NCBI GenBank assembly: GCA_010031635.1
Contig: RGZI01000001.1
Location: forward strand, 1-61,886
Reading direction: 5' to 3'
Origin: Actinomycetota bacterium
GTDB lineage: Bacteria > Actinomycetota > Actinomycetes > Nanopelagicales > Nanopelagicaceae
Length of the DNA stretch: 61,886 bases
Positions 1 to 61,886 of the stretch are shown here, piece by piece (position 1 is the first letter of the stretch; every line of letters starts with the position of its first letter). Made by a program: the position numbers and the translations under genes. The notes under the pieces were generated by a model. The model did no database searches. It was not told the origin of the DNA and saw nothing but the letters and a program-made list of their open reading frames with translations.

Positions 1-71
1 TCGGCAACGACAATACGGTAGTGAGGGGTACGGATCTTTCCCATACGCGCCAAGCGAATCTTTGCAGCCAC
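1..71 (-). CDS. rpsP: 30S ribosomal protein S16, N-terminal fragment (gene runs off the window start)
   Basis: Reverse complement reads GTG-AAKIRLARMGKIRTPHYRIVVAD, the conserved S16 N-terminus. AGGAG lies 6 nt upstream of the GTG. It sits downstream of ffh, the usual position. Confidence 0.85.
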   Translation of the reverse strand, partial: MAAKIRLARMGKIRTPHYRIVVA

Positions 72-239
72 TAACACTCCTGAATTTTAGGAACTAGATA
101 GGTATCTGGTTCGAGCGGTACCAGCAGGTGAAAGCAGCCCACCTGACTTGGGGGATATCTTGCCATCTCAACGGCCAGAAGCGAAAACGGGCCCTATCTC
201 GCTAGTTATCTGAGCCTGCTAACCCGAATAAGCGGAGAT

Positions 240-1721
240 TTAGCCACCCTCAAGCGCTCTTTTAGCGGGATTGCCTGATTTTGAACGTTTAGGTGGTGGG
301 GCAACCTTTGCAGCCGGCATGCCACCCATTCCGCCCATTCCGCCCATTCCGCCCATAGAAGGCATTCCACCCGGCATCTGCAGATTTGCTGCTCCACCTA
401 AACCTGGTTGGTTACGCATCTGCTTCATCGCTTTTTGAGCGGCGCTAAATCGATCTAAGACATTGTTCACGTGAAAAACTTCAGTACCACTGCCTCGGGC
501 TATTCGGGCCCGTCGTGAACCATTAATAATCTTTGGCTCTTGTCGTTCATTTGGCGTCATGGAATGAATTATCGCTTCAGCGCGAGTTAATTCATTTTCA
601 TCGATTGCCGCAATTTGTTTTTTCATTTGCGCGCTTTGAGCCCCAGGCAACATTCCCAAAATTTTGGACATCGAGCCCATTTTTTTCATCGCTTGCAATT
701 GCTCGAGAAAATCATCAAAAGTAAATTTTTCACCAGAGATAAATTTCTCTTCAAGCTTTTGCGCACTGTCTCCATCTAGCGCCTTCTTGGCTTGCTCGGC
801 AAGTGTTGCAACATCACCCATACCCAAAATTCGGTTTGCCATACGATCAGGGTGAAAAGGTTCGAACTCATTACTTTTTTCACCCGTAGATAAAAACATT
901 ACCGGTCTATTTGTTACAGATGCAATTGAAAGTGCAGCACCGCCTCTGGCGTCTCCGTCCATCTTGGTAAGCACAATTCCATCGAAACCTACGCCGTCAA
1001 GAAATGCTTGCGCGGTATTTACCGCATCTTGACCAATCATGGCATCTACAACAAAAAGTACTTCATTAGGAGAGATTGCATCTCTAATATTTTTTGCTTG
1101 TTCCATCAACTCTTTATCAACGCCGAGTCGACCTGCGGTATCTACAATTACAAAGTTGTGTACTTTTTGTTTTGCAAATTCAATTCCAGCTTTTGCAACT
1201 TTTACTGGATCTCCAACGCCGTTGCCAGGTTCTGGAGCAAAGACTGGAACTCCTACCGAACCACCCACAACCTGCAATTGATCTACCGCGTTCGGTCTTT
1301 GTAAATCACAGGCCACAAGTACAGGTGTGTTTCCTTCACTCTTTAAATATGCTGCCAATTTTCCGGCCAAAGTTGTTTTTCCCGAGCCTTGCAACCCGGC
1401 AAGCATAATTACTGTTGGGGCTGTTTTTGCATAGCGCAACCTGCGTGCACTTCCGCCAAGAATGGCAACAAGTTCCTCGTGAACAATTGAAATTATCTGT
1501 TGTCCCGGATTAATTCCTTTTTTGTCTAGTGAGATTTGCTCAAGTGATCTGGTGCGTACCCTTTCAACAAGTAGCGTGACAACAGAGCCAGCGACATCTG
1601 CTTCCAACAGTGCAACACGAATCTCTTCGCAAGTTTCGTCTATATCTACTGGATTGATCCGACCGCGATTACGCAGTCCGGTAAAGGTCTTGGTAAGCCG
1701 GGAGCTGAGCGAATCAAACAT
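240..1721 (-). CDS. ffh: Signal recognition particle protein Ffh
   Basis: 493-aa ORF with GTPase motifs GLQGSGKTT, DTAGR and TKMDGDARGG, a Met-rich M domain and a GGM-repeat tail. Confidence 0.97.
   Translation of the reverse strand: MFDSLSSRLTKTFTGLRNRGRINPVDIDETCEEIRVALLEADVAGSVVTLLVERVRTRSLEQISLDKKGINPGQQIISIVHEELVAILGGSARRLRYAKTAPTVIMLAGLQGSGKTTLAGKLAAYLKSEGNTPVLVACDLQRPNAVDQLQVVGGSVGVPVFAPEPGNGVGDPVKVAKAGIEFAKQKVHNFVIVDTAGRLGVDKELMEQAKNIRDAISPNEVLFVVDAMIGQDAVNTAQAFLDGVGFDGIVLTKMDGDARGGAALSIASVTNRPVMFLSTGEKSNEFEPFHPDRMANRILGMGDVATLAEQAKKALDGDSAQKLEEKFISGEKFTFDDFLEQLQAMKKMGSMSKILGMLPGAQSAQMKKQIAAIDENELTRAEAIIHSMTPNERQEPKIINGSRRARIARGSGTEVFHVNNVLDRFSAAQKAMKQMRNQPGLGGAANLQMPGGMPSMGGMGGMGGMGGMPAAKVAPPPKRSKSGNPAKRALEGG
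325..356. repeat. 9-bp tandem repeat (cccattccg, about 3.5 units) encoding the MGGMGGMGGM tail of Ffh
   Basis: Direct reading of the sequence; the repeat lies inside the ffh 3' end. Confidence 0.9.
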
Positions 1722-1733
1722 GGCTAGATCATA

Positions 1734-4022
1734 TTAGATTTTATTAGCACGCAACTGCTGCTCAATACTTTGCGCAACTGCTGCAGCCCGTTTTGGATCC
1801 AACGGACGACCATCTATTTCAGTAATATAAAGTGAATCGCAAGCTTCGGCTCCTAGGGTGGAAACTATTGCCGCCCGAACATCAACTCCACTTTCAGTCA
1901 CTGCTTTTCCTAGGAGATACAGCAATCCCATTTGATCATGTGATCGCACATCCAAAACAGTTGCTTCGGTAGCGCCGTCGTGAATAACTTCCACAATCGG
2001 CGGTGGGACTGGTATCGGGGAGGTAGATCTATAGCTGGCAACCCGTTCTTTAATCTTTTCAGCAATATCTAATTCACCGTTCAGGGCTTTAGTTAAGGAT
2101 TGCTTTAGTGCGCTTTCTGAAATATCAGGTGCATAAACATCAGGTAGTACTAACCATCGCATAACTGCTGAATTTGCAAAGGTGCGTGTGCGTGCAGATC
2201 TCACATTTAATCTATTAATTGTTAAGAATCCGGCAACAAGTGACAATAATCCCGGTCTGTCTGGGGCAATTATCAAAAGTTCAGTTATCTCATCTCGTTT
2301 AATTATCGAAAGATGTATCTGCCCTGATTTTGCCAAATCTTTTTCACTTTCTGAAAACTCTGGTTGTGGTGGAAGTCCAACTCCTGAAATTTGCTTTTTA
2401 ACACGGTTAACTAAATCTGCGACTAATGAGGCTTTCCAACTACTCCATGCGGTATTTCCCGTTGCTTGTCCATCAGAAATACTTAGCGCGTGCAAAAGTT
2501 CAATAGTTAGTGGATCACTTATTAATTCACAAACAGAATTAATTGTGGTTGGATCATCTAAATCCCGACGAGTAGCCACCGTCGATAGTAATAAGTGGTG
2601 CATTACTAAAGTTTCAACAACGGATACGTCGTTTTCTGGAAATCCCATACGTTGCAATATTGGTTTAACGATCTCTGCTCCAGTAATGCTGTGATCCCCT
2701 GGCAAGCCTTTCCCCATGTCGTGTAAAAGTGCCGAGACTAATAAAAGATCTGGCCGATGCACCTGTCTAGTTAGATCACTTGCATGTAATGCAGTTTCAA
2801 CCATATGTCGATCTACTGTGTGTCTATGCAAGGCATTTCGCTGTGGTAATGATCTGATTCGATTCCACTCTGGAATTAAAATTTGAGTGAGTTCTGCTTG
2901 ATCAAGCGCCTCCCAAACTTGCACCATGGCATTTCCAGCTCCGAGAAGAGCTACAAAATCCTCACGTGCTTCACGGGGCCAAGGTTGTGGGAAAGAGATC
3001 AATTTATCTTTAGCCAACGTGCAACTATCAATTGAAAGTGGGATGCCTCGTTGCGCCGCAGATGCGGCTGCGCGAAGCAGAACCGATGGATCTAATTCCA
3101 AATCCCCAGTTATTCTGACTTCACCTTGATAAATGCCCACACCTTTTGCAATCTCTTCTGTTTTTTCCTGATTTGATCCTCTGCTCTTGAATGAAAAGAG
3201 TTTTGGAGCCGGGCGATATTGATCAAAACGATGGAAAACCGTTTCAGATAAGTAATCAACAGTTCTCGCTGATTGAGCGATATTTAACATCAATTCATCA
3301 GCATCTTTATAGCCAAGTAATTCAGCAACTTTATCTTGTTCAAAAAAACTTAACCGGTCACCGCTCTTTCCGGTGACCAAATGCAATGCTTCTCTTGCAT
3401 TGTTCAATGTTGATTCTGCTTTAGCTACTCGATCTAATTCCACTGTGACTAAATCAGTCTTAGCAATTCCACGTAGAGCAGTAATATCCCGCAATCCCCC
3501 GCGTGACTCTTTTAAATCTGGCTCAAGTAGATAAGCAAGTTCTCCTGATCTTTGAGAACGCTCATGTGAGTACTTTCTTAATTCACTAATCCATCGCCCA
3601 CCATTTTTTCGCCAATCCAGCAGCGCAACACTCTCAACGGTATCTACCAAGTCACGATTTCCAGCGACCCAACGAATATCCAACAAACCTAGTGCTACTC
3701 GTCCATCAATATCAGCAATCTCTTTAACTTCACTTCTAGTGCGCACTGAATGATCAACTGAAAAACCACTATCCCAAAGTGGATAAAGAATTTTTTCAAC
3801 CGCTTTAGTTAGATCTGCTTCAGGAATATTTCCGTTATGTAAAAAAAGTAAATCTAAATCTGAGCCAGGCGATAATTCCCCTCGTCCATACCCACCAATT
3901 GCAGCTAGTGCTAAAGAATCTCGGCCTGAAATAATTGGGATAAGTAAAAGTGCTTCACTAAATAGCGAAGCCAGACGGGCATCCGCAGAGTATGAACGTG
4001 CTCTACGCTCGCGTGTGCCCAT
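1734..4022 (-). CDS. glnD: [Protein-PII] uridylyl/adenylyltransferase GlnD
   Basis: Nucleotidyltransferase motif GGYGRGELSPGSDLDLLFLH, HD domain (LHDMGKG) and C-terminal ACT-like repeats. It follows amtB-glnK as in actinobacteria. Confidence 0.9.
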   Translation of the reverse strand: MGTRERRARSYSADARLASLFSEALLLIPIISGRDSLALAAIGGYGRGELSPGSDLDLLFLHNGNIPEADLTKAVEKILYPLWDSGFSVDHSVRTRSEVKEIADIDGRVALGLLDIRWVAGNRDLVDTVESVALLDWRKNGGRWISELRKYSHERSQRSGELAYLLEPDLKESRGGLRDITALRGIAKTDLVTVELDRVAKAESTLNNAREALHLVTGKSGDRLSFFEQDKVAELLGYKDADELMLNIAQSARTVDYLSETVFHRFDQYRPAPKLFSFKSRGSNQEKTEEIAKGVGIYQGEVRITGDLELDPSVLLRAAASAAQRGIPLSIDSCTLAKDKLISFPQPWPREAREDFVALLGAGNAMVQVWEALDQAELTQILIPEWNRIRSLPQRNALHRHTVDRHMVETALHASDLTRQVHRPDLLLVSALLHDMGKGLPGDHSITGAEIVKPILQRMGFPENDVSVVETLVMHHLLLSTVATRRDLDDPTTINSVCELISDPLTIELLHALSISDGQATGNTAWSSWKASLVADLVNRVKKQISGVGLPPQPEFSESEKDLAKSGQIHLSIIKRDEITELLIIAPDRPGLLSLVAGFLTINRLNVRSARTRTFANSAVMRWLVLPDVYAPDISESALKQSLTKALNGELDIAEKIKERVASYRSTSPIPVPPPIVEVIHDGATEATVLDVRSHDQMGLLYLLGKAVTESGVDVRAAIVSTLGAEACDSLYITEIDGRPLDPKRAAAVAQSIEQQLRANKI

Positions 4023-4044
4023 CTGGCTAGACTCTCACTAATTA

Positions 4045-5684
<1,640 letters not shown>

Positions 5685-5858
5685 AATTTTTCCTCACGTT
5701 TAGGTGGGATTCAATGTGATTCCGGATTAAGGCTCGGAGCAGCCACTCGCCGTTGAGTAGGTGAAGTATCTGATTACCGTGTTTCCAGATATGAGCAGTA
5801 AAGGTTTCCGACAGATCACAATTTCGGCTGTTGTGTTAACGGCAGGTTAAGCAGTTAG

Positions 5859-6707
5859 CTAACTACTTATGAGAGCTGCAACAAAAGCGGCCGCCGCGAA
5901 AGGCGCCAAATCGGAAATCCCCTCGCCCGTGCCCACAAACTTGATTGGAGCCCCGAGTTCACGCTCAATCGCGAAAGCGATGCCGCCTTTTGCCGAACCA
6001 TCCAGCTTGGTTACCACTACCCCGGTAACTCCTACTGCCTGCGCAAAAATCTGTGCTTGGGCTAACCCATTTTGTCCGGTAGTTCCATCAATTACCAATA
6101 AAACTTCTCCAACCGAGGTGCGCTTTTCAATTACTCGGCGGATTTTGGATAACTCATCCATTAATCCGGCCTTGGTGTGCAAACGCCCTGCGGTATCAAT
6201 CAAAACAAAATCTGCTCCAATTTCAAATCCTTTGGCCACCGCATCAAAAGCAATTGCCGCTGGATCTGCACCATCTTTTCCAGAAACTAATGTTGCTCCA
6301 GCATTTACTGCCCAAGTACTGACTTGTCCGGTAGCTGCTGCGCGAAAAGTATCTGCTGCACCGATGACTACTTTGTTCCCAGTTGCAACTAAATAATGTG
6401 CCAACTTTCCGACAGTGGTTGTTTTACCAACCCCATTAACTCCAACAATTAAAATTACATTTGGTGTTTGGTTTCTAATTAAATTTCTATCTCTGTCTTT
6501 ACCCAACAATTCGAGTAAGCCATCTTCAAGAGATACCTTTGAATTTTTCTTCAATAAATTAACTAGTTCAACGCTCAACTTTGGTCCAAGATCACTGTTT
6601 ATTAGTTGCTGTTCAATTTCATTCCAGTCGACATCAGCATTTACCCCTGGTTCGCGGCGCAACTTGGAAATTAAAGAGGTAACCCCAGAAAAGGAAAACA
6701 GAGCCAT
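5859..6707 (-). CDS. ftsY: SRP receptor FtsY (short, NG domain only)
   Basis: GVNGVGKTTT, DTAGRLH and TKLDGSAKGG. There is no acidic A-domain. Confidence 0.93.
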   Translation of the reverse strand: MALFSFSGVTSLISKLRREPGVNADVDWNEIEQQLINSDLGPKLSVELVNLLKKNSKVSLEDGLLELLGKDRDRNLIRNQTPNVILIVGVNGVGKTTTVGKLAHYLVATGNKVVIGAADTFRAAATGQVSTWAVNAGATLVSGKDGADPAAIAFDAVAKGFEIGADFVLIDTAGRLHTKAGLMDELSKIRRVIEKRTSVGEVLLVIDGTTGQNGLAQAQIFAQAVGVTGVVVTKLDGSAKGGIAFAIERELGAPIKFVGTGEGISDLAPFAAAAFVAALISS

Positions 6708-6710
6708 AAT

Positions 6711-9700
6711 TTAAGCGTTCTCGATTTCACGAATTCGCTGTGAAATTACTTGAGTGACTCCATCACCACGCATTGAAACTCCATAGAGTGAATCGGCAAT
6801 CTCCATAGTTCTCTTCTGATGAGTCACAACAATTAATTGCGAAGATGAGCGAAGTTCGGCCAGAACTTCAAGCAATCTTCCTAAGTTTGTATCATCTAGC
6901 GCGGCTTCAACCTCATCCAAAACATAAAACGGACTTGGACGGGCTTTGAAGATCGCTATTAAAAGTGCGACAGCGGTTAATGAGCGTTCTCCACCGGATA
7001 GCAAGGAGAGCCGTTTGACTCGTTTTCCAGGAGGTCTGGCCTCTACTTCAATTCCTGTTGTTAGCAAATCTTCAGGATTAGTAAGGAACAAGCGACCTTC
7101 GCCCCCAGGAAATAATCTTGGAAAAATCAATGCGAATTGACGCGCAGTCTCTTCATAGGCTTCACGGAAAATAATCTCCACGCGTTCATCAACTTCACGC
7201 ACAATTTCTAACAAATCACGTCTGGTTGATTTCAAATCCTCTAGTTGATCTGTCAAATACTTTGAGCGCTCTTCCAAAGCGGTGAACTCCTCAAGGGCTA
7301 GCGGATTGATCTTTCCTAATACCGCTAATGAACGTTCTGCTGCCGCTAAGCGCTTCTCTTGCTGATCACGACGGTATGGGATCATTTCAGTAGCAATAAC
7401 TTGACCTTCATCATCAAGTACAAAGGTCGGGACTTCACGATCAGGTCCGTACTCAGATAAATGGGTTTGCGCATCAATTGCAAATTCTTCGTAAACTTTT
7501 TCCTCTAATTGTTCAATCCGTAATTTTTGCTCAGCTCTTGCAATTTCATCTCGATGCACGCTATCGGTAAGTGCTTCCATCTCAACTGTTAATTCCCGGT
7601 TTCTTGCCCTTGCCGCTAGCAATTCCCCTTCGCGCGCTACTCTTTCATTTTCTAATTCAGCGCGCTCATTCATGGCTTTCGTTATTGATACTTCAATCTG
7701 AATTAACGCCTCATATGCAGTTTCAGCGATTGCCTGAGCCGTTATCGCGCCTTTGGCTCGACTTTCGCGACGTGTAATTGCAATAACTTTTGAATCGCGT
7801 TCTGCCTGTGCTGATTTTTCAAGTTGCTCAGCGCGAGATGCTGTCGAATTGGCTCTCTCTTCACTTGTTCTAAGGGATAATCGAGATTCCATTTCAACAC
7901 TTCGTGCAATCGCTACCGCTTCACGTTTGGTTTCCATTGCTGCAGTGTCGGGTTCAGCAAAATGTATTTGCTCAACAGGTTCATTTTCAAGATGGGTCAA
8001 TTGATTACGATGTTCTTCTAGCGCTTTTTGAGCCTCGGCAATTGCAGTAGCTAATCTTTCAGCTTCAGCTGATGCCGCACGAACATTTTGATTTGCTAAC
8101 CCCATTTGTTCAGCAAGTGCGGCCATGTGAGCGTCCGACTCATTTAATTGCGCAATACATTTTTCGAGATTTTCGCGCGCTGCTGAAGATTGTGTCTCTA
8201 ATGCACTAATTTCAAAACGAAGTCTTTCTCCATTGTGCGTGAACTCCCTGAGTGACTTCTCACTCTCGTCAATAATCGCGCGAAGCTCAATCAAACTTGA
8301 CTCACTCTTAGATCCACCGACAACTAAATCGCGGCCAAGAATATCTCCGTCGCGAGTTACTACGCGCAAATCAGAATTGCTTTGCAATAATGTGTGCGCC
8401 AACTGCAAATTTTCGACAACAACTGTATTTGCTAAGACATGAGATAACGAACGTACTAAACGTTCGCTTTTAATCAAATCAATTGCGCGGTAGGCACCAG
8501 AAGGAAGTGAGATATTCGGTTGATTTGAAATTGTCTCTATGGAGCCCATAACCAAAATCTCGGCACGACCACCATTCTCACGTTTAAGTAAAGTTAGCGC
8601 ATCTATAGCATCAGATAAACGTCCAACAACTACTGCATCTGAAAGCGAACCAAGTGCGGCCGTCATCGCACTTTCCCAGCCGGCAGAAATTTCAATGAGT
8701 GAGGCGACAGAACCAAGCGCATTAACTTCTGAAGAAGAACCCAGAAGAGCAGCTCCGCCATCTCTTGAGTTAACGCTTAACTTAAGTGCCTCAATTCGAG
8801 CTTCAATCGAAGATCTTGATCGTTCGCTGCCACGTTCGTTATCCCGCGCTTTTTCTAAAGTTGCTAGAACTTGATCTGACATTTTTTTCGCTTCTTGGTA
8901 AGCGCTATCCAAATGTGCTTCCCCGGCATCAACTCCGGCGATTTCGGATTCACGTGTTGCAAATTCACGTTGTGCGGCACTTACGCGATTCAGTGCTTCA
9001 TCTCGGTTTCGCGTTAATCTTTCAATTTCTGCTTCTCCAGCTTGTATTCTTGAGCGCAATGAATTAACTCTACCTTCGCGCCGCGCACTTCCCTCGCGTG
9101 CATCCGCAGCCTGTCGCAACGCAGAAGCCAATTGACTTTCTTGTGCAGTAAGAGCAGCTTCTGCTGATTGCAAATCTAAAGAAGCTTTCTCTAACGCGCT
9201 TTTCTGCAAGAGCATTCCATCGCGAATTTTTCCTTCGTCAATGCGCAATTGCTTCGCTTCTAAATCCATCGCATCCGGATCGATTCCCGACGCTCTGATC
9301 TCTTCGGAATCAGCAAGGAACCGAGCTCGTTCTGTTGCTAAATTTGCTGTCCCGCGGAAACGCTCACGTAAGCTATTTAGTCGATAAAAATTTTCTTGGG
9401 CACGCACTAAAATGGGTGCTTCGCGCATTGATATTTCTTCTAACTCTTGTTCACGTTTTCTAGTTCTATCTAACTCACCTTCAACATCACTTCTTCGACT
9501 TCGCAAAACTGTTTCATCCTCTACATCTGCAGACAGCGTTGAGCGCAGCGAAAGTAAATCATCGGCAAGTACGCGCAACTTCGCATCTCGTACATCTGCC
9601 TGAATAGTGGCTGCTCGTTTGGCAACTTCCGCCTGACGTCCAAGTGGTTTTAATTGTCGGCGTAACTCAGCTAACAAATCTTGAATTCTGGTAAAGTTTT

Positions 9701-10256
9701 GTTGCATCGCATCTAATTTACGAAGTGCCTTCTCTTTACGTTTTCGATGTTTAAGAATTCCAGCAGCTTCTTCAATAAAGGCGCGTCGCTCTTCTGGGTT
9801 TGCAGACAAAATTGCATCCAGCTGTCCTTGTCCAACAATCACATGCATTTCTCGGCCGATTCCACTATCACTTAATAGCTCTTGGATATCTAATAAACGA
9901 GAACTCTCACCATTTATCTGATAGTCGCTAGTGCCGTTACGAAAAAGAATTCTTGAAATAGTTACTTCTGTGAAATCAATCGGCAATGCGCCATCAGTGT
10001 TGTCAATTGTTACAGCAACTTCTGCACGCCCAAGAGGAGCCCGTCCTGTGGTTCCGGCGAAAATTACATCTTCCATCTTTCCGCCACGTAAACTTTTTGC
10101 GCCTTGCTCGCCCAATACCCAGGTGAGCGCATCAATAATGTTGGACTTACCAGAACCGTTAGGGCCAACTACGCAGGTGATGCCAGGCTCAAAGTGCAAG
10201 GTAGTGGCAGAGGCAAAGGATTTAAAACCTTTCAAGGTCAGGCTCTTTAAATACAT
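6711..10256 (-). CDS. smc: Chromosome partition protein SMC
   Basis: 1181 aa with Walker A GPNGSGKSN, long coiled coils, a hinge, the LSGGE signature and Walker B YVLDEVEAALD. Confidence 0.96.
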   Translation of the reverse strand: MYLKSLTLKGFKSFASATTLHFEPGITCVVGPNGSGKSNIIDALTWVLGEQGAKSLRGGKMEDVIFAGTTGRAPLGRAEVAVTIDNTDGALPIDFTEVTISRILFRNGTSDYQINGESSRLLDIQELLSDSGIGREMHVIVGQGQLDAILSANPEERRAFIEEAAGILKHRKRKEKALRKLDAMQQNFTRIQDLLAELRRQLKPLGRQAEVAKRAATIQADVRDAKLRVLADDLLSLRSTLSADVEDETVLRSRRSDVEGELDRTRKREQELEEISMREAPILVRAQENFYRLNSLRERFRGTANLATERARFLADSEEIRASGIDPDAMDLEAKQLRIDEGKIRDGMLLQKSALEKASLDLQSAEAALTAQESQLASALRQAADAREGSARREGRVNSLRSRIQAGEAEIERLTRNRDEALNRVSAAQREFATRESEIAGVDAGEAHLDSAYQEAKKMSDQVLATLEKARDNERGSERSRSSIEARIEALKLSVNSRDGGAALLGSSSEVNALGSVASLIEISAGWESAMTAALGSLSDAVVVGRLSDAIDALTLLKRENGGRAEILVMGSIETISNQPNISLPSGAYRAIDLIKSERLVRSLSHVLANTVVVENLQLAHTLLQSNSDLRVVTRDGDILGRDLVVGGSKSESSLIELRAIIDESEKSLREFTHNGERLRFEISALETQSSAARENLEKCIAQLNESDAHMAALAEQMGLANQNVRAASAEAERLATAIAEAQKALEEHRNQLTHLENEPVEQIHFAEPDTAAMETKREAVAIARSVEMESRLSLRTSEERANSTASRAEQLEKSAQAERDSKVIAITRRESRAKGAITAQAIAETAYEALIQIEVSITKAMNERAELENERVAREGELLAARARNRELTVEMEALTDSVHRDEIARAEQKLRIEQLEEKVYEEFAIDAQTHLSEYGPDREVPTFVLDDEGQVIATEMIPYRRDQQEKRLAAAERSLAVLGKINPLALEEFTALEERSKYLTDQLEDLKSTRRDLLEIVREVDERVEIIFREAYEETARQFALIFPRLFPGGEGRLFLTNPEDLLTTGIEVEARPPGKRVKRLSLLSGGERSLTAVALLIAIFKARPSPFYVLDEVEAALDDTNLGRLLEVLAELRSSSQLIVVTHQKRTMEIADSLYGVSMRGDGVTQVISQRIREIENA

Positions 10257-10372
10257 CTACTGACCTCCTTTTCTGGCTAACCCTGTCTGGCTCTCACAAC
10301 CGCTCTGCTTGCGCAAGGGCAAACCTACCCTTCGCCTTTATCCAACTAGCGCATCTAGCGCATCTAATTCGA

Positions 10373-11215
10373 TTAAGCCGGTTTTGGTTGACACTTGCTG
10401 CAGAAATGGCTGTATCGACCCATAAATCTGGCTTTAGTAATCAAGCCCCGACACTTTGGCCGCGGGCAAGGGAGACCGTTTTGGCCATAGGCGGCCAGTG
10501 AGCGATCAAAATACCCACTTTCACCATTTACATTTACATACAAATCATCAAAGGAGGTTCCACCAGCTGCTATTGCCTGGCCCATAACCTCTTTACATTT
10601 GTCGATTATTTTTACGACTTGGGCAGGAGTTAATTCTTTGCCGATCCGCTGTGGGTGAATTTTGGCTCGCCATAACGCTTCATCGGCGTAGATATTTCCA
10701 ACTCCACTTATCACCCCTTGGTCTAGTAGTAATTTTTTTACCTCAGAATTACTTTTTCTGATTTTTTCAACTACCGCTTTTTGCTGATACTCCGATTCAA
10801 ATACATCAGGGGCAATCTTCTTAACGCTTTTTGGAATGCCACCGTCAAGATCATCTAAAGTCATATGACCAAAAGTGCGTTGATCTACAAAATGAATCTC
10901 TTTCTCTACCTCAGCGATTGACAATCTAATTCGTAAATGTTTATGAGGTGAATCGACGACATTAGGAAGTAAAACTTGGCCGCTCATACCTAAGTGAATT
11001 ATTAATGCTTGATTATTGTCTAGCAGCAACCACATATATTTTCCACGACGGTCAACTTTTGTAATTTTTCGCCCCGGCAGTACTTTTTGCAAATCGTAAG
11101 TTGTGTTATTTCTTATTGCTCGCGAATGCAAGATTTCTACCTTAGAAATTTTCCATCCGATTACCCATTTTTCTAGACCACTTCGAACTGTTTCAACTTC
11201 CGGTAATTCGGGCAT
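10373..11215 (-). CDS. mutM: Formamidopyrimidine-DNA glycosylase
   Basis: N-terminal MPELPEVE and a C-terminal four-Cys zinc finger (CPRPKC...CSKC). Confidence 0.93.
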   Translation of the reverse strand: MPELPEVETVRSGLEKWVIGWKISKVEILHSRAIRNNTTYDLQKVLPGRKITKVDRRGKYMWLLLDNNQALIIHLGMSGQVLLPNVVDSPHKHLRIRLSIAEVEKEIHFVDQRTFGHMTLDDLDGGIPKSVKKIAPDVFESEYQQKAVVEKIRKSNSEVKKLLLDQGVISGVGNIYADEALWRAKIHPQRIGKELTPAQVVKIIDKCKEVMGQAIAAGGTSFDDLYVNVNGESGYFDRSLAAYGQNGLPCPRPKCRGLITKARFMGRYSHFCSKCQPKPA

Positions 11216-11223
11216 TATTTAAG

Positions 11224-11904
11224 TTATTCGCTCTCACTTAATAAAGATTCATACGCCTTGGTTGCTGCAATCTGTTCGGCTTCCCTCTTGCTCTTGCCAT
11301 CGCCTTCTCCAGCGACTTTCCCAGAGAGTAAAACCTGGGCGACAAAACTCTTGTCATGGTCAGGCCCTGATTCGGTAATTGCATATTCAGGAGCGCTCTT
11401 ACCTCGGGCTGCAACTAACTCTTGGAGTGCGGTCTTTCCATCAAGGCCGGCACCTTTATTTATCGCTTCGTCAATTGCTGGGTTTAATAACATTAAAATT
11501 ATCCGCTCAGCATTTGCAAATCCTTCTGATAAATAGATTGCTCCAATAAGTGCTTCAAGTGTGTCTGCCAGAATTGAGGATTTGTCGCGACCAGCAGTTA
11601 CTTCCTCACCTTTACCAAGTCGGATATATTTTCCAAGTTCTAAATTACGTGCAACATCGGCGAGCGCTTTAGTGTTCACAATTCCGGATCTCAGTGGACT
11701 TAGCCGACTTTCCGGCAAATCAGGAAATCGTTTATAAAGTTCATCGGTAACAATTAATCCCAATACGCTATCGCCAAGAAATTCAAGTCTCTCATTAGTT
11801 GGCAAACCACCTGCTTCATAAGCAAAGGAGCGGTGCGTCAATGCAACTTCAAGTAAATCTAAATTAATGTTTGCGCCAATTTTCTCGCAAAGCTGAGCGA
11901 GCAT
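11224..11904 (-). CDS. rnc: Ribonuclease III
   Basis: ERLEFLGDSVLGLIV signature and a C-terminal dsRBD. Confidence 0.95.
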   Translation of the reverse strand: MLAQLCEKIGANINLDLLEVALTHRSFAYEAGGLPTNERLEFLGDSVLGLIVTDELYKRFPDLPESRLSPLRSGIVNTKALADVARNLELGKYIRLGKGEEVTAGRDKSSILADTLEALIGAIYLSEGFANAERIILMLLNPAIDEAINKGAGLDGKTALQELVAARGKSAPEYAITESGPDHDKSFVAQVLLSGKVAGEGDGKSKREAEQIAATKAYESLLSESE

Positions 11905-12077
11905 TAGACGTTAAGGACGTTGCGGTCCCGATAAGTGCCACAGGTTGAACATGCGATATGTTGCAAACGAGGTTGGCGACATTGTTCGCATTCAACGGTA
12001 TTTGCAGCCGTGGTGAACCATTGGCTACGACGCATGCGAGTGCGGGCCCTTGATAACTTCCGCTTTGGTACTGGCAT
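11904..12077 (-). CDS. rpmF: 50S ribosomal protein L32 (below the ORF-track size cutoff)
   Basis: My translation is MPVPKRKLSRARTRMRRSQWFTTAANTVECEQCRQPRLQHIACSTCGTYRDRNVLNV*. GGAG RBS present. The TAA overlaps the rnc ATG (TAATG). It lies in the conserved yceD-rpmF-rnc position. Confidence 0.9.
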   Translation of the reverse strand: MPVPKRKLSRARTRMRRSQWFTTAANTVECEQCRQPRLQHIACSTCGTYRDRNVLNV

Positions 12078-12119
12078 TGCCAACTCCTCTAAAAGATCTA
12101 GGGGGAAAGTATCCCCTAA

Positions 12120-12659
12120 CTACTCCTTTTTCGGGAAATCGAGCAGATTCCCGAGTGCGCTCCAACGGGGGTCGACCACCTCATGGCTATGGGCACCATC
12201 TATTAACCGCTCCCCACACTCTGGGCACAGGCCAAGGCAACTCTCGGAGCAATGCGGAGCTAGGGGTAAATCCAGACAGATCGCATCCACAATTGGAGCC
12301 AGGATGTCGATCTGGTCATCAATCACCAAAAGCGGCAAGTCGTCATCCTCTTCTAAATCGACCGGTGCTTCAAAATGAAAAAGCTCTTGCACGGTAGTGA
12401 AAATTTCTAAAGTAATTGGATCTAAGCATCTAACGCATTCTCCGATTGCATCTGCTTCGACCTCCACAGTTAGAAGAGCGCCAGTTGATACCGCTTCAAC
12501 TCTTCCTAACACTGAAAACTCTGATCCAATTTCGGCGCCAATGATGTCAATTCCAATTCGCTCATTTAATGGAAAAAGTAAATCCACTTCAATTTTTTCG
12601 CCAGGGTGGCGCTTTAACTCAGTTAAAGTAATTATGAATTTGGGATTAGGTGTAATCAT
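12120..12659 (-). CDS. yceD: YceD/DUF177 family protein
   Basis: Acidic 179-aa ORF with a C-terminal Cys cluster (CSESCLGLCPECG). It sits upstream of rpmF as in most bacteria. Confidence 0.8.
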   Translation of the reverse strand: MITPNPKFIITLTELKRHPGEKIEVDLLFPLNERIGIDIIGAEIGSEFSVLGRVEAVSTGALLTVEVEADAIGECVRCLDPITLEIFTTVQELFHFEAPVDLEEDDDLPLLVIDDQIDILAPIVDAICLDLPLAPHCSESCLGLCPECGERLIDGAHSHEVVDPRWSALGNLLDFPKKE

Positions 12660-12680
12660 TAAATTCTCCGCTATTGCTCT

Positions 12681-13160
12681 TTAAGATTCAGCTAATTGAG
12701 AAAGTACATCGTTTTCACTTGCACCGGCGATTCGCTCGCGCCCCTTGGCAATTGCATCCATAGTTTTTGTCAAAATCACTTCAAGAGTTGCAAGCCTGGA
12801 GTCAATATATGCATCCACTTCTTGACTCTTCTCATCTGCTGCACTGTGTGCTTCATGTAAAACCCGTTCTGCTTCAGCCCGAGCCTCTATGACAATTTGG
12901 GTTTGCTCAATCATTTGAGCAACTTCTTCTCGAGCCATCTCTACCAATTTTTCGGAACTTTCGCGACCTTGCTCGATTAGCGAATCCCGATCTAGTAAAA
13001 CTTGTTGCGCTGCTTCTAGATCTGTTGGAAGTGAGCCGCGAACTTCATCAAGAATTCCTAACAACTCCCCGCGATGTAAGACACATGATGCGCTTAATGG
13101 AACTGCGCGAGCTTCTTCAACCATGGTTATGGCATTTTGTAGTCGATCGAGTGAGTCCAT
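12681..13160 (-). CDS. Conserved coiled-coil protein of unknown function (helical, E/A/R-rich)
   Basis: 159-aa ORF predicted to be helical. It occupies the slot between coaD and yceD where actinobacteria carry a coiled-coil protein. No catalytic motif recognised. Confidence 0.5.
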   Translation of the reverse strand: MDSLDRLQNAITMVEEARAVPLSASCVLHRGELLGILDEVRGSLPTDLEAAQQVLLDRDSLIEQGRESSEKLVEMAREEVAQMIEQTQIVIEARAEAERVLHEAHSAADEKSQEVDAYIDSRLATLEVILTKTMDAIAKGRERIAGASENDVLSQLAES

Positions 13161-13678
13161 TAGCGACCTGCACTTTCATCTTTGCCGTCGGAGTTCTTCT
13201 TTATTTTCGCCAAACGAGTCAACATTAAATCAAGAACTGTTTTAGGAAGATGCGCTGAAACATCTCCTCCATAGGTTGCGATCTCTTTAACAAGTGATGA
13301 TGACAAAAATGAGTACTGTGGTCTAGTTGCCATAAATAGAGTTTCGACGCCGGCTAGTTCCTGATTCATCTGAGCCATCTGTAATTCATAATCAAAATCG
13401 CTTACCGCACGTAAACCTTTAACAATTGCAGAGATGGAGTTTGCCCGGCAGTAATCAACTAAAAGACCGCTCCAAGAATCTACTGTTACATTCTTAAATC
13501 CTTTTACAGTCTCATTGATCATCGCGATGCGCTCTTCCACGGTGAACAAAGAACTTTTCTCTCTATTTACTAAGACCGCGATGACAACCTCATCATAAAT
13601 TTCGCTTGCGCGTCCGATGATGTCCAAATGTCCGTGTGTAATCGGATCAAATGAGCCAGGGCAAACTACGCGCTTCAT
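13160..13678 (-). CDS. coaD: Phosphopantetheine adenylyltransferase
   Basis: CPGSFDPITHGHLDII nucleotidyltransferase motif. Confidence 0.95.
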   Translation of the reverse strand: MKRVVCPGSFDPITHGHLDIIGRASEIYDEVVIAVLVNREKSSLFTVEERIAMINETVKGFKNVTVDSWSGLLVDYCRANSISAIVKGLRAVSDFDYELQMAQMNQELAGVETLFMATRPQYSFLSSSLVKEIATYGGDVSAHLPKTVLDLMLTRLAKIKKNSDGKDESAGR

Positions 13679-14247
13679 AGGGACACGCTAGCGAAGTAGA
13701 CCAGTGCTTCGCCATATTTACGCTCCTTTGAGGCGGTAAATCCGGCTGGCCAAGCAAATGGAGAATTTCTTGATGGGCGTTCTACCGCCACAATCGCTGC
13801 TGGAGCTAATAAAGAAGAGGTTGCCAAAGCAGTTAAAATATTTTCAATATCTTCATTTGTAAATTCATAAGGCGGATCCAGAAAAATTACATTAAACGGA
13901 TTTCCGGAAGCTGATCTAATAAATGTATTTACTGCACCTCCATGGGCGCGAAATTTTCCAAGTTCAACTAAACCTCTGGAAACAATTTCAAAATTATCAC
14001 GGCAAACCTGTAAAGCTTGCGGATCCTTTTCAACAGATTCAACTACTTCGGCGCCTCGAGAAAGTGCTTCTAATCCAACTGCGCCTGTGCCAGCAAATAG
14101 ATCAAGAAATGCAACGCCATCCCAAGTTCCAAGTTCGGATGTTAGCGAAGAGAAAATTCCTTCTCGGGCACGATCTGAAGTTGGTCTTGTAATATTTGCA
14201 GGCGTTAATAAATTTCGCCCTCGTGCGGTACCGGCAATTATTCGCAT
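13675..14247 (-). CDS. rsmD: 16S rRNA (guanine966-N2)-methyltransferase
   Basis: SAM motif DLFAGTGAVGLEALSRGA and FLDPPY. It overlaps coaD by 4 nt. Confidence 0.9.
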   Translation of the reverse strand: MRIIAGTARGRNLLTPANITRPTSDRAREGIFSSLTSELGTWDGVAFLDLFAGTGAVGLEALSRGAEVVESVEKDPQALQVCRDNFEIVSRGLVELGKFRAHGGAVNTFIRSASGNPFNVIFLDPPYEFTNEDIENILTALATSSLLAPAAIVAVERPSRNSPFAWPAGFTASKERKYGEALVYFASVSL

Positions 14248-14263
14248 CTTCTATTCACCTTAA

Positions 14264-16471
14264 CTAAGCCTTCTCAATAAAATCTGATCGCTCATCTGCT
14301 TCAAGTGCATTCAACTCTTCTCGTAACTCTGGCAACTTCTCAAGTTTAGGATCTTTAGCAATAATCTCAATCGCAATTGTGCGTGCTTGATCAATCAATT
14401 GTTCATCTCGAAGAACTCGCAATAAGCGCAGGGCTGATCTTGAGCCTGATTGGGCAGTGCCAAGAACATCACCCTCACGCCTTTGGTCGAGGTCAACGCG
14501 GGCAAGTTCAAAGCCATCAAGAGTCTGCGAAATTGCATCTAGCCGTTGATGTGCAACAGATTCTGGTTCGCACTTGGTCACTAGTAAGCACAACCCTGGC
14601 TTCTCTCCACGACCAATACGACCACGCAATTGATGAAGTTGTGAAATGCCAAATCGATCTGCATCCATAATTACCATCACCGTTGCATTTGCAACATCTA
14701 CTCCAACTTCAATAACTGTAGTTGCAACAAGGACGTCAATTTCTCCTGCTGCAAATTTTTGCATAGTCAGATCTTTTTCATCTGCCGTGAGTTGGCCATG
14801 TAATTTTGCAATTCGGACAGATTTAAGCGGGCCTGAAGTTAGTTGATCAAATAGTGCATCTACCGCATACATGCTTTGCTTTTCTTCCGCTGTGACCACG
14901 CCTAATAGCGCATTTGTGATCAAATCTTCTTGCGATATCTCTTCACTTGCTTGAGCGCTGATCCGAGGGGCGACTATGTATGCCTGCGCACCTATTTTAA
15001 CTTCTTCGATAATTCGCGCCCATGCTCGCTCTAAATAATGTGGTTTATCACTTTCATCAACTATATGAGTTGTTATGGCGGCACGGCCTTTTGGTAACTC
15101 ACGCAATGTAGAAATATCTAAATCTCCAAAAACAGTCATTGCCACAGTTCTTGGTATCGGCGTTGCAGTCATTACCAAAACGTGTGGAGGTAAATTACCT
15201 TTCGCACGAAGTGCATCTCGTTGTTCAACTCCAAAGCGATGCTGCTCATCGATTATGACTAATCCCAGGTCAGCGAAATCAACACCTTCTGTCAGAAGTG
15301 AATGTGTTCCAATTACTATTCCTGCCGATCCATCTCTAATTTCAGCGAGAGCAGTTTTCCGCTCCGCACTACTAAGAGAACCGGTTAGCTTGGAGATACG
15401 TGTTGCTCGGTCGCTTCCGCCGAGCATTCCTGCACTTGCCAAATCTCCCATTAATTTAGAGATAGAGCGAAAATGTTGTTGCGCTAGAACTTCGGTGGGT
15501 GCAAGTAATGCTGCCTGTCCCCCACTATCAACAACAGTAAGTGCAGCACGCAGCGCAACTATTGTTTTCCCAGATCCAACCTCACCTTGTAATAAGCGAT
15601 GCATTGGATGATCAGCATCTAAATCACTTTGAATTTGTGCTGCTACCTCTTTTTGTCCACCTGTTAATTCAAAAGGTAGCTGGGCGTCAAATAGCTCAAG
15701 CAAGCCACCACTACGGACCAATCGTGGAGTGGCTTTTAATAATTTATGTTGTTCACGTCTTCGTACCAACAAAAGCTGCAGCGATAAAGCTTCATCAAAT
15801 ATTAATCGTTTACGCGCTAAATCTGCAGCAGATTGACTCTCAGGTAGATGAATACCGTGGAGAGCGTCATTAAGGGTTGGCAATCCAAAACGTAATTCCT
15901 CCGGAAGTGGCTCTGGCATTTCATCCAGTACATCTAGAACTGTTCTAATGCACTGTCCAATTTTCCATGAAGGAAATTTTGAAGTTGCCGGATAAACCGG
16001 AAGAATTTTTCCAGCAAACTCCCCGGCTGCTTCTTCGCTTTCAACTCCATCTGGAATTAGTAGGTAATCCGGATGCGAAAGTTGTCGCACTCCTCGATAA
16101 ACTGAAATTTTTCCAGCAAACAAACCCTCACGATCAACTCGTAAATCTTTTTCTCTCCAGGCTTGATTAAAGAAAGTTAATGCAAGACGACCTTTTCCAT
16201 CGGTGACAATCACTTCCAAAATCGATCCCTTTCGACCTCTGATCGGACGAGTGGTTGCAGAATGGATTTTTGCCAAAATTGTTACTTCATCGCCCTCATT
16301 CAATTGATTTAAATCAGTTAACTCACCGCGGAGTACGTACCTTCTCGGATAATGACGAAGTAGATCACCAGTAGTTGTATAACCAAATGTCGTATTTAAA
16401 GCTTTTGCAGTTCGATCACCCAAAGATTTGGATAGGCGGTCATTTAATCCAGCCATATTTTTTCTACTCAA
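14264..16471 (-). CDS. recG: ATP-dependent DNA helicase RecG
   Basis: 735 aa with Walker A GEVGSGKT, DEQHRFG and QLRGRIGRG. Confidence 0.95.
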   Translation of the reverse strand: MSRKNMAGLNDRLSKSLGDRTAKALNTTFGYTTTGDLLRHYPRRYVLRGELTDLNQLNEGDEVTILAKIHSATTRPIRGRKGSILEVIVTDGKGRLALTFFNQAWREKDLRVDREGLFAGKISVYRGVRQLSHPDYLLIPDGVESEEAAGEFAGKILPVYPATSKFPSWKIGQCIRTVLDVLDEMPEPLPEELRFGLPTLNDALHGIHLPESQSAADLARKRLIFDEALSLQLLLVRRREQHKLLKATPRLVRSGGLLELFDAQLPFELTGGQKEVAAQIQSDLDADHPMHRLLQGEVGSGKTIVALRAALTVVDSGGQAALLAPTEVLAQQHFRSISKLMGDLASAGMLGGSDRATRISKLTGSLSSAERKTALAEIRDGSAGIVIGTHSLLTEGVDFADLGLVIIDEQHRFGVEQRDALRAKGNLPPHVLVMTATPIPRTVAMTVFGDLDISTLRELPKGRAAITTHIVDESDKPHYLERAWARIIEEVKIGAQAYIVAPRISAQASEEISQEDLITNALLGVVTAEEKQSMYAVDALFDQLTSGPLKSVRIAKLHGQLTADEKDLTMQKFAAGEIDVLVATTVIEVGVDVANATVMVIMDADRFGISQLHQLRGRIGRGEKPGLCLLVTKCEPESVAHQRLDAISQTLDGFELARVDLDQRREGDVLGTAQSGSRSALRLLRVLRDEQLIDQARTIAIEIIAKDPKLEKLPELREELNALEADERSDFIEKA

Positions 16472-18041
16472 CGCCGATCAAAAGTGGATACCAAGCTTGA
16501 CCACCTATATATGTTGTCACTTCAACGCTGCCATGATTTTTTGCCAGATATTTTTGGACTTGCTCGGCAAGTTCTTTTGGTGCGCTCTCGCCCATGACTA
16601 AAGTAACTAACTCCCCGCCACTGCTTAACATCTGGTCCACACTCTCAACGCAAACTTGAATTAAATCTGTTCCAGTAAGTATTACTTCTCCATCTACCAG
16701 CGCCAAAACATCCCCAGCTCGCACCCCACCAATAGCAGTGCTCATATCCCTTGGAGCAAGTGCGATTGTTGCTGATCGAGTTTGCCTGGCAGCTGTTGCC
16801 ATCTCAACAATTTCATCATCGTAATTAGCAGCTTCATTATGAGTTGATATCGCAGATAAAGCCTGAAGTGGTGAACGAGAAGCTAGAACCGCAACCCGTA
16901 CTCCTTCTCGGCGAATTACCGAAATTGCTTCGTGGGCTGATTTCCAACTTTGTTCATCAATTGGAATTAAGACAACTTCACGCGCACTTTCGGTTGCATC
17001 TACCCACTCTTGAGCAAGTACTCGACGCGAATTAAATGCATCGATTACTCGTACTCCAGATTCCCGCATTAACTCACTTAACCCTGGACCATTTGCAACA
17101 GTGATTAATTTTCGAGTGCCTGTTTCAGAACTTTTCTCACCAATCCCAAGGGCCGAAGCAAGATGTGTAATCTTAATTTCAAAGGCTTTTCCAAAATGTG
17201 TTGAGAGTTCAATTATCTCTCCCGGGAAATCTGTATGAATATGTACTTTACAAAGCTGACTATCTCCCACTACCAAGAGACTCTCACCTAAGTTTGTGAG
17301 TTCGCTCTGCAATCTAGAAATTTGTTTCTCATTCAAATCTTTCATCGAAAACATAACTTCAAATTCTCCATCACTTGCATGATTAGCATTTGTTGCGTGT
17401 GCGCGCTCTTTTACATTTGCGCTACTTGGAATTTGCGAGATGACCAACTCTGGATCCAACATTGATGCAAGTGCTCCGTAAATTAATTCAACTCCATGTG
17501 CTCCAGCATCAATTGTTCCCATGGCATCTTGATGTGGCGGATTGTTTGCTGAATCTAATGTTGAGGCGCGAGCTGCTCGCCAAGCATCAAGTGCGACTGC
17601 GCCGTCACGGCCGATCTCACCAGCTCTTAATGCAACTGCATCCCTTGCTGCACGTGCTGCAGATAAAATAGTTCCCTCTTTTGGATGTGTAACAGCTTTT
17701 TGAGCGGCTTCATGAGCGCGCGCAAATGCTTGCGGTAAACCTTCGCGAATTCCATCAGCAAATCCACGAAAAATCTGACTCAAGATAACTCCTGAATTCC
17801 CCTGTGCCCCACCGAGTGCTCCGCGGGCAGCAGCATCGGCGACATCACCGATTTCTTGCGAATCCTCTGCTCGCATCGCGGTGACCGCCGCTTCTAAAGT
17901 AGCTTCCAGATTTGATCCAGTATCTGAATCTGCAACTGGGTAGAGGTTTTCCGCATTTAATTGAGCGCGTGATTGTGAAACTTCGCTCCAGGCTCGTTCG
18001 AGCCAAGCGCGGAACCTGGGGGTATCTAACTCGCTCATCAT
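16464..18041 (-). CDS. DAK2-domain protein, YloV/FakA-like
   Basis: N-terminal Dak2 region (DSDTGSNL, GNSGVILSQ) and a C-terminal DegV-like half. It sits upstream of recG as in Gram-positives. Confidence 0.8.
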   Translation of the reverse strand: MMSELDTPRFRAWLERAWSEVSQSRAQLNAENLYPVADSDTGSNLEATLEAAVTAMRAEDSQEIGDVADAAARGALGGAQGNSGVILSQIFRGFADGIREGLPQAFARAHEAAQKAVTHPKEGTILSAARAARDAVALRAGEIGRDGAVALDAWRAARASTLDSANNPPHQDAMGTIDAGAHGVELIYGALASMLDPELVISQIPSSANVKERAHATNANHASDGEFEVMFSMKDLNEKQISRLQSELTNLGESLLVVGDSQLCKVHIHTDFPGEIIELSTHFGKAFEIKITHLASALGIGEKSSETGTRKLITVANGPGLSELMRESGVRVIDAFNSRRVLAQEWVDATESAREVVLIPIDEQSWKSAHEAISVIRREGVRVAVLASRSPLQALSAISTHNEAANYDDEIVEMATAARQTRSATIALAPRDMSTAIGGVRAGDVLALVDGEVILTGTDLIQVCVESVDQMLSSGGELVTLVMGESAPKELAEQVQKYLAKNHGSVEVTTYIGGQAWYPLLIGVE

Positions 18042-18160
18042 GGCCAGATTACTCTGGATTTACCCCTCAATTGGCTGGAAGCCCCTCTTACCGGCTACCC
18101 TTACGCCGCTGCAGAAGTTCTGAGCAGCGTAAGAAATCAGTTGAAATTTAGGAGGCGATG

Positions 18161-18349
18161 ATGGCTGCCAAGTGCGACATCTGTAACAAAGGGCCAATCT
18201 GGGGAAATTCAATCTCCCACTCACATCGTCGTACCCGTCGTCGTTGGAATCCAAATATCCAGCGCGTTCGCACCATGATCAATGGCGTAACCCCAAAGCG
18301 TTTAAATGTTTGCGCTGCTTGCATGAAAGCCGGAAAAGTTACCCGTTAA
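18161..18349 (+). CDS. rpmB: 50S ribosomal protein L28 (Cys-containing form)
   Basis: [12 protein letters not shown]...[16 protein letters not shown]...CAAC. AGGAGG lies 5 nt upstream of the second ATG. Confidence 0.93.
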
Positions 18350-18357
18350 TTAGTGCT

Positions 18358-19365
18358 TCACTTTTCAAAATGTTGCCAAGTATTTTTGTCACTTGTTCGC
18401 GCATCTGAAAATTTTCCAAATACCTCAACACCAGCCCCATGTATCACTTCACCAATCTGAAGTGCGCCCTCTGGAAGTGCTGCACTTGGCGGCAAAGTTG
18501 CGATGAATAGATGTTCTTCTCCACTTGTTAAAACCCAACTCATCGGATCAACTGCCAAAGTGGTGCCTGCTTCGATAAGTGAAGATAAATTTAGATGATC
18601 AAGATCAATTTTTATACCAACACCACTTGCTTCGCTGATACGCGTTACATCAACTAATAATCCATCGCTTAGATCGCACAGTGCTGTTGCGCCTGCAGAA
18701 ATTAAAGAATGAGCTTTTTTGCCATCTACTGAAGGTTGCAGATGTGCATTCACAATCTCCGGAAATAATTCTCTCTTATCGGCTTTTAATAACGCCAAAC
18801 CTGCAGCAGATGCACCAGGAAGTCCAGAGATAACTAACTGGTCGCCAACTTTTGCACCGCTTCGATAAATAGGTTCACTTGTATTGCCGAGTGCGGTAAT
18901 TGCAATTGTTATTTTCTCGCCCCGCACAGTGTCCCCGCCAATTACTTGCGCACCAACTTTCTTGGCTTCTTCTGCAATCCCACGCGCAAGATCTAGAACC
19001 CACTCCAATTCTTCTTGACCAGTTAATGAAATTCCAACTAACAAAGAGTGCGGCTCTCCACCCATTGCGTAAATATCTGCAATGTTAGCAACCGCTACCT
19101 TTGCTCCAATCTGCTTCGCTGTAGACCAATCAGTTTTAAAGTGAACATCTTCAATCGCTAAATCCATAGTTGCCACAGTTGCTAATGCACTCGGCGCTAA
19201 AACCGCCCCATCGTCGCCAATACCGAAGAGTAATTTTTTTTGATTATTGAGATTTTGAGATAACTCAACTTGGCCACTCTGGCCAAGTTGGCCAGAGTGG
19301 CCAAAGATTTCACCCAGAGCGGCAATGAGGGCTCCCTCGCCAATCTGTGCTACTTGCAGGCCCAA
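18358..19365 (-). CDS. thiL: Thiamine-monophosphate kinase
   Basis: GIGDDGAV and VIGGDTVRGE motifs of the AIR-synthase-like fold. TTG start preceded by GGAGGAG. Confidence 0.85.
   Translation of the reverse strand: MGLQVAQIGEGALIAALGEIFGHSGQLGQSGQVELSQNLNNQKKLLFGIGDDGAVLAPSALATVATMDLAIEDVHFKTDWSTAKQIGAKVAVANIADIYAMGGEPHSLLVGISLTGQEELEWVLDLARGIAEEAKKVGAQVIGGDTVRGEKITIAITALGNTSEPIYRSGAKVGDQLVISGLPGASAAGLALLKADKRELFPEIVNAHLQPSVDGKKAHSLISAGATALCDLSDGLLVDVTRISEASGVGIKIDLDHLNLSSLIEAGTTLAVDPMSWVLTSGEEHLFIATLPPSAALPEGALQIGEVIHGAGVEVFGKFSDARTSDKNTWQHFEK
19270..19304. repeat. Perfect 35-bp palindrome (17-1-17) inside the thiL coding sequence
   Basis: ttggccactctggccaa-g-ttggccagagtggccaa, read directly. 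It encodes GHSGQLGQSGQ. Confidence 0.95.
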
Positions 19366-19497
19366 AGCGATCTCCTCCTCTTGCTATCTACCCGGTAATT
19401 CCGCTGTAAAAAGTCGGAAAATTTAACTGACTTCCGCGCTGAGCCTACTCCGCGCTACCCTCGGAACATTAAATACCTGCTAGCGAAGGAGTAGCCC

Positions 19498-19734
19498 ATG
19501 TCAGTTCAGTCATACATTCTGATTCAAACTGAGGTCGGAAAAGCTGCTGGCGTTGCTAAAGCAGTTGGCGCAATTCCTGGTGTGAGTTTGGCTCAAGGTG
19601 TTGGTGGTCCATACGATGTAATCATGCGCGCCGAATCTGCATCCATGGAGGAGTTTGGTCGCTTAATTCTCACCAAAGTTCAAGCAGTCCCTGGGATCAC
19701 TCGCACTCTTACCTGTCCAGTAGTTAACGAGTAA
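19498..19734 (+). CDS. Small Lrp/AsnC ligand-binding-domain protein
   Basis: 78-aa ORF (YILIQTEVGK...VPGITRTLTCPVV) typical of stand-alone AsnC-type RAM domains. GAAGGAG RBS present. Confidence 0.75.
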   Translation: MSVQSYILIQTEVGKAAGVAKAVGAIPGVSLAQGVGGPYDVIMRAESASMEEFGRLILTKVQAVPGITRTLTCPVVNE

Positions 19735-19738
19735 TTAC

Positions 19739-20785
19739 TTAACTCTTTTGTTGCGCAACTCTTAGAAGTTCAGTAATTAAATTTTGATAAGTAATTCCAC
19801 TTGCTTGCCATAATCTCGGATACATCGAAGTCGCTGTAAATCCAGGCATTGTATTAATCTCATTTAAAATCAAAGATCCATCAGCTTTCAAGAAAAAATC
19901 AACTCTGGCTAAACCTTCTGCTCCAATTAAATTAAATGCTTGTATCGCTAATACCCTAATTTGATTAGCACTCTCATCTGGAATTTCCGCAGGCACTATT
20001 AATTTAGTGGCATCATCCAAATACTTTGCCTCAAAGTCATAAAATTCATGGTTTCCAAGAATCTTAATTTCACCTACTGTTGACGCTTTAGAACCGAGCA
20101 CTCCGCACTCCACCTCACGGCCAGAAATCATCTCTTCAATCAAAACTTTGTCGTCATGGGTAAATGCATCATTGATGGCAGCCGAAAGTTGGTCCCAACT
20201 TTTAACTTTGGCAACGCCCTGACTTGATCCAGATCTGGAAGGCTTCACAAACAAAGGAAGTTCAAACTCAGCCTTAATCTCACTTTCAATTTTGCTTTGC
20301 CCGATTTTCCAGTCAGCCATCATTAAAATTTTTGTATTGGTGCTTGGAATTCCGGCATCACTAAAAATTTTGCGCGAAACCCCTTTGTCAAAACCTGCTC
20401 TAGATGCGATTTCTCCAGATCCAACATAAACAATTCCTGCTTGATCTAAAATTGATTGCAAAGTTCCATCTTCGCCAAATGTCCCGTGCACTACTGGGAA
20501 AGCTATATCTATCTCAGCTCTAATTTCACTTAATGAAATCTCAGGCGCATCTGTAGGCACAACTGGGAGTTGATCTCCTTTAAGTGAGATTAAGGAGGGG
20601 TCATCTTTTAAACGCACCCATTTACCCTTTTGGGTAATCCCAATTAGCGTTACTTCAAAGTGATCACGATCGATAGATTTAAGCAAGGAAGCCGCTGATA
20701 AGCAGGAGACTGAATGTTCACTGCTGGCACCCCCGCAAATCACGCCAACTTTTAATTTTACTTTTACCTTAGCAGCATCTCCCAT
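19739..20785 (-). CDS. ddl: D-alanine--D-alanine ligase
   Basis: CGGASSEHSVS N-terminus and ATP-grasp motif EINTMPGFT. Confidence 0.93.
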   Translation of the reverse strand: MGDAAKVKVKLKVGVICGGASSEHSVSCLSAASLLKSIDRDHFEVTLIGITQKGKWVRLKDDPSLISLKGDQLPVVPTDAPEISLSEIRAEIDIAFPVVHGTFGEDGTLQSILDQAGIVYVGSGEIASRAGFDKGVSRKIFSDAGIPSTNTKILMMADWKIGQSKIESEIKAEFELPLFVKPSRSGSSQGVAKVKSWDQLSAAINDAFTHDDKVLIEEMISGREVECGVLGSKASTVGEIKILGNHEFYDFEAKYLDDATKLIVPAEIPDESANQIRVLAIQAFNLIGAEGLARVDFFLKADGSLILNEINTMPGFTATSMYPRLWQASGITYQNLITELLRVAQQKS

Positions 20786-20795
20786 GGGTGTTATT

Positions 20796-21791
20796 TTAAT
20801 ACTCAGAACGAGTTGTACGGTTCATTAAACGTTTAACAACTTCAGCCGGTGGTAAAGAATTTTGCACAACATCGACCACTGCTTCAACAATTGGCATATC
20901 AACTTGAAATTTCTTAGCAAGAGCAAGCACTGCAGGTGCCGAACTCACACCTTCTGCTGTTGTTTTAGTTTTTACTCTGGCTTGCTCCATTGTTGATCCA
21001 CGTCCGAGAAGTTCACCAACAGATCTATTACGCGAAAGTGGTGAGGAACAGGTGGCCACTAAATCCCCCATGCCTGCAAGTCCAGCAAAAGTAGATGGAT
21101 CTGCGCCCATTGCCACGCCAAGTCTGGCGGTTTCAGCCAATCCGCGGGTAATAACTGTGGCTTTGGTGTTGTCACCCATTCCTAAACCAATTGCCATTCC
21201 AACTGCTAAAGCCATAACGTTTTTAATTGATCCAGCTAATTCGCAACCAATTACATCTGTTGACGTATATGGTCGAAAGTATGGAGTAGCACACATATCT
21301 TGTAAGTGATGTGCATTTGTCTCATTGCTGCACGCAATCACCGAAGCCGCTGGTTCACGCTTAATAATTTCGCCAGCTAAATTTGGGCCAGTCAAGATAG
21401 ATACTCGCTCAGCATTAATTCCTAATACTTCAGTAGTCACTTGGCTCATTCTTTCCAGAGTTCCGACTTCAATACCTTTTAACAAAGATAAAATAAAGGC
21501 CGCTTTTGGGATTGATGCTCCCCAATCGCTTAAATTTTGCCGCAACGTCTGTGCTGGAATTGCAAGTACCACCACATCGGCATCTTTCAATACTTTTTGT
21601 GCATCAGTTGATGCGTTAATCGATTGTGGAAGCAAATTTTCAGGGTGAAATTTAAAGTTGTGATGATCAGTGTTTATTTCGTCAATAGTTTGCGGAGTTC
21701 TACCCCAAATCGAAACATCATTTCCAGCATCAGCAGCAATTTGTGCGAAAGCTGTCCCCCAAGAACCGGCACCTAATATTGCAACTCTCAT
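20796..21791 (-). CDS. gpsA: NAD(P)H-dependent glycerol-3-phosphate dehydrogenase
   Basis: ILGAGSWGTA Rossmann motif and full-length similarity to GpsA. Confidence 0.95.
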   Translation of the reverse strand: MRVAILGAGSWGTAFAQIAADAGNDVSIWGRTPQTIDEINTDHHNFKFHPENLLPQSINASTDAQKVLKDADVVVLAIPAQTLRQNLSDWGASIPKAAFILSLLKGIEVGTLERMSQVTTEVLGINAERVSILTGPNLAGEIIKREPAASVIACSNETNAHHLQDMCATPYFRPYTSTDVIGCELAGSIKNVMALAVGMAIGLGMGDNTKATVITRGLAETARLGVAMGADPSTFAGLAGMGDLVATCSSPLSRNRSVGELLGRGSTMEQARVKTKTTAEGVSSAPAVLALAKKFQVDMPIVEAVVDVVQNSLPPAEVVKRLMNRTTRSEY

Positions 21792-22573
21792 TTATCCGAT
21801 CCTTTGCTTTTCTTTCGAAAGTTTCCAGTTCGAGGTAAAGAGGTGGTTCGTGGATCCAACCTCTGAGCGGGCGCTTTTTCACCACGCAAGGTTTCCACCA
21901 TACCGGTGATCGTATCCATTACATATGTGGTGGCCTCATTTAATGCATCGATCTCATCTTCTCGTCCGTACCAACGAGAGAAATCTAGTGGTGGGCCAGC
22001 GGTGACTTGAGTGAGTTTGCGTGGAAAGAGAAGCGGCCACTTTGAATAAGGTGGCAATAATGCTTGAGCCCCCCATTGCGCACACGGAATAACTGGAACT
22101 TTTGTCATGATTGCTAATCGCGCAATTCCGGTTTTAGCTTTCATCGGCCAAGCCCCGGGATCGCGCGTAAGTGTGCCTTCAGGATATACACCAAGCAAAT
22201 GTCCGGCTTCTAAAAACGCAACTGCATGGTGAAGTGCAAACTTTGCATTTTCACTTTCACGTTCAACTGGCACCTGTCCGGCACCGCGCAAAACCGTTCC
22301 GATTATTGGCAATTTAAACAACTCTGATTTCCCCAGAAATCTTGGAGCTCGTCCATTTGCATACAAAAAATGTGCAAAGACAAGTGGATCAAAATAAGAG
22401 ATGTGATTAGAGACAACTATGGCAGCGCCTGATTTGGGAATATTTTCAACTCCACGCCACTCACGCTTTGAAATTAACTTGATTAGTGGAATCACTAATG
22501 TTGCACCAAATTTAAACCAAGAAGTTACGCCAAGTGGGTAACCCGTTGGCGGTGGATATGTAATCTCACCCAT
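21788..22573 (-). CDS. plsC: 1-acyl-sn-glycerol-3-phosphate acyltransferase
   Basis: HX4D motif NHISYFD and YPEGT. It overlaps gpsA by 4 nt. Confidence 0.85.
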   Translation of the reverse strand: MGEITYPPPTGYPLGVTSWFKFGATLVIPLIKLISKREWRGVENIPKSGAAIVVSNHISYFDPLVFAHFLYANGRAPRFLGKSELFKLPIIGTVLRGAGQVPVERESENAKFALHHAVAFLEAGHLLGVYPEGTLTRDPGAWPMKAKTGIARLAIMTKVPVIPCAQWGAQALLPPYSKWPLLFPRKLTQVTAGPPLDFSRWYGREDEIDALNEATTYVMDTITGMVETLRGEKAPAQRLDPRTTSLPRTGNFRKKSKGSDK

Positions 22574-22610
22574 GCAAGTACCTTACTTTAATCAGCCTTT
22601 CAGCAACTAT

Positions 22611-22652
22611 AAAAAAATCAGGGCCGGAGAGATTTCTCACCCAGGCCCTGAT
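22611..22652 (-). terminator. Rho-independent terminator downstream of hupB
   Basis: On the minus strand atcagggcc pairs with ggccctgat (9-bp stem) and is followed by a run of 7 U. Confidence 0.6.
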
Positions 22653-22693
22653 TTTAATAATCTTGCTAATTTGGCTGATTCTTTTAAAGCACT

Positions 22694-23146
22694 CTAGCGA
22701 CGCTTTTTAGCGGCCTTCTTTGCTGCCTTTTTAGGTGCCTTCTTCGCTACCTTTTTTGCAGCTTTCTTAGGAGCTTTCTTCGCTGTTTTCTTCGCTGCTT
22801 TTTTAGGAGCCTTTTTTGCGGCTTTCTTAGGAGCTGCTACTGCGGGCTTTGGCGCTGCATCTTGCTTACGATCGCCATTTACAATTTCCTTTAACTCTTT
22901 ACCAGCAACAAATCTTGGAACAGATTTTGCTTTTACCTTTACTGGATCACCAGTGAAAGGGTTGCGAGCGGTACGGGCTTTTTTGTGGACTTTCTTAAAC
23001 TTTCCAAACCCAGCAATATTTACTTCATCGCCTTTTGAGACTGCGCGAGTAACTGAGTCAAAAACAATGTCAACTGCATGAGTTGCATCTTTCTTGCTGT
23101 CATGAAAGTGCGGCATTAGTACCGCAATAAACTGTGCCTTATTCAT
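22694..23146 (-). CDS. hupB: HU-like nucleoid protein with Lys/Ala-rich histone-like tail
   Basis: MNKAQFIAVL...RNPFTGDPVKVKA HU fold followed by (P/A)AKKA repeats. AAGGGGA RBS lies before the internal ATG at 23146. Confidence 0.93.
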   Translation of the reverse strand: MNKAQFIAVLMPHFHDSKKDATHAVDIVFDSVTRAVSKGDEVNIAGFGKFKKVHKKARTARNPFTGDPVKVKAKSVPRFVAGKELKEIVNGDRKQDAAPKPAVAAPKKAAKKAPKKAAKKTAKKAPKKAAKKVAKKAPKKAAKKAAKKRR

Positions 23147-23334
23147 AAATGTCCCCTTTTTTATAAGCGAATCGAGGAGCACCCTCAATCTTGTCTAAAA
23201 CTTAGAGCCCGCCGAGATGAGAGTCCATCACCGACCTCGCGTGTCGCACAAAGTTATTACAAGCTAAAAAGCCTTATTTTATCTGATAATTCGCTTATAT
23301 CTCTTAGATTGGAGAAACTTTGGATTAGGTTGGA

Positions 23335-23928
23335 TTAGTTAGTAAGCGTTACCGGTTTAAAAGTAGCTCTTTTACGCTCAAAATCCGCAACTTCAGCACT
23401 ATGTTGCAAAGTTAAGCCGATCTCATCGAGGCCTTCCATTAGCCGCCAGCGGGTGTAATCATCAATTTCAAAAGACAGGATTTTCTCTTCGTATCTGACT
23501 TGGCGCGCTACTAAATCAACTGAAATTATAGTTGCCGGGTTTTTCTCAACCTCTTCCCAAATAGCCTCAATCTCGCTTTCTGGCAAAATGACAGTTAGCA
23601 ATCCACTTTTAAGTGAGTTGCCACGAAAAATATCGGCAAATCTGCTGGAAAGAACTGCTAAGAATCCATAATTTTGCAGGGCCCAAACCGCATGCTCACG
23701 GGAAGAGCCAGTTCCGAAATCTGCGCCCGCCACCAAAATAGATGCTGATTTGTATTGCGGTTGATTAAGTACAAATTGTGGATCCTTGCGCCAGGCCACA
23801 AATAATCCATCTTCAAATCCGCTTCTGGTCACCCGCTTTAAATACTCAGCAGGGATTATTTGATCAGTGTCAACATTGCTGCGGCGTAGTGGAACTGCAG
23901 TTCCACTGTGAATGGTGAATTTTTCCAT
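23335..23928 (-). CDS. leuD: 3-isopropylmalate dehydratase small subunit
   Basis: [17 protein letters not shown] motif. Confidence 0.95.
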
Positions 23929-23964
23929 TAGTTACGCTCCTAATTTCACTGGTCTGAGTTATTT

Positions 23965-25260
23965 CTAAAGATCTGCCGGCGCAGACAGTGTTCCACGTAT
24001 TGCAGTAGCCGCAGCGACAAGCGGACTTACTAAATGTGTGCGACCACCTTTTCCTTGTCTTCCCTCAAAATTTCTATTACTAGTTGAAGCGCAACGCTCG
24101 CCAGGATTTAATTGATCAGGATTCATTCCTAAGCACATAGAACAACCTGCTTGTCGCCATTCGGCACCTGCGGCAAGAAATATTTCATGCAAACCTTCAG
24201 CTTCTGCTTGCAGACGAACGCGGGCCGAACCTGGAACAACTAGCATTCGCACGTTTTGCGAAACTTTTGCACCTTTTAATACTTGAGCGGCAGAACGTAA
24301 ATCTTCAATTCTTCCGTTAGTACAAGAACCCAAGAAAACTGTATCGACTTTAATCTGCTTCATCGGAGTTCCAGCTTTGAGATCCATATAAACCAACGCC
24401 CGTTCAGCAGAATTTCTAGCAGTTTCATCTTTAATATCCGCTGGGTTTGGAACAACTCCATTTAAAGCCACGCCTTGCCCTGGGTTTGTTCCCCAGGTAA
24501 CTGCACCCTTTGGAGCATGATCGCGACCCTTTAAATAATTAAAAGTTATTTCATCCGGTGCTATTAATCCGGCTCTAGCGCCCGCCTCAATAGACATATT
24601 GCAAATTGTCATCCGGGCTTCCATTGAAAGTGCCCTTATTGCGCTACCACGATACTCAATAATAAAACCTTGGCCGCCACCAGTTCCAATTTTTGCAATT
24701 AATGCCAAAATTATGTCTTTACTAGTTACTCCGGCTGGCAAAACTCCTTCAACATTAACCGCCATCATCTTAGGTTTCGCTGATGGAAGAGTTTGGGTCG
24801 CTAATACATGTTCTACTTCACTGGTTCCGATACCAAAAGCCAATCCACCAAATGCCCCATGTGTTGAGGTGTGTGAATCTCCGCAAACAACCGTCATTCC
24901 AGGTTGTGTTAGTCCTAATTGCGGTCCGACAACATGCACAATTCCCTGCTCGACATCACCAAGTGAGTGAATTCGAATCCCAAAATCTTTTACATTTTTA
25001 CGCAATGTTTCTATTTGAATCTTTGAAATCGGATCAACTATTGGTTTATCAATATCAATAGTAGGTGTGTTGTGATCCTCGGTAGCAATAGTTAAATCAG
25101 GACGGCGCACTTTTCTTCCAGCAATTCGCAAACCATCAAATGCTTGCGGGCTAGTTACTTCGTGAATCAAATGTAAATCAATGTAAATTAAATCGGGTTC
25201 ACCTGCAGCACGATGTACTACATGGTCTTCCCAAACCTTTTGCGCTAATGTGGACGCCAT
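23965..25260 (-). CDS. leuC: 3-isopropylmalate dehydratase large subunit (about 35-residue in-frame gap relative to E. coli and Mycobacterium LeuC)
   Basis: [34 protein letters not shown] and [20 protein letters not shown] lies before the ATG at 25260. Confidence 0.92.
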
Positions 25261-25308
25261 TGCAAATCTCCTATTGCATCTCATTATTTAAGATGGTAAT
25301 ATCATATC

Positions 25309-26031
25309 ATGGATAAAGATCTAGGTGGAAGTGGTGTTGGAGTTCTTGATAAAGCGATCGCAATATTAAATGCCCTTGAATCAGGTCCCCACTCCCTCGC
25401 TGAGTTAGTTGCCGCAACCGGAATCGCCCGGCCTACCGCCCATCGTTTAGCGGTAGCACTTGAACATCATCGTTTTGTCGCCAGAGATTTACATGGACGT
25501 TTTACCATTGGCGCCCGCGAAGAGGAACTTGCTGCATCTGCCGGTGAAGATCGTTTGATGGCAATCGCAAACCCAGCGTTAGTTGCCTTACGTGATGCAA
25601 CTGGTGAGAGTGCTCAGATTTATCGTAGGCATAGCGATACCCGCTTATGCATTGCGGCTGCAGAACGTTTATCAGGATTGCGAGATTCAGTTCCAGTCGG
25701 TACTGCACTAACGATGCAAGCTGGCTCTGGCGCACAAATTCTTTTAGCTTGGGAAGATGTTGATCGATTGCATCGGGCGCTGAAAAATTCCAGATTTAAC
25801 GCCGCAACTTTATCCGCAGTTCGACGTAGAGGTTGGGCGCAAAGTGTTGGTGAGCGTGAAGCTGGAGTTGCCAGTGTCTCTGCACCAATTCGTGGGCCAC
25901 ACAATCGAGTAATTGCCGCAGTAAGTATTAGTGGACCAATTGAAAGATTGAGCAGACAGCCCGGCCGGATTCATGCCGCCGCAGTTGTCGCAACCGCTGC
26001 GCGAATTACTGAGTACTTAGCCAAAGGTTAA
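25309..26031 (+). CDS. IclR-family transcriptional regulator (LtbR position, divergent from leuCD)
   Basis: N-terminal HTH LAELVAATGIARPTAHRL and a C-terminal IclR effector domain. Confidence 0.85.
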   Translation: MDKDLGGSGVGVLDKAIAILNALESGPHSLAELVAATGIARPTAHRLAVALEHHRFVARDLHGRFTIGAREEELAASAGEDRLMAIANPALVALRDATGESAQIYRRHSDTRLCIAAAERLSGLRDSVPVGTALTMQAGSGAQILLAWEDVDRLHRALKNSRFNAATLSAVRRRGWAQSVGEREAGVASVSAPIRGPHNRVIAAVSISGPIERLSRQPGRIHAAAVVATAARITEYLAKG

Positions 26032-26034
26032 TTT

Positions 26035-27213
26035 TTACCACTCGGCGTATGAGCCATCTTTCTGAACCCACTCAGGCTGTCTAGCGTCATTATATTTAAC
26101 TGCCGCCGCACGCATTGCTTTCTCATCTACATCAATTCCAAGTCCAGGTTTTTTCATCAACTCTATATATCCATCTTTTTGTTTCAGATCAGAGTAGTCA
26201 ACAAGATCAGCCAGAACTTCACCGGGATCCCCCGTACCAAGAATTTGTTCCTGAATTAAAAAGTTTGGCGTTGCAAAATCAATTTGAAGAGAAGCAGCAA
26301 GGGCAATTGGACCAATTGCACAATGCGGTGCCATCGATACATCATAAGTTTCAGCCATCGCCGCAATTCTGCGCATCTCTGAAATACCACCTGCGTGACT
26401 TACATCAGGTTGAGCCACGGCAATTCCAGAACGTAATAAATCTTTGTACTCTCCTCTGGAGAAAAGTCGCTCCCCTGTAGCAATTGGAGTTGAAGTAGAT
26501 CGCGCCACTAATCCAAAATGAGATGTGTATTCAGGAAGTACCGGTTCTTCAATAAATAGCAGATTAAACTCTTCTAAAAGTGGAAAGACTCTACGTGACA
26601 TCGCCAAGCTAAACCTCCCGTGAAAATCAAGAGCAATACCAATGTCGTCGCCAACTTCGTTACGAACTGCTTCAACCCTGCTAACAATATTTTTTAACTC
26701 TGTTGGTGTGTCAATATGAGCCAAGGCATCTGCTGGGCAAAATTTAATCACTTGCAATCCGGCCGCCATCTGTTGACGAACTCGATCTAATATTTCTGAA
26801 ATATCTGCTTTTACTGGATACTTACCAAACTTATTTCGTTCTCCAGAGCCACCAACATGTCCATAAACTTTAATTCGATCCCGTACCGGACCACCTAAAA
26901 GTTGATAAACCGGAACTCCTAATTTCCTACCTGTGATATCCCAAAGCGCTTGATCAATCCCGGAAACTGCAGAGTTAAGAACAGCTCCCCCGCGGTAAAA
27001 ACCGCCCTTCATCATTCGCTGCCAATGGCGTTCGATCTGCATTGGGTCGCGACCCATTACATGATCCATCATTTCATCGACAGCGGCTATTGAAGTTGCT
27101 GGCTTATATTCCAGTCCAGGTTCACCCCAACCGGTTATGCCCTCATCTGTTTCAATCTTTAAAAATACCGAACGTGGCTTGACATTAAATAATTCATAAC
27201 CAGTTACTTTCAT
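26035..27213 (-). CDS. Enolase-superfamily dehydratase, D-galactonate dehydratase (DgoD)-like, paralog 1
   Basis: KIETDEGITGWGEP, DFHGRF, FIEEP, ATGERLF, SHAGGISE and APHC match my recollection of E. coli DgoD metal and acid-base residues. Confidence 0.85.
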   Translation of the reverse strand: MKVTGYELFNVKPRSVFLKIETDEGITGWGEPGLEYKPATSIAAVDEMMDHVMGRDPMQIERHWQRMMKGGFYRGGAVLNSAVSGIDQALWDITGRKLGVPVYQLLGGPVRDRIKVYGHVGGSGERNKFGKYPVKADISEILDRVRQQMAAGLQVIKFCPADALAHIDTPTELKNIVSRVEAVRNEVGDDIGIALDFHGRFSLAMSRRVFPLLEEFNLLFIEEPVLPEYTSHFGLVARSTSTPIATGERLFSRGEYKDLLRSGIAVAQPDVSHAGGISEMRRIAAMAETYDVSMAPHCAIGPIALAASLQIDFATPNFLIQEQILGTGDPGEVLADLVDYSDLKQKDGYIELMKKPGLGIDVDEKAMRAAAVKYNDARQPEWVQKDGSYAEW

Positions 27214-27227
27214 TTAATTAACCACTT

Positions 27228-28412
27228 TTACCATTCGGCGAATGAGCCATCTTTATGATGCCACTCTGGTGCACGACCACGATGACCCTTAACCGATGCT
27301 TCGCGAACAGCTTTCTCATCTACTTCAATACCAAGACCAGGCTTGGTCATTAATTCGATGTACCCATCTGGTGCATCAAATACTGAGAAATCAGCGATGT
27401 ACTTCATTAAGTCACCATCATTGCCTTTGCCAAGTCCAAGGATTTGCTCTTGAACTAAGAAGTTCGGAGTTGCAAAATCAAGTTGCAAACATGCAGCGAG
27501 TGCAATTGGGCCAAGCGGGCAATGTGGAGCCATCGAAACATCATATGTTTCAGCCGCTGCAGCGATTCGGCGGCATTCTGAAATTCCCCCAGCATGACTC
27601 AAATCAGGCTGAGCAACTGCGATTCCAGAACGCAAGACATCTTTGAAATCCCCACGTGAGAATAAACGCTCACCTGTTGCTATAGGTGTGGATGTTGACC
27701 GAACGATCAAATCAAAATGTTCGGTAAATTCTGGAAGTACTGGTTCTTCAATAAACATCAAGTTGTATGGCTCTAACAATGGAAACAATCTGCGCGCCAT
27801 CGCCAAGCTAAACCGCCCATGTAGATCTATTGCGATATCAATATCATCGCCAACTAATTCACGAACAGCTTCAACTCTTTTAACGATATTTTTTACCTCA
27901 GCAGGTGTATCAATGTGCTCAAGTGAATCTGAAGGGGTGAATTTAATTGCTTTCAAGCCACGAGAAAGTTGCTTTTGAACATTCTCTGACATCACTTTCA
28001 ATTCCTCTTTGAGCGGCATCTTTCCAAATTTATCTCGATCAACTTGAGCACCAACATGGCCATAGATTTTTACTCGGTCACGAACGGCTCCACCCAGCAA
28101 TTGATAAACCGGAACACCTAACTTCTTACCAGTGATATCCCACAGTGCTTGATCAATACCAGAAACGGCTGAGTTGAGAATTGGTCCACCGCGGTAAAAG
28201 CCGCCTTTCATCATTCGCTGCCAATGACGTTCGATCTGCATTGGATCGCGACCCATAACATGATCCATCATTTCATCGACTGCGGCTGCAACAGTGGCAG
28301 CTTTAAACTCTAGGACGGGCTCTCCCCAACCGGTTATACCTTCATCAGTTTCAATCTTTAAAAATAGCCAACGTGGTTCAACCATGAATAATTCATAACC
28401 GGTCACCTTCAT
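27228..28412 (-). CDS. Enolase-superfamily dehydratase, DgoD-like, paralog 2
   Basis: Same motif set as paralog 1 (IDLHGRF variant). AAGGGG RBS present. Confidence 0.85.
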   Translation of the reverse strand: MKVTGYELFMVEPRWLFLKIETDEGITGWGEPVLEFKAATVAAAVDEMMDHVMGRDPMQIERHWQRMMKGGFYRGGPILNSAVSGIDQALWDITGKKLGVPVYQLLGGAVRDRVKIYGHVGAQVDRDKFGKMPLKEELKVMSENVQKQLSRGLKAIKFTPSDSLEHIDTPAEVKNIVKRVEAVRELVGDDIDIAIDLHGRFSLAMARRLFPLLEPYNLMFIEEPVLPEFTEHFDLIVRSTSTPIATGERLFSRGDFKDVLRSGIAVAQPDLSHAGGISECRRIAAAAETYDVSMAPHCPLGPIALAACLQLDFATPNFLVQEQILGLGKGNDGDLMKYIADFSVFDAPDGYIELMTKPGLGIEVDEKAVREASVKGHRGRAPEWHHKDGSFAEW

Positions 28413-28445
28413 ATTGCTACCCCTTAATTACTTAATCAATCACTT

Positions 28446-29582
28446 TTACCACTCTGCGAAAGAACCATCACGATGATGCCACTCTGGTCCACGGAAGCGA
28501 TGTCCATTTACTGATGCTTCGCGAACTGCTTTCTCATCGACCTCAATACCCAAACCAGGTTTTGTCATCAATTCGATGTAACCATTTGGAGCGTCAAAGA
28601 CTGAGAAGTCAACCAGGTACTTCATTAGTGCTCCGTTGTTTCCTTTACCTAATCCAAGAATTTGCTCTTGAATTAAGAAGTTTGGAGTTGCAAAATCAAT
28701 TTGCAAACAAGCGGCGAGCGCAATCGGCCCAAGTGGACAATGTGGCGCGATATCAACATTGTAAGTTTCTGCCATTGCAGCAATTCTGCGTGTTTCGGAG
28801 ATTCCGGCAGCGTGACTCAAATCAGGTTGTGCTACAGCAATGCCTGAGCGCAATACATCTTTGAATTCAGTACGTGAGAATAAACGCTCACCAGTTGCAA
28901 TTGGAATTGAAGTTGATTGCACAACTAAACCAAAGTGATCTGTGTACTCCGGAAGAACAGGTTCTTCAATAAACATCAAGTTGTATGGCTCAAGTAGTGG
29001 GAATACTCGACGTGACATTGCCATGCTAAACCGTCCATGAAAATCAAGACAGAGATCAATGTCATCCCCTACATAATTTCTTACCGCTTCAACTCGAGCG
29101 ACGATATTTTTCAATTCAGTAGCGGTATCAATATGTTCAAGTGAATCAGCAGGACACCACTTAAGTGCAGTCAATCCGCGATCAAGTTGAATCTGTACAT
29201 TTTTAAGAACTTCTTCAGTCTCTTTCAATACTGGGATGTTGCCGTAAGCATCGCGAGGTGTTTGACCGCCAATATGACCGTAAATACGAACGCGATCACG
29301 TACTGCGCCACCAAGTAATTGGTGAACCGGAACGCCTAATTTTTTACCGGTGATATCCCAAAGTGCTTGATCGATACCGGCAACTGCTGAGTTAAGAATC
29401 GATCCACCGCGATAGAAGCCACCTTTCATCATTCGCTGCCAATGCCGTTCAATCTGCATTGGGTCGCGGCCCATGATGTGATCCATCATTTCATCCACAC
29501 AAGCAGCAACAGTTAGCGCTTTGGCTTCTAGGACCGGTTCGCCCCACCCTGTAATTCCCTCATCAGTTTCAATTTTTAGGAG
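28446..29582 (-). pseudogene. DgoD-like paralog 3, 5'-truncated (first ~17 codons missing, no usable start upstream of GTG 29498)
   Basis: The frame stays open and homologous back to LLKIETDEGITGWGEP at about 29582, then runs into tRNA-Glu. There is no ATG/GTG/TTG before codon 46 of the paralog alignment. The catalytic motifs are otherwise intact. Confidence 0.6.
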
Positions 29583-29593
29583 ATTAATCTGTG

Positions 29594-29666
29594 TAGCCCC
29601 GAAGGGATTCGAACCCTCGTAGCTGGCTTGAGAAGCCAGAGTCCTAGGCCGCTAGACGACGGGGCC
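29594..29666 (-). tRNA. tRNA-Glu (anticodon CTC), CCA not encoded
   Basis: GGCCCCGTCGTCTAGCGGCCTAGGAC-T-CTGGC-TTCTCAA-GCCAG-CTAC-GAGGGTTCGAATCCCTT-CGGGGCT-A folds as a cloverleaf. Confidence 0.93.
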
Positions 29667-29700
29667 AAACTTATTTAGTTATCTAGATAAGTATAGATCG

Positions 29701-29772
29701 CTGGGGTACCAGGACTCGAACCTAGACTTACTGAACCAGAATCAGCAGGGCTGCCAATTACCCCATACCCCA
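29701..29772 (-). tRNA. tRNA-Gln (anticodon CTG)
   Basis: TGGGGTATGGGGTAATTGGCAGCCC-T-GCTGA-TTCTGGT-TCAGT-AAGT-CTAGGTTCGAGTCCTGG-TACCCCA-G. Confidence 0.93.
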
Positions 29773-29852
29773 ATTATTTGGCTTGAACCACGTACTGGCC
29801 CTAAGAATACCTCACAAAGTTCCCGCAATTACTGATCTGCGTTAGCACCCCA

Positions 29853-31322
29853 CTACCCAAGCAAACAACCTTGGATCCGTGTCAAAACCACATCTTTACC
29901 AAGTAACTCCATCGATTCAAATAATGGTGGAGAAATTGTGCTTCCAGTAGTCGCGATGCGCAGTGCGGTAAAAGCAATTCTTGGCTTTAAACCTAACTCT
30001 TCAATTAAAGAAGCACGTAAAACCGCTTCGATACCAGCATGGCTCCAGTCATTCACATTAGAAAGATCAGCCAGTGCTCTCTTTAAAATTAATTGTGCAC
30101 CTTCATCAGCAATTTTTGGAAGTGATTCAGCCTCAACTTCAAAATTTGTGACAAATAAAAATTTCAACATCGCTGGGATTTCCGAGAGCGTAACTATGCG
30201 CTCTTGAATAATTGGTAGCGCTGCTTTAATAATTTCCACTTCTTTAGTATCTCCCTTGATTACTTCTTCCTTGAGCAAGAAAGGAAGAGCACGTTTCAAG
30301 AAATCATCAAGTGAGAGCTCACGGATTTTATCTCCATTGATTGCTTCTAACTTTTTCATGTCAAATCTGGCAGGTGATGAGTTAACTCTTTCAACGGTAA
30401 ACAATTCAGCAATCTCTTGCATCGTTACATTTTCACGATCATCACCAGGTGACCAGCCAAGTAATGCCAAATAATTACAGATTGCTTCAGGTAAGAACCC
30501 CATCTCGCGATACCAGGCAATTGAAGTCTCGCCATTACGTTTGGAAAGTTTTGCGTTGTCTTGCCCCATAACAAATGGAAGATGGGCAAAAAATGGGTAC
30601 TCAGATTCTGGGACTCCCATTGCTTGATAAACCCGGATCTGTCTCGGTGTAGAGGAAAGCAAATCCTCGCCACGAAGGACGTGCGTAACTTTCATCAATA
30701 CATCATCTACAGCAACCGCCAATGTGTATAGCGGAGAACCATCGGCACGAACTAATACGAAATCAGGGACAAACTCATGTTCGAACGTTAATTCGCCACG
30801 GATTACATCGGTAAAAGTAGTTGAGCCATCTGGCATCCGCATACGGATTACCGGTTCGCGCCCAGCGCTCTTGAATTCTGCAATCTGTTCTGCGGTTAGA
30901 TCACGACATTTTCCATCATAGCCAGGTGCAGTTCCGGCGCTCTTTTGCGCTTCTCGACTAGCTTCCAACTCATCTGATGAGCAGTAACAATGATAAGCAT
31001 CGCCTTGTGCTAAAAATTTAGCAGCCCAGTGCGCATATATATCAAGACGTTGTGATTGAAGATAAGGGCCATTTGGGCCACCAACTTCCGGGCCTTCATC
31101 CCAATTAAGTCCTAGCCATTTCAAGGTATCAATCGCTGCGGCGATATATTCATCTGTTACGCGCAAACGATCAGTATCTTCAATCCGGAAGAGAAATACT
31201 CCACCAGTATGACGGGCAAAAGCCCAGTCAAATAATGCTGTGCGGATATTGCCCACATGTAGATCTCCAGTTGGAGATGGAGCAAAACGAACCTTTACTG
31301 GCCGATCAATACTATTACTCAT
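29853..31322 (-). CDS. gltX: Glutamate--tRNA ligase
   Basis: HIGH motif PSPTGDLHVGNIRTAL and KMSKS variant KLSKRNG. Confidence 0.96.
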   Translation of the reverse strand: MSNSIDRPVKVRFAPSPTGDLHVGNIRTALFDWAFARHTGGVFLFRIEDTDRLRVTDEYIAAAIDTLKWLGLNWDEGPEVGGPNGPYLQSQRLDIYAHWAAKFLAQGDAYHCYCSSDELEASREAQKSAGTAPGYDGKCRDLTAEQIAEFKSAGREPVIRMRMPDGSTTFTDVIRGELTFEHEFVPDFVLVRADGSPLYTLAVAVDDVLMKVTHVLRGEDLLSSTPRQIRVYQAMGVPESEYPFFAHLPFVMGQDNAKLSKRNGETSIAWYREMGFLPEAICNYLALLGWSPGDDRENVTMQEIAELFTVERVNSSPARFDMKKLEAINGDKIRELSLDDFLKRALPFLLKEEVIKGDTKEVEIIKAALPIIQERIVTLSEIPAMLKFLFVTNFEVEAESLPKIADEGAQLILKRALADLSNVNDWSHAGIEAVLRASLIEELGLKPRIAFTALRIATTGSTISPPLFESMELLGKDVVLTRIQGCLLG

Positions 31323-32128
31323 CGGCGCTCACTCGATTCTGACTTTTTAGATCTTCTAATTATTGGATTGTTTAATGTTCCAATGCCCTCAATTGTAAGT
31401 GATGTTATCGAACCTTCTGGCATTGGACCGATACCGGCTGGAGTTCCGGTCAAAATCACATCTCCAGGAAGCAAGGTGTAGACTTGAGTTATAAATTCAA
31501 TAATGGTTGGAATATCAAAAATCATATCTGCGGTATTTCCAGATTGACGAAGTTGACCGTCTACCTCTGCAGTCAATTTCAAGTTAGTTGTATCTAACTC
31601 AGTCTCGATCCAGGGTCCAAGTGGGCAAAAAGTGTCAAAACCTTTTGCACGACTCCACTGTCCATCTACTTTTTGTAAATCTCGGGCGGTCACATCATTT
31701 GCGATGGTGTAACCGAAGATCACATCTTTTGCATTTGCTTTTTTTACATCTTTACAAACTTTTCCAATCACAATTGCGAGTTCAACTTCATGATCTACCC
31801 GCTCGCTCATAGCCGGCCAGACAATTGCATCATCCGGGCCAATTACCGAAGTATTAGGTTTAATAAATAGCACTGGCTCTTTAGGGACTTCGCTATTCAT
31901 CTCGGCAGCATGATCTGCATAATTTTTGCCAACACAGACAACTTTGCTACGTGGGATCACGGGCGCTAAAAGTTTCACATCAGTTAATTTTATTTTTTCT
32001 CCGGTAAATGTAATTGGGGCATATATTGGATCACCGACCAAGACTGAGAGTATTTGATCCGCGCCGATCACACCATAAAGCGGAGATACAGAAATCTCTT
32101 TAGCTGGTGAAAATCGGGCTATACGCAT
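31319..32128 (-). CDS. Fumarylacetoacetate hydrolase family protein
   Basis: GKNYADHA and other FAH-fold motifs. It overlaps gltX by 4 nt, the same neighbour as in mycobacteria. Confidence 0.85.
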   Translation of the reverse strand: MRIARFSPAKEISVSPLYGVIGADQILSVLVGDPIYAPITFTGEKIKLTDVKLLAPVIPRSKVVCVGKNYADHAAEMNSEVPKEPVLFIKPNTSVIGPDDAIVWPAMSERVDHEVELAIVIGKVCKDVKKANAKDVIFGYTIANDVTARDLQKVDGQWSRAKGFDTFCPLGPWIETELDTTNLKLTAEVDGQLRQSGNTADMIFDIPTIIEFITQVYTLLPGDVILTGTPAGIGPMPEGSITSLTIEGIGTLNNPIIRRSKKSESSERR

Positions 32129-32182
32129 GTGGGAATCTTATCGGGTCGGTTATGTAGTACCAGACCCTCAAGTTCAACTCAT

Positions 32183-32506
32183 TTAATAGGTGGTGATATT
32201 GCCATCTTGGTCAACGCTAGCAAGCAAGGCTGTTGGTGATATCTCGCGAATTGCTAATCGTGCCCTTGCAATTGGTTCGCTTCCAAAAGTGATTGCTGCT
32301 TCAATGGCGCTCGCTCCACTTGAAAGTGCCATACCTAACGCAAGCTCTAGTGCATCTAAAGTTATTGAATCTAACTTAACTGATACTGCCGCATATGTTC
32401 TTCCACTTTCATCTCGAACAGCTGCGCCTTGCGTTGCGCTAACTCGCACTGCAGTTGCCTTAGCAAGTGTTAATAATTTTTGATCTTCAGGATTACTAAA
32501 TGTCAT
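32183..32506 (-). CDS. Small cytidine-deaminase-fold-like protein lacking obvious zinc ligands; start uncertain (ATG 32506 or 32581)
   Basis: It lies in the conserved slot after the CBS/CorC gene. No HxE or PCxxC motif seen. Confidence 0.45.
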   Translation of the reverse strand: MTFSNPEDQKLLTLAKATAVRVSATQGAAVRDESGRTYAAVSVKLDSITLDALELALGMALSSGASAIEAAITFGSEPIARARLAIREISPTALLASVDQDGNITTY

Positions 32507-33812
32507 TTGCGTGATTGCTTTCTTGGCTCTGGCTATCAATTCTTTCAAGCAGGATACTTCCGATTCGCTTGCGTCTGCCAATCGGCCGTTCTGCCGTGTA
32601 CCGCCAATTACCTATCGTGATCTCACTTCCAGGAATAGGTACTTGACCTAAATGCTTTCCCATCAATCCACCAATTGTGTCTACTGATTCTTTGTCTTCA
32701 TCATCAAATTCAATATCAAGTTCTCGTTCCAAATCATCTAAATGCAGCCTTGCCTGAATTCTTACCTTTTTATTTCCTTCGCCGATCCACTCCATAACCT
32801 CTTCTTCGTCATCATATTCATCCGCGATTTCGCCAACAATCTCTTCAAGTATGTCTTCGATAGTAATTAGTCCTGCTGTTCCACCATACTCATCAACCAC
32901 AATCGCTAAATGGATTTGATGAGATTGCATTTCGCGTAGTAACTCATCTGCCATTTTATTTTCAGGCACAAAAGTTGCTGGCCGCATTAACTCTTCAACT
33001 TTTTCGCTTTGCTCGGCTTCTCTAAAGTCATGGGTCCGTTTTGCTAAATCTTTTATGTAAGCAATGCCAATAATTTCATCTAAGTCATCTCCGATCACTG
33101 GAATTCGCGAATATCCTGATCGAAGTGCAAGGGATAGTGCTTGACGTAAACTTTTGTCTCGTTCGATATAAACCATTTCGGTCCGCGGAACCATTACTTC
33201 GCGCACTAATGTGTCACCTAACTCAAAAACTGAGTGAATCATTTCATGCTCATCATCCTCAACAAATCCTTGCTCACGTGCCTGATTTACTAAATCACGA
33301 AACTCGGCTTCTGTTGTAAAAGGTCCGCCTCTAAAACCTTTTCCGGGAGTGATTGCATTACCAATTGCGATTAGCAAGCGAGTCACCGGCGAGAGCACCA
33401 CAGCTAGCGCTCCGGCAACAATGGCACCCGGGCGAGCCCATTTAATTGGATGTTGTCTTCCGAGGGTGCGTGGACCAACTCCCACTAATACATAAGAAAT
33501 TATTAACATCCCTAGAACTGTTACTGAAAGCGCAACCCGGCGATCCGAAAAAGAATCAAGTGCGATTGTTGCGACAATTACAGTTGCCGCCAATTCACAG
33601 GCTTTACGTACTAATAGAACTACATTTAAGTATTTAGTTCGATTTGAAGTGACTTTTAGCAGCCAAGCGCTTCCGCGTTTTTTTGAAGTAATTAATTCTT
33701 CAACTGCAATTCGAGAAATGGAATTTAGGCTCGCTTCGGTTCCAGCTAAAAATCCGGCAAAGACCAAGAGCAAGACAATAATCGCGAAGTTAAAGGCGTT
33801 CATTTCTGCCAA
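32496..33812 (-). CDS. CNNM/DUF21-CBS-CorC_HlyC membrane protein (hemolysin-like)
   Basis: N-terminal TM region, a CBS pair and a C-terminal CorC_HlyC-type domain. It follows ybeY. Confidence 0.85.
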
Positions 33813-34249
33813 TCTTGAACTATCTTGCCTTGAAGTGCAAACATTTTGGCTTCTTCTACTGGCTCCACGTGGTCAAAGCCCAATAAATGCAAGATTCCAT
33901 GAACTAATAAAATTCTTAATTCATGATCCATTCCATGCCCTGCAACATCTCCTTGCTTGCGGGCAACATCTGGACAGATAACTACATCACCAAGAACTAC
34001 TGGAACTTCGTCATTTTTGGAAATTTCATTTGGCCGCAACTCATCCATTGGAAAAGATAAGACATCTGTTGGGCCAGATTCATCCATCCACTCCTCATGA
34101 AGGCGGGTCATCTCCGCCTCGTCAACAAGTGAGATTTCAAGTTCTGCTCGCTGATCAACAAGAAGTTCTTGCAGGGCAAAAGCGGCTAAGTCAATTAATT
34201 CAACTTCAGCACAGGTTGTACCCGAACGATTGTCAATTTCTATAGACAC
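33800..34249 (-). CDS. ybeY: rRNA maturation endoribonuclease YbeY
   Basis: HGILHLLGFDH zinc motif. The GTG start follows directly after the phoH stop. Confidence 0.95.
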   Translation of the reverse strand: MSIEIDNRSGTTCAEVELIDLAAFALQELLVDQRAELEISLVDEAEMTRLHEEWMDESGPTDVLSFPMDELRPNEISKNDEVPVVLGDVVICPDVARKQGDVAGHGMDHELRILLVHGILHLLGFDHVEPVEEAKMFALQGKIVQDWQK

Positions 34250-35242
34250 CTAGCGGTCTGCGCCTCGCTTAATTTGTCTAACCTGATTAGCCTCGTCATA
34301 ACGACCATATGCAGCCACTATGTCACCAACAAGTTTATGTCTAACAACATCTTCTTGAGTTAGATCCATAAATTCTAGATCGTTTACACCATCTAAAATA
34401 TCTCGCACAATTCGCAAACCGGAAGTTACGCCACTCGGTAAATCAATCTGAGTTATATCTCCAGTGATCACCATCTTTGAATTAAAACCAAGTCGAGTTA
34501 AAAACATTTTCATTTGCTCGGCCGAAGTATTTTGGGCCTCATCAAGAATAATAAAAGCATCATTTAAAGTTCTTCCACGCATATATGCAAGCGGGGCAAC
34601 TTCAATTGTTCCTGCAGCCAACAATTTAGGAATTGAATCTGGCTCGATCATGTCTTGAAGTGCATCAAACAAAGGTCGCAAATATGGATCGATTTTTTCA
34701 TGTAACGTTCCAGGAAGAAAACCTAATCGCTCCCCTGCTTCAACTGCGGGCCGGGTAAGAATAATTCGACTAACTTCTTTACTTTGCAATGCTGCAATAG
34801 CTTTTGCAACTGCCAAATAAGTTTTTCCAGTACCAGCCGGACCGATTCCAAATACGATTGTATTTTTATCAATGGCATCCACATATTTTTTCTGATTAGC
34901 AGTTTTGGGACGGATAGTGCGTCCGCGTGAACTTAAAATGTTTAAGGAGAATACTTCTGCTGGCTTAGTATTTGAATTAATCATCTTCATGCTTCTTTTA
35001 ACCGCATCAGTAGTTATGGTTCCACCAGATCGCACAACAACACTTAGTTCGAGTAACAATTTTTCTAGTAGGAGAACCTCAATCCGATCTCCAGAGGCAA
35101 GCACGCTTTCGCCCCTGACCGCAATTTCAAGATTTGGAAAAGCCTTTTCAATCTCACGTAAATTTGTGTCCCCTGCGCCCAGCAAATTAACCATTGAGAT
35201 GCCAGCGGGCAGTGCGATTGAGAGGGCGTTATTTGGCTCCAT
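34250..35242 (-). CDS. phoH: PhoH-like ATPase
   Basis: Walker A GPAGTGKTYLAVA. Start taken at the ATG at 35242, which avoids overlapping the HIT gene. Confidence 0.92.
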   Translation of the reverse strand: MEPNNALSIALPAGISMVNLLGAGDTNLREIEKAFPNLEIAVRGESVLASGDRIEVLLLEKLLLELSVVVRSGGTITTDAVKRSMKMINSNTKPAEVFSLNILSSRGRTIRPKTANQKKYVDAIDKNTIVFGIGPAGTGKTYLAVAKAIAALQSKEVSRIILTRPAVEAGERLGFLPGTLHEKIDPYLRPLFDALQDMIEPDSIPKLLAAGTIEVAPLAYMRGRTLNDAFIILDEAQNTSAEQMKMFLTRLGFNSKMVITGDITQIDLPSGVTSGLRIVRDILDGVNDLEFMDLTQEDVVRHKLVGDIVAAYGRYDEANQVRQIKRGADR

Positions 35243-35252
35243 TAATACCAGT

Positions 35253-35597
35253 CTAGCCCGGAGGCCACGTAAAGGTACGGCCACCCATGAGATGTAAGTG
35301 AGCGTGGAAAACGGTCTGACCGGCCTCGGCGCCAGTATTGAAAGTTAAGCGATAGCCAGATAAACCTTTTTCTTGCGCCAGCTCGCCGGCTTTAGCCAAG
35401 AGTTTGGCGGCGGTTTGTGGATCCTTTTGGGCGACTTCAGCGCCATTTTCATAATGTTTTTTCGGTATTAATAAAAGATGCGTGGGGGCTTGAGGGGCGA
35501 TATCGGCGATCACAAAAATATCTTGATCTTCAAATATTTTTACTACCGGGATTTCACTTTTAGAAAATTTGCAAAATAAACACTCTTGTTCACTCAA
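35253..35597 (-). CDS. HIT (histidine triad) family protein
   Basis: HAHLHLMGG triad. Confidence 0.9.
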   Translation of the reverse strand: MSEQECLFCKFSKSEIPVVKIFEDQDIFVIADIAPQAPTHLLLIPKKHYENGAEVAQKDPQTAAKLLAKAGELAQEKGLSGYRLTFNTGAEAGQTVFHAHLHLMGGRTFTWPPG

Positions 35598-35624
35598 TTG
35601 AGAATCACCACCTTTCTCGTCTTC

Positions 35625-36344
35625 TTACCATTTCCCTGTTCGCGACATTACAACCGATGTAGCAGCAGCGCCGGCATTTGCAGCACGCAACACGCTCTCA
35701 CCAAGTCTTACTACTTTGGCACCGGCAGCTACAAAGGTATTAACTTCAAATTCGCTTAAGCCACCTTCTGGTCCAACAATCAAAAATATATCTACTGCTT
35801 GGTTTATCTCGATTTGGGTCAAACGATTTTCAGCTGCTTCATGTAATACAAAGACATTTTCAAAATCTTTAATCTTAGAGATCAAATTTTCAGTTGAAAG
35901 AGTATTAGCGATTACTGGAATTCTTGTTCTGCGAGATTGCCGCGAACTTTCGCGTGCAGTATTTTGCCATTTACTTAAGCTTTTATTATCTATTTTTCCA
36001 ATACTATGTTGACTCTGCCAAGGAATTATTTCATCAATTCCGACTTGAGTTAAAAAATCTATGGCTTCTTTATTGGCATCATTTTTTAAGATTGCCTGTA
36101 CCGCAACCACTCGTTGTTTTGGGGCTGGATCAAATCCACAAGTAGAAATTTCAACTGTAAAGCTTTTCTTGCCTATCTGATTGACTTTGCCAATCGCCCA
36201 GTTTCCGGCGCCATCACTAATTTTAATTTCTTCTGCTTCTTTTAACCGAAGGACATTCACTCCATGGTGAGCTTCGTCGCCATCAACTTCAATTTGATTG
36301 GCGGAAAAGCTAGTACCTTCAGACACGAAGAATGTAGTGAGCAT
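35625..36344 (-). CDS. rsmE: 16S rRNA (uracil1498-N3)-methyltransferase
   Basis: PUA-like N-terminus and SPOUT motif VGPEGGLSEFE. The ATG overlaps the stop of the dnaJ C-terminal frame (TGATG). Confidence 0.85.
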   Translation of the reverse strand: MLTTFFVSEGTSFSANQIEVDGDEAHHGVNVLRLKEAEEIKISDGAGNWAIGKVNQIGKKSFTVEISTCGFDPAPKQRVVAVQAILKNDANKEAIDFLTQVGIDEIIPWQSQHSIGKIDNKSLSKWQNTARESSRQSRRTRIPVIANTLSTENLISKIKDFENVFVLHEAAENRLTQIEINQAVDIFLIVGPEGGLSEFEVNTFVAAGAKVVRLGESVLRAANAGAAATSVVMSRTGKW

Positions 36345-36589
36345 CAACGGCCAAGTGCATCTTTAAGGCGCCCGAACAAACCATTTTCGCGATTATCTAC
36401 TTTGGCACTCTCTGCAGAATCGCCACGCGAATTCGCAAAGTTACGCATCAACTCTTCTTCTGATTTGTTTAACTTTGCCGGGATCACTACTTCAACATGT
36501 ACAAATAATTCACCACGATGTGAACTTCTTAATTTAGTTACCCCGCGATTTTTAATTGGAATTACAGTTCCGCTTTGAGTGCCAGCTTT
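36344..36589 (-). other. dnaJ: -1-frame continuation encoding the DnaJ C-terminus (end of CTD II plus tail)
   Basis: My translation is [52 protein letters not shown]...GLFGRLKDALGR*. There is no start codon in this frame upstream of the homologous part. Confidence 0.85.
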
Positions 36590-37308
36590 AAATCTCCAGC
36601 AGGTCCACCTCCAGGTCCAACTTCCCCTTGCCCGCTCATCTGAATTCGATTTCCAGTTTCAACTCCTGCTGGAATCTGCACATTTAATGTTCTCCGTGAT
36701 CGCACCCGTCCGTCGCCAGCACATTCACGGCATGGGTCGGTAATGACACTTCCAAATCCTTGGCAATTAGCGCATGGTCGTGAACTCATTACTTGTCCAA
36801 GAACCGAACGAGTTACTTGCTGGACTTCTCCGCGGCCCTGGCAGATCGGGCATTTACTTGGCTGAGTTGAACCAGAAGAACCAGATCCCGTGCATTTCGT
36901 ACAAACCAAAGCTGTTTCTACTGTGATCTCTCGGTCACTTCCAAAAGTAGCTTCCATCAAATCAATTTCAATTCGGATTAACGCATCCTGGCCTCTGCGC
37001 ACACGTGGACGGGGACCTCTTGAACCGCCACCGCCAAAAAAGGCATCCATGATGTCGCCAAAACCAAAGCCGCCACCAGCGCCGCCAGCTCCAAAATTAA
37101 AACCTTGTCCCCCACGGTCAAAATTAGAACGCTTATTCGGATCGCTCAAAACTTCATAAGCTTCAGTTACCTCTTTAAAACGATTTTGCGCAACTGGGTC
37201 TGGATTTACATCTGGATGTAATTCGCGAGCAAGTTTGCGATAAGCACGTTTAATCTCATCACTTGATGCATTTCTTTCCACACCAAGCACATCATAAAAA
37301 TCAGCCAT
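36562..37308 (-). CDS. dnaJ: Chaperone DnaJ, zero-frame product (J domain, G/F region, four CxxCxGxG fingers, start of CTD I), prematurely terminated
   Basis: DFYDVLGV...HPD, a GGFGFG region, and [32 protein letters not shown]. Homology runs to [13 protein letters not shown] and then KLALKAEL*. Confidence 0.9.
36586..36592 (-). promoter_or_regulatory. Candidate -1 slippery heptamer T_TTA_AAG at the dnaJ frame junction
   Basis: The zero-frame codons gaT TTA AAG fit the X_XXY_YYZ pattern, and the junction of the two homologous frames falls on it. Confidence 0.4.
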
Positions 37309-38324
37309 TAAAATCCTTCTTCTAGGAAGCGACTTACATATCTAGCTACTGCGCTTACCGCACTCATTGACCCGGAATAATCCATTCGAGTTGGCCCAAT
37401 AATTCCTAAGTTGGCTACTCGTTCTCCTTCAGGGCCATAGCCCGAAGTCACGATACTTGTTGATTGCAGATTGGCATTATCTTGCTCGTGACCAATTTTA
37501 ACTTGAGTTCCATCTGCAGTTTCACCAAGCAGATGTAGCAATACAACCTGTTCTTCTAGCGCTTCTAATATTGGGTGAAAGCTTGTTGGGAAATCACTTG
37601 GAATTCTTGCCAAATTTGCAGTTCCTGAAACTATGACTTTTTCTTCACTTCTTTCAATTGCCATTTCCAGAATTACATTTACCACTGAAGTTACGTTTGC
37701 TCTCTCGATGGCTTCAAATTTCTCGGTAAAACTTTTTAAAGCGTTTGGTATTTGATTTAATTTCTCTCCAGCGCAAATAAGATTAAGTTGGCTTCTAAGT
37801 TTCGCTACATTTTCTTCATTCATTTGATTTGCTAATTCAACAATTCGTTGTTCTACGCGTCCGGTATCGGTAATCAAAACAATCATTAGGCGCATTGGTG
37901 TCAAAGGTAAAATTTCTATATGTCTCACCGCAGATTTTGAAAGAGAAGGATACTGAACAATTGCTACTTGCTTTGTCACTTGCGCGAGCAATCGAACTGT
38001 TCGATTAACTACATCATCAAGATCTACCGCACCTTCTAAAAAGTGATCGATCGCCCGTCGCTCAGGTGCCGATAAAGGCTTGACTGTCGATATCCGATCC
38101 ACAAAAACTCGATATCCAAGATCGGTTGGTATCCGCCCAGCACTTGTGTGTGGCTGCGAAATTAAGCCCTCTTCTTCAAGAAGTGCCATCTCGTTGCGAA
38201 TTGTTGCCGGTGAAATCCCTAATGAATGTCGCGCAGCTAAAACTTTTGATCCAACAGGTTCATTTGTGGCCACATAATCATCAACGATCGCTCGTAATAT
38301 CTCGAGACGGCGATCGGCGATCAT
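37308..38324 (-). CDS. hrcA: Heat-inducible transcription repressor HrcA
   Basis: N-terminal winged helix [28 protein letters not shown] lies upstream and dnaJ downstream. Confidence 0.93.
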
Positions 38325-38364
38325 CTAAAGGCTCCTAGATTTAAAAGGCTAAACAGGTTAAGCA

Positions 38365-38391
38365 TTGGCACTTAACTTGGTCGAGTGCCAA
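38365..38391. promoter_or_regulatory. CIRCE operator (HrcA binding site)
   Basis: TTGGCACTT-N9-GAGTGCCAA compared with consensus TTAGCACTC-N9-GAGTGCTAA. It lies 40 nt upstream of the hrcA ATG. Confidence 0.85.
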
Positions 38392-38400
38392 ATTTACCCC

Positions 38401-38760
38401 CTAAATCGTGACTAAGGCGATCGAAAGGGCGGTCAGCAGCACAAATGCCGGAAGAGCGGTTGATCCCTTGCCGGCTCGGAAGTGAACCCCAACGGCTCCG
38501 GCCATCACAAACCACAAGCCCACTAAAGCTAACCAACCAATAGCGGTGACTCTGATTCCAAGCAAAATTCCAAAAGCGCCCAAAACTTCAAAGATTCCTA
38601 CGATCCGTGCAAGTGAGTCCTTAACCCCTACATCACGTGTCCCAGATAGCCCTTTTTCATTTCCACTGGCTTTTGAAATTCCAGATAGAAAGAAGATGAT
38701 TGCCAAGATGATCGAAAGTACTAAGTTGAAAGTTTCCATAAGTAGAGAATACTCCATCAA
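38401..38760 (-). CDS. DoxX-family small membrane protein
   Basis: 119 aa with four predicted hydrophobic helices of DoxX-like composition. Confidence 0.65.
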   Translation of the reverse strand: MMEYSLLMETFNLVLSIILAIIFFLSGISKASGNEKGLSGTRDVGVKDSLARIVGIFEVLGAFGILLGIRVTAIGWLALVGLWFVMAGAVGVHFRAGKGSTALPAFVLLTALSIALVTI

Positions 38761-38785
38761 CTTTTAGGAACAGTGCTTATTTGTA

Positions 38786-39961
38786 CTAGTTGTCTAATGC
38801 TCTAACTATTTGATCTGCGAGTAAACGGCCGGTTATCGACAATTTAAGTTCCCCTGATTGCCATGCCTTCTCATCTAAGTGGCCTTGAGAAAGATAAGAA
38901 TTCAGTATCGCTAATTCAGGCTCAGTAAAAAAATCTAAAGACAAGCCAGATGAGAGTCTAATCCGCAACAAAATCTCTTCAAACCGCAACTGCTCTGTAG
39001 TCAGCTCTTCCTTCTCCAACATCGGTGATTCACCGCTACTAAGTTTTGAAATATATGTAGTGGGATGTTTTACATTCCACCATCTAACTCCCTGCACATG
39101 GGAATGTGCACCCGCACCGATTCCCCACCAATCATTGCTGTGCCAATAAGCAATATTGTGGCGAGCTTCCCCGCCTTTCAAAGACCAATTACTTACCTCA
39201 TACCAATTCATGCCAGCTTTATTTGCCAACTCATCTACTAATAAATACTTATCAGCGGTTTCATCATCTGGTGGCATCACTACATCTCCGCGTCGAACTT
39301 GTGCGCCCAACTTGGTTCCCTCTTCGACAATCAACGCGTATGCACTTAAGTGATCAATCGGTAGCGACAATGCTGCAGTAACGCTTTCCTTCCAATCATC
39401 AATTGATTCACCCGGTACTCCGTAAATTAAATCAAGGGATATATGTTCAAATCCAGCATCAATCGCCTCATGAACTACTTCGCTAACTCGAGCTGGATTA
39501 TGGGTTCGATCTAAAGTCGCCAAGACATGTGTTTTCGCAGATTGCATTCCAAAGGAGACACGATTTATCCCCGACACTCTTAAGTTCTTTAAATCAACTG
39601 CGCTAACTGAATCTGGATTAGCTTCTGTAGTGATTTCAATATCTTCAGAGAAGCCGAATTTCTCTTTTAACTCATCAAGCACGCGAGCTAAGTCAGCGGA
39701 TGGAAGCAAAGTTGGAGTGCCTCCACCAAAAAATATAGTGTCGATTGAACGCACTTGCTCTTTGCTCTGAAGAAAATCAAATGCTTGATTTATTTCGATA
39801 ATTGCTGCATCTACATAACCTTGTGAAACTTTGGCGACGTTAGCTTCGCCTTCTTTTAATTCACTTGGGGTGTAAGTATTGAAATCGCAGTAACCACATC
39901 TTCTTATGCAGTATGGGATGTGAATATAAAAAGAGAGCGGCTTCAAAGTAGCTTTTGCCAC
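38786..39961 (-). CDS. hemW: Radical SAM heme chaperone HemW (HemN-like)
   Basis: CIRRCGYCDF CxxxCxxC cluster and HemN_C-like end. It sits downstream of lepA, the usual position. Confidence 0.9.
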   Translation of the reverse strand: MAKATLKPLSFYIHIPYCIRRCGYCDFNTYTPSELKEGEANVAKVSQGYVDAAIIEINQAFDFLQSKEQVRSIDTIFFGGGTPTLLPSADLARVLDELKEKFGFSEDIEITTEANPDSVSAVDLKNLRVSGINRVSFGMQSAKTHVLATLDRTHNPARVSEVVHEAIDAGFEHISLDLIYGVPGESIDDWKESVTAALSLPIDHLSAYALIVEEGTKLGAQVRRGDVVMPPDDETADKYLLVDELANKAGMNWYEVSNWSLKGGEARHNIAYWHSNDWWGIGAGAHSHVQGVRWWNVKHPTTYISKLSSGESPMLEKEELTTEQLRFEEILLRIRLSSGLSLDFFTEPELAILNSYLSQGHLDEKAWQSGELKLSITGRLLADQIVRALDN

Positions 39962-39963
39962 TA

Positions 39964-41826
39964 TTACTTCTTGGCCTTGGCTTTATCTACCTCTTCATTT
40001 GTCGAAAGAGCAGCAATAAATGCTTCTTGCGGAACTTCAACCCGGCCCACCATCTTCATGCGCTTCTTTCCCTCTTTTTGCTTTTCCAGAAGTTTGCGCT
40101 TACGACTGATATCGCCACCATAACATTTTGCTAAGACATCTTTTCGCATCGCACGAATACTTTCGCGCGCAATAATTCTGGATCCCACTGCAGCCTGAAT
40201 TGGAACCTCAAATTGCTGGCGAGGAATTAACTCTCTTAATTTCCCAGTCATCATTACGCCGTACGCATACGCTTTATCTCGGTGCACAATTGCACTGAAT
40301 GCGTCTACTGCTTCACCTTGTAACAAAATATCTACTTTTACAAGTTCACCTGGTGCTTCACCAATTGGCTCATAATCAAGTGAGGCGTAACCACGCGTTT
40401 TAGATTTCAAACTGTCGAAGAAGTCAAAAACAATCTCGCCAAGTGGAAGGGTGTAACGAATCTCGACTCGATCCTCAGATAAGTAATCCATACCTAACAA
40501 AACACCACGTCTAGTTTGGCAAAGCTCCATAATTGCTCCGATAAATTCACTTGGAGCCAAAATTGTCGCGCGCACAATTGGTTCGCGCACTTCATCAATT
40601 TTAGTCATTGGGAATTCACTTGGGTTGGTGACTTTAACGATCGTTCCATCATCAAGTGTTAAGTTGTAAACGACGTTTGGTGCGGTGGAGATTAGATCTA
40701 GTCCTGCTTCACGTTCCAACCGTTCGCGAACAATTTCCATATGGAGCAACCCTAAGAATCCACATCTAAATCCAAATCCAAGTGCGGCTGAGGTCTCTGG
40801 TTCAAAAACTAATGCAGCATCATTTAGTTGTAGCTTCTCAAGTGCTTCACGTAACGCTGGATACTCAGAACTATCAAGTGGGTAAAGACCAGAAAAGACC
40901 ATAGGGACTGGATCTTTGTATCCAGGAAGTTGAGTTGTTGCTGGACGTTGTGCATTTGTGATGGTGTCACCAACACGAGATTGGCGCACATCTTTTACGC
41001 CAGTAATTAAATAACCAACCTCACCAACGCCAAGTCCACCACTGGAAACTGGCTCAGGTGAGATAACGCCAACTTCTAATGCTTCATGCTTAATACCAGT
41101 AGATAACATTTGAATCTGATCATGTGCCTTTAGATTTCCATCAACTACTCGCACATAAGTAACAACACCACGGTAAAGGTCATAAACCGAATCAAAAATC
41201 AAGGCACGTGCTGGTGCTTTTGGATCACCTTGTGGTGGAGGTACTTGGCGCACAATTTGATCTAAGAGTTCTGCTACTCCTGCGCCGGTTTTACCCGACA
41301 CCCGAAGACAATCTTCAGGTTGGCAGCCAATTAAGCGGGCAAGTTCTTCGGCAAATTTTTCCGGTTGTGCGGCTGGTAAATCAATTTTATTTAAAACTGG
41401 AATGATCGTTAAATTATTTTCCATCGCTAAATAAAGATTGGCCAAAGTTTGCGCTTCGATTCCTTGTGCGCAATCAACCAAGAGAACCGCACCTTCACAG
41501 GCTGCAAGTGATCTAGATACTTCATATGTGAAATCAACATGGCCTGGAGTGTCGATCATATTTAATATGTAATCGGATCCTTCGACCTGCCAAGGTAAAC
41601 GAACTGCTTGACTTTTAATTGTAATTCCGCGCTCGCGTTCAATATCCATTCGATCTAAATATTGGGCGCGCATATTTCTGGCTTCAACGACGCCAGTTAT
41701 TCCAAGCATTCGATCGGCAAGAGTTGATTTACCATGATCAATATGAGCAATGATCGAAAAATTACGAATTTGTAATGGATCGGTAGCCGAAGGTTTGGGA
41801 GCTCGGTCTAATGGAATGGCAGGCAT
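39964..41826 (-). CDS. lepA: Elongation factor 4 (LepA)
   Basis: [28 protein letters not shown] and the LepA C-terminal domain. Confidence 0.97.
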
Positions 41827-41853
41827 GAGCGCAGATCAGCCGATCTGGGTCAA

Positions 41854-42117
41854 TTACTTAGCGCGGGAGACAGCCTTTGCCATCGCCGACTTCTTGTTCG
41901 CGGCCTGATTCTTATGAATTACACCTTTTGCAACTGCGATATCTAGTGCGCGTGATGCAGCACGAAGTTCTTGTGTTGTCATGGCCTTGTCACTTCCGGC
42001 AGAGGTCGAGCGGAATTTACGAATTGCACTTTTAAGAGCAGAACGAACGCCTTTGTTGTTGATGCGTGCCTTCTCGTTTGTGCCAATCCGCTTAATCTGT
42101 GACTTGATATTTGCCAT
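41854..42117 (-). CDS. rpsT: 30S ribosomal protein S20
   Basis: [19 protein letters not shown]-terminus. Confidence 0.93.
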
Positions 42118-42256
42118 CTCTTCGAACACCAATCTCTTCATTATCCAGATCTATCTGAAATCTGATCTCAACTTAGGGAAGTTAAGAGGCGCAAGGGTAT
42201 CAGCGGAGCCCGAATGGGTTCAAACTGAGCGAATTCAGCCGTTTTCCTAACCAGTC

Positions 42257-43237
42257 CTATCCGTTTTTAGCCCCAGCCACAGCGATCAGGGCCACTTCCA
42301 GAGCGTAAACCGGGTCACTTCCCCCACCTTTAACTTGTGAATCTGCATGGGCGATGGCGGTGATGGCGGTGGTGATTCCATCGCCATTCCACCCAGGAAG
42401 TTGTCTTCTGGCTTTATCTATCTGCCAAGGTGCTAAGCCGAGTACTCCAGCCAACTCAAAAGATTTTGCAGTGCGCCCCGCAGTACCAACTTTTGCCAAA
42501 GTTCGCACAACTGACGCCAATGCATTTACTAAAACAACTGGGTCTGTTCCAGTTTCAATTGCTTGGCGTGCAGATAGAAGTGCATCTCCTAATCTTCCTT
42601 CTACCGCAGCATCAGCAACAGCAAAGCCACTCGCCTCAACACGTCCAGCGTATAAAACAGCGACCTGTTCCTCAGTAATTGCGGTACTTCCGCTCACTTG
42701 AGAGTCGGAACTTAATTGATGCAGTGCCGAAATCATCTCTCGTAAATCACTTCCGACAGCAGCGACAAGCGCCCGTGCTGCATCTGGAGTTAATTTTCTT
42801 CCAATTGTTAGTGCTTCCGTTTTAAGAAAATCTATTTTTTCATTTTCTTTTTTTATCGGTTCGCAGCCAATCTCAGTAATTCCGATTTTACGTAACTTAG
42901 TTAAAAATGCTTTTCCCTTTACCCCACCTTTGTGTAGAAAAATTAAAGTTATATCTGGGTCTGGATTTTCGCAGTATCTTAAAACCTCATCTTGGGCATC
43001 TTCTGCTAAATCTTGCAAATCTCGTATTGTGACAACTCGCGGCCCCGAAAATAAAGATGGCGCAGTGGCATCACTAAATTGTCCAACTTCAAGATCAGGT
43101 GCATCAAATTGGGTATTTGTGGCCCCTTTTTCTTTTAAAGGTTCTAGGATTTTTTCAATAGCGCGATCAGCTAAAACTTGCTCCGCACCTATGCATAAAT
43201 AAACTGCCTCTTTTGCCACTTGAGTACTCACCTCCAA
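42257..43237 (-). CDS. holA: DNA polymerase III delta subunit
   Basis: 326-aa ORF with HolA-like layout. It sits downstream of comEC as in Gram-positives. Confidence 0.8.
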   Translation of the reverse strand: MEVSTQVAKEAVYLCIGAEQVLADRAIEKILEPLKEKGATNTQFDAPDLEVGQFSDATAPSLFSGPRVVTIRDLQDLAEDAQDEVLRYCENPDPDITLIFLHKGGVKGKAFLTKLRKIGITEIGCEPIKKENEKIDFLKTEALTIGRKLTPDAARALVAAVGSDLREMISALHQLSSDSQVSGSTAITEEQVAVLYAGRVEASGFAVADAAVEGRLGDALLSARQAIETGTDPVVLVNALASVVRTLAKVGTAGRTAKSFELAGVLGLAPWQIDKARRQLPGWNGDGITTAITAIAHADSQVKGGGSDPVYALEVALIAVAGAKNG

Positions 43238-45510
43238 ATACTCTTTCGCGTCGAAACCACCCGCAATGGCTTATCTATAACTGCCAGCGTACCTGAGCGA
43301 TCCGTTCTCGCAATAGCACCACAATTATGCGAAAGCAGTTCTAGCGTAACTGGGGCTGGATGGCCATAGGGGTTATCGACACCTACGCTGATTAGGCATA
43401 ATTTAGGGGAGAGTTTCTCGACCAATTTTTGATTTTGTAACTTTGAGCCGTGATGGGCAACTTTTAAAATCTCAACTTCGCCTGTTAACCGTTCCAGCAC
43501 CTTCTCCTGGCTGGCTAATTCTAAATCCCCTGCCGAAAAAAATGAGTGACCATAAATTAAACCAACAATTGAGATGCTGGCATTGTTTGCCGGTGACTCT
43601 AAAATCGGTTTCATGTCAGGCCAAATTACTTCAAATGAGATATCTGGACTTTTAAATGTTGCACCGCGATAAATTTGCGCACTGGGAATACCTTCCAGCC
43701 AATTTTTCACTCTCGTAAATTCATCTGCTGGAGTCGGTTCGGTAGTCAACCAAACTTGTTGCACTTTCCGCCCCTTGAGTAAACCTGGTAATCCTTCTAC
43801 ATGATCTGCATGAAAATGGGTGAGAATTAACAGCTCAATGTTTTTAACTTTTAACTCATGTAAACAATTATCAATTAGGGTTGGATCTGGTCCAACATCA
43901 ATCACGACCGCCGAATTTGATCCTAAGGAAAGTACAATTCCATCACCCTGTCCAACATCGCATACTGCCATGAGCCAATTTTTTGGGGGCCAACCAAATT
44001 TAGTTGTTGAAAAAATAATGATTAGGATCAAAATCAAGATCATGGGTAGTTTAAGAAAAGTAAAAGATCGTAATGTTAAAAAAATTATCCGTATTGCGAT
44101 TGCAAGTATTACTAGGGAGATAACTCCCATCCAACCCTTGCTCCAGCGCAAGGTCGAAAAAGGTAGGTCAGCGCAAAAGTTTGCGACTCCTGCAATCCAC
44201 ATCGCAAATGGTGAAACTACAACACCAAGCAAATGGGAAATTTGCGGAAGCGGAATAGATATTAGGCTCATGAAAAAACCAATAATTGTGATTGGCGCTA
44301 TAACGGGTGCAACAATTAAGTTGGCAAAGACACTCACAAGTGAAAGTTGTCCAGATATAGCGACAACAATTGGTAGCGAAAATACAGTGGCAGCAATTGG
44401 GATCGCCAATGTTTGTGCCAAAAGTTCTAGCCGATTCGAAAAATACCGCATTAAAAAACGTTCAATTTTTGGAGCAAGTAGTAGTAACCCAGCTGTTGCT
44501 GATACTGAAAGTGCGAAACCAGGATCAGTAGCTAAAAATGGGTTGATAATCAGCAGTAAACCAATCGCAACTCCCAAGGAAGGCAGTGCCGCCGATCGAT
44601 TCCCAGATGCCCGTGCCGCAAGAGCCACAGTTGTCATTACCGCCGCCCGCAAAACTGATGGCGATGGCCTTACCAACAGGATAAAAAAAGATAGGGCTAA
44701 CGCAACAATTAGCCACAACGCCCTTCCCCTAATTCCAATCCTTCTGCACAGCGCTAGAACCAAAGCAGCCACAATCGCCAGATTTGCTCCACTAACTGCA
44801 GTTAAATGAGTCAACCCTGTCGCGCGCATATTTGCGGTCAACTCAACTGATTGAAATGTGCGATCTCCAATAACTATTCCAGGTATCAATCCCATCGCCG
44901 CCGGGGGTAAACCCTGCACGGCATCGCGCAGCGCACTCCGCATCCGGAAAGTGAGCCGCGAAATAGAGTTTGATCTGCTGAGAATCTTTACTTCACTCTT
45001 TATAAAAATAAAAGCAGATGCATTAGTTAAGCGATAATCTGAAACTTTACCGTAGAAAGATATCTTGGTTCCAGGAATGAGATTCCCGACATCATTTGTA
45101 GTCGAAATTAAAATCGGAACCCGTAGAGCCCGTCCATTTACCTCTTTTGTTCGTAAATAAAAAGTAGCTGACTGTGTCGTACGAAAATTTCCGCGGATTT
45201 TTGATTTACTAAGTTGTGGGTCAGATGTAACTACACCAACAACGCCAATATTTGAATTTGTATCACCGCGAAATAGGTCGCGATGAAGGGCCTCTTCATG
45301 GATTCCTGAGATTAAACCACCTAAAAATATTGATATACAGAATAGTTGTAAAACATAACTCTTCTTTGTGAGTAAAAATGTAAGAGCAATCACAAGTGTT
45401 GCAATTAATAGAATGGTGGCTGGAGTTCCATAAAATAACTGTGCGCTGGCACATCCCATCCAAATCCCAACTGCTGGAAACAATAACCGAGCATCAGGAA
45501 TATCTTTCAC
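43228..45510 (-). CDS. comEC: ComEC/Rec2 DNA internalisation channel with C-terminal metallo-beta-lactamase domain
   Basis: Polytopic membrane core and LTHFHADHVEG (HxHxDH). Confidence 0.88.
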   Translation of the reverse strand: MKDIPDARLLFPAVGIWMGCASAQLFYGTPATILLIATLVIALTFLLTKKSYVLQLFCISIFLGGLISGIHEEALHRDLFRGDTNSNIGVVGVVTSDPQLSKSKIRGNFRTTQSATFYLRTKEVNGRALRVPILISTTNDVGNLIPGTKISFYGKVSDYRLTNASAFIFIKSEVKILSRSNSISRLTFRMRSALRDAVQGLPPAAMGLIPGIVIGDRTFQSVELTANMRATGLTHLTAVSGANLAIVAALVLALCRRIGIRGRALWLIVALALSFFILLVRPSPSVLRAAVMTTVALAARASGNRSAALPSLGVAIGLLLIINPFLATDPGFALSVSATAGLLLLAPKIERFLMRYFSNRLELLAQTLAIPIAATVFSLPIVVAISGQLSLVSVFANLIVAPVIAPITIIGFFMSLISIPLPQISHLLGVVVSPFAMWIAGVANFCADLPFSTLRWSKGWMGVISLVILAIAIRIIFLTLRSFTFLKLPMILILILIIIFSTTKFGWPPKNWLMAVCDVGQGDGIVLSLGSNSAVVIDVGPDPTLIDNCLHELKVKNIELLILTHFHADHVEGLPGLLKGRKVQQVWLTTEPTPADEFTRVKNWLEGIPSAQIYRGATFKSPDISFEVIWPDMKPILESPANNASISIVGLIYGHSFFSAGDLELASQEKVLERLTGEVEILKVAHHGSKLQNQKLVEKLSPKLCLISVGVDNPYGHPAPVTLELLSHNCGAIARTDRSGTLAVIDKPLRVVSTRKSIWR

Positions 45511-46187
45511 ACCACAACAACCTCTTTAAGTTCATTAAACTTTGCATCTCCTATTCCAGAAACTCTGCGTAACTCATCAACAGATTTAAAGTTTCCATTT
45601 TTGCTTCGCCACTCAATAATGCGAGCTGCTAAAACTGGACCAACCCCAGGAAGGCCATCAAGTTCGGCTAAATTTGCTCGATTTAAATTAACTTTTCCGC
45701 CTCGAGTGCCTCTAGAGGTCGAAGAAAGAGAATGAGTTGGGCTTGAACTACTCTCAATATATATTTGCTCACCATCTTCAAGTAATCGCGCCATATTCAC
45801 ACCACTTGAATCTGCACCTTTACCGACTCCGCCGGCGGCTTTTATGGCATCAATTACGCGTGAGCCTTGTGGTAATTCATAGACGTCAGGATTTTTAACT
45901 TTACCTGCCACATCAATTATTAAAATCTTATTAACTTGACTCGGTTGGTTAATACTTTGATTGTTATCTACTATTTCAATACCAGACTCCGCAGAGACTG
46001 CAGAGGCACTAGGTATTTCTTTAGCACCCCCACTCCATAATAAAAATATGGCCAGAGCTACTCCTGCTGAAATTACCAGCAAAGTGCTAATAAAATGTTT
46101 CTTTTCAATATGTACTCGAAATTTACTTGTTGATTCTGGGATTATTTGACGAAGACGTGAAATCAATTCGGAGTCTATTTTAGGCAT
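45507..46187 (-). CDS. comEA: ComEA DNA receptor (SLBB plus helix-hairpin-helix)
   Basis: N-terminal TM helix and C-terminal NLNRANLAELDGLPGVGPVLAARIIEWR HhH motifs. Confidence 0.85.
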   Translation of the reverse strand: MPKIDSELISRLRQIIPESTSKFRVHIEKKHFISTLLVISAGVALAIFLLWSGGAKEIPSASAVSAESGIEIVDNNQSINQPSQVNKILIIDVAGKVKNPDVYELPQGSRVIDAIKAAGGVGKGADSSGVNMARLLEDGEQIYIESSSSPTHSLSSTSRGTRGGKVNLNRANLAELDGLPGVGPVLAARIIEWRSKNGNFKSVDELRRVSGIGDAKFNELKEVVVV

Positions 46188-46268
46188 TTGCGAATTGTAG
46201 AAAGTAATGTTTTATTTAAGTTAGAAAAATTTACTGGTGTAGATAAATTTTGCTTGTGGTTAAACTAT

Positions 46269-47111
46269 TTAAACGCGAGGAGCGATCACTACCGCGATAG
46301 CCCCTGGACCAACATGCGTACCAACGACTGCGCCAACTTCGGTATTACTAACATCGCCCAAGCCAGTTAATACGCTTCTAAGTCTTGCAACTACCGCCTC
46401 TGCTTGAGATTGTGCACCTAAATGATGAACCGCAACATCAACTGCGCGCCCCGCAGTGGCCGCGACCGCCATCTCCTCTAAACGCACCATTGCTTTAGCC
46501 GCAGTTCTAACTCTCTCGACTGCAACTACTTCGCCATCATCTACGGTGAGGATTGGTCTGATCGCAAGTGCTGTGGCAAGTATCGATGCGCCTCTGCTGA
46601 TTCGCCCACTTCTACGTAGATTCTCTAAATTTGCAACAGAGAAGAAGATTGAAGTTGCATTCATCCGCAACTTGGCACGTTCAATAACTGTTTGACTATC
46701 TAATCCTTCTTCAGCGGCTTGTGCCGCGGCGATCACACCAAAACCAAGAGCCATTCCGACCGTGCGCGAATCGATCACATGAACCGGAATTGGTGAATCC
46801 TTTGCTGCGATCCGGGCTGCATCGGAGGTTCCGGACATGGATGAAGAGATATGCAAACTAATAATCTCTTTTGCACCATTTGCAGCAAGCTCTTGATAAG
46901 CCAGTAGAAAAGTTGCCGGATTTGGCCGTGAAGTTGTCGCTAACTCTCCTTTACGAAGTGCATCAATAACATCAGTCGCATTTGGATCTGCTTCGAAATA
47001 ACTTTTGCCATTCCACTGCACCATTAAAGGAACAACTTTGATTCCTAATAACTTGATAGTTGTTGCGGGCAGGTAAGCAGTTGAATCTGTGACAATCCCG
47101 ATTTTTCTCAT
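46269..47111 (-). CDS. DegV family fatty-acid-binding protein (FakB-like)
   Basis: [13 protein letters not shown]-terminus and DegV-like length. Confidence 0.85.
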
Positions 47112-49582
47112 GTTGTCACGACATTTACTAACTTTGGAGCACGGGTAATAATTTTTACGATATTTTCACCAGCAAGTGCTTCAACCATCGCTGGATCAGC
47201 CATCGCTAATTTCTCTAATTCAGCATCAGTAATCTCTGGATCAACTTCAAGACGAGCTTTTATCTTGCCCAAAACTTGCACTACGCAAGTAACGCTCTGC
47301 ACTTTAACTAGCGAAGGATCCACAGTCGGCCAGCCAGCAAGTGCTACTGCAGGCTTATGACCTAACCGCTCCCACATCTCTTCGGCGGTGTATGGCGCAA
47401 TTAATGAAAGCATGATGGCAATCGCCTCAACAGCTTCTCGAACGGCTGGGTCATTTGATCCCGGTCCAGAATCGATCGCTTTACGCGCTGCATTTACTAA
47501 CTCCATGATTCGCGCAACTGCAACGTTAAATCTAAATGATTCAACTGCGAAACCTGCATCATGTAACGCTTTATGAGTTGCGCGACGAAGCTCAATATCA
47601 CCTGTGCTTGGGTCAACTCCCACAGCGGATGTAACTTCGCCAGATAAACGCCATGCTCTTGCTAAAAATTTAACTGAACCGGCTGGTGAAACATCGGACC
47701 AATCAACATCATCTTCGGGTGGGCCAGCAAAAACCATAGTTAATCGGATCGCATCTACACCATGAACATTTAATTCATCAGATAAGCGAACTAAATTGCC
47801 ACGGCTCTTACTCATTGCTGAGCCATCCATAACAACCATGCCTTGATTTAGTAAACGAGTGAATGGCTCAGTGAAATCTAAATATCCAAGGTCATGCAAA
47901 ACTTTGGTGAAAAAACGCGAGTAGAGCAAATGCAAAATAGCGTGGGTTACTCCCCCAACATATTGATCGACTGGCAACCATGTCTTAACTGCTTCTAGAT
48001 CAAAAGCACGATCTGCAAGTTGTGGAGATACGTATCGCAAGAAATACCAAGAAGAGTCCACAAAAGTGTCCATAGTGTCGGTATCGCGTAACGCTGGCTT
48101 TCCGCATTTTGGACAAGGTACATTTACCCAATCAGTAGCCCCGGCAAGTGGAGAGATTCCCTTTGGCTTTAAATCAAGTCCAGCAGAAGATGGCAACTTA
48201 ACTGGCAATTGATCTTCAGGCACAGCAACTTCGCCACAACTTTCGCAATGAATAATTGGAATTGGAGTACCCCAATAACGTTGCCTAGAGATCAACCAAT
48301 CGCGTAAGCGATAATTTGTAGCTGCCTTGCCTAGTTTTTGGTCCTGCAAATCTGCAATGATCTTATTGATCGCTTCGCTTTTAGATAAACCATTTAACGA
48401 ACCAGAGTTAATCAATTTTCCATCGCCAGGCGTTGCAATTCCAGTAATTGCAGGATCTTCTAAATCGCTTTCAACAACTGTACGAATAGGCAGATCCATT
48501 GTTTTAGCAAAATCTAAATCTCGCTGATCATGCGCAGGCACAGCCATGATCGCACCAGTTCCATAATCTGCAAGCACATAATCACTCGCCCAGATTTGCA
48601 ACTTCTCACCATTTACTGGATTAATTGCATAGCGTTGTAAAAAGATTCCAGTTTTTGGCCGTTCAAGAGACAATCGTTCAATATCACTTATCGCTTTTAC
48701 CTCTTCAAGATATTTAGCAAACTCTGCTTTGACTGGAGATGAGGCAGCAAGTTCGGCTGCTAACTCACTATCGGCGGCAACTACAAAAAAAGTAGCGCCG
48801 TACAAAGTATCAGGCCTGGTTGTATAAATTGTGACCGGCTTGTCGCGGCCTTCAATTTCGAAAGTAACCTCAGCACCAACAGATTTTCCAATCCAGTTGC
48901 GCTGCATTTGTAAAACTTTTTCTGGCCACTGGCCTTCAAGTGATTGCATATCGTCTAACAAACGATCTGCGTAATCAGTTATTTTAAAATACCACTGAGT
49001 TAATTTTTTCTTAGTAACAATTGTGTCGCATCGCTCGCACGCACCAGCAACAACTTGTTCATTTGCTAATACTGTCTGGCAATCTGGACACCAATTAACT
49101 GCAGATGCTTTTCGATACGCCAATCCCTTTTTAAATAGTTGTAGAAATATCCACTGATTCCATTTGTAATATTCAGGATCGCAAGTATTGAAAGTTCTAT
49201 CCCAATCAAAGGAACAGGCATATCGACGCATAGATGCTTTTTGAACTGCAATGTTTTCATAGGTCCATTCACCTGGATCTGAATTTCGCTTTATTGCCGC
49301 ATTCTCTGCCGGCAAACCGAAGGCATCCCATGCAATTGGATGCATTACATTAAAACCTCGTTGCACCCAATAACGCGCGATTACATCACCAAGTGCATAC
49401 GCCTCGGCATGACCCATGTGCAGATCCCCCGATGGGTAAGGGAACATATCCAGGACATATTTTTTAGGACGTAGATCATCGGCCCGGCCAGAGCGAAATG
49501 GGGCAATTTGATCCCAGACCGGCAACCACTTTTCTTGAACCCCATGAACGTCATATGTGACTGGCGTACCTGGCTCTTGCAT
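47108..49582 (-). CDS. leuS: Leucine--tRNA ligase
   Basis: [11 protein letters not shown] (HIGH), the CP1 region and AMSKSRGN (KMSKS). Confidence 0.97.
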
Positions 49583-49613
49583 GAGGCTAAGAGTACCGCC
49601 TACTTAAATCCAG

Positions 49614-50543
49614 CTAACTCCAGTTAACCCCGGTTAATTCCGCGCTGATCTGCCACAAAGATTGCGCCAATCCTTGGTCATAAGCGGTGCTGCTGGCGCG
49701 AGTGTATTTTGGATATCCACGCATTTCCAAAAAGCCATTTGGTCCTAAATAACTTCCGCCTGGAAGATCGGCGAGGGTTGCGGCACACAAAATTGGCAGC
49801 GCGCCTTTGTCGGCACTTTGCGCAAATGCAGAATTAAAAAATGCAGAACCGCGAGCCATCATAAGTTGATTTCTCATTTGCGGTCCGACCATTTGCAAGT
49901 TAGTGGCTGACCAACCTGGATGTGCTGATACTGCAACAATTTTCTTACTCTTACTGTTGCGTCGCTGTAATTCATTTATAAATAGCAAATTTGAAACTTT
50001 AGAACGTGCATACGCTTGCCAAGGTTGGTATTCGCCAACGCCGCGACAGATATCCATAATTTTTGTATCTGGGAACTGCGCCAAGCGATGCGCTTGGCTG
50101 GAGACACTTACAACTCGAGCACCATCTTTAAGTTTATTTTGCAGAAGTCCTGAAAATGCAAAATGCCCTAAATGATTCGTTCCCATTTGCAATTCAAATC
50201 CATCAACTGTGTGTCGAAGAGGAGTGGCCATGACGCCAGCATTCAAAATTAAGATATCAATATCTTTGCTGACTTGACCAGCCGCAGAATGTACGGATTT
50301 CAAATCGCTTAGGTCTAATTCAATTACATCAATGCTTCCGCGTGACGCAATTGAAAGTTGCTTGGCCAATGCAGAAGTTTTTCGAACATTTCGTACTGCC
50401 AAAATAAGGTTGCCACCACTTTCAGCGACTTGCTTAGCAACTGCTAATCCCAAACCACCGCTTGCTCCTGTTATTAATACATTTTCACCAGTTAAATCAC
50501 GTGGCTTACTCCATTTAGCGCTGATCTCTGGAAGTGCTGCCAT
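49614..50543 (-). CDS. Short-chain dehydrogenase/reductase
   Basis: ITGASGGLG cofactor motif and catalytic YARSK. Confidence 0.85.
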   Translation of the reverse strand: MAALPEISAKWSKPRDLTGENVLITGASGGLGLAVAKQVAESGGNLILAVRNVRKTSALAKQLSIASRGSIDVIELDLSDLKSVHSAAGQVSKDIDILILNAGVMATPLRHTVDGFELQMGTNHLGHFAFSGLLQNKLKDGARVVSVSSQAHRLAQFPDTKIMDICRGVGEYQPWQAYARSKVSNLLFINELQRRNSKSKKIVAVSAHPGWSATNLQMVGPQMRNQLMMARGSAFFNSAFAQSADKGALPILCAATLADLPGGSYLGPNGFLEMRGYPKYTRASSTAYDQGLAQSLWQISAELTGVNWS

Positions 50544-50601
50544 CGTTAACCACCCACCAATTTCCGAGTTAATTTAAATCAATGCGGATCCGAATTGAGT
50601 G

Positions 50602-50674
50602 TGGAGCTGAGGGGACTTGAACCCCTGACCCCCTGCATGCCATGCAGGTGCGCTACCAGCTGCGCCACAGCCCC
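50602..50674 (-). tRNA. tRNA-Ala (anticodon GGC), CCA not encoded
   Basis: GGGGCTG...CCTGC-ATGGCAT-GCAGG...CAGCTCC-A with the G3:U70 identity pair. Confidence 0.93.
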
Positions 50675-50737
50675 AAGAATTTTCCAGCACTTGAGAAGCG
50701 AAACTCTAGCCGAAGATTTGCGCGCTCTCTAATCCGG

Positions 50738-52333
50738 CTATTTGCGGCGTAAAACCCGACCTGGGCGCTTTAGTGTGTGGTTGTTTTCATCAACCACAAT
50801 CGTTCCATTGACGATTACTTGTTGGATTCCCTCTGGATAAACGCAAGGATTTTGTAGAGTGGAATCACTGCGGACTTTATCAGCGTCAAAAATCACCAGA
50901 TCAGCAAACCAATTCTCTTTAATTTCTCCACGAGTTTTCAAAGCAAAACGTTGTGCTGGCTTTGATGACATTTTATGAATTGCAGATTCAAGAGTTAAAG
51001 TTTTCTTCTCACGGACATGGTGAGCTAGAAATTCTATATGTCCGCAATAAGGGAATTGGCTCTGAGTTGCATCAGCAAGTGCGCCATGGTCCACACTGGT
51101 AAAACCATCTACACCTAATGAGAAATCAGGGTGTGAAATCATTTCGGCCAGATGTGCTTCTGTCATATTCTCACCAAACATAATAACTTTATCCATATCT
51201 GGACCAGCTGCCATCAAAATATCAAAGTAGCAATCCCATTCATCCTGTTTCATCTCTTTAGCAATCTCAGGGAAGCTCATTCCGGTGAACTCTGGGTAGT
51301 GCAGGCTGCCTTGTAAGCGAACTCGACTCCACTGTCCTTTGTGAATGTATCTCCAATAACGATCGCAATCACTTTTTAGTCGATCTCTAACAGTGCTTTC
51401 CTTTAGTGCAAGAGCAACATTTGCATAGCCATCTTTTAATAACCATTCTGGCAAGATCGCAGACATTCCACCAAGTCCAAATCTAAATGGAGTGGTATCT
51501 GCGGCTACATCTAAGCCTTTATCTTTTTCGGCAACTAGCATCCCGACCGCACGCTCCCATGCATTCTCAGGAGCATTGGTATCAAAGCGCACATTAAAAT
51601 GTGAAAGCTGCGCAACTACATTTCCAGTTTTTGCTATCTGTAAAAATTCAGACATGGAGGAGAAAATTTCAGAATCACGGTTACGTACATGGCTGGTGTA
51701 AACCCCGCCATACTTTCCAACTACTTTTGCCAAATGCTCAATTTCTTCAGTTTTCGCAAATTTTCCTGGCAAAAATTCAAGTCCAGTAGATAAACCTAAT
51801 GCTCCAGCTTCCATTGACTCTGCGACTAAATCAGACATGATCTTTAGATGTTCATCTGTAACAGTTTCATCGCCGTCGAGTCCAGCAGCATGACGCAAAG
51901 AGTTATGCCCGATAAAAAATGCAAAATTCGCTGAAACGCCATCTGCTTCGATATGTGAGAAATACTCATCCATAGTGCGCCATGCAGGATCGCCTTCAAA
52001 ACCATATCCCTTTAACCGGCCTGCGATTTGCTTTACTGATCTTGGAGTAATTGGTGCGCTTGAAAAACCACAGTTGCCGACAATTTCAGTCGTTACTCCT
52101 TGGCGAACGGTGCTTTGGGCGAGTGGATTTACATGCATTGTAAAATCTGAGTGGCTATGTGGGTCAACAAACCCTGGTGAAACAATTAATCCGGTGGCTT
52201 CAATCTCACGGTTAGCCGCAGATACCCGACCTATCTCAACAATCTGGTCATTTAAAATTCCTACGTCAGCTTGATAACGCTGTGCGCCTGTTCCATCAAT
52301 TACCAAACCACCACGAATTGCGATATCGATCAT
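50738..52333 (-). CDS. N-acyl-D-amino-acid deacylase (D-aminoacylase) family amidohydrolase
   Basis: GGLVIDGTG N-terminus and GFVDPHSHSD metal motif; 531 aa. Confidence 0.8.
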   Translation of the reverse strand: MIDIAIRGGLVIDGTGAQRYQADVGILNDQIVEIGRVSAANREIEATGLIVSPGFVDPHSHSDFTMHVNPLAQSTVRQGVTTEIVGNCGFSSAPITPRSVKQIAGRLKGYGFEGDPAWRTMDEYFSHIEADGVSANFAFFIGHNSLRHAAGLDGDETVTDEHLKIMSDLVAESMEAGALGLSTGLEFLPGKFAKTEEIEHLAKVVGKYGGVYTSHVRNRDSEIFSSMSEFLQIAKTGNVVAQLSHFNVRFDTNAPENAWERAVGMLVAEKDKGLDVAADTTPFRFGLGGMSAILPEWLLKDGYANVALALKESTVRDRLKSDCDRYWRYIHKGQWSRVRLQGSLHYPEFTGMSFPEIAKEMKQDEWDCYFDILMAAGPDMDKVIMFGENMTEAHLAEMISHPDFSLGVDGFTSVDHGALADATQSQFPYCGHIEFLAHHVREKKTLTLESAIHKMSSKPAQRFALKTRGEIKENWFADLVIFDADKVRSDSTLQNPCVYPEGIQQVIVNGTIVVDENNHTLKRPGRVLRRK

Positions 52334-52376
52334 TGGGGAAAATTACCAGAGCCCAATTGAACTTACTAGACCAAAA

Positions 52377-53033
52377 TCAAACTATTGAGTCGCCACTTTC
52401 TTGGTCAAGTATTGGGTCAGGAAGCGTTCCGGAGTTGTGCTCAATTAATCGCCAACTTCCATTGCTCTTCCCACTCTCATCCAAAATTGACCATGAGGCA
52501 TTTGCCAAGCCGCCTAGCGATGCCCATTCACTTACTGGCAACCCCATCAATGTTCCGATCACACTTCGAGCCGCACCTCCATGGGTAACAATGACTAAAC
52601 TTTGCCCGGATTCAATCTCACTTAATCCGCGATAAATAGCTGAGATTGCCCGTGCGGCAACTTCACTTCGCCGTTCTCCACTTCCACCCGCAGGAATATC
52701 TTCTCCGCTAAGCCAGGCAGTAAATTCGGCATCATTATCTTTCCGAATTTCAAGACCGGTTTTTCCTTCCCAATCTGCGCCATATGTTTCGCGTAAATCA
52801 GGATCGATCGTTACCGGCAATCCACATCTTTTTGCAATAGCTGTCGCGGTTTGACGAGCACGTAATAAATCACTGGTCACTAATCGATTGGGACGCAAAG
52901 AAGCCAGCACTAAAGCAGATTTTTCAACTTGGGCTTGTCCTGCATCATTTAATGGAATATCGGTATGACCTTGAAATCTATTTTCTACATTCCAATCAGT
53001 TTGTCCGTGTCTGACAATAATTATTTTTCGCAT
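52377..53033 (-). CDS. Histidine phosphatase (phosphoglycerate-mutase family)
   Basis: VRHGQTDWN catalytic motif. It follows rsfS as in mycobacteria. Confidence 0.88.
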   Translation of the reverse strand: MRKIIIVRHGQTDWNVENRFQGHTDIPLNDAGQAQVEKSALVLASLRPNRLVTSDLLRARQTATAIAKRCGLPVTIDPDLRETYGADWEGKTGLEIRKDNDAEFTAWLSGEDIPAGGSGERRSEVAARAISAIYRGLSEIESGQSLVIVTHGGAARSVIGTLMGLPVSEWASLGGLANASWSILDESGKSNGSWRLIEHNSGTLPDPILDQESGDSIV

Positions 53034-53038
53034 CCTAA

Positions 53039-53416
53039 TTATTCTTCTCTCAGTTCAACCTGCGGCAGAGAGATAATTGGGCAATCTCCCCACAGTCGAT
53101 CAAGTGCGTAATAAGTTCGCATCTCTTTACTTTGAATATGCACAATTAAATCACCGTAATCCAACAGCAACCATTGAGAAGAGTCTCCGCCACCTTCACG
53201 GTGAATAACTTTTTCCCCTACAAATGAAAGTTGACGTTCAATTTCATCGGATATGGCTTTGAGTTGTCGATCATTTGCGCCAGATACCAGCAAGAAAATA
53301 TCTGAGAGTATCAATTGGTTAGATAAATCCAGCGCTACTATTTCACTTCCAGACTTTTCATCAGCAGCACAGGCGGCAATAGCAGCAGCTTTGATTGTCT
53401 GAGTACTAAGCGCCAT
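53039..53416 (-). CDS. rsfS: Ribosome silencing factor RsfS
   Basis: 125-aa ORF with the conserved LLDYGDLIVHIQ...YALDRLW region. It overlaps the nadD end. Confidence 0.9.
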   Translation of the reverse strand: MALSTQTIKAAAIAACAADEKSGSEIVALDLSNQLILSDIFLLVSGANDRQLKAISDEIERQLSFVGEKVIHREGGGDSSQWLLLDYGDLIVHIQSKEMRTYYALDRLWGDCPIISLPQVELREE

Positions 53417-53984
53417 AAATCCCTTTCACTAAATTTAAAATTTTCGAATCTACTAATTCAGAAACTTCTGCATTTTTTGCAACTTTTTCGCGAATCATGG
53501 TCGATGAAAGATCTAACATAGCCCCTTCGACGACTTTTACATTAATACCTGTTGGAAGATCGGCCACTTTAACAGTTTCATTGATTCTTAACAGTTGTAA
53601 AACTTCAACCTTCTTGATTAATTCATTTACTCGATGCCAAGTCATAATATTTTTCAAAGCATCAGTGCCAAGTACCAAAGAAAACTCGAATCCTGGAAAA
53701 GAATTCTCAAGCTCTAATATGGTATCAATTGAATAAGTTGGCCCGCTTCGATTAATTTCGATATCTAAAACTTCAATATTTGAATTTTCAGAAGTAGCTA
53801 ATCGACACATCTCTAAACGCTGTGCTGGAGTCGCAATTAATTGACCCGCTTTTTGCCATGGATTTCCAGCCGGAATCATAAAAATTTTAGAAACTAAGCT
53901 CTGCTCTAAAATTACTTCAGCAGCATGTAGATGACCTCGGTGAATTGGATCAAATGTTCCGCCGAAAATAGCAATTTTTGGAAT
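53406..53984 (-). CDS. nadD: Nicotinate-nucleotide adenylyltransferase, probable ATT start
   Basis: The listed ORF starts at MIPAGNPWQK, but the frame is open upstream and reads (I)PKIAIFGGTFDPIHRGHLHAAE, the essential (T/H)xGH motif. There is no ATG/GTG/TTG upstream. AAGGA lies 6 nt before the ATT at 53982-53984. Confidence 0.85.
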   Translation of the reverse strand: MPKIAIFGGTFDPIHRGHLHAAEVILEQSLVSKIFMIPAGNPWQKAGQLIATPAQRLEMCRLATSENSNIEVLDIEINRSGPTYSIDTILELENSFPGFEFSLVLGTDALKNIMTWHRVNELIKKVEVLQLLRINETVKVADLPTGINVKVVEGAMLDLSSTMIREKVAKNAEVSELVDSKILNLVKGIYGA

Positions 53985-54109
53985 TAGTGATCCTTGTCTA
54001 TCCGCATCGCTAAATAAAGCAGTAGCGAAAGAATTCCAAAACCGATTAATCCAAATGCGAGGGGTGGGGCAGGTAATTCGCGACCCTCAGAAAATAAAAT
54101 CATGTTCAT
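53984..54109 (-). CDS. Candidate 41-aa hydrophobic small protein (unlisted sORF) bridging ligA and nadD
   Basis: My translation is MNMILFSEGRELPAPPLAFGLIGFGILSLLLYLAMRIDKDH*. It begins 3 nt after the ligA TAG. AGGA lies 7 nt before the second ATG. Its TAA overlaps the nadD ATT (TAATT). Confidence 0.4.
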   Translation of the reverse strand: MNMILFSEGRELPAPPLAFGLIGFGILSLLLYLAMRIDKDH

Positions 54110-54112
54110 ATC

Positions 54113-57256
<3,144 letters not shown>

Positions 57257-57260
<4 letters not shown>

Positions 57261-58429
57261 ACTAAACCTGCCGCTCTAGCACGTTCGACAACTGGCGCAA
57301 TTACTGAAATTACTAAATCAATATCTGCCTCTGTTGTTGATGGGCCAATTGAAAAACGAAGTGAAGATTTAGCCCGTTTATCATTCATGCCCATTGCAAG
57401 TAGTACATGGCTTGGTCGAGGCACGCCGGCGCTACAGGCTGAACCGGTTGAACATTGCACACCTTGTGCATCTAGTAAAAGCAGCAGCGCATCTCCTTCG
57501 GCACCTTCAAAAGTGAAATGCGCAATTCCCGGTAAATGATCTTTTGCGCTATTCACAGAGGTATTTTCAACTTTAGCGAGCACTCCTGAAATTAATCGCT
57601 CCCGTAACTTACTTACTCTGGCAGCACGCGAGTTAAGTTCAGTAATTGCAATAGTTGCAGCAGCAGCAAACCCGGCGATTGCTGGAGTGTCAAGAGTTCC
57701 ACTTCGCAAATCTCGTTCTTGTCCACCGCCATGTAAAACTGGAGTTAGATCTAATCCTTTTTTTAATACTAAGGCAGCTATGCCAAGTGGTCCACCTATT
57801 TTATGTGCACTCAAACTCATGGCAGTAACATTTAATTTTTTAAAACTTAATGGAATTTTTCCAAAACTTTGCACTGCATCTGTGTGAATTGGGAGATCTA
57901 ATTCCGCAGCGATAGCAGCAATCTCATCGACAGGTTGAACTGAGCCAACTTCATTATTTGAATGCATGATTGATATCAAAGATATTGAATCTGCCGCTGC
58001 TCTAATTTTCTTTTCAGCATCTCCAATTAAAAGTTGACCATTTTGATCAACATCAAGTTCAAGCCATTTGGCATTTTCATGATCTACTAGCCATTCGAGT
58101 GGATCAAGAACTGCATGATGTTCGATTGGAGAGGTGGCGATTACATTCCTGCCTTGGGCAACTCGATGCCAATAAAAACCTTTTAAGGCTAAATTATTTG
58201 CCTCTGTTCCAGATGCAGTAAAAATTACTTCACTTGGCGATGCTCCAACGGCATCTGCGATGGCTTCACGTGATTCCTCAACAACTTTTCGCGCACTGCG
58301 CCCGGCTGCATGCAAACTTGAAGCATTTCCAACTTTGCTTAGCTGTTGGCTCATGGCCAATACAGCCTCGGGAACCATCGCTGTTGTGGCTGCATTATCT
58401 AGATATGCAGTCGCGCTGTTAATGGCCAT
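57257..58429 (-). CDS. iscS: Cysteine desulfurase (NifS/IscS class)
   Basis: PLP lysine SAHKIGGP and active-site STGSACS. It overlaps mnmA by 4 nt. Confidence 0.9.
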
Positions 58430-58446
58430 TTGGCAATTCTAGAGCG

Positions 58447-59391
58447 TTAACCCTTTCGGGCAGCGATTGCGCTGGTGGCTTGCGGAAGTACCGCAAAAAG
58501 ATCGCCAACTACGCCAAAATCAGTTACTTCAAAAATCGGCGCCTCTGGATCCTTGTTGATTGCCACAATCACTTTGCTGGTCTGCATTCCAGCACGATGT
58601 TGGATCGCACCTGAAATTCCACAGGCAATGTAGAGAGAAGGCGAGACCGTTTTGCCAGTTTGACCAACTTGATGTGAGTGCGGATACCAGCCGGCATCGG
58701 TTGCAGCGCGTGAGGCGCCAACAGCTGCGCCAAGCAGATCAGCCAAAGCTTCAACTGGAGCAAAATCGCCGTTTGTACCGCGTCCGCCAGAAACAACAAT
58801 GCTGGCTTCAGTTAACTCTGGTCGACCACCTCTTTTTGCTGGCTCGCGATTGCTGATCACAACTTTTGTCGGATTCAATTTAGGGGAAATTATTTCAACC
58901 TCACATGTAGAGGGTTGGCTCTCTGGTTCAACTGAGTTTGGTCGCACCGTAATTATCGCGATCCCTTTGCTCACCTTGGAGTGCACTACGGCAGATCCTC
59001 CAAAGATTGATTGTGTTGCAATTGAATCAGCGGTTACATCTACTGCATCAGTAATAATTCCAGAGTTTGTTCGCACTGCAACTCTTGCTGCTATTTCTTT
59101 TCCGCGCGCAGTTGAAGGAATTAAAAATGTTGTAGCGCCTTTTTCCAAAAGTAGATCTGCTAAACCCTGTGCAACTAGCGCACTTGGGTGATTGTCAATG
59201 GTGCTATCTTCAATAGCAATAATTTTATTTGCACCACAAGAATTTATTGCGGCAACTGCTTTCGCACCTACGCCAGGATTTCCAACTAATACAGCGGTTA
59301 CTTCGCCAGATCGTCTAGCGATAGTTAATAACTCCCCCGCAGTTTTTGTAATGACTCCATCTATGTGATCAATAAAAACAAAGGTACTCAT
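58447..59391 (-). CDS. etfA: Electron transfer flavoprotein alpha subunit
   Basis: C-terminal FAD motif YIACGISGAIQHRAGM. Confidence 0.92.
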   Translation of the reverse strand: MSTFVFIDHIDGVITKTAGELLTIARRSGEVTAVLVGNPGVGAKAVAAINSCGANKIIAIEDSTIDNHPSALVAQGLADLLLEKGATTFLIPSTARGKEIAARVAVRTNSGIITDAVDVTADSIATQSIFGGSAVVHSKVSKGIAIITVRPNSVEPESQPSTCEVEIISPKLNPTKVVISNREPAKRGGRPELTEASIVVSGGRGTNGDFAPVEALADLLGAAVGASRAATDAGWYPHSHQVGQTGKTVSPSLYIACGISGAIQHRAGMQTSKVIVAINKDPEAPIFEVTDFGVVGDLFAVLPQATSAIAARKG

Positions 59392-60182
59392 GCCAACCTC
59401 TTTTCAGCTAAAAATTCACTAAGGGCATTTCCGCCCGCACCTTCATCTACTACTTTCACGCCAGCACTTCTAGCTGCTTGTTCATTAAAATCATTTACCA
59501 AACTCCAGGCACCAACACCGCCCACCTCATCGGCACTTACGCCAAGGTCGGCGAGAGATAAAACTTCAATATTTTTTTTCTTTGCAGCCATGATGCCTTT
59601 GAATGATGGATAACGGGGTTCATTTATTTTTTCAATTACGCTAACAATTACCGGCAGCGGAGAACCCATTGAATCAACGCCTTCATCGGTAACTCTTTTA
59701 ATGCTTACTTGATCTGCACTGACATTAACTTCGCCAGCAAATGAAAGTTGCGGCAACTCAAGCCGTTCTGAAAGCATCGAAGGAATAACACTCATGCGAG
59801 CATCAGTTGATTCAGTTCCACACAAAATTAGATCTGGATTAACTCTTTGAATCGCTTTAGCCAAAATCAATGATGTAGCAAGTGCATCAGATCCGGCGAG
59901 CGCAGCATCGCTAATAAGTATTGCGTCGTCGGCGCCCATTGAAAGTCCTTTGCGGAGCGCTTCAGTTGCTCGCTCTGGTCCCATGCTAATTAGCGTTACT
60001 GAATGTCCGGCTTCACTTCCACCATTTGCTTCAACGATTTGCAGCGCAGATTCAATTGCGTACTCATCTAAATCATTTAGGACCGCATCAACACCTTCAC
60101 GATCTATTAATTTGGTGCTGGCGTTTAATTTTTTCTCAGCCCAGGAATCAGGTACTTGTTTTACGCAGACAACAATCTTCAC
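59388..60182 (-). CDS. etfB: Electron transfer flavoprotein beta subunit
   Basis: MKIVVCVKQVPD N-terminus. It overlaps etfA by 4 nt. Confidence 0.92.
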   Translation of the reverse strand: MKIVVCVKQVPDSWAEKKLNASTKLIDREGVDAVLNDLDEYAIESALQIVEANGGSEAGHSVTLISMGPERATEALRKGLSMGADDAILISDAALAGSDALATSLILAKAIQRVNPDLILCGTESTDARMSVIPSMLSERLELPQLSFAGEVNVSADQVSIKRVTDEGVDSMGSPLPVIVSVIEKINEPRYPSFKGIMAAKKKNIEVLSLADLGVSADEVGGVGAWSLVNDFNEQAARSAGVKVVDEGAGGNALSEFLAEKRLA

Positions 60183-60238
60183 TAATTGCTCCTAAACCGG
60201 TGCTGATTACGAGGCGAATACCCTCCTATGTTACCGGT

Positions 60239-60254
60239 CGGTAACTAAAATGCG
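60239..60254. promoter_or_regulatory. Candidate operator palindrome gttaccg-gt-cggtaac in the etfB/fabD divergent region
   Basis: 7-2-7 perfect inverted repeat, 45 nt upstream of the fabD GTG. Confidence 0.3.
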
Positions 60255-60299
60255 CGAGTGTACTTAGGAGTAACCCGAAGGTGGTCGTAAAGTGAAGGG

Positions 60300-61481
60300 G
60301 TGCTCGCCATTATCGCTCCTGGACAAGGCGCCCAGACCCCGGGATTCCTATCCCCTTGGCTGGAATCGGCCCGAGTCAAAGATTTATTGACCTGGTGGTC
60401 AGCTGTTGCCAACCTAGATCTAGTTCATTTAGGCACTAACGCCGATGCAGATGAGATCCGAGATACTGCTAATGCTCAACCGTTGATCGTGGCCGCTGGA
60501 TTGGTTGGCGCGCTTTCACTCTTCCCACATCCATCAGATGCCTTTGGCAAAGTTGGAGTTGTGGCTGGCCACTCTGTTGGTGAGTTCACTGCCGCAGCAG
60601 GTGCGCGGGCAATAACCGCTGAATCTGCAATTACATTGGTACGTGAACGTGGATTAGCCATGGCCACTGCAAGTGCTGCAACTCCGACCGGAATGTCAGC
60701 AGTATTAGGTGGAGATAGAGCTCAAGTTTTGGCGGCGATTGCTAAATTGAAATTAACTGCTGCAAATGAAAATGGTGGTGGACAGATTGTTGCTGCTGGT
60801 GAATTGGCAGCACTGACTGCGCTCGCCGAAAATCCACCTGAAGGGGCGCGGGTGCGCTCGCTCTCAGTTGCTGGCGCATTTCACACCTCTTATATGCAAC
60901 CTGCAGTGGCCCGGATGAAATCTCTGGCAACTTCGGTAACGGTTCATGATCCGCGCACCAGAGTAATTTCAAATCGAGATGGCGCAGTTGTTCATAGTGG
61001 TCGGAGTTTGCTTGATCGAATGATCGATCAGATTGCCAGCCCGGTTCGCTGGGATTTATGTATGGAAACTCTTAATGAGTTAGGTGTCACCGCAGTAATA
61101 GAGATGCCACCTGCTGGAACTTTGGTTGGTTTGATTAAACGCGCTCTGCCTAATGTTGAAACACTTGCGCTAAAAACTCCCGATGATATTCCGGCCGCAC
61201 TTGATTTAATTGGCCGTCATGGTTCTGCCAGCGCCATTGATAATCAACCAACATGGAGAATGATTGTTGCTCCATTTGCCGGTTATTTTACATCTGCAGG
61301 TATTGAAGTTGGTACAAATCTAGCAGCGGGGGCCGTAATTGGTACTGTTTCAAATAAACGCGATAGCGCTGAATTGAAAAGTACACACGCAGGAACTTTA
61401 ATTGAAATTATTGTTGAGGAAGGCGATCCAGTTGCCCCAGGCCAACCAATTGCTCGCTTACATCCTGAGGGTCAAAACTGA
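60300..61481 (+). CDS. fabD: Malonyl-CoA:ACP transacylase fused to a C-terminal degenerate biotinyl/lipoyl (BCCP-like) domain
   Basis: PGQGAQ, GHSVGE (active Ser), the RERG arginine and AGAFHTSYM for FabD. Residues from about 309 to 393 read IVAPFAGYF...EVGTNLAAGAVIGTV-SNKR-...HAGTLIEIIVEEGDPVAPGQPIARL. Confidence 0.9.
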   Translation: MLAIIAPGQGAQTPGFLSPWLESARVKDLLTWWSAVANLDLVHLGTNADADEIRDTANAQPLIVAAGLVGALSLFPHPSDAFGKVGVVAGHSVGEFTAAAGARAITAESAITLVRERGLAMATASAATPTGMSAVLGGDRAQVLAAIAKLKLTAANENGGGQIVAAGELAALTALAENPPEGARVRSLSVAGAFHTSYMQPAVARMKSLATSVTVHDPRTRVISNRDGAVVHSGRSLLDRMIDQIASPVRWDLCMETLNELGVTAVIEMPPAGTLVGLIKRALPNVETLALKTPDDIPAALDLIGRHGSASAIDNQPTWRMIVAPFAGYFTSAGIEVGTNLAAGAVIGTVSNKRDSAELKSTHAGTLIEIIVEEGDPVAPGQPIARLHPEGQN

Positions 61482-61886
61482 TGAGCAAAATTTCCGAACC
61501 ATTAGCAACTCGTCACTCACAAATATTGGGTGTTGGAGATTATCGGCCGTCTCGCATTGTCCCTAACTCAGAAATCGTAGATTTAATTGATTCAAGTGAT
61601 GAATGGATTCGCGAGCGATCTGGAATCGAATCACGGCGCTATGCATCCGCAGATGAAAGCGTTGTTGATATGTCAGTCGCCGCTGGACAAAAAGCATTAA
61701 AAGCTGCAGGCATTACTGCTGCTCAATTAAGTGCTGTAATAGTTGCAACAGTTACTTATCCTTTTCAAACTCCAAGTGCTGCAACTGATGTGACTTTACG
61801 TTTAGGGAATCCAAATGCTGCTGCCTTTGATATCTCTGCAGCATGTGCTGGTTTTTGTTATGGCGTTGGTATGGCAAGTGACATGG
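61481..61886 (+). CDS. fabH: 3-oxoacyl-ACP synthase III, N-terminal part (runs off the window end)
   Basis: ILGVGDYRPSRIVPNSEIVDLIDSSDEWIRERSGIESRR and the active-site region ISAACAGF. The ATG overlaps the fabD TGA. Confidence 0.9.
   Translation, partial: MSKISEPLATRHSQILGVGDYRPSRIVPNSEIVDLIDSSDEWIRERSGIESRRYASADESVVDMSVAAGQKALKAAGITAAQLSAVIVATVTYPFQTPSAATDVTLRLGNPNAAAFDISAACAGFCYGVGMASDM

Follow-up and report, generated by a model that had tools for sequence, protein, structure and literature searches.

The dnaJ gene adjoining hrcA in the window (the whole stretch of 61,886 nucleotides analysed here) is split, and as read from alignments with its closest relatives the split is a single 148-nt deletion private to the window sequence. 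We consider this deletion to be probably genuine and very recent, a private gene-inactivating event that has turned the hrcA-linked dnaJ into a nascent pseudogene. The slippery heptamer T_TTA_AAG found at the point where the reading frame changes is an accidental by-product of the deletion junction and has no evolutionary past as a recoding signal.

On the minus strand, dnaJ runs for 240 normal codons (37308-36589) and then for eight out-of-frame codons up to a stop at 36562. The resulting ORF (36562-37308) encodes a truncated product of 248 aa, whose end reads ...GPAGDL followed by KLALKAEL. It displays a J domain (PF00226, residues 3-64, E = 4.9e-27) with the HPD motif at residues 31-33, a G/F stretch and four CxxCxGxG fingers (PF00684, residues 136-200, E = 4.8e-15); the four finger motifs can be read directly in the translation. 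These are the N-terminal hallmarks of a type I (class A) DnaJ, and what the gene fails to provide is a complete CTD I, CTD II and C-terminal tail in one frame. Only positions 3-71 of the 152 positions of the DnaJ_C profile are found in the 248-aa ORF, positions 116-152 are found in the other frame, and positions 72-115 are missing. The -1 frame is open from 36658, carries the conserved DnaJ C-terminus from 36592 onwards and ends in ...GLFGRLKDALGR and a stop. Its first start codon is a GTG at 36487, so that it is not independently initiated before the homologous part. The native dnaJ TGA (36346-36344) overlaps the ATG of rsmE in the sequence TGATG. The ORFs and Pfam matches thus bear out the original prediction of a split dnaJ whose conserved C-terminus lies in a -1 frame that lacks an upstream start of its own and closes on the rsmE start codon.

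Features of the hrcA-dnaJ-rsmE region, with positions in the window
Feature	Position	Strand	Basis or content
CIRCE-type operator TTGGCACTC-N9-AAGTGCCAA (predicted)	38365..38391	-	upstream of hrcA; 8-nt perfect inverted repeat
hrcA, heat-inducible transcription repressor, intact, 338 aa	37308..38324	-	PF01628, E = 1.5e-56
Authentic 5' dnaJ, codons 1-240	36589..37308	-	J, G/F, Zn-finger and first part of CTD I; ends ...GPAGDL
Deletion junction with TTA microhomology	36589..36591	-	3-nt overlap of BLAST segments and explicit sequences
T_TTA_AAG heptamer	36586..36592	-	X_XXY_YYZ phase of the zero frame
Out-of-frame tail KLALKAEL and TAA stop	36562..36588	-	translation
Stranded 3' dnaJ, codons 290-370	36344..36589	-	-1 frame; rest of CTD II, tail and native TGA
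rsmE, 16S rRNA methyltransferase	35625..36344	-	PF04452/PF20260

An exact look-up of the window's HrcA protein led to six independent conspecific contigs carrying the identical protein: three ENA metagenome assemblies, the NCBI MAG GCA_037140535.1 and two JGI metagenomes. The dnaJ adjoining hrcA encodes 370 aa on five of the six; the 365-aa call on the remaining one (L028) is shortened only by the contig end and still spans the deletion site. To the left and right of the junction, all six contigs match the window at 99.4-99.95% identity, and each carries 148 nt more. Once these 148 nt are taken out, L029 and L030 equal the window dnaJ at 965/965 nt, and L027, L028 and L031 each differ from it by 1 nt. 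The 5' part of the interrupted gene is nucleotide-identical to L029 and L030, and in tblastn its translation shows 100% identity to the intact conspecific DnaJ over residues 1-225. Likewise, the 3' part matches residues 289-370 of the intact DnaJ (tblastn), with 0 mismatches to L029 and L030. The conspecific alignment contains no point substitutions in dnaJ that are private to the window, hence nothing on which a dN/dS or decay analysis could be run.

Comparison with 12 related loci shows that the lost segment amounts to 49 codons plus 1 nt and corresponds to residues 241-289 of the intact protein. The 148 nt absent from the window read TACGTAGAA...GTTGATATTA in the intact alleles. There the left endpoint is GGAGATTTA/TACG... 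and the right endpoint ...GATATTA/AAGCTGG (the slash marks the breakpoint), or in codons ...GCT GGA GAT TTA / TAC GTA GAA ... GTT GAT ATT A / AA GCT GGC ACT.... The window codons across the junction are ...GCT GGA GAT TTA AAG CTG GCA...; the junction itself is GGAGATTTAAAGCTGG, that is GGAGATTTA/AAGCTGG, and its intact counterpart contains ...GATTTATACGTAG.... Since 148 is not a multiple of 3, eight wrong codons follow and then a stop. The ends of the deletion share the 3-nt microhomology TTA and the two BLAST segments overlap by 3 nt; no direct repeat longer than this TTA was found at the endpoints. The gap of about 50 residues and the change of frame had been put forward as two separate defects. 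Both are present, but they are one event, the 148-nt deletion.

More distant comparisons came from a HrcA search with one genome per species (~96% HrcA identity). Six such loci (L002-L005, L008 and L026), from MAGs of Nanopelagicaceae/acI-type freshwater actinobacteria, extend through dnaJ. All six have an intact dnaJ at ~88% nucleotide identity with 148 extra bases at the junction (BLASTN), and a MAFFT alignment shows that they read the continuous frame GDLYVEIVE...ETLDGESKVDIKAGTQSG. Furthermore, every inspected member of a 283-member 90%-identity cluster that spans the site reads GDLYVEIVE...VDIKAGTQSG. Non-truncated related DnaJ proteins are about 362-379 aa long, and the 248-aa product has no exact match in 153 billion gene positions.

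Two other routes to the present sequence were considered and rejected. The relatives at 88% identity suggested a two-event model, with an in-frame 147-nt deletion and a separate 1-nt deletion; it is ruled out because the intact alleles at >99% identity already have the flanks TTA and AAAGCT, so that one 148-nt loss suffices. A deletion between the imperfect 14-nt repeats TTACATATGGCACT and TTAAAGCTGGCACT does not fit, the left endpoint lying 55 nt upstream of the first copy. Separately, a scan of a metagenome contig collection with the junction 24-mer gave 0 matches, and the control, the intact left junction, gave only 1 (L033, which is more divergent); the species is sparsely represented in this collection, and the negative scan therefore weighs little.

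To see what the deletion takes from the protein, we aligned 40 related sequences and used this alignment to model the intact protein with AlphaFold2. The protein modelled (P0001) represents the 90%-identity cluster to which the conspecific DnaJ belongs. The model has a mean pLDDT of 82.5, with block means of ~87-94 across the deleted region, and an alignment of the intact protein to 6jzb, a solved structure of full-length DnaJ, runs from one end to the other (E = 1.3e-81). Residues 241-289 span the last part of CTD I and the first part of CTD II and comprise, in the model, five beta-strands and one helix (strands 240-246, 253-255 and 258-266, helix 267-272, strands 274-280 and 283-289). Seven residues of this segment are invariant in the 40 sequences (E243, R254, L259, H260, A270, G273 and G283) and nine are nearly invariant. 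The 248-aa product ends inside the CTD I sandwich and carries eight nonsense residues, from which misfolding is predicted, and the truncated protein is likely to be non-functional as a chaperone.

In the mechanism we propose, one 148-nt deletion would have removed codons 241-289 and one further base of an actinobacterial dnaJ2-type gene. The TTA microhomology at its ends would be as expected for replication slippage or illegitimate recombination. The outcome would be a 248-aa fragment consisting of the J domain, G/F region, Zn fingers and a partial CTD I, and the rest of CTD II and the tail would go untranslated. The deletion is judged to be extremely young, since outside it the gene does not differ from intact conspecific alleles. 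The organism itself is likely to carry it, and not just the library or the assembly. The loss is presumably tolerated by virtue of a second dnaJ, in a dnaK-grpE-dnaJ operon elsewhere in the genome; neither a second dnaJ nor a dnaK operon occurs within the window. The M. smegmatis DnaJ1 and DnaJ2 proteins are individually dispensable and jointly essential (PMC8092207), so that the organism could bear a genuine loss provided that it has a dnaK-linked dnaJ. Should there be no second dnaJ, it would be less plausible that a streamlined genome had truly lost this conserved co-chaperone.

It is possible, and a tentative reading that deserves real attention, that the deletion is instead an artefact, produced by an amplification template-switch chimera, an assembly mis-join or a minority variant chosen in bubble resolution, and that the genome has an intact 370-aa dnaJ. 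Of seven near-identical sequences only one has the lesion, which comes with zero accompanying substitutions and affects a strongly conserved housekeeping gene; no public gene call examined contains the truncated product. Template switching by polymerases in vitro, too, typically leaves short microhomology where the pieces join. On the other hand, no flanking repeat is long enough to mislead a k-mer assembler: with an endpoint repeat of only the 3-nt TTA, k-mer collapse is unlikely. Neither is any other gene broken in the rest of the window, which consists of densely packed intact ORFs with gaps filled by rpmB, a small ACT-like ORF and tRNAs, and thus gives no sign of a generally error-ridden assembly. 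A genuine recent deletion, moreover, predicts exactly the same sequence pattern, and the absence of the junction from other assemblies fits a private mutation and an artefact alike. The original prediction had named both a recently decayed gene and an assembly artefact, and both readings stand, the deletion being private and the gene otherwise unchanged.

If the deletion is genuine, its effects may reach beyond dnaJ. The rsmE start is now 214 nt downstream of the premature dnaJ stop, and because translation terminates that far upstream, translational coupling of dnaJ to rsmE is probably lost. There is no obvious SD before the rsmE ATG, and polarity on rsmE and the downstream genes is possible. 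Gene calls on the conspecific contigs give rsmE a length of 239 aa; the 240-aa product from the TTG start has no exact database match, the gene probably being called from the ATG as 239 aa.

We also considered whether a genuine deletion could have left a 248-aa protein that is kept as a functional minimal J-protein, which we regard as very improbable. The J domain with its HPD motif, the G/F region and the four Zn-finger motifs are intact, and N-terminal fragments of DnaJ can still stimulate the ATPase of DnaK. Against this, no relative has such a form, all non-truncated ones falling in the length range given above, and the event is too young for selection to be visible. Furthermore, the misfolding predicted for a CTD I cut in the middle of its beta-sandwich would come together with loss of the dimerisation tail.

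The heptamer T_TTA_AAG does lie exactly at the frame switch and in X_XXY_YYZ phase, as had been reported, and a -1 slip on it gives GDL-K-AGTQSG, restoring the native frame. Its bases have two sources: TTTA comes from Asp239-Leu240 (GAT TTA) and AAG from Lys290-Ala291 (AAA GCT), 148 nt apart. TTTAAAG is absent at the corresponding position in 12/12 related loci (6 at >99.4% and 6 at ~88% identity), and aligning these orthologues, a check that the prediction itself had proposed, showed that the gap and the two-frame architecture are not conserved either. A heptamer made by a private deletion and absent in the 12 related loci cannot have been selected. Its mere presence is statistically unremarkable: the 19,365 ORF codons of the window (44% G+C) contain 11 in-frame copies of T_TTA_AAG, which ties with A_AAT_TTA as the commonest of 94 in-frame X_XXY_YYZ heptamers (Y = A/T).

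The surroundings of the heptamer were examined for frameshift stimulators. The 86 nt downstream of it fold with an MFE of -12.5 kcal/mol. Shuffled versions average -12.72 (z = 0.09) and in 100 of 200 cases are no less stable; a stimulatory RNA structure is thus missing from this stretch. Upstream, GGAGG and GGTGG lie 15 and 12 nt from the heptamer, formally inside the 6-17 nt SD spacing treated as stimulatory by Sharma et al. 2014 (PMC4066793). The GGAGG had been likened to the stimulator of dnaX. Its position holds, but the GGAGG/GGTGG bases encode a conserved PGGGP motif present in all intact relatives, and they therefore give no sign of selection for frameshifting. In E. coli, U_UU.A_AA.G is among the heptamers that allow >0.1% frameshifting without stimulators, the best V_VVA_AAG motifs reach ~0.3%, and unstimulated efficiencies are ~0.1-0.3% (PMC4066793). 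Low-level frameshifting that corrects for indels is known to occur (Atkins et al. 2016, PMC5009743), and the same recoding review mentions no dnaJ case.

These properties bear on two further readings. We see only a slight chance that a genuine deletion is accidentally 'self-suppressing', with a few ribosomes, aided by GGAGG/GGTGG, slipping -1 at the heptamer. Were this true, trace amounts of a delta 241-289 DnaJ would arise; more plausibly useful would be the ribosomes that reach TGATG and so preserve some coupling to rsmE. The fusion would be out of register with the internal CTD I/CTD II repeat and, as it would miss the five strands, the helix and the seven invariant residues described above, the model makes it unlikely to fold. 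Hardly credible at all is that adventitious or programmed -1 frameshifting at T_TTA_AAG yields this internally deleted DnaJ of 321 aa alongside the 248-aa product, possibly restoring termination-reinitiation coupling to rsmE as well: the correct phase, the unstimulated slippage known for U_UU.A_AA.G and the spacing of the SD-like bases speak for it, but slippage would be merely at the unstimulated level, the motif is common in the window, and the close relatives, with a continuous in-frame dnaJ that lacks the heptamer, refute programmed recoding by the criterion that the original prediction itself had set.

The preferred reading, a nascent deletion pseudogene, is an already known kind of event. 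As in other microhomology-mediated deletion pseudogenes, conspecific orthologues are intact, a single internal deletion of non-triplet length is flanked by 3-nt microhomology, a stop follows soon after the junction and the downstream frame is undegraded. Nothing distinguishes the window's dnaJ from this class, the lesion being known here from assembled sequence; an intact allele in the closest relatives and a frame-destroying lesion are both in evidence. The resemblance to the -1 frameshift sites of dnaX and the IS3 family, by comparison, extends to a phased X_XXY_YYZ ending in A_AAG and a purine-rich, SD-like sequence upstream. The window site differs from those sites in being unconserved and without a stem-loop or pseudoknot, in having orthologues that are single continuous ORFs, and in that its trans-frame product would be internally deleted and probably misfolded rather than a designed second isoform. 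Corrective frameshifting in G-run mutants of the herpesvirus thymidine kinase (PMC5009743) likewise concerns a change of frame by an indel on a shift-prone sequence. By analogy, a trace of full-frame product made by adventitious slippage is conceivable here, although the product restored in those cases is essentially full-length (PMC5009743), whereas here 49 core residues would still be missing.

The biological weight of the finding is small: at most, one freshwater acI-type (Nanopelagicaceae) lineage has just lost its HrcA-regulated dnaJ. The case does serve as a caution that an out-of-frame deletion can create a textbook slippery heptamer at its own junction, and comparison of conspecific contigs resolves such cases fast. 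For annotation, we suggest that the gene be marked as a dnaJ pseudogene with a frameshift and an internal deletion, provisionally until reads confirm it, and not as a recoding candidate.

Apart from the lesion, the locus is an ordinary actinobacterial hrcA-dnaJ2 operon with a CIRCE operator. The order of genes on the minus strand is lepA, hemW, a DoxX-like small membrane ORF, hrcA, dnaJ, rsmE, HIT, phoH and ybeY. It resembles the hrcA-dnaJ2 locus of Mycobacterium, which is likewise under CIRCE/HrcA control and followed by rsmE, phoH and ybeY, and the conspecific DnaJ is of type I as in that locus; the difference is that the window's copy of dnaJ is interrupted. A scan of the operon for promoters and terminators gave nothing above shuffle expectation. 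The promoter region of hrcA contains a repeat resembling TTAGCACTC-N9-GAGTGCTAA, the sole match in the window to TTRGCACTC-N9-RAGTGCYAA, with 0 expected in shuffles, and HrcA is predicted to bind the operon at this CIRCE-type operator. In the operator's spacer, base 38378 is A in the window and G in 6/6 conspecific contigs.

The hrcA-linked dnaJ of the window ends, after the junction of its private 148-nt deletion (36589-36591), in an out-of-frame tail and a stop (36562-36588, minus strand). The likeness of this tail, read as GDL-KLALK, to the genuine DnaJ motif GDDLHMAL is superficial and arises because the intact 370-aa allele of the conspecific contigs carries an imperfect 14-nt direct repeat. 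The two copies lie in different reading frames of the intact allele, encoding DDLHMALT and IKAGTQ.

A single CIRCE-type operator was found in the window, upstream of hrcA. Position 38378, within its 9-nt spacer, is A in the window and G in all six conspecific contigs, and is the sole window-private point difference in the stretch common to these six. As the spacer substitution and the dnaJ deletion are both private to the window, one operon holds both private changes.

Closely spaced differences between the window and the conspecific contigs, two or three of which span this gene, are seen in hemW (38867-39182), where they form clusters. One such cluster, at 39006-39047, packs four window-private differences into 42 nt; other patches lie at 38867-38888 and 39095-39182. 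Identity in the flanks is ~99.7%. The appearance of the clusters suggests short tracts of recombination or microdiversity in the population.

Features of the window and of the intact dnaJ allele
Feature	Coordinates	Strand	Remark
Imperfect 14-nt direct repeat, TTACATATGGCACT / TTAAAGCTGGCACT	L029:2472-2485 and 2563-2576		intact allele in L029, a conspecific contig
CIRCE-type operator, TTGGCACTC-N9-AAGTGCCAA	38365-38391		upstream of hrcA
tRNA-Glu(CTC) and tRNA-Gln(CTG)	29593-29772	minus	pair
tRNA-Ala(GGC)	50601-50674	minus	single
rpmB (L28)	18158-18349	plus	small gene in apparent gap
ACT/Lrp-like ORF, 78 aa	19498-19734	plus	small gene in apparent gap

Gene orientation is extremely biased across the whole window, with 52 of the 55 ORFs of at least 90 aa on the minus strand, and coding density reaches ~94% before small genes such as those in the table are counted. 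Two of the larger intergenic gaps are explained by the tRNA-Glu/tRNA-Gln pair and tRNA-Ala. When genes are called as the longest ORFs, phoH and the HIT-family gene share 32 nt (35253-35284); the phoH start is uncertain, since public gene calls in conspecifics differ (330 vs 344 aa).

The record of contig L001 (CAYZBP010000094.1) is titled 'uncultured Bifidobacterium sp.'. Its hrcA-dnaJ region shares ~88% DNA identity and 96% HrcA identity with the window, values like those of the Nanopelagicaceae MAGs. Judged from these identities, either a wrong taxonomic label on this MAG or contig or a contaminated bin is probable.
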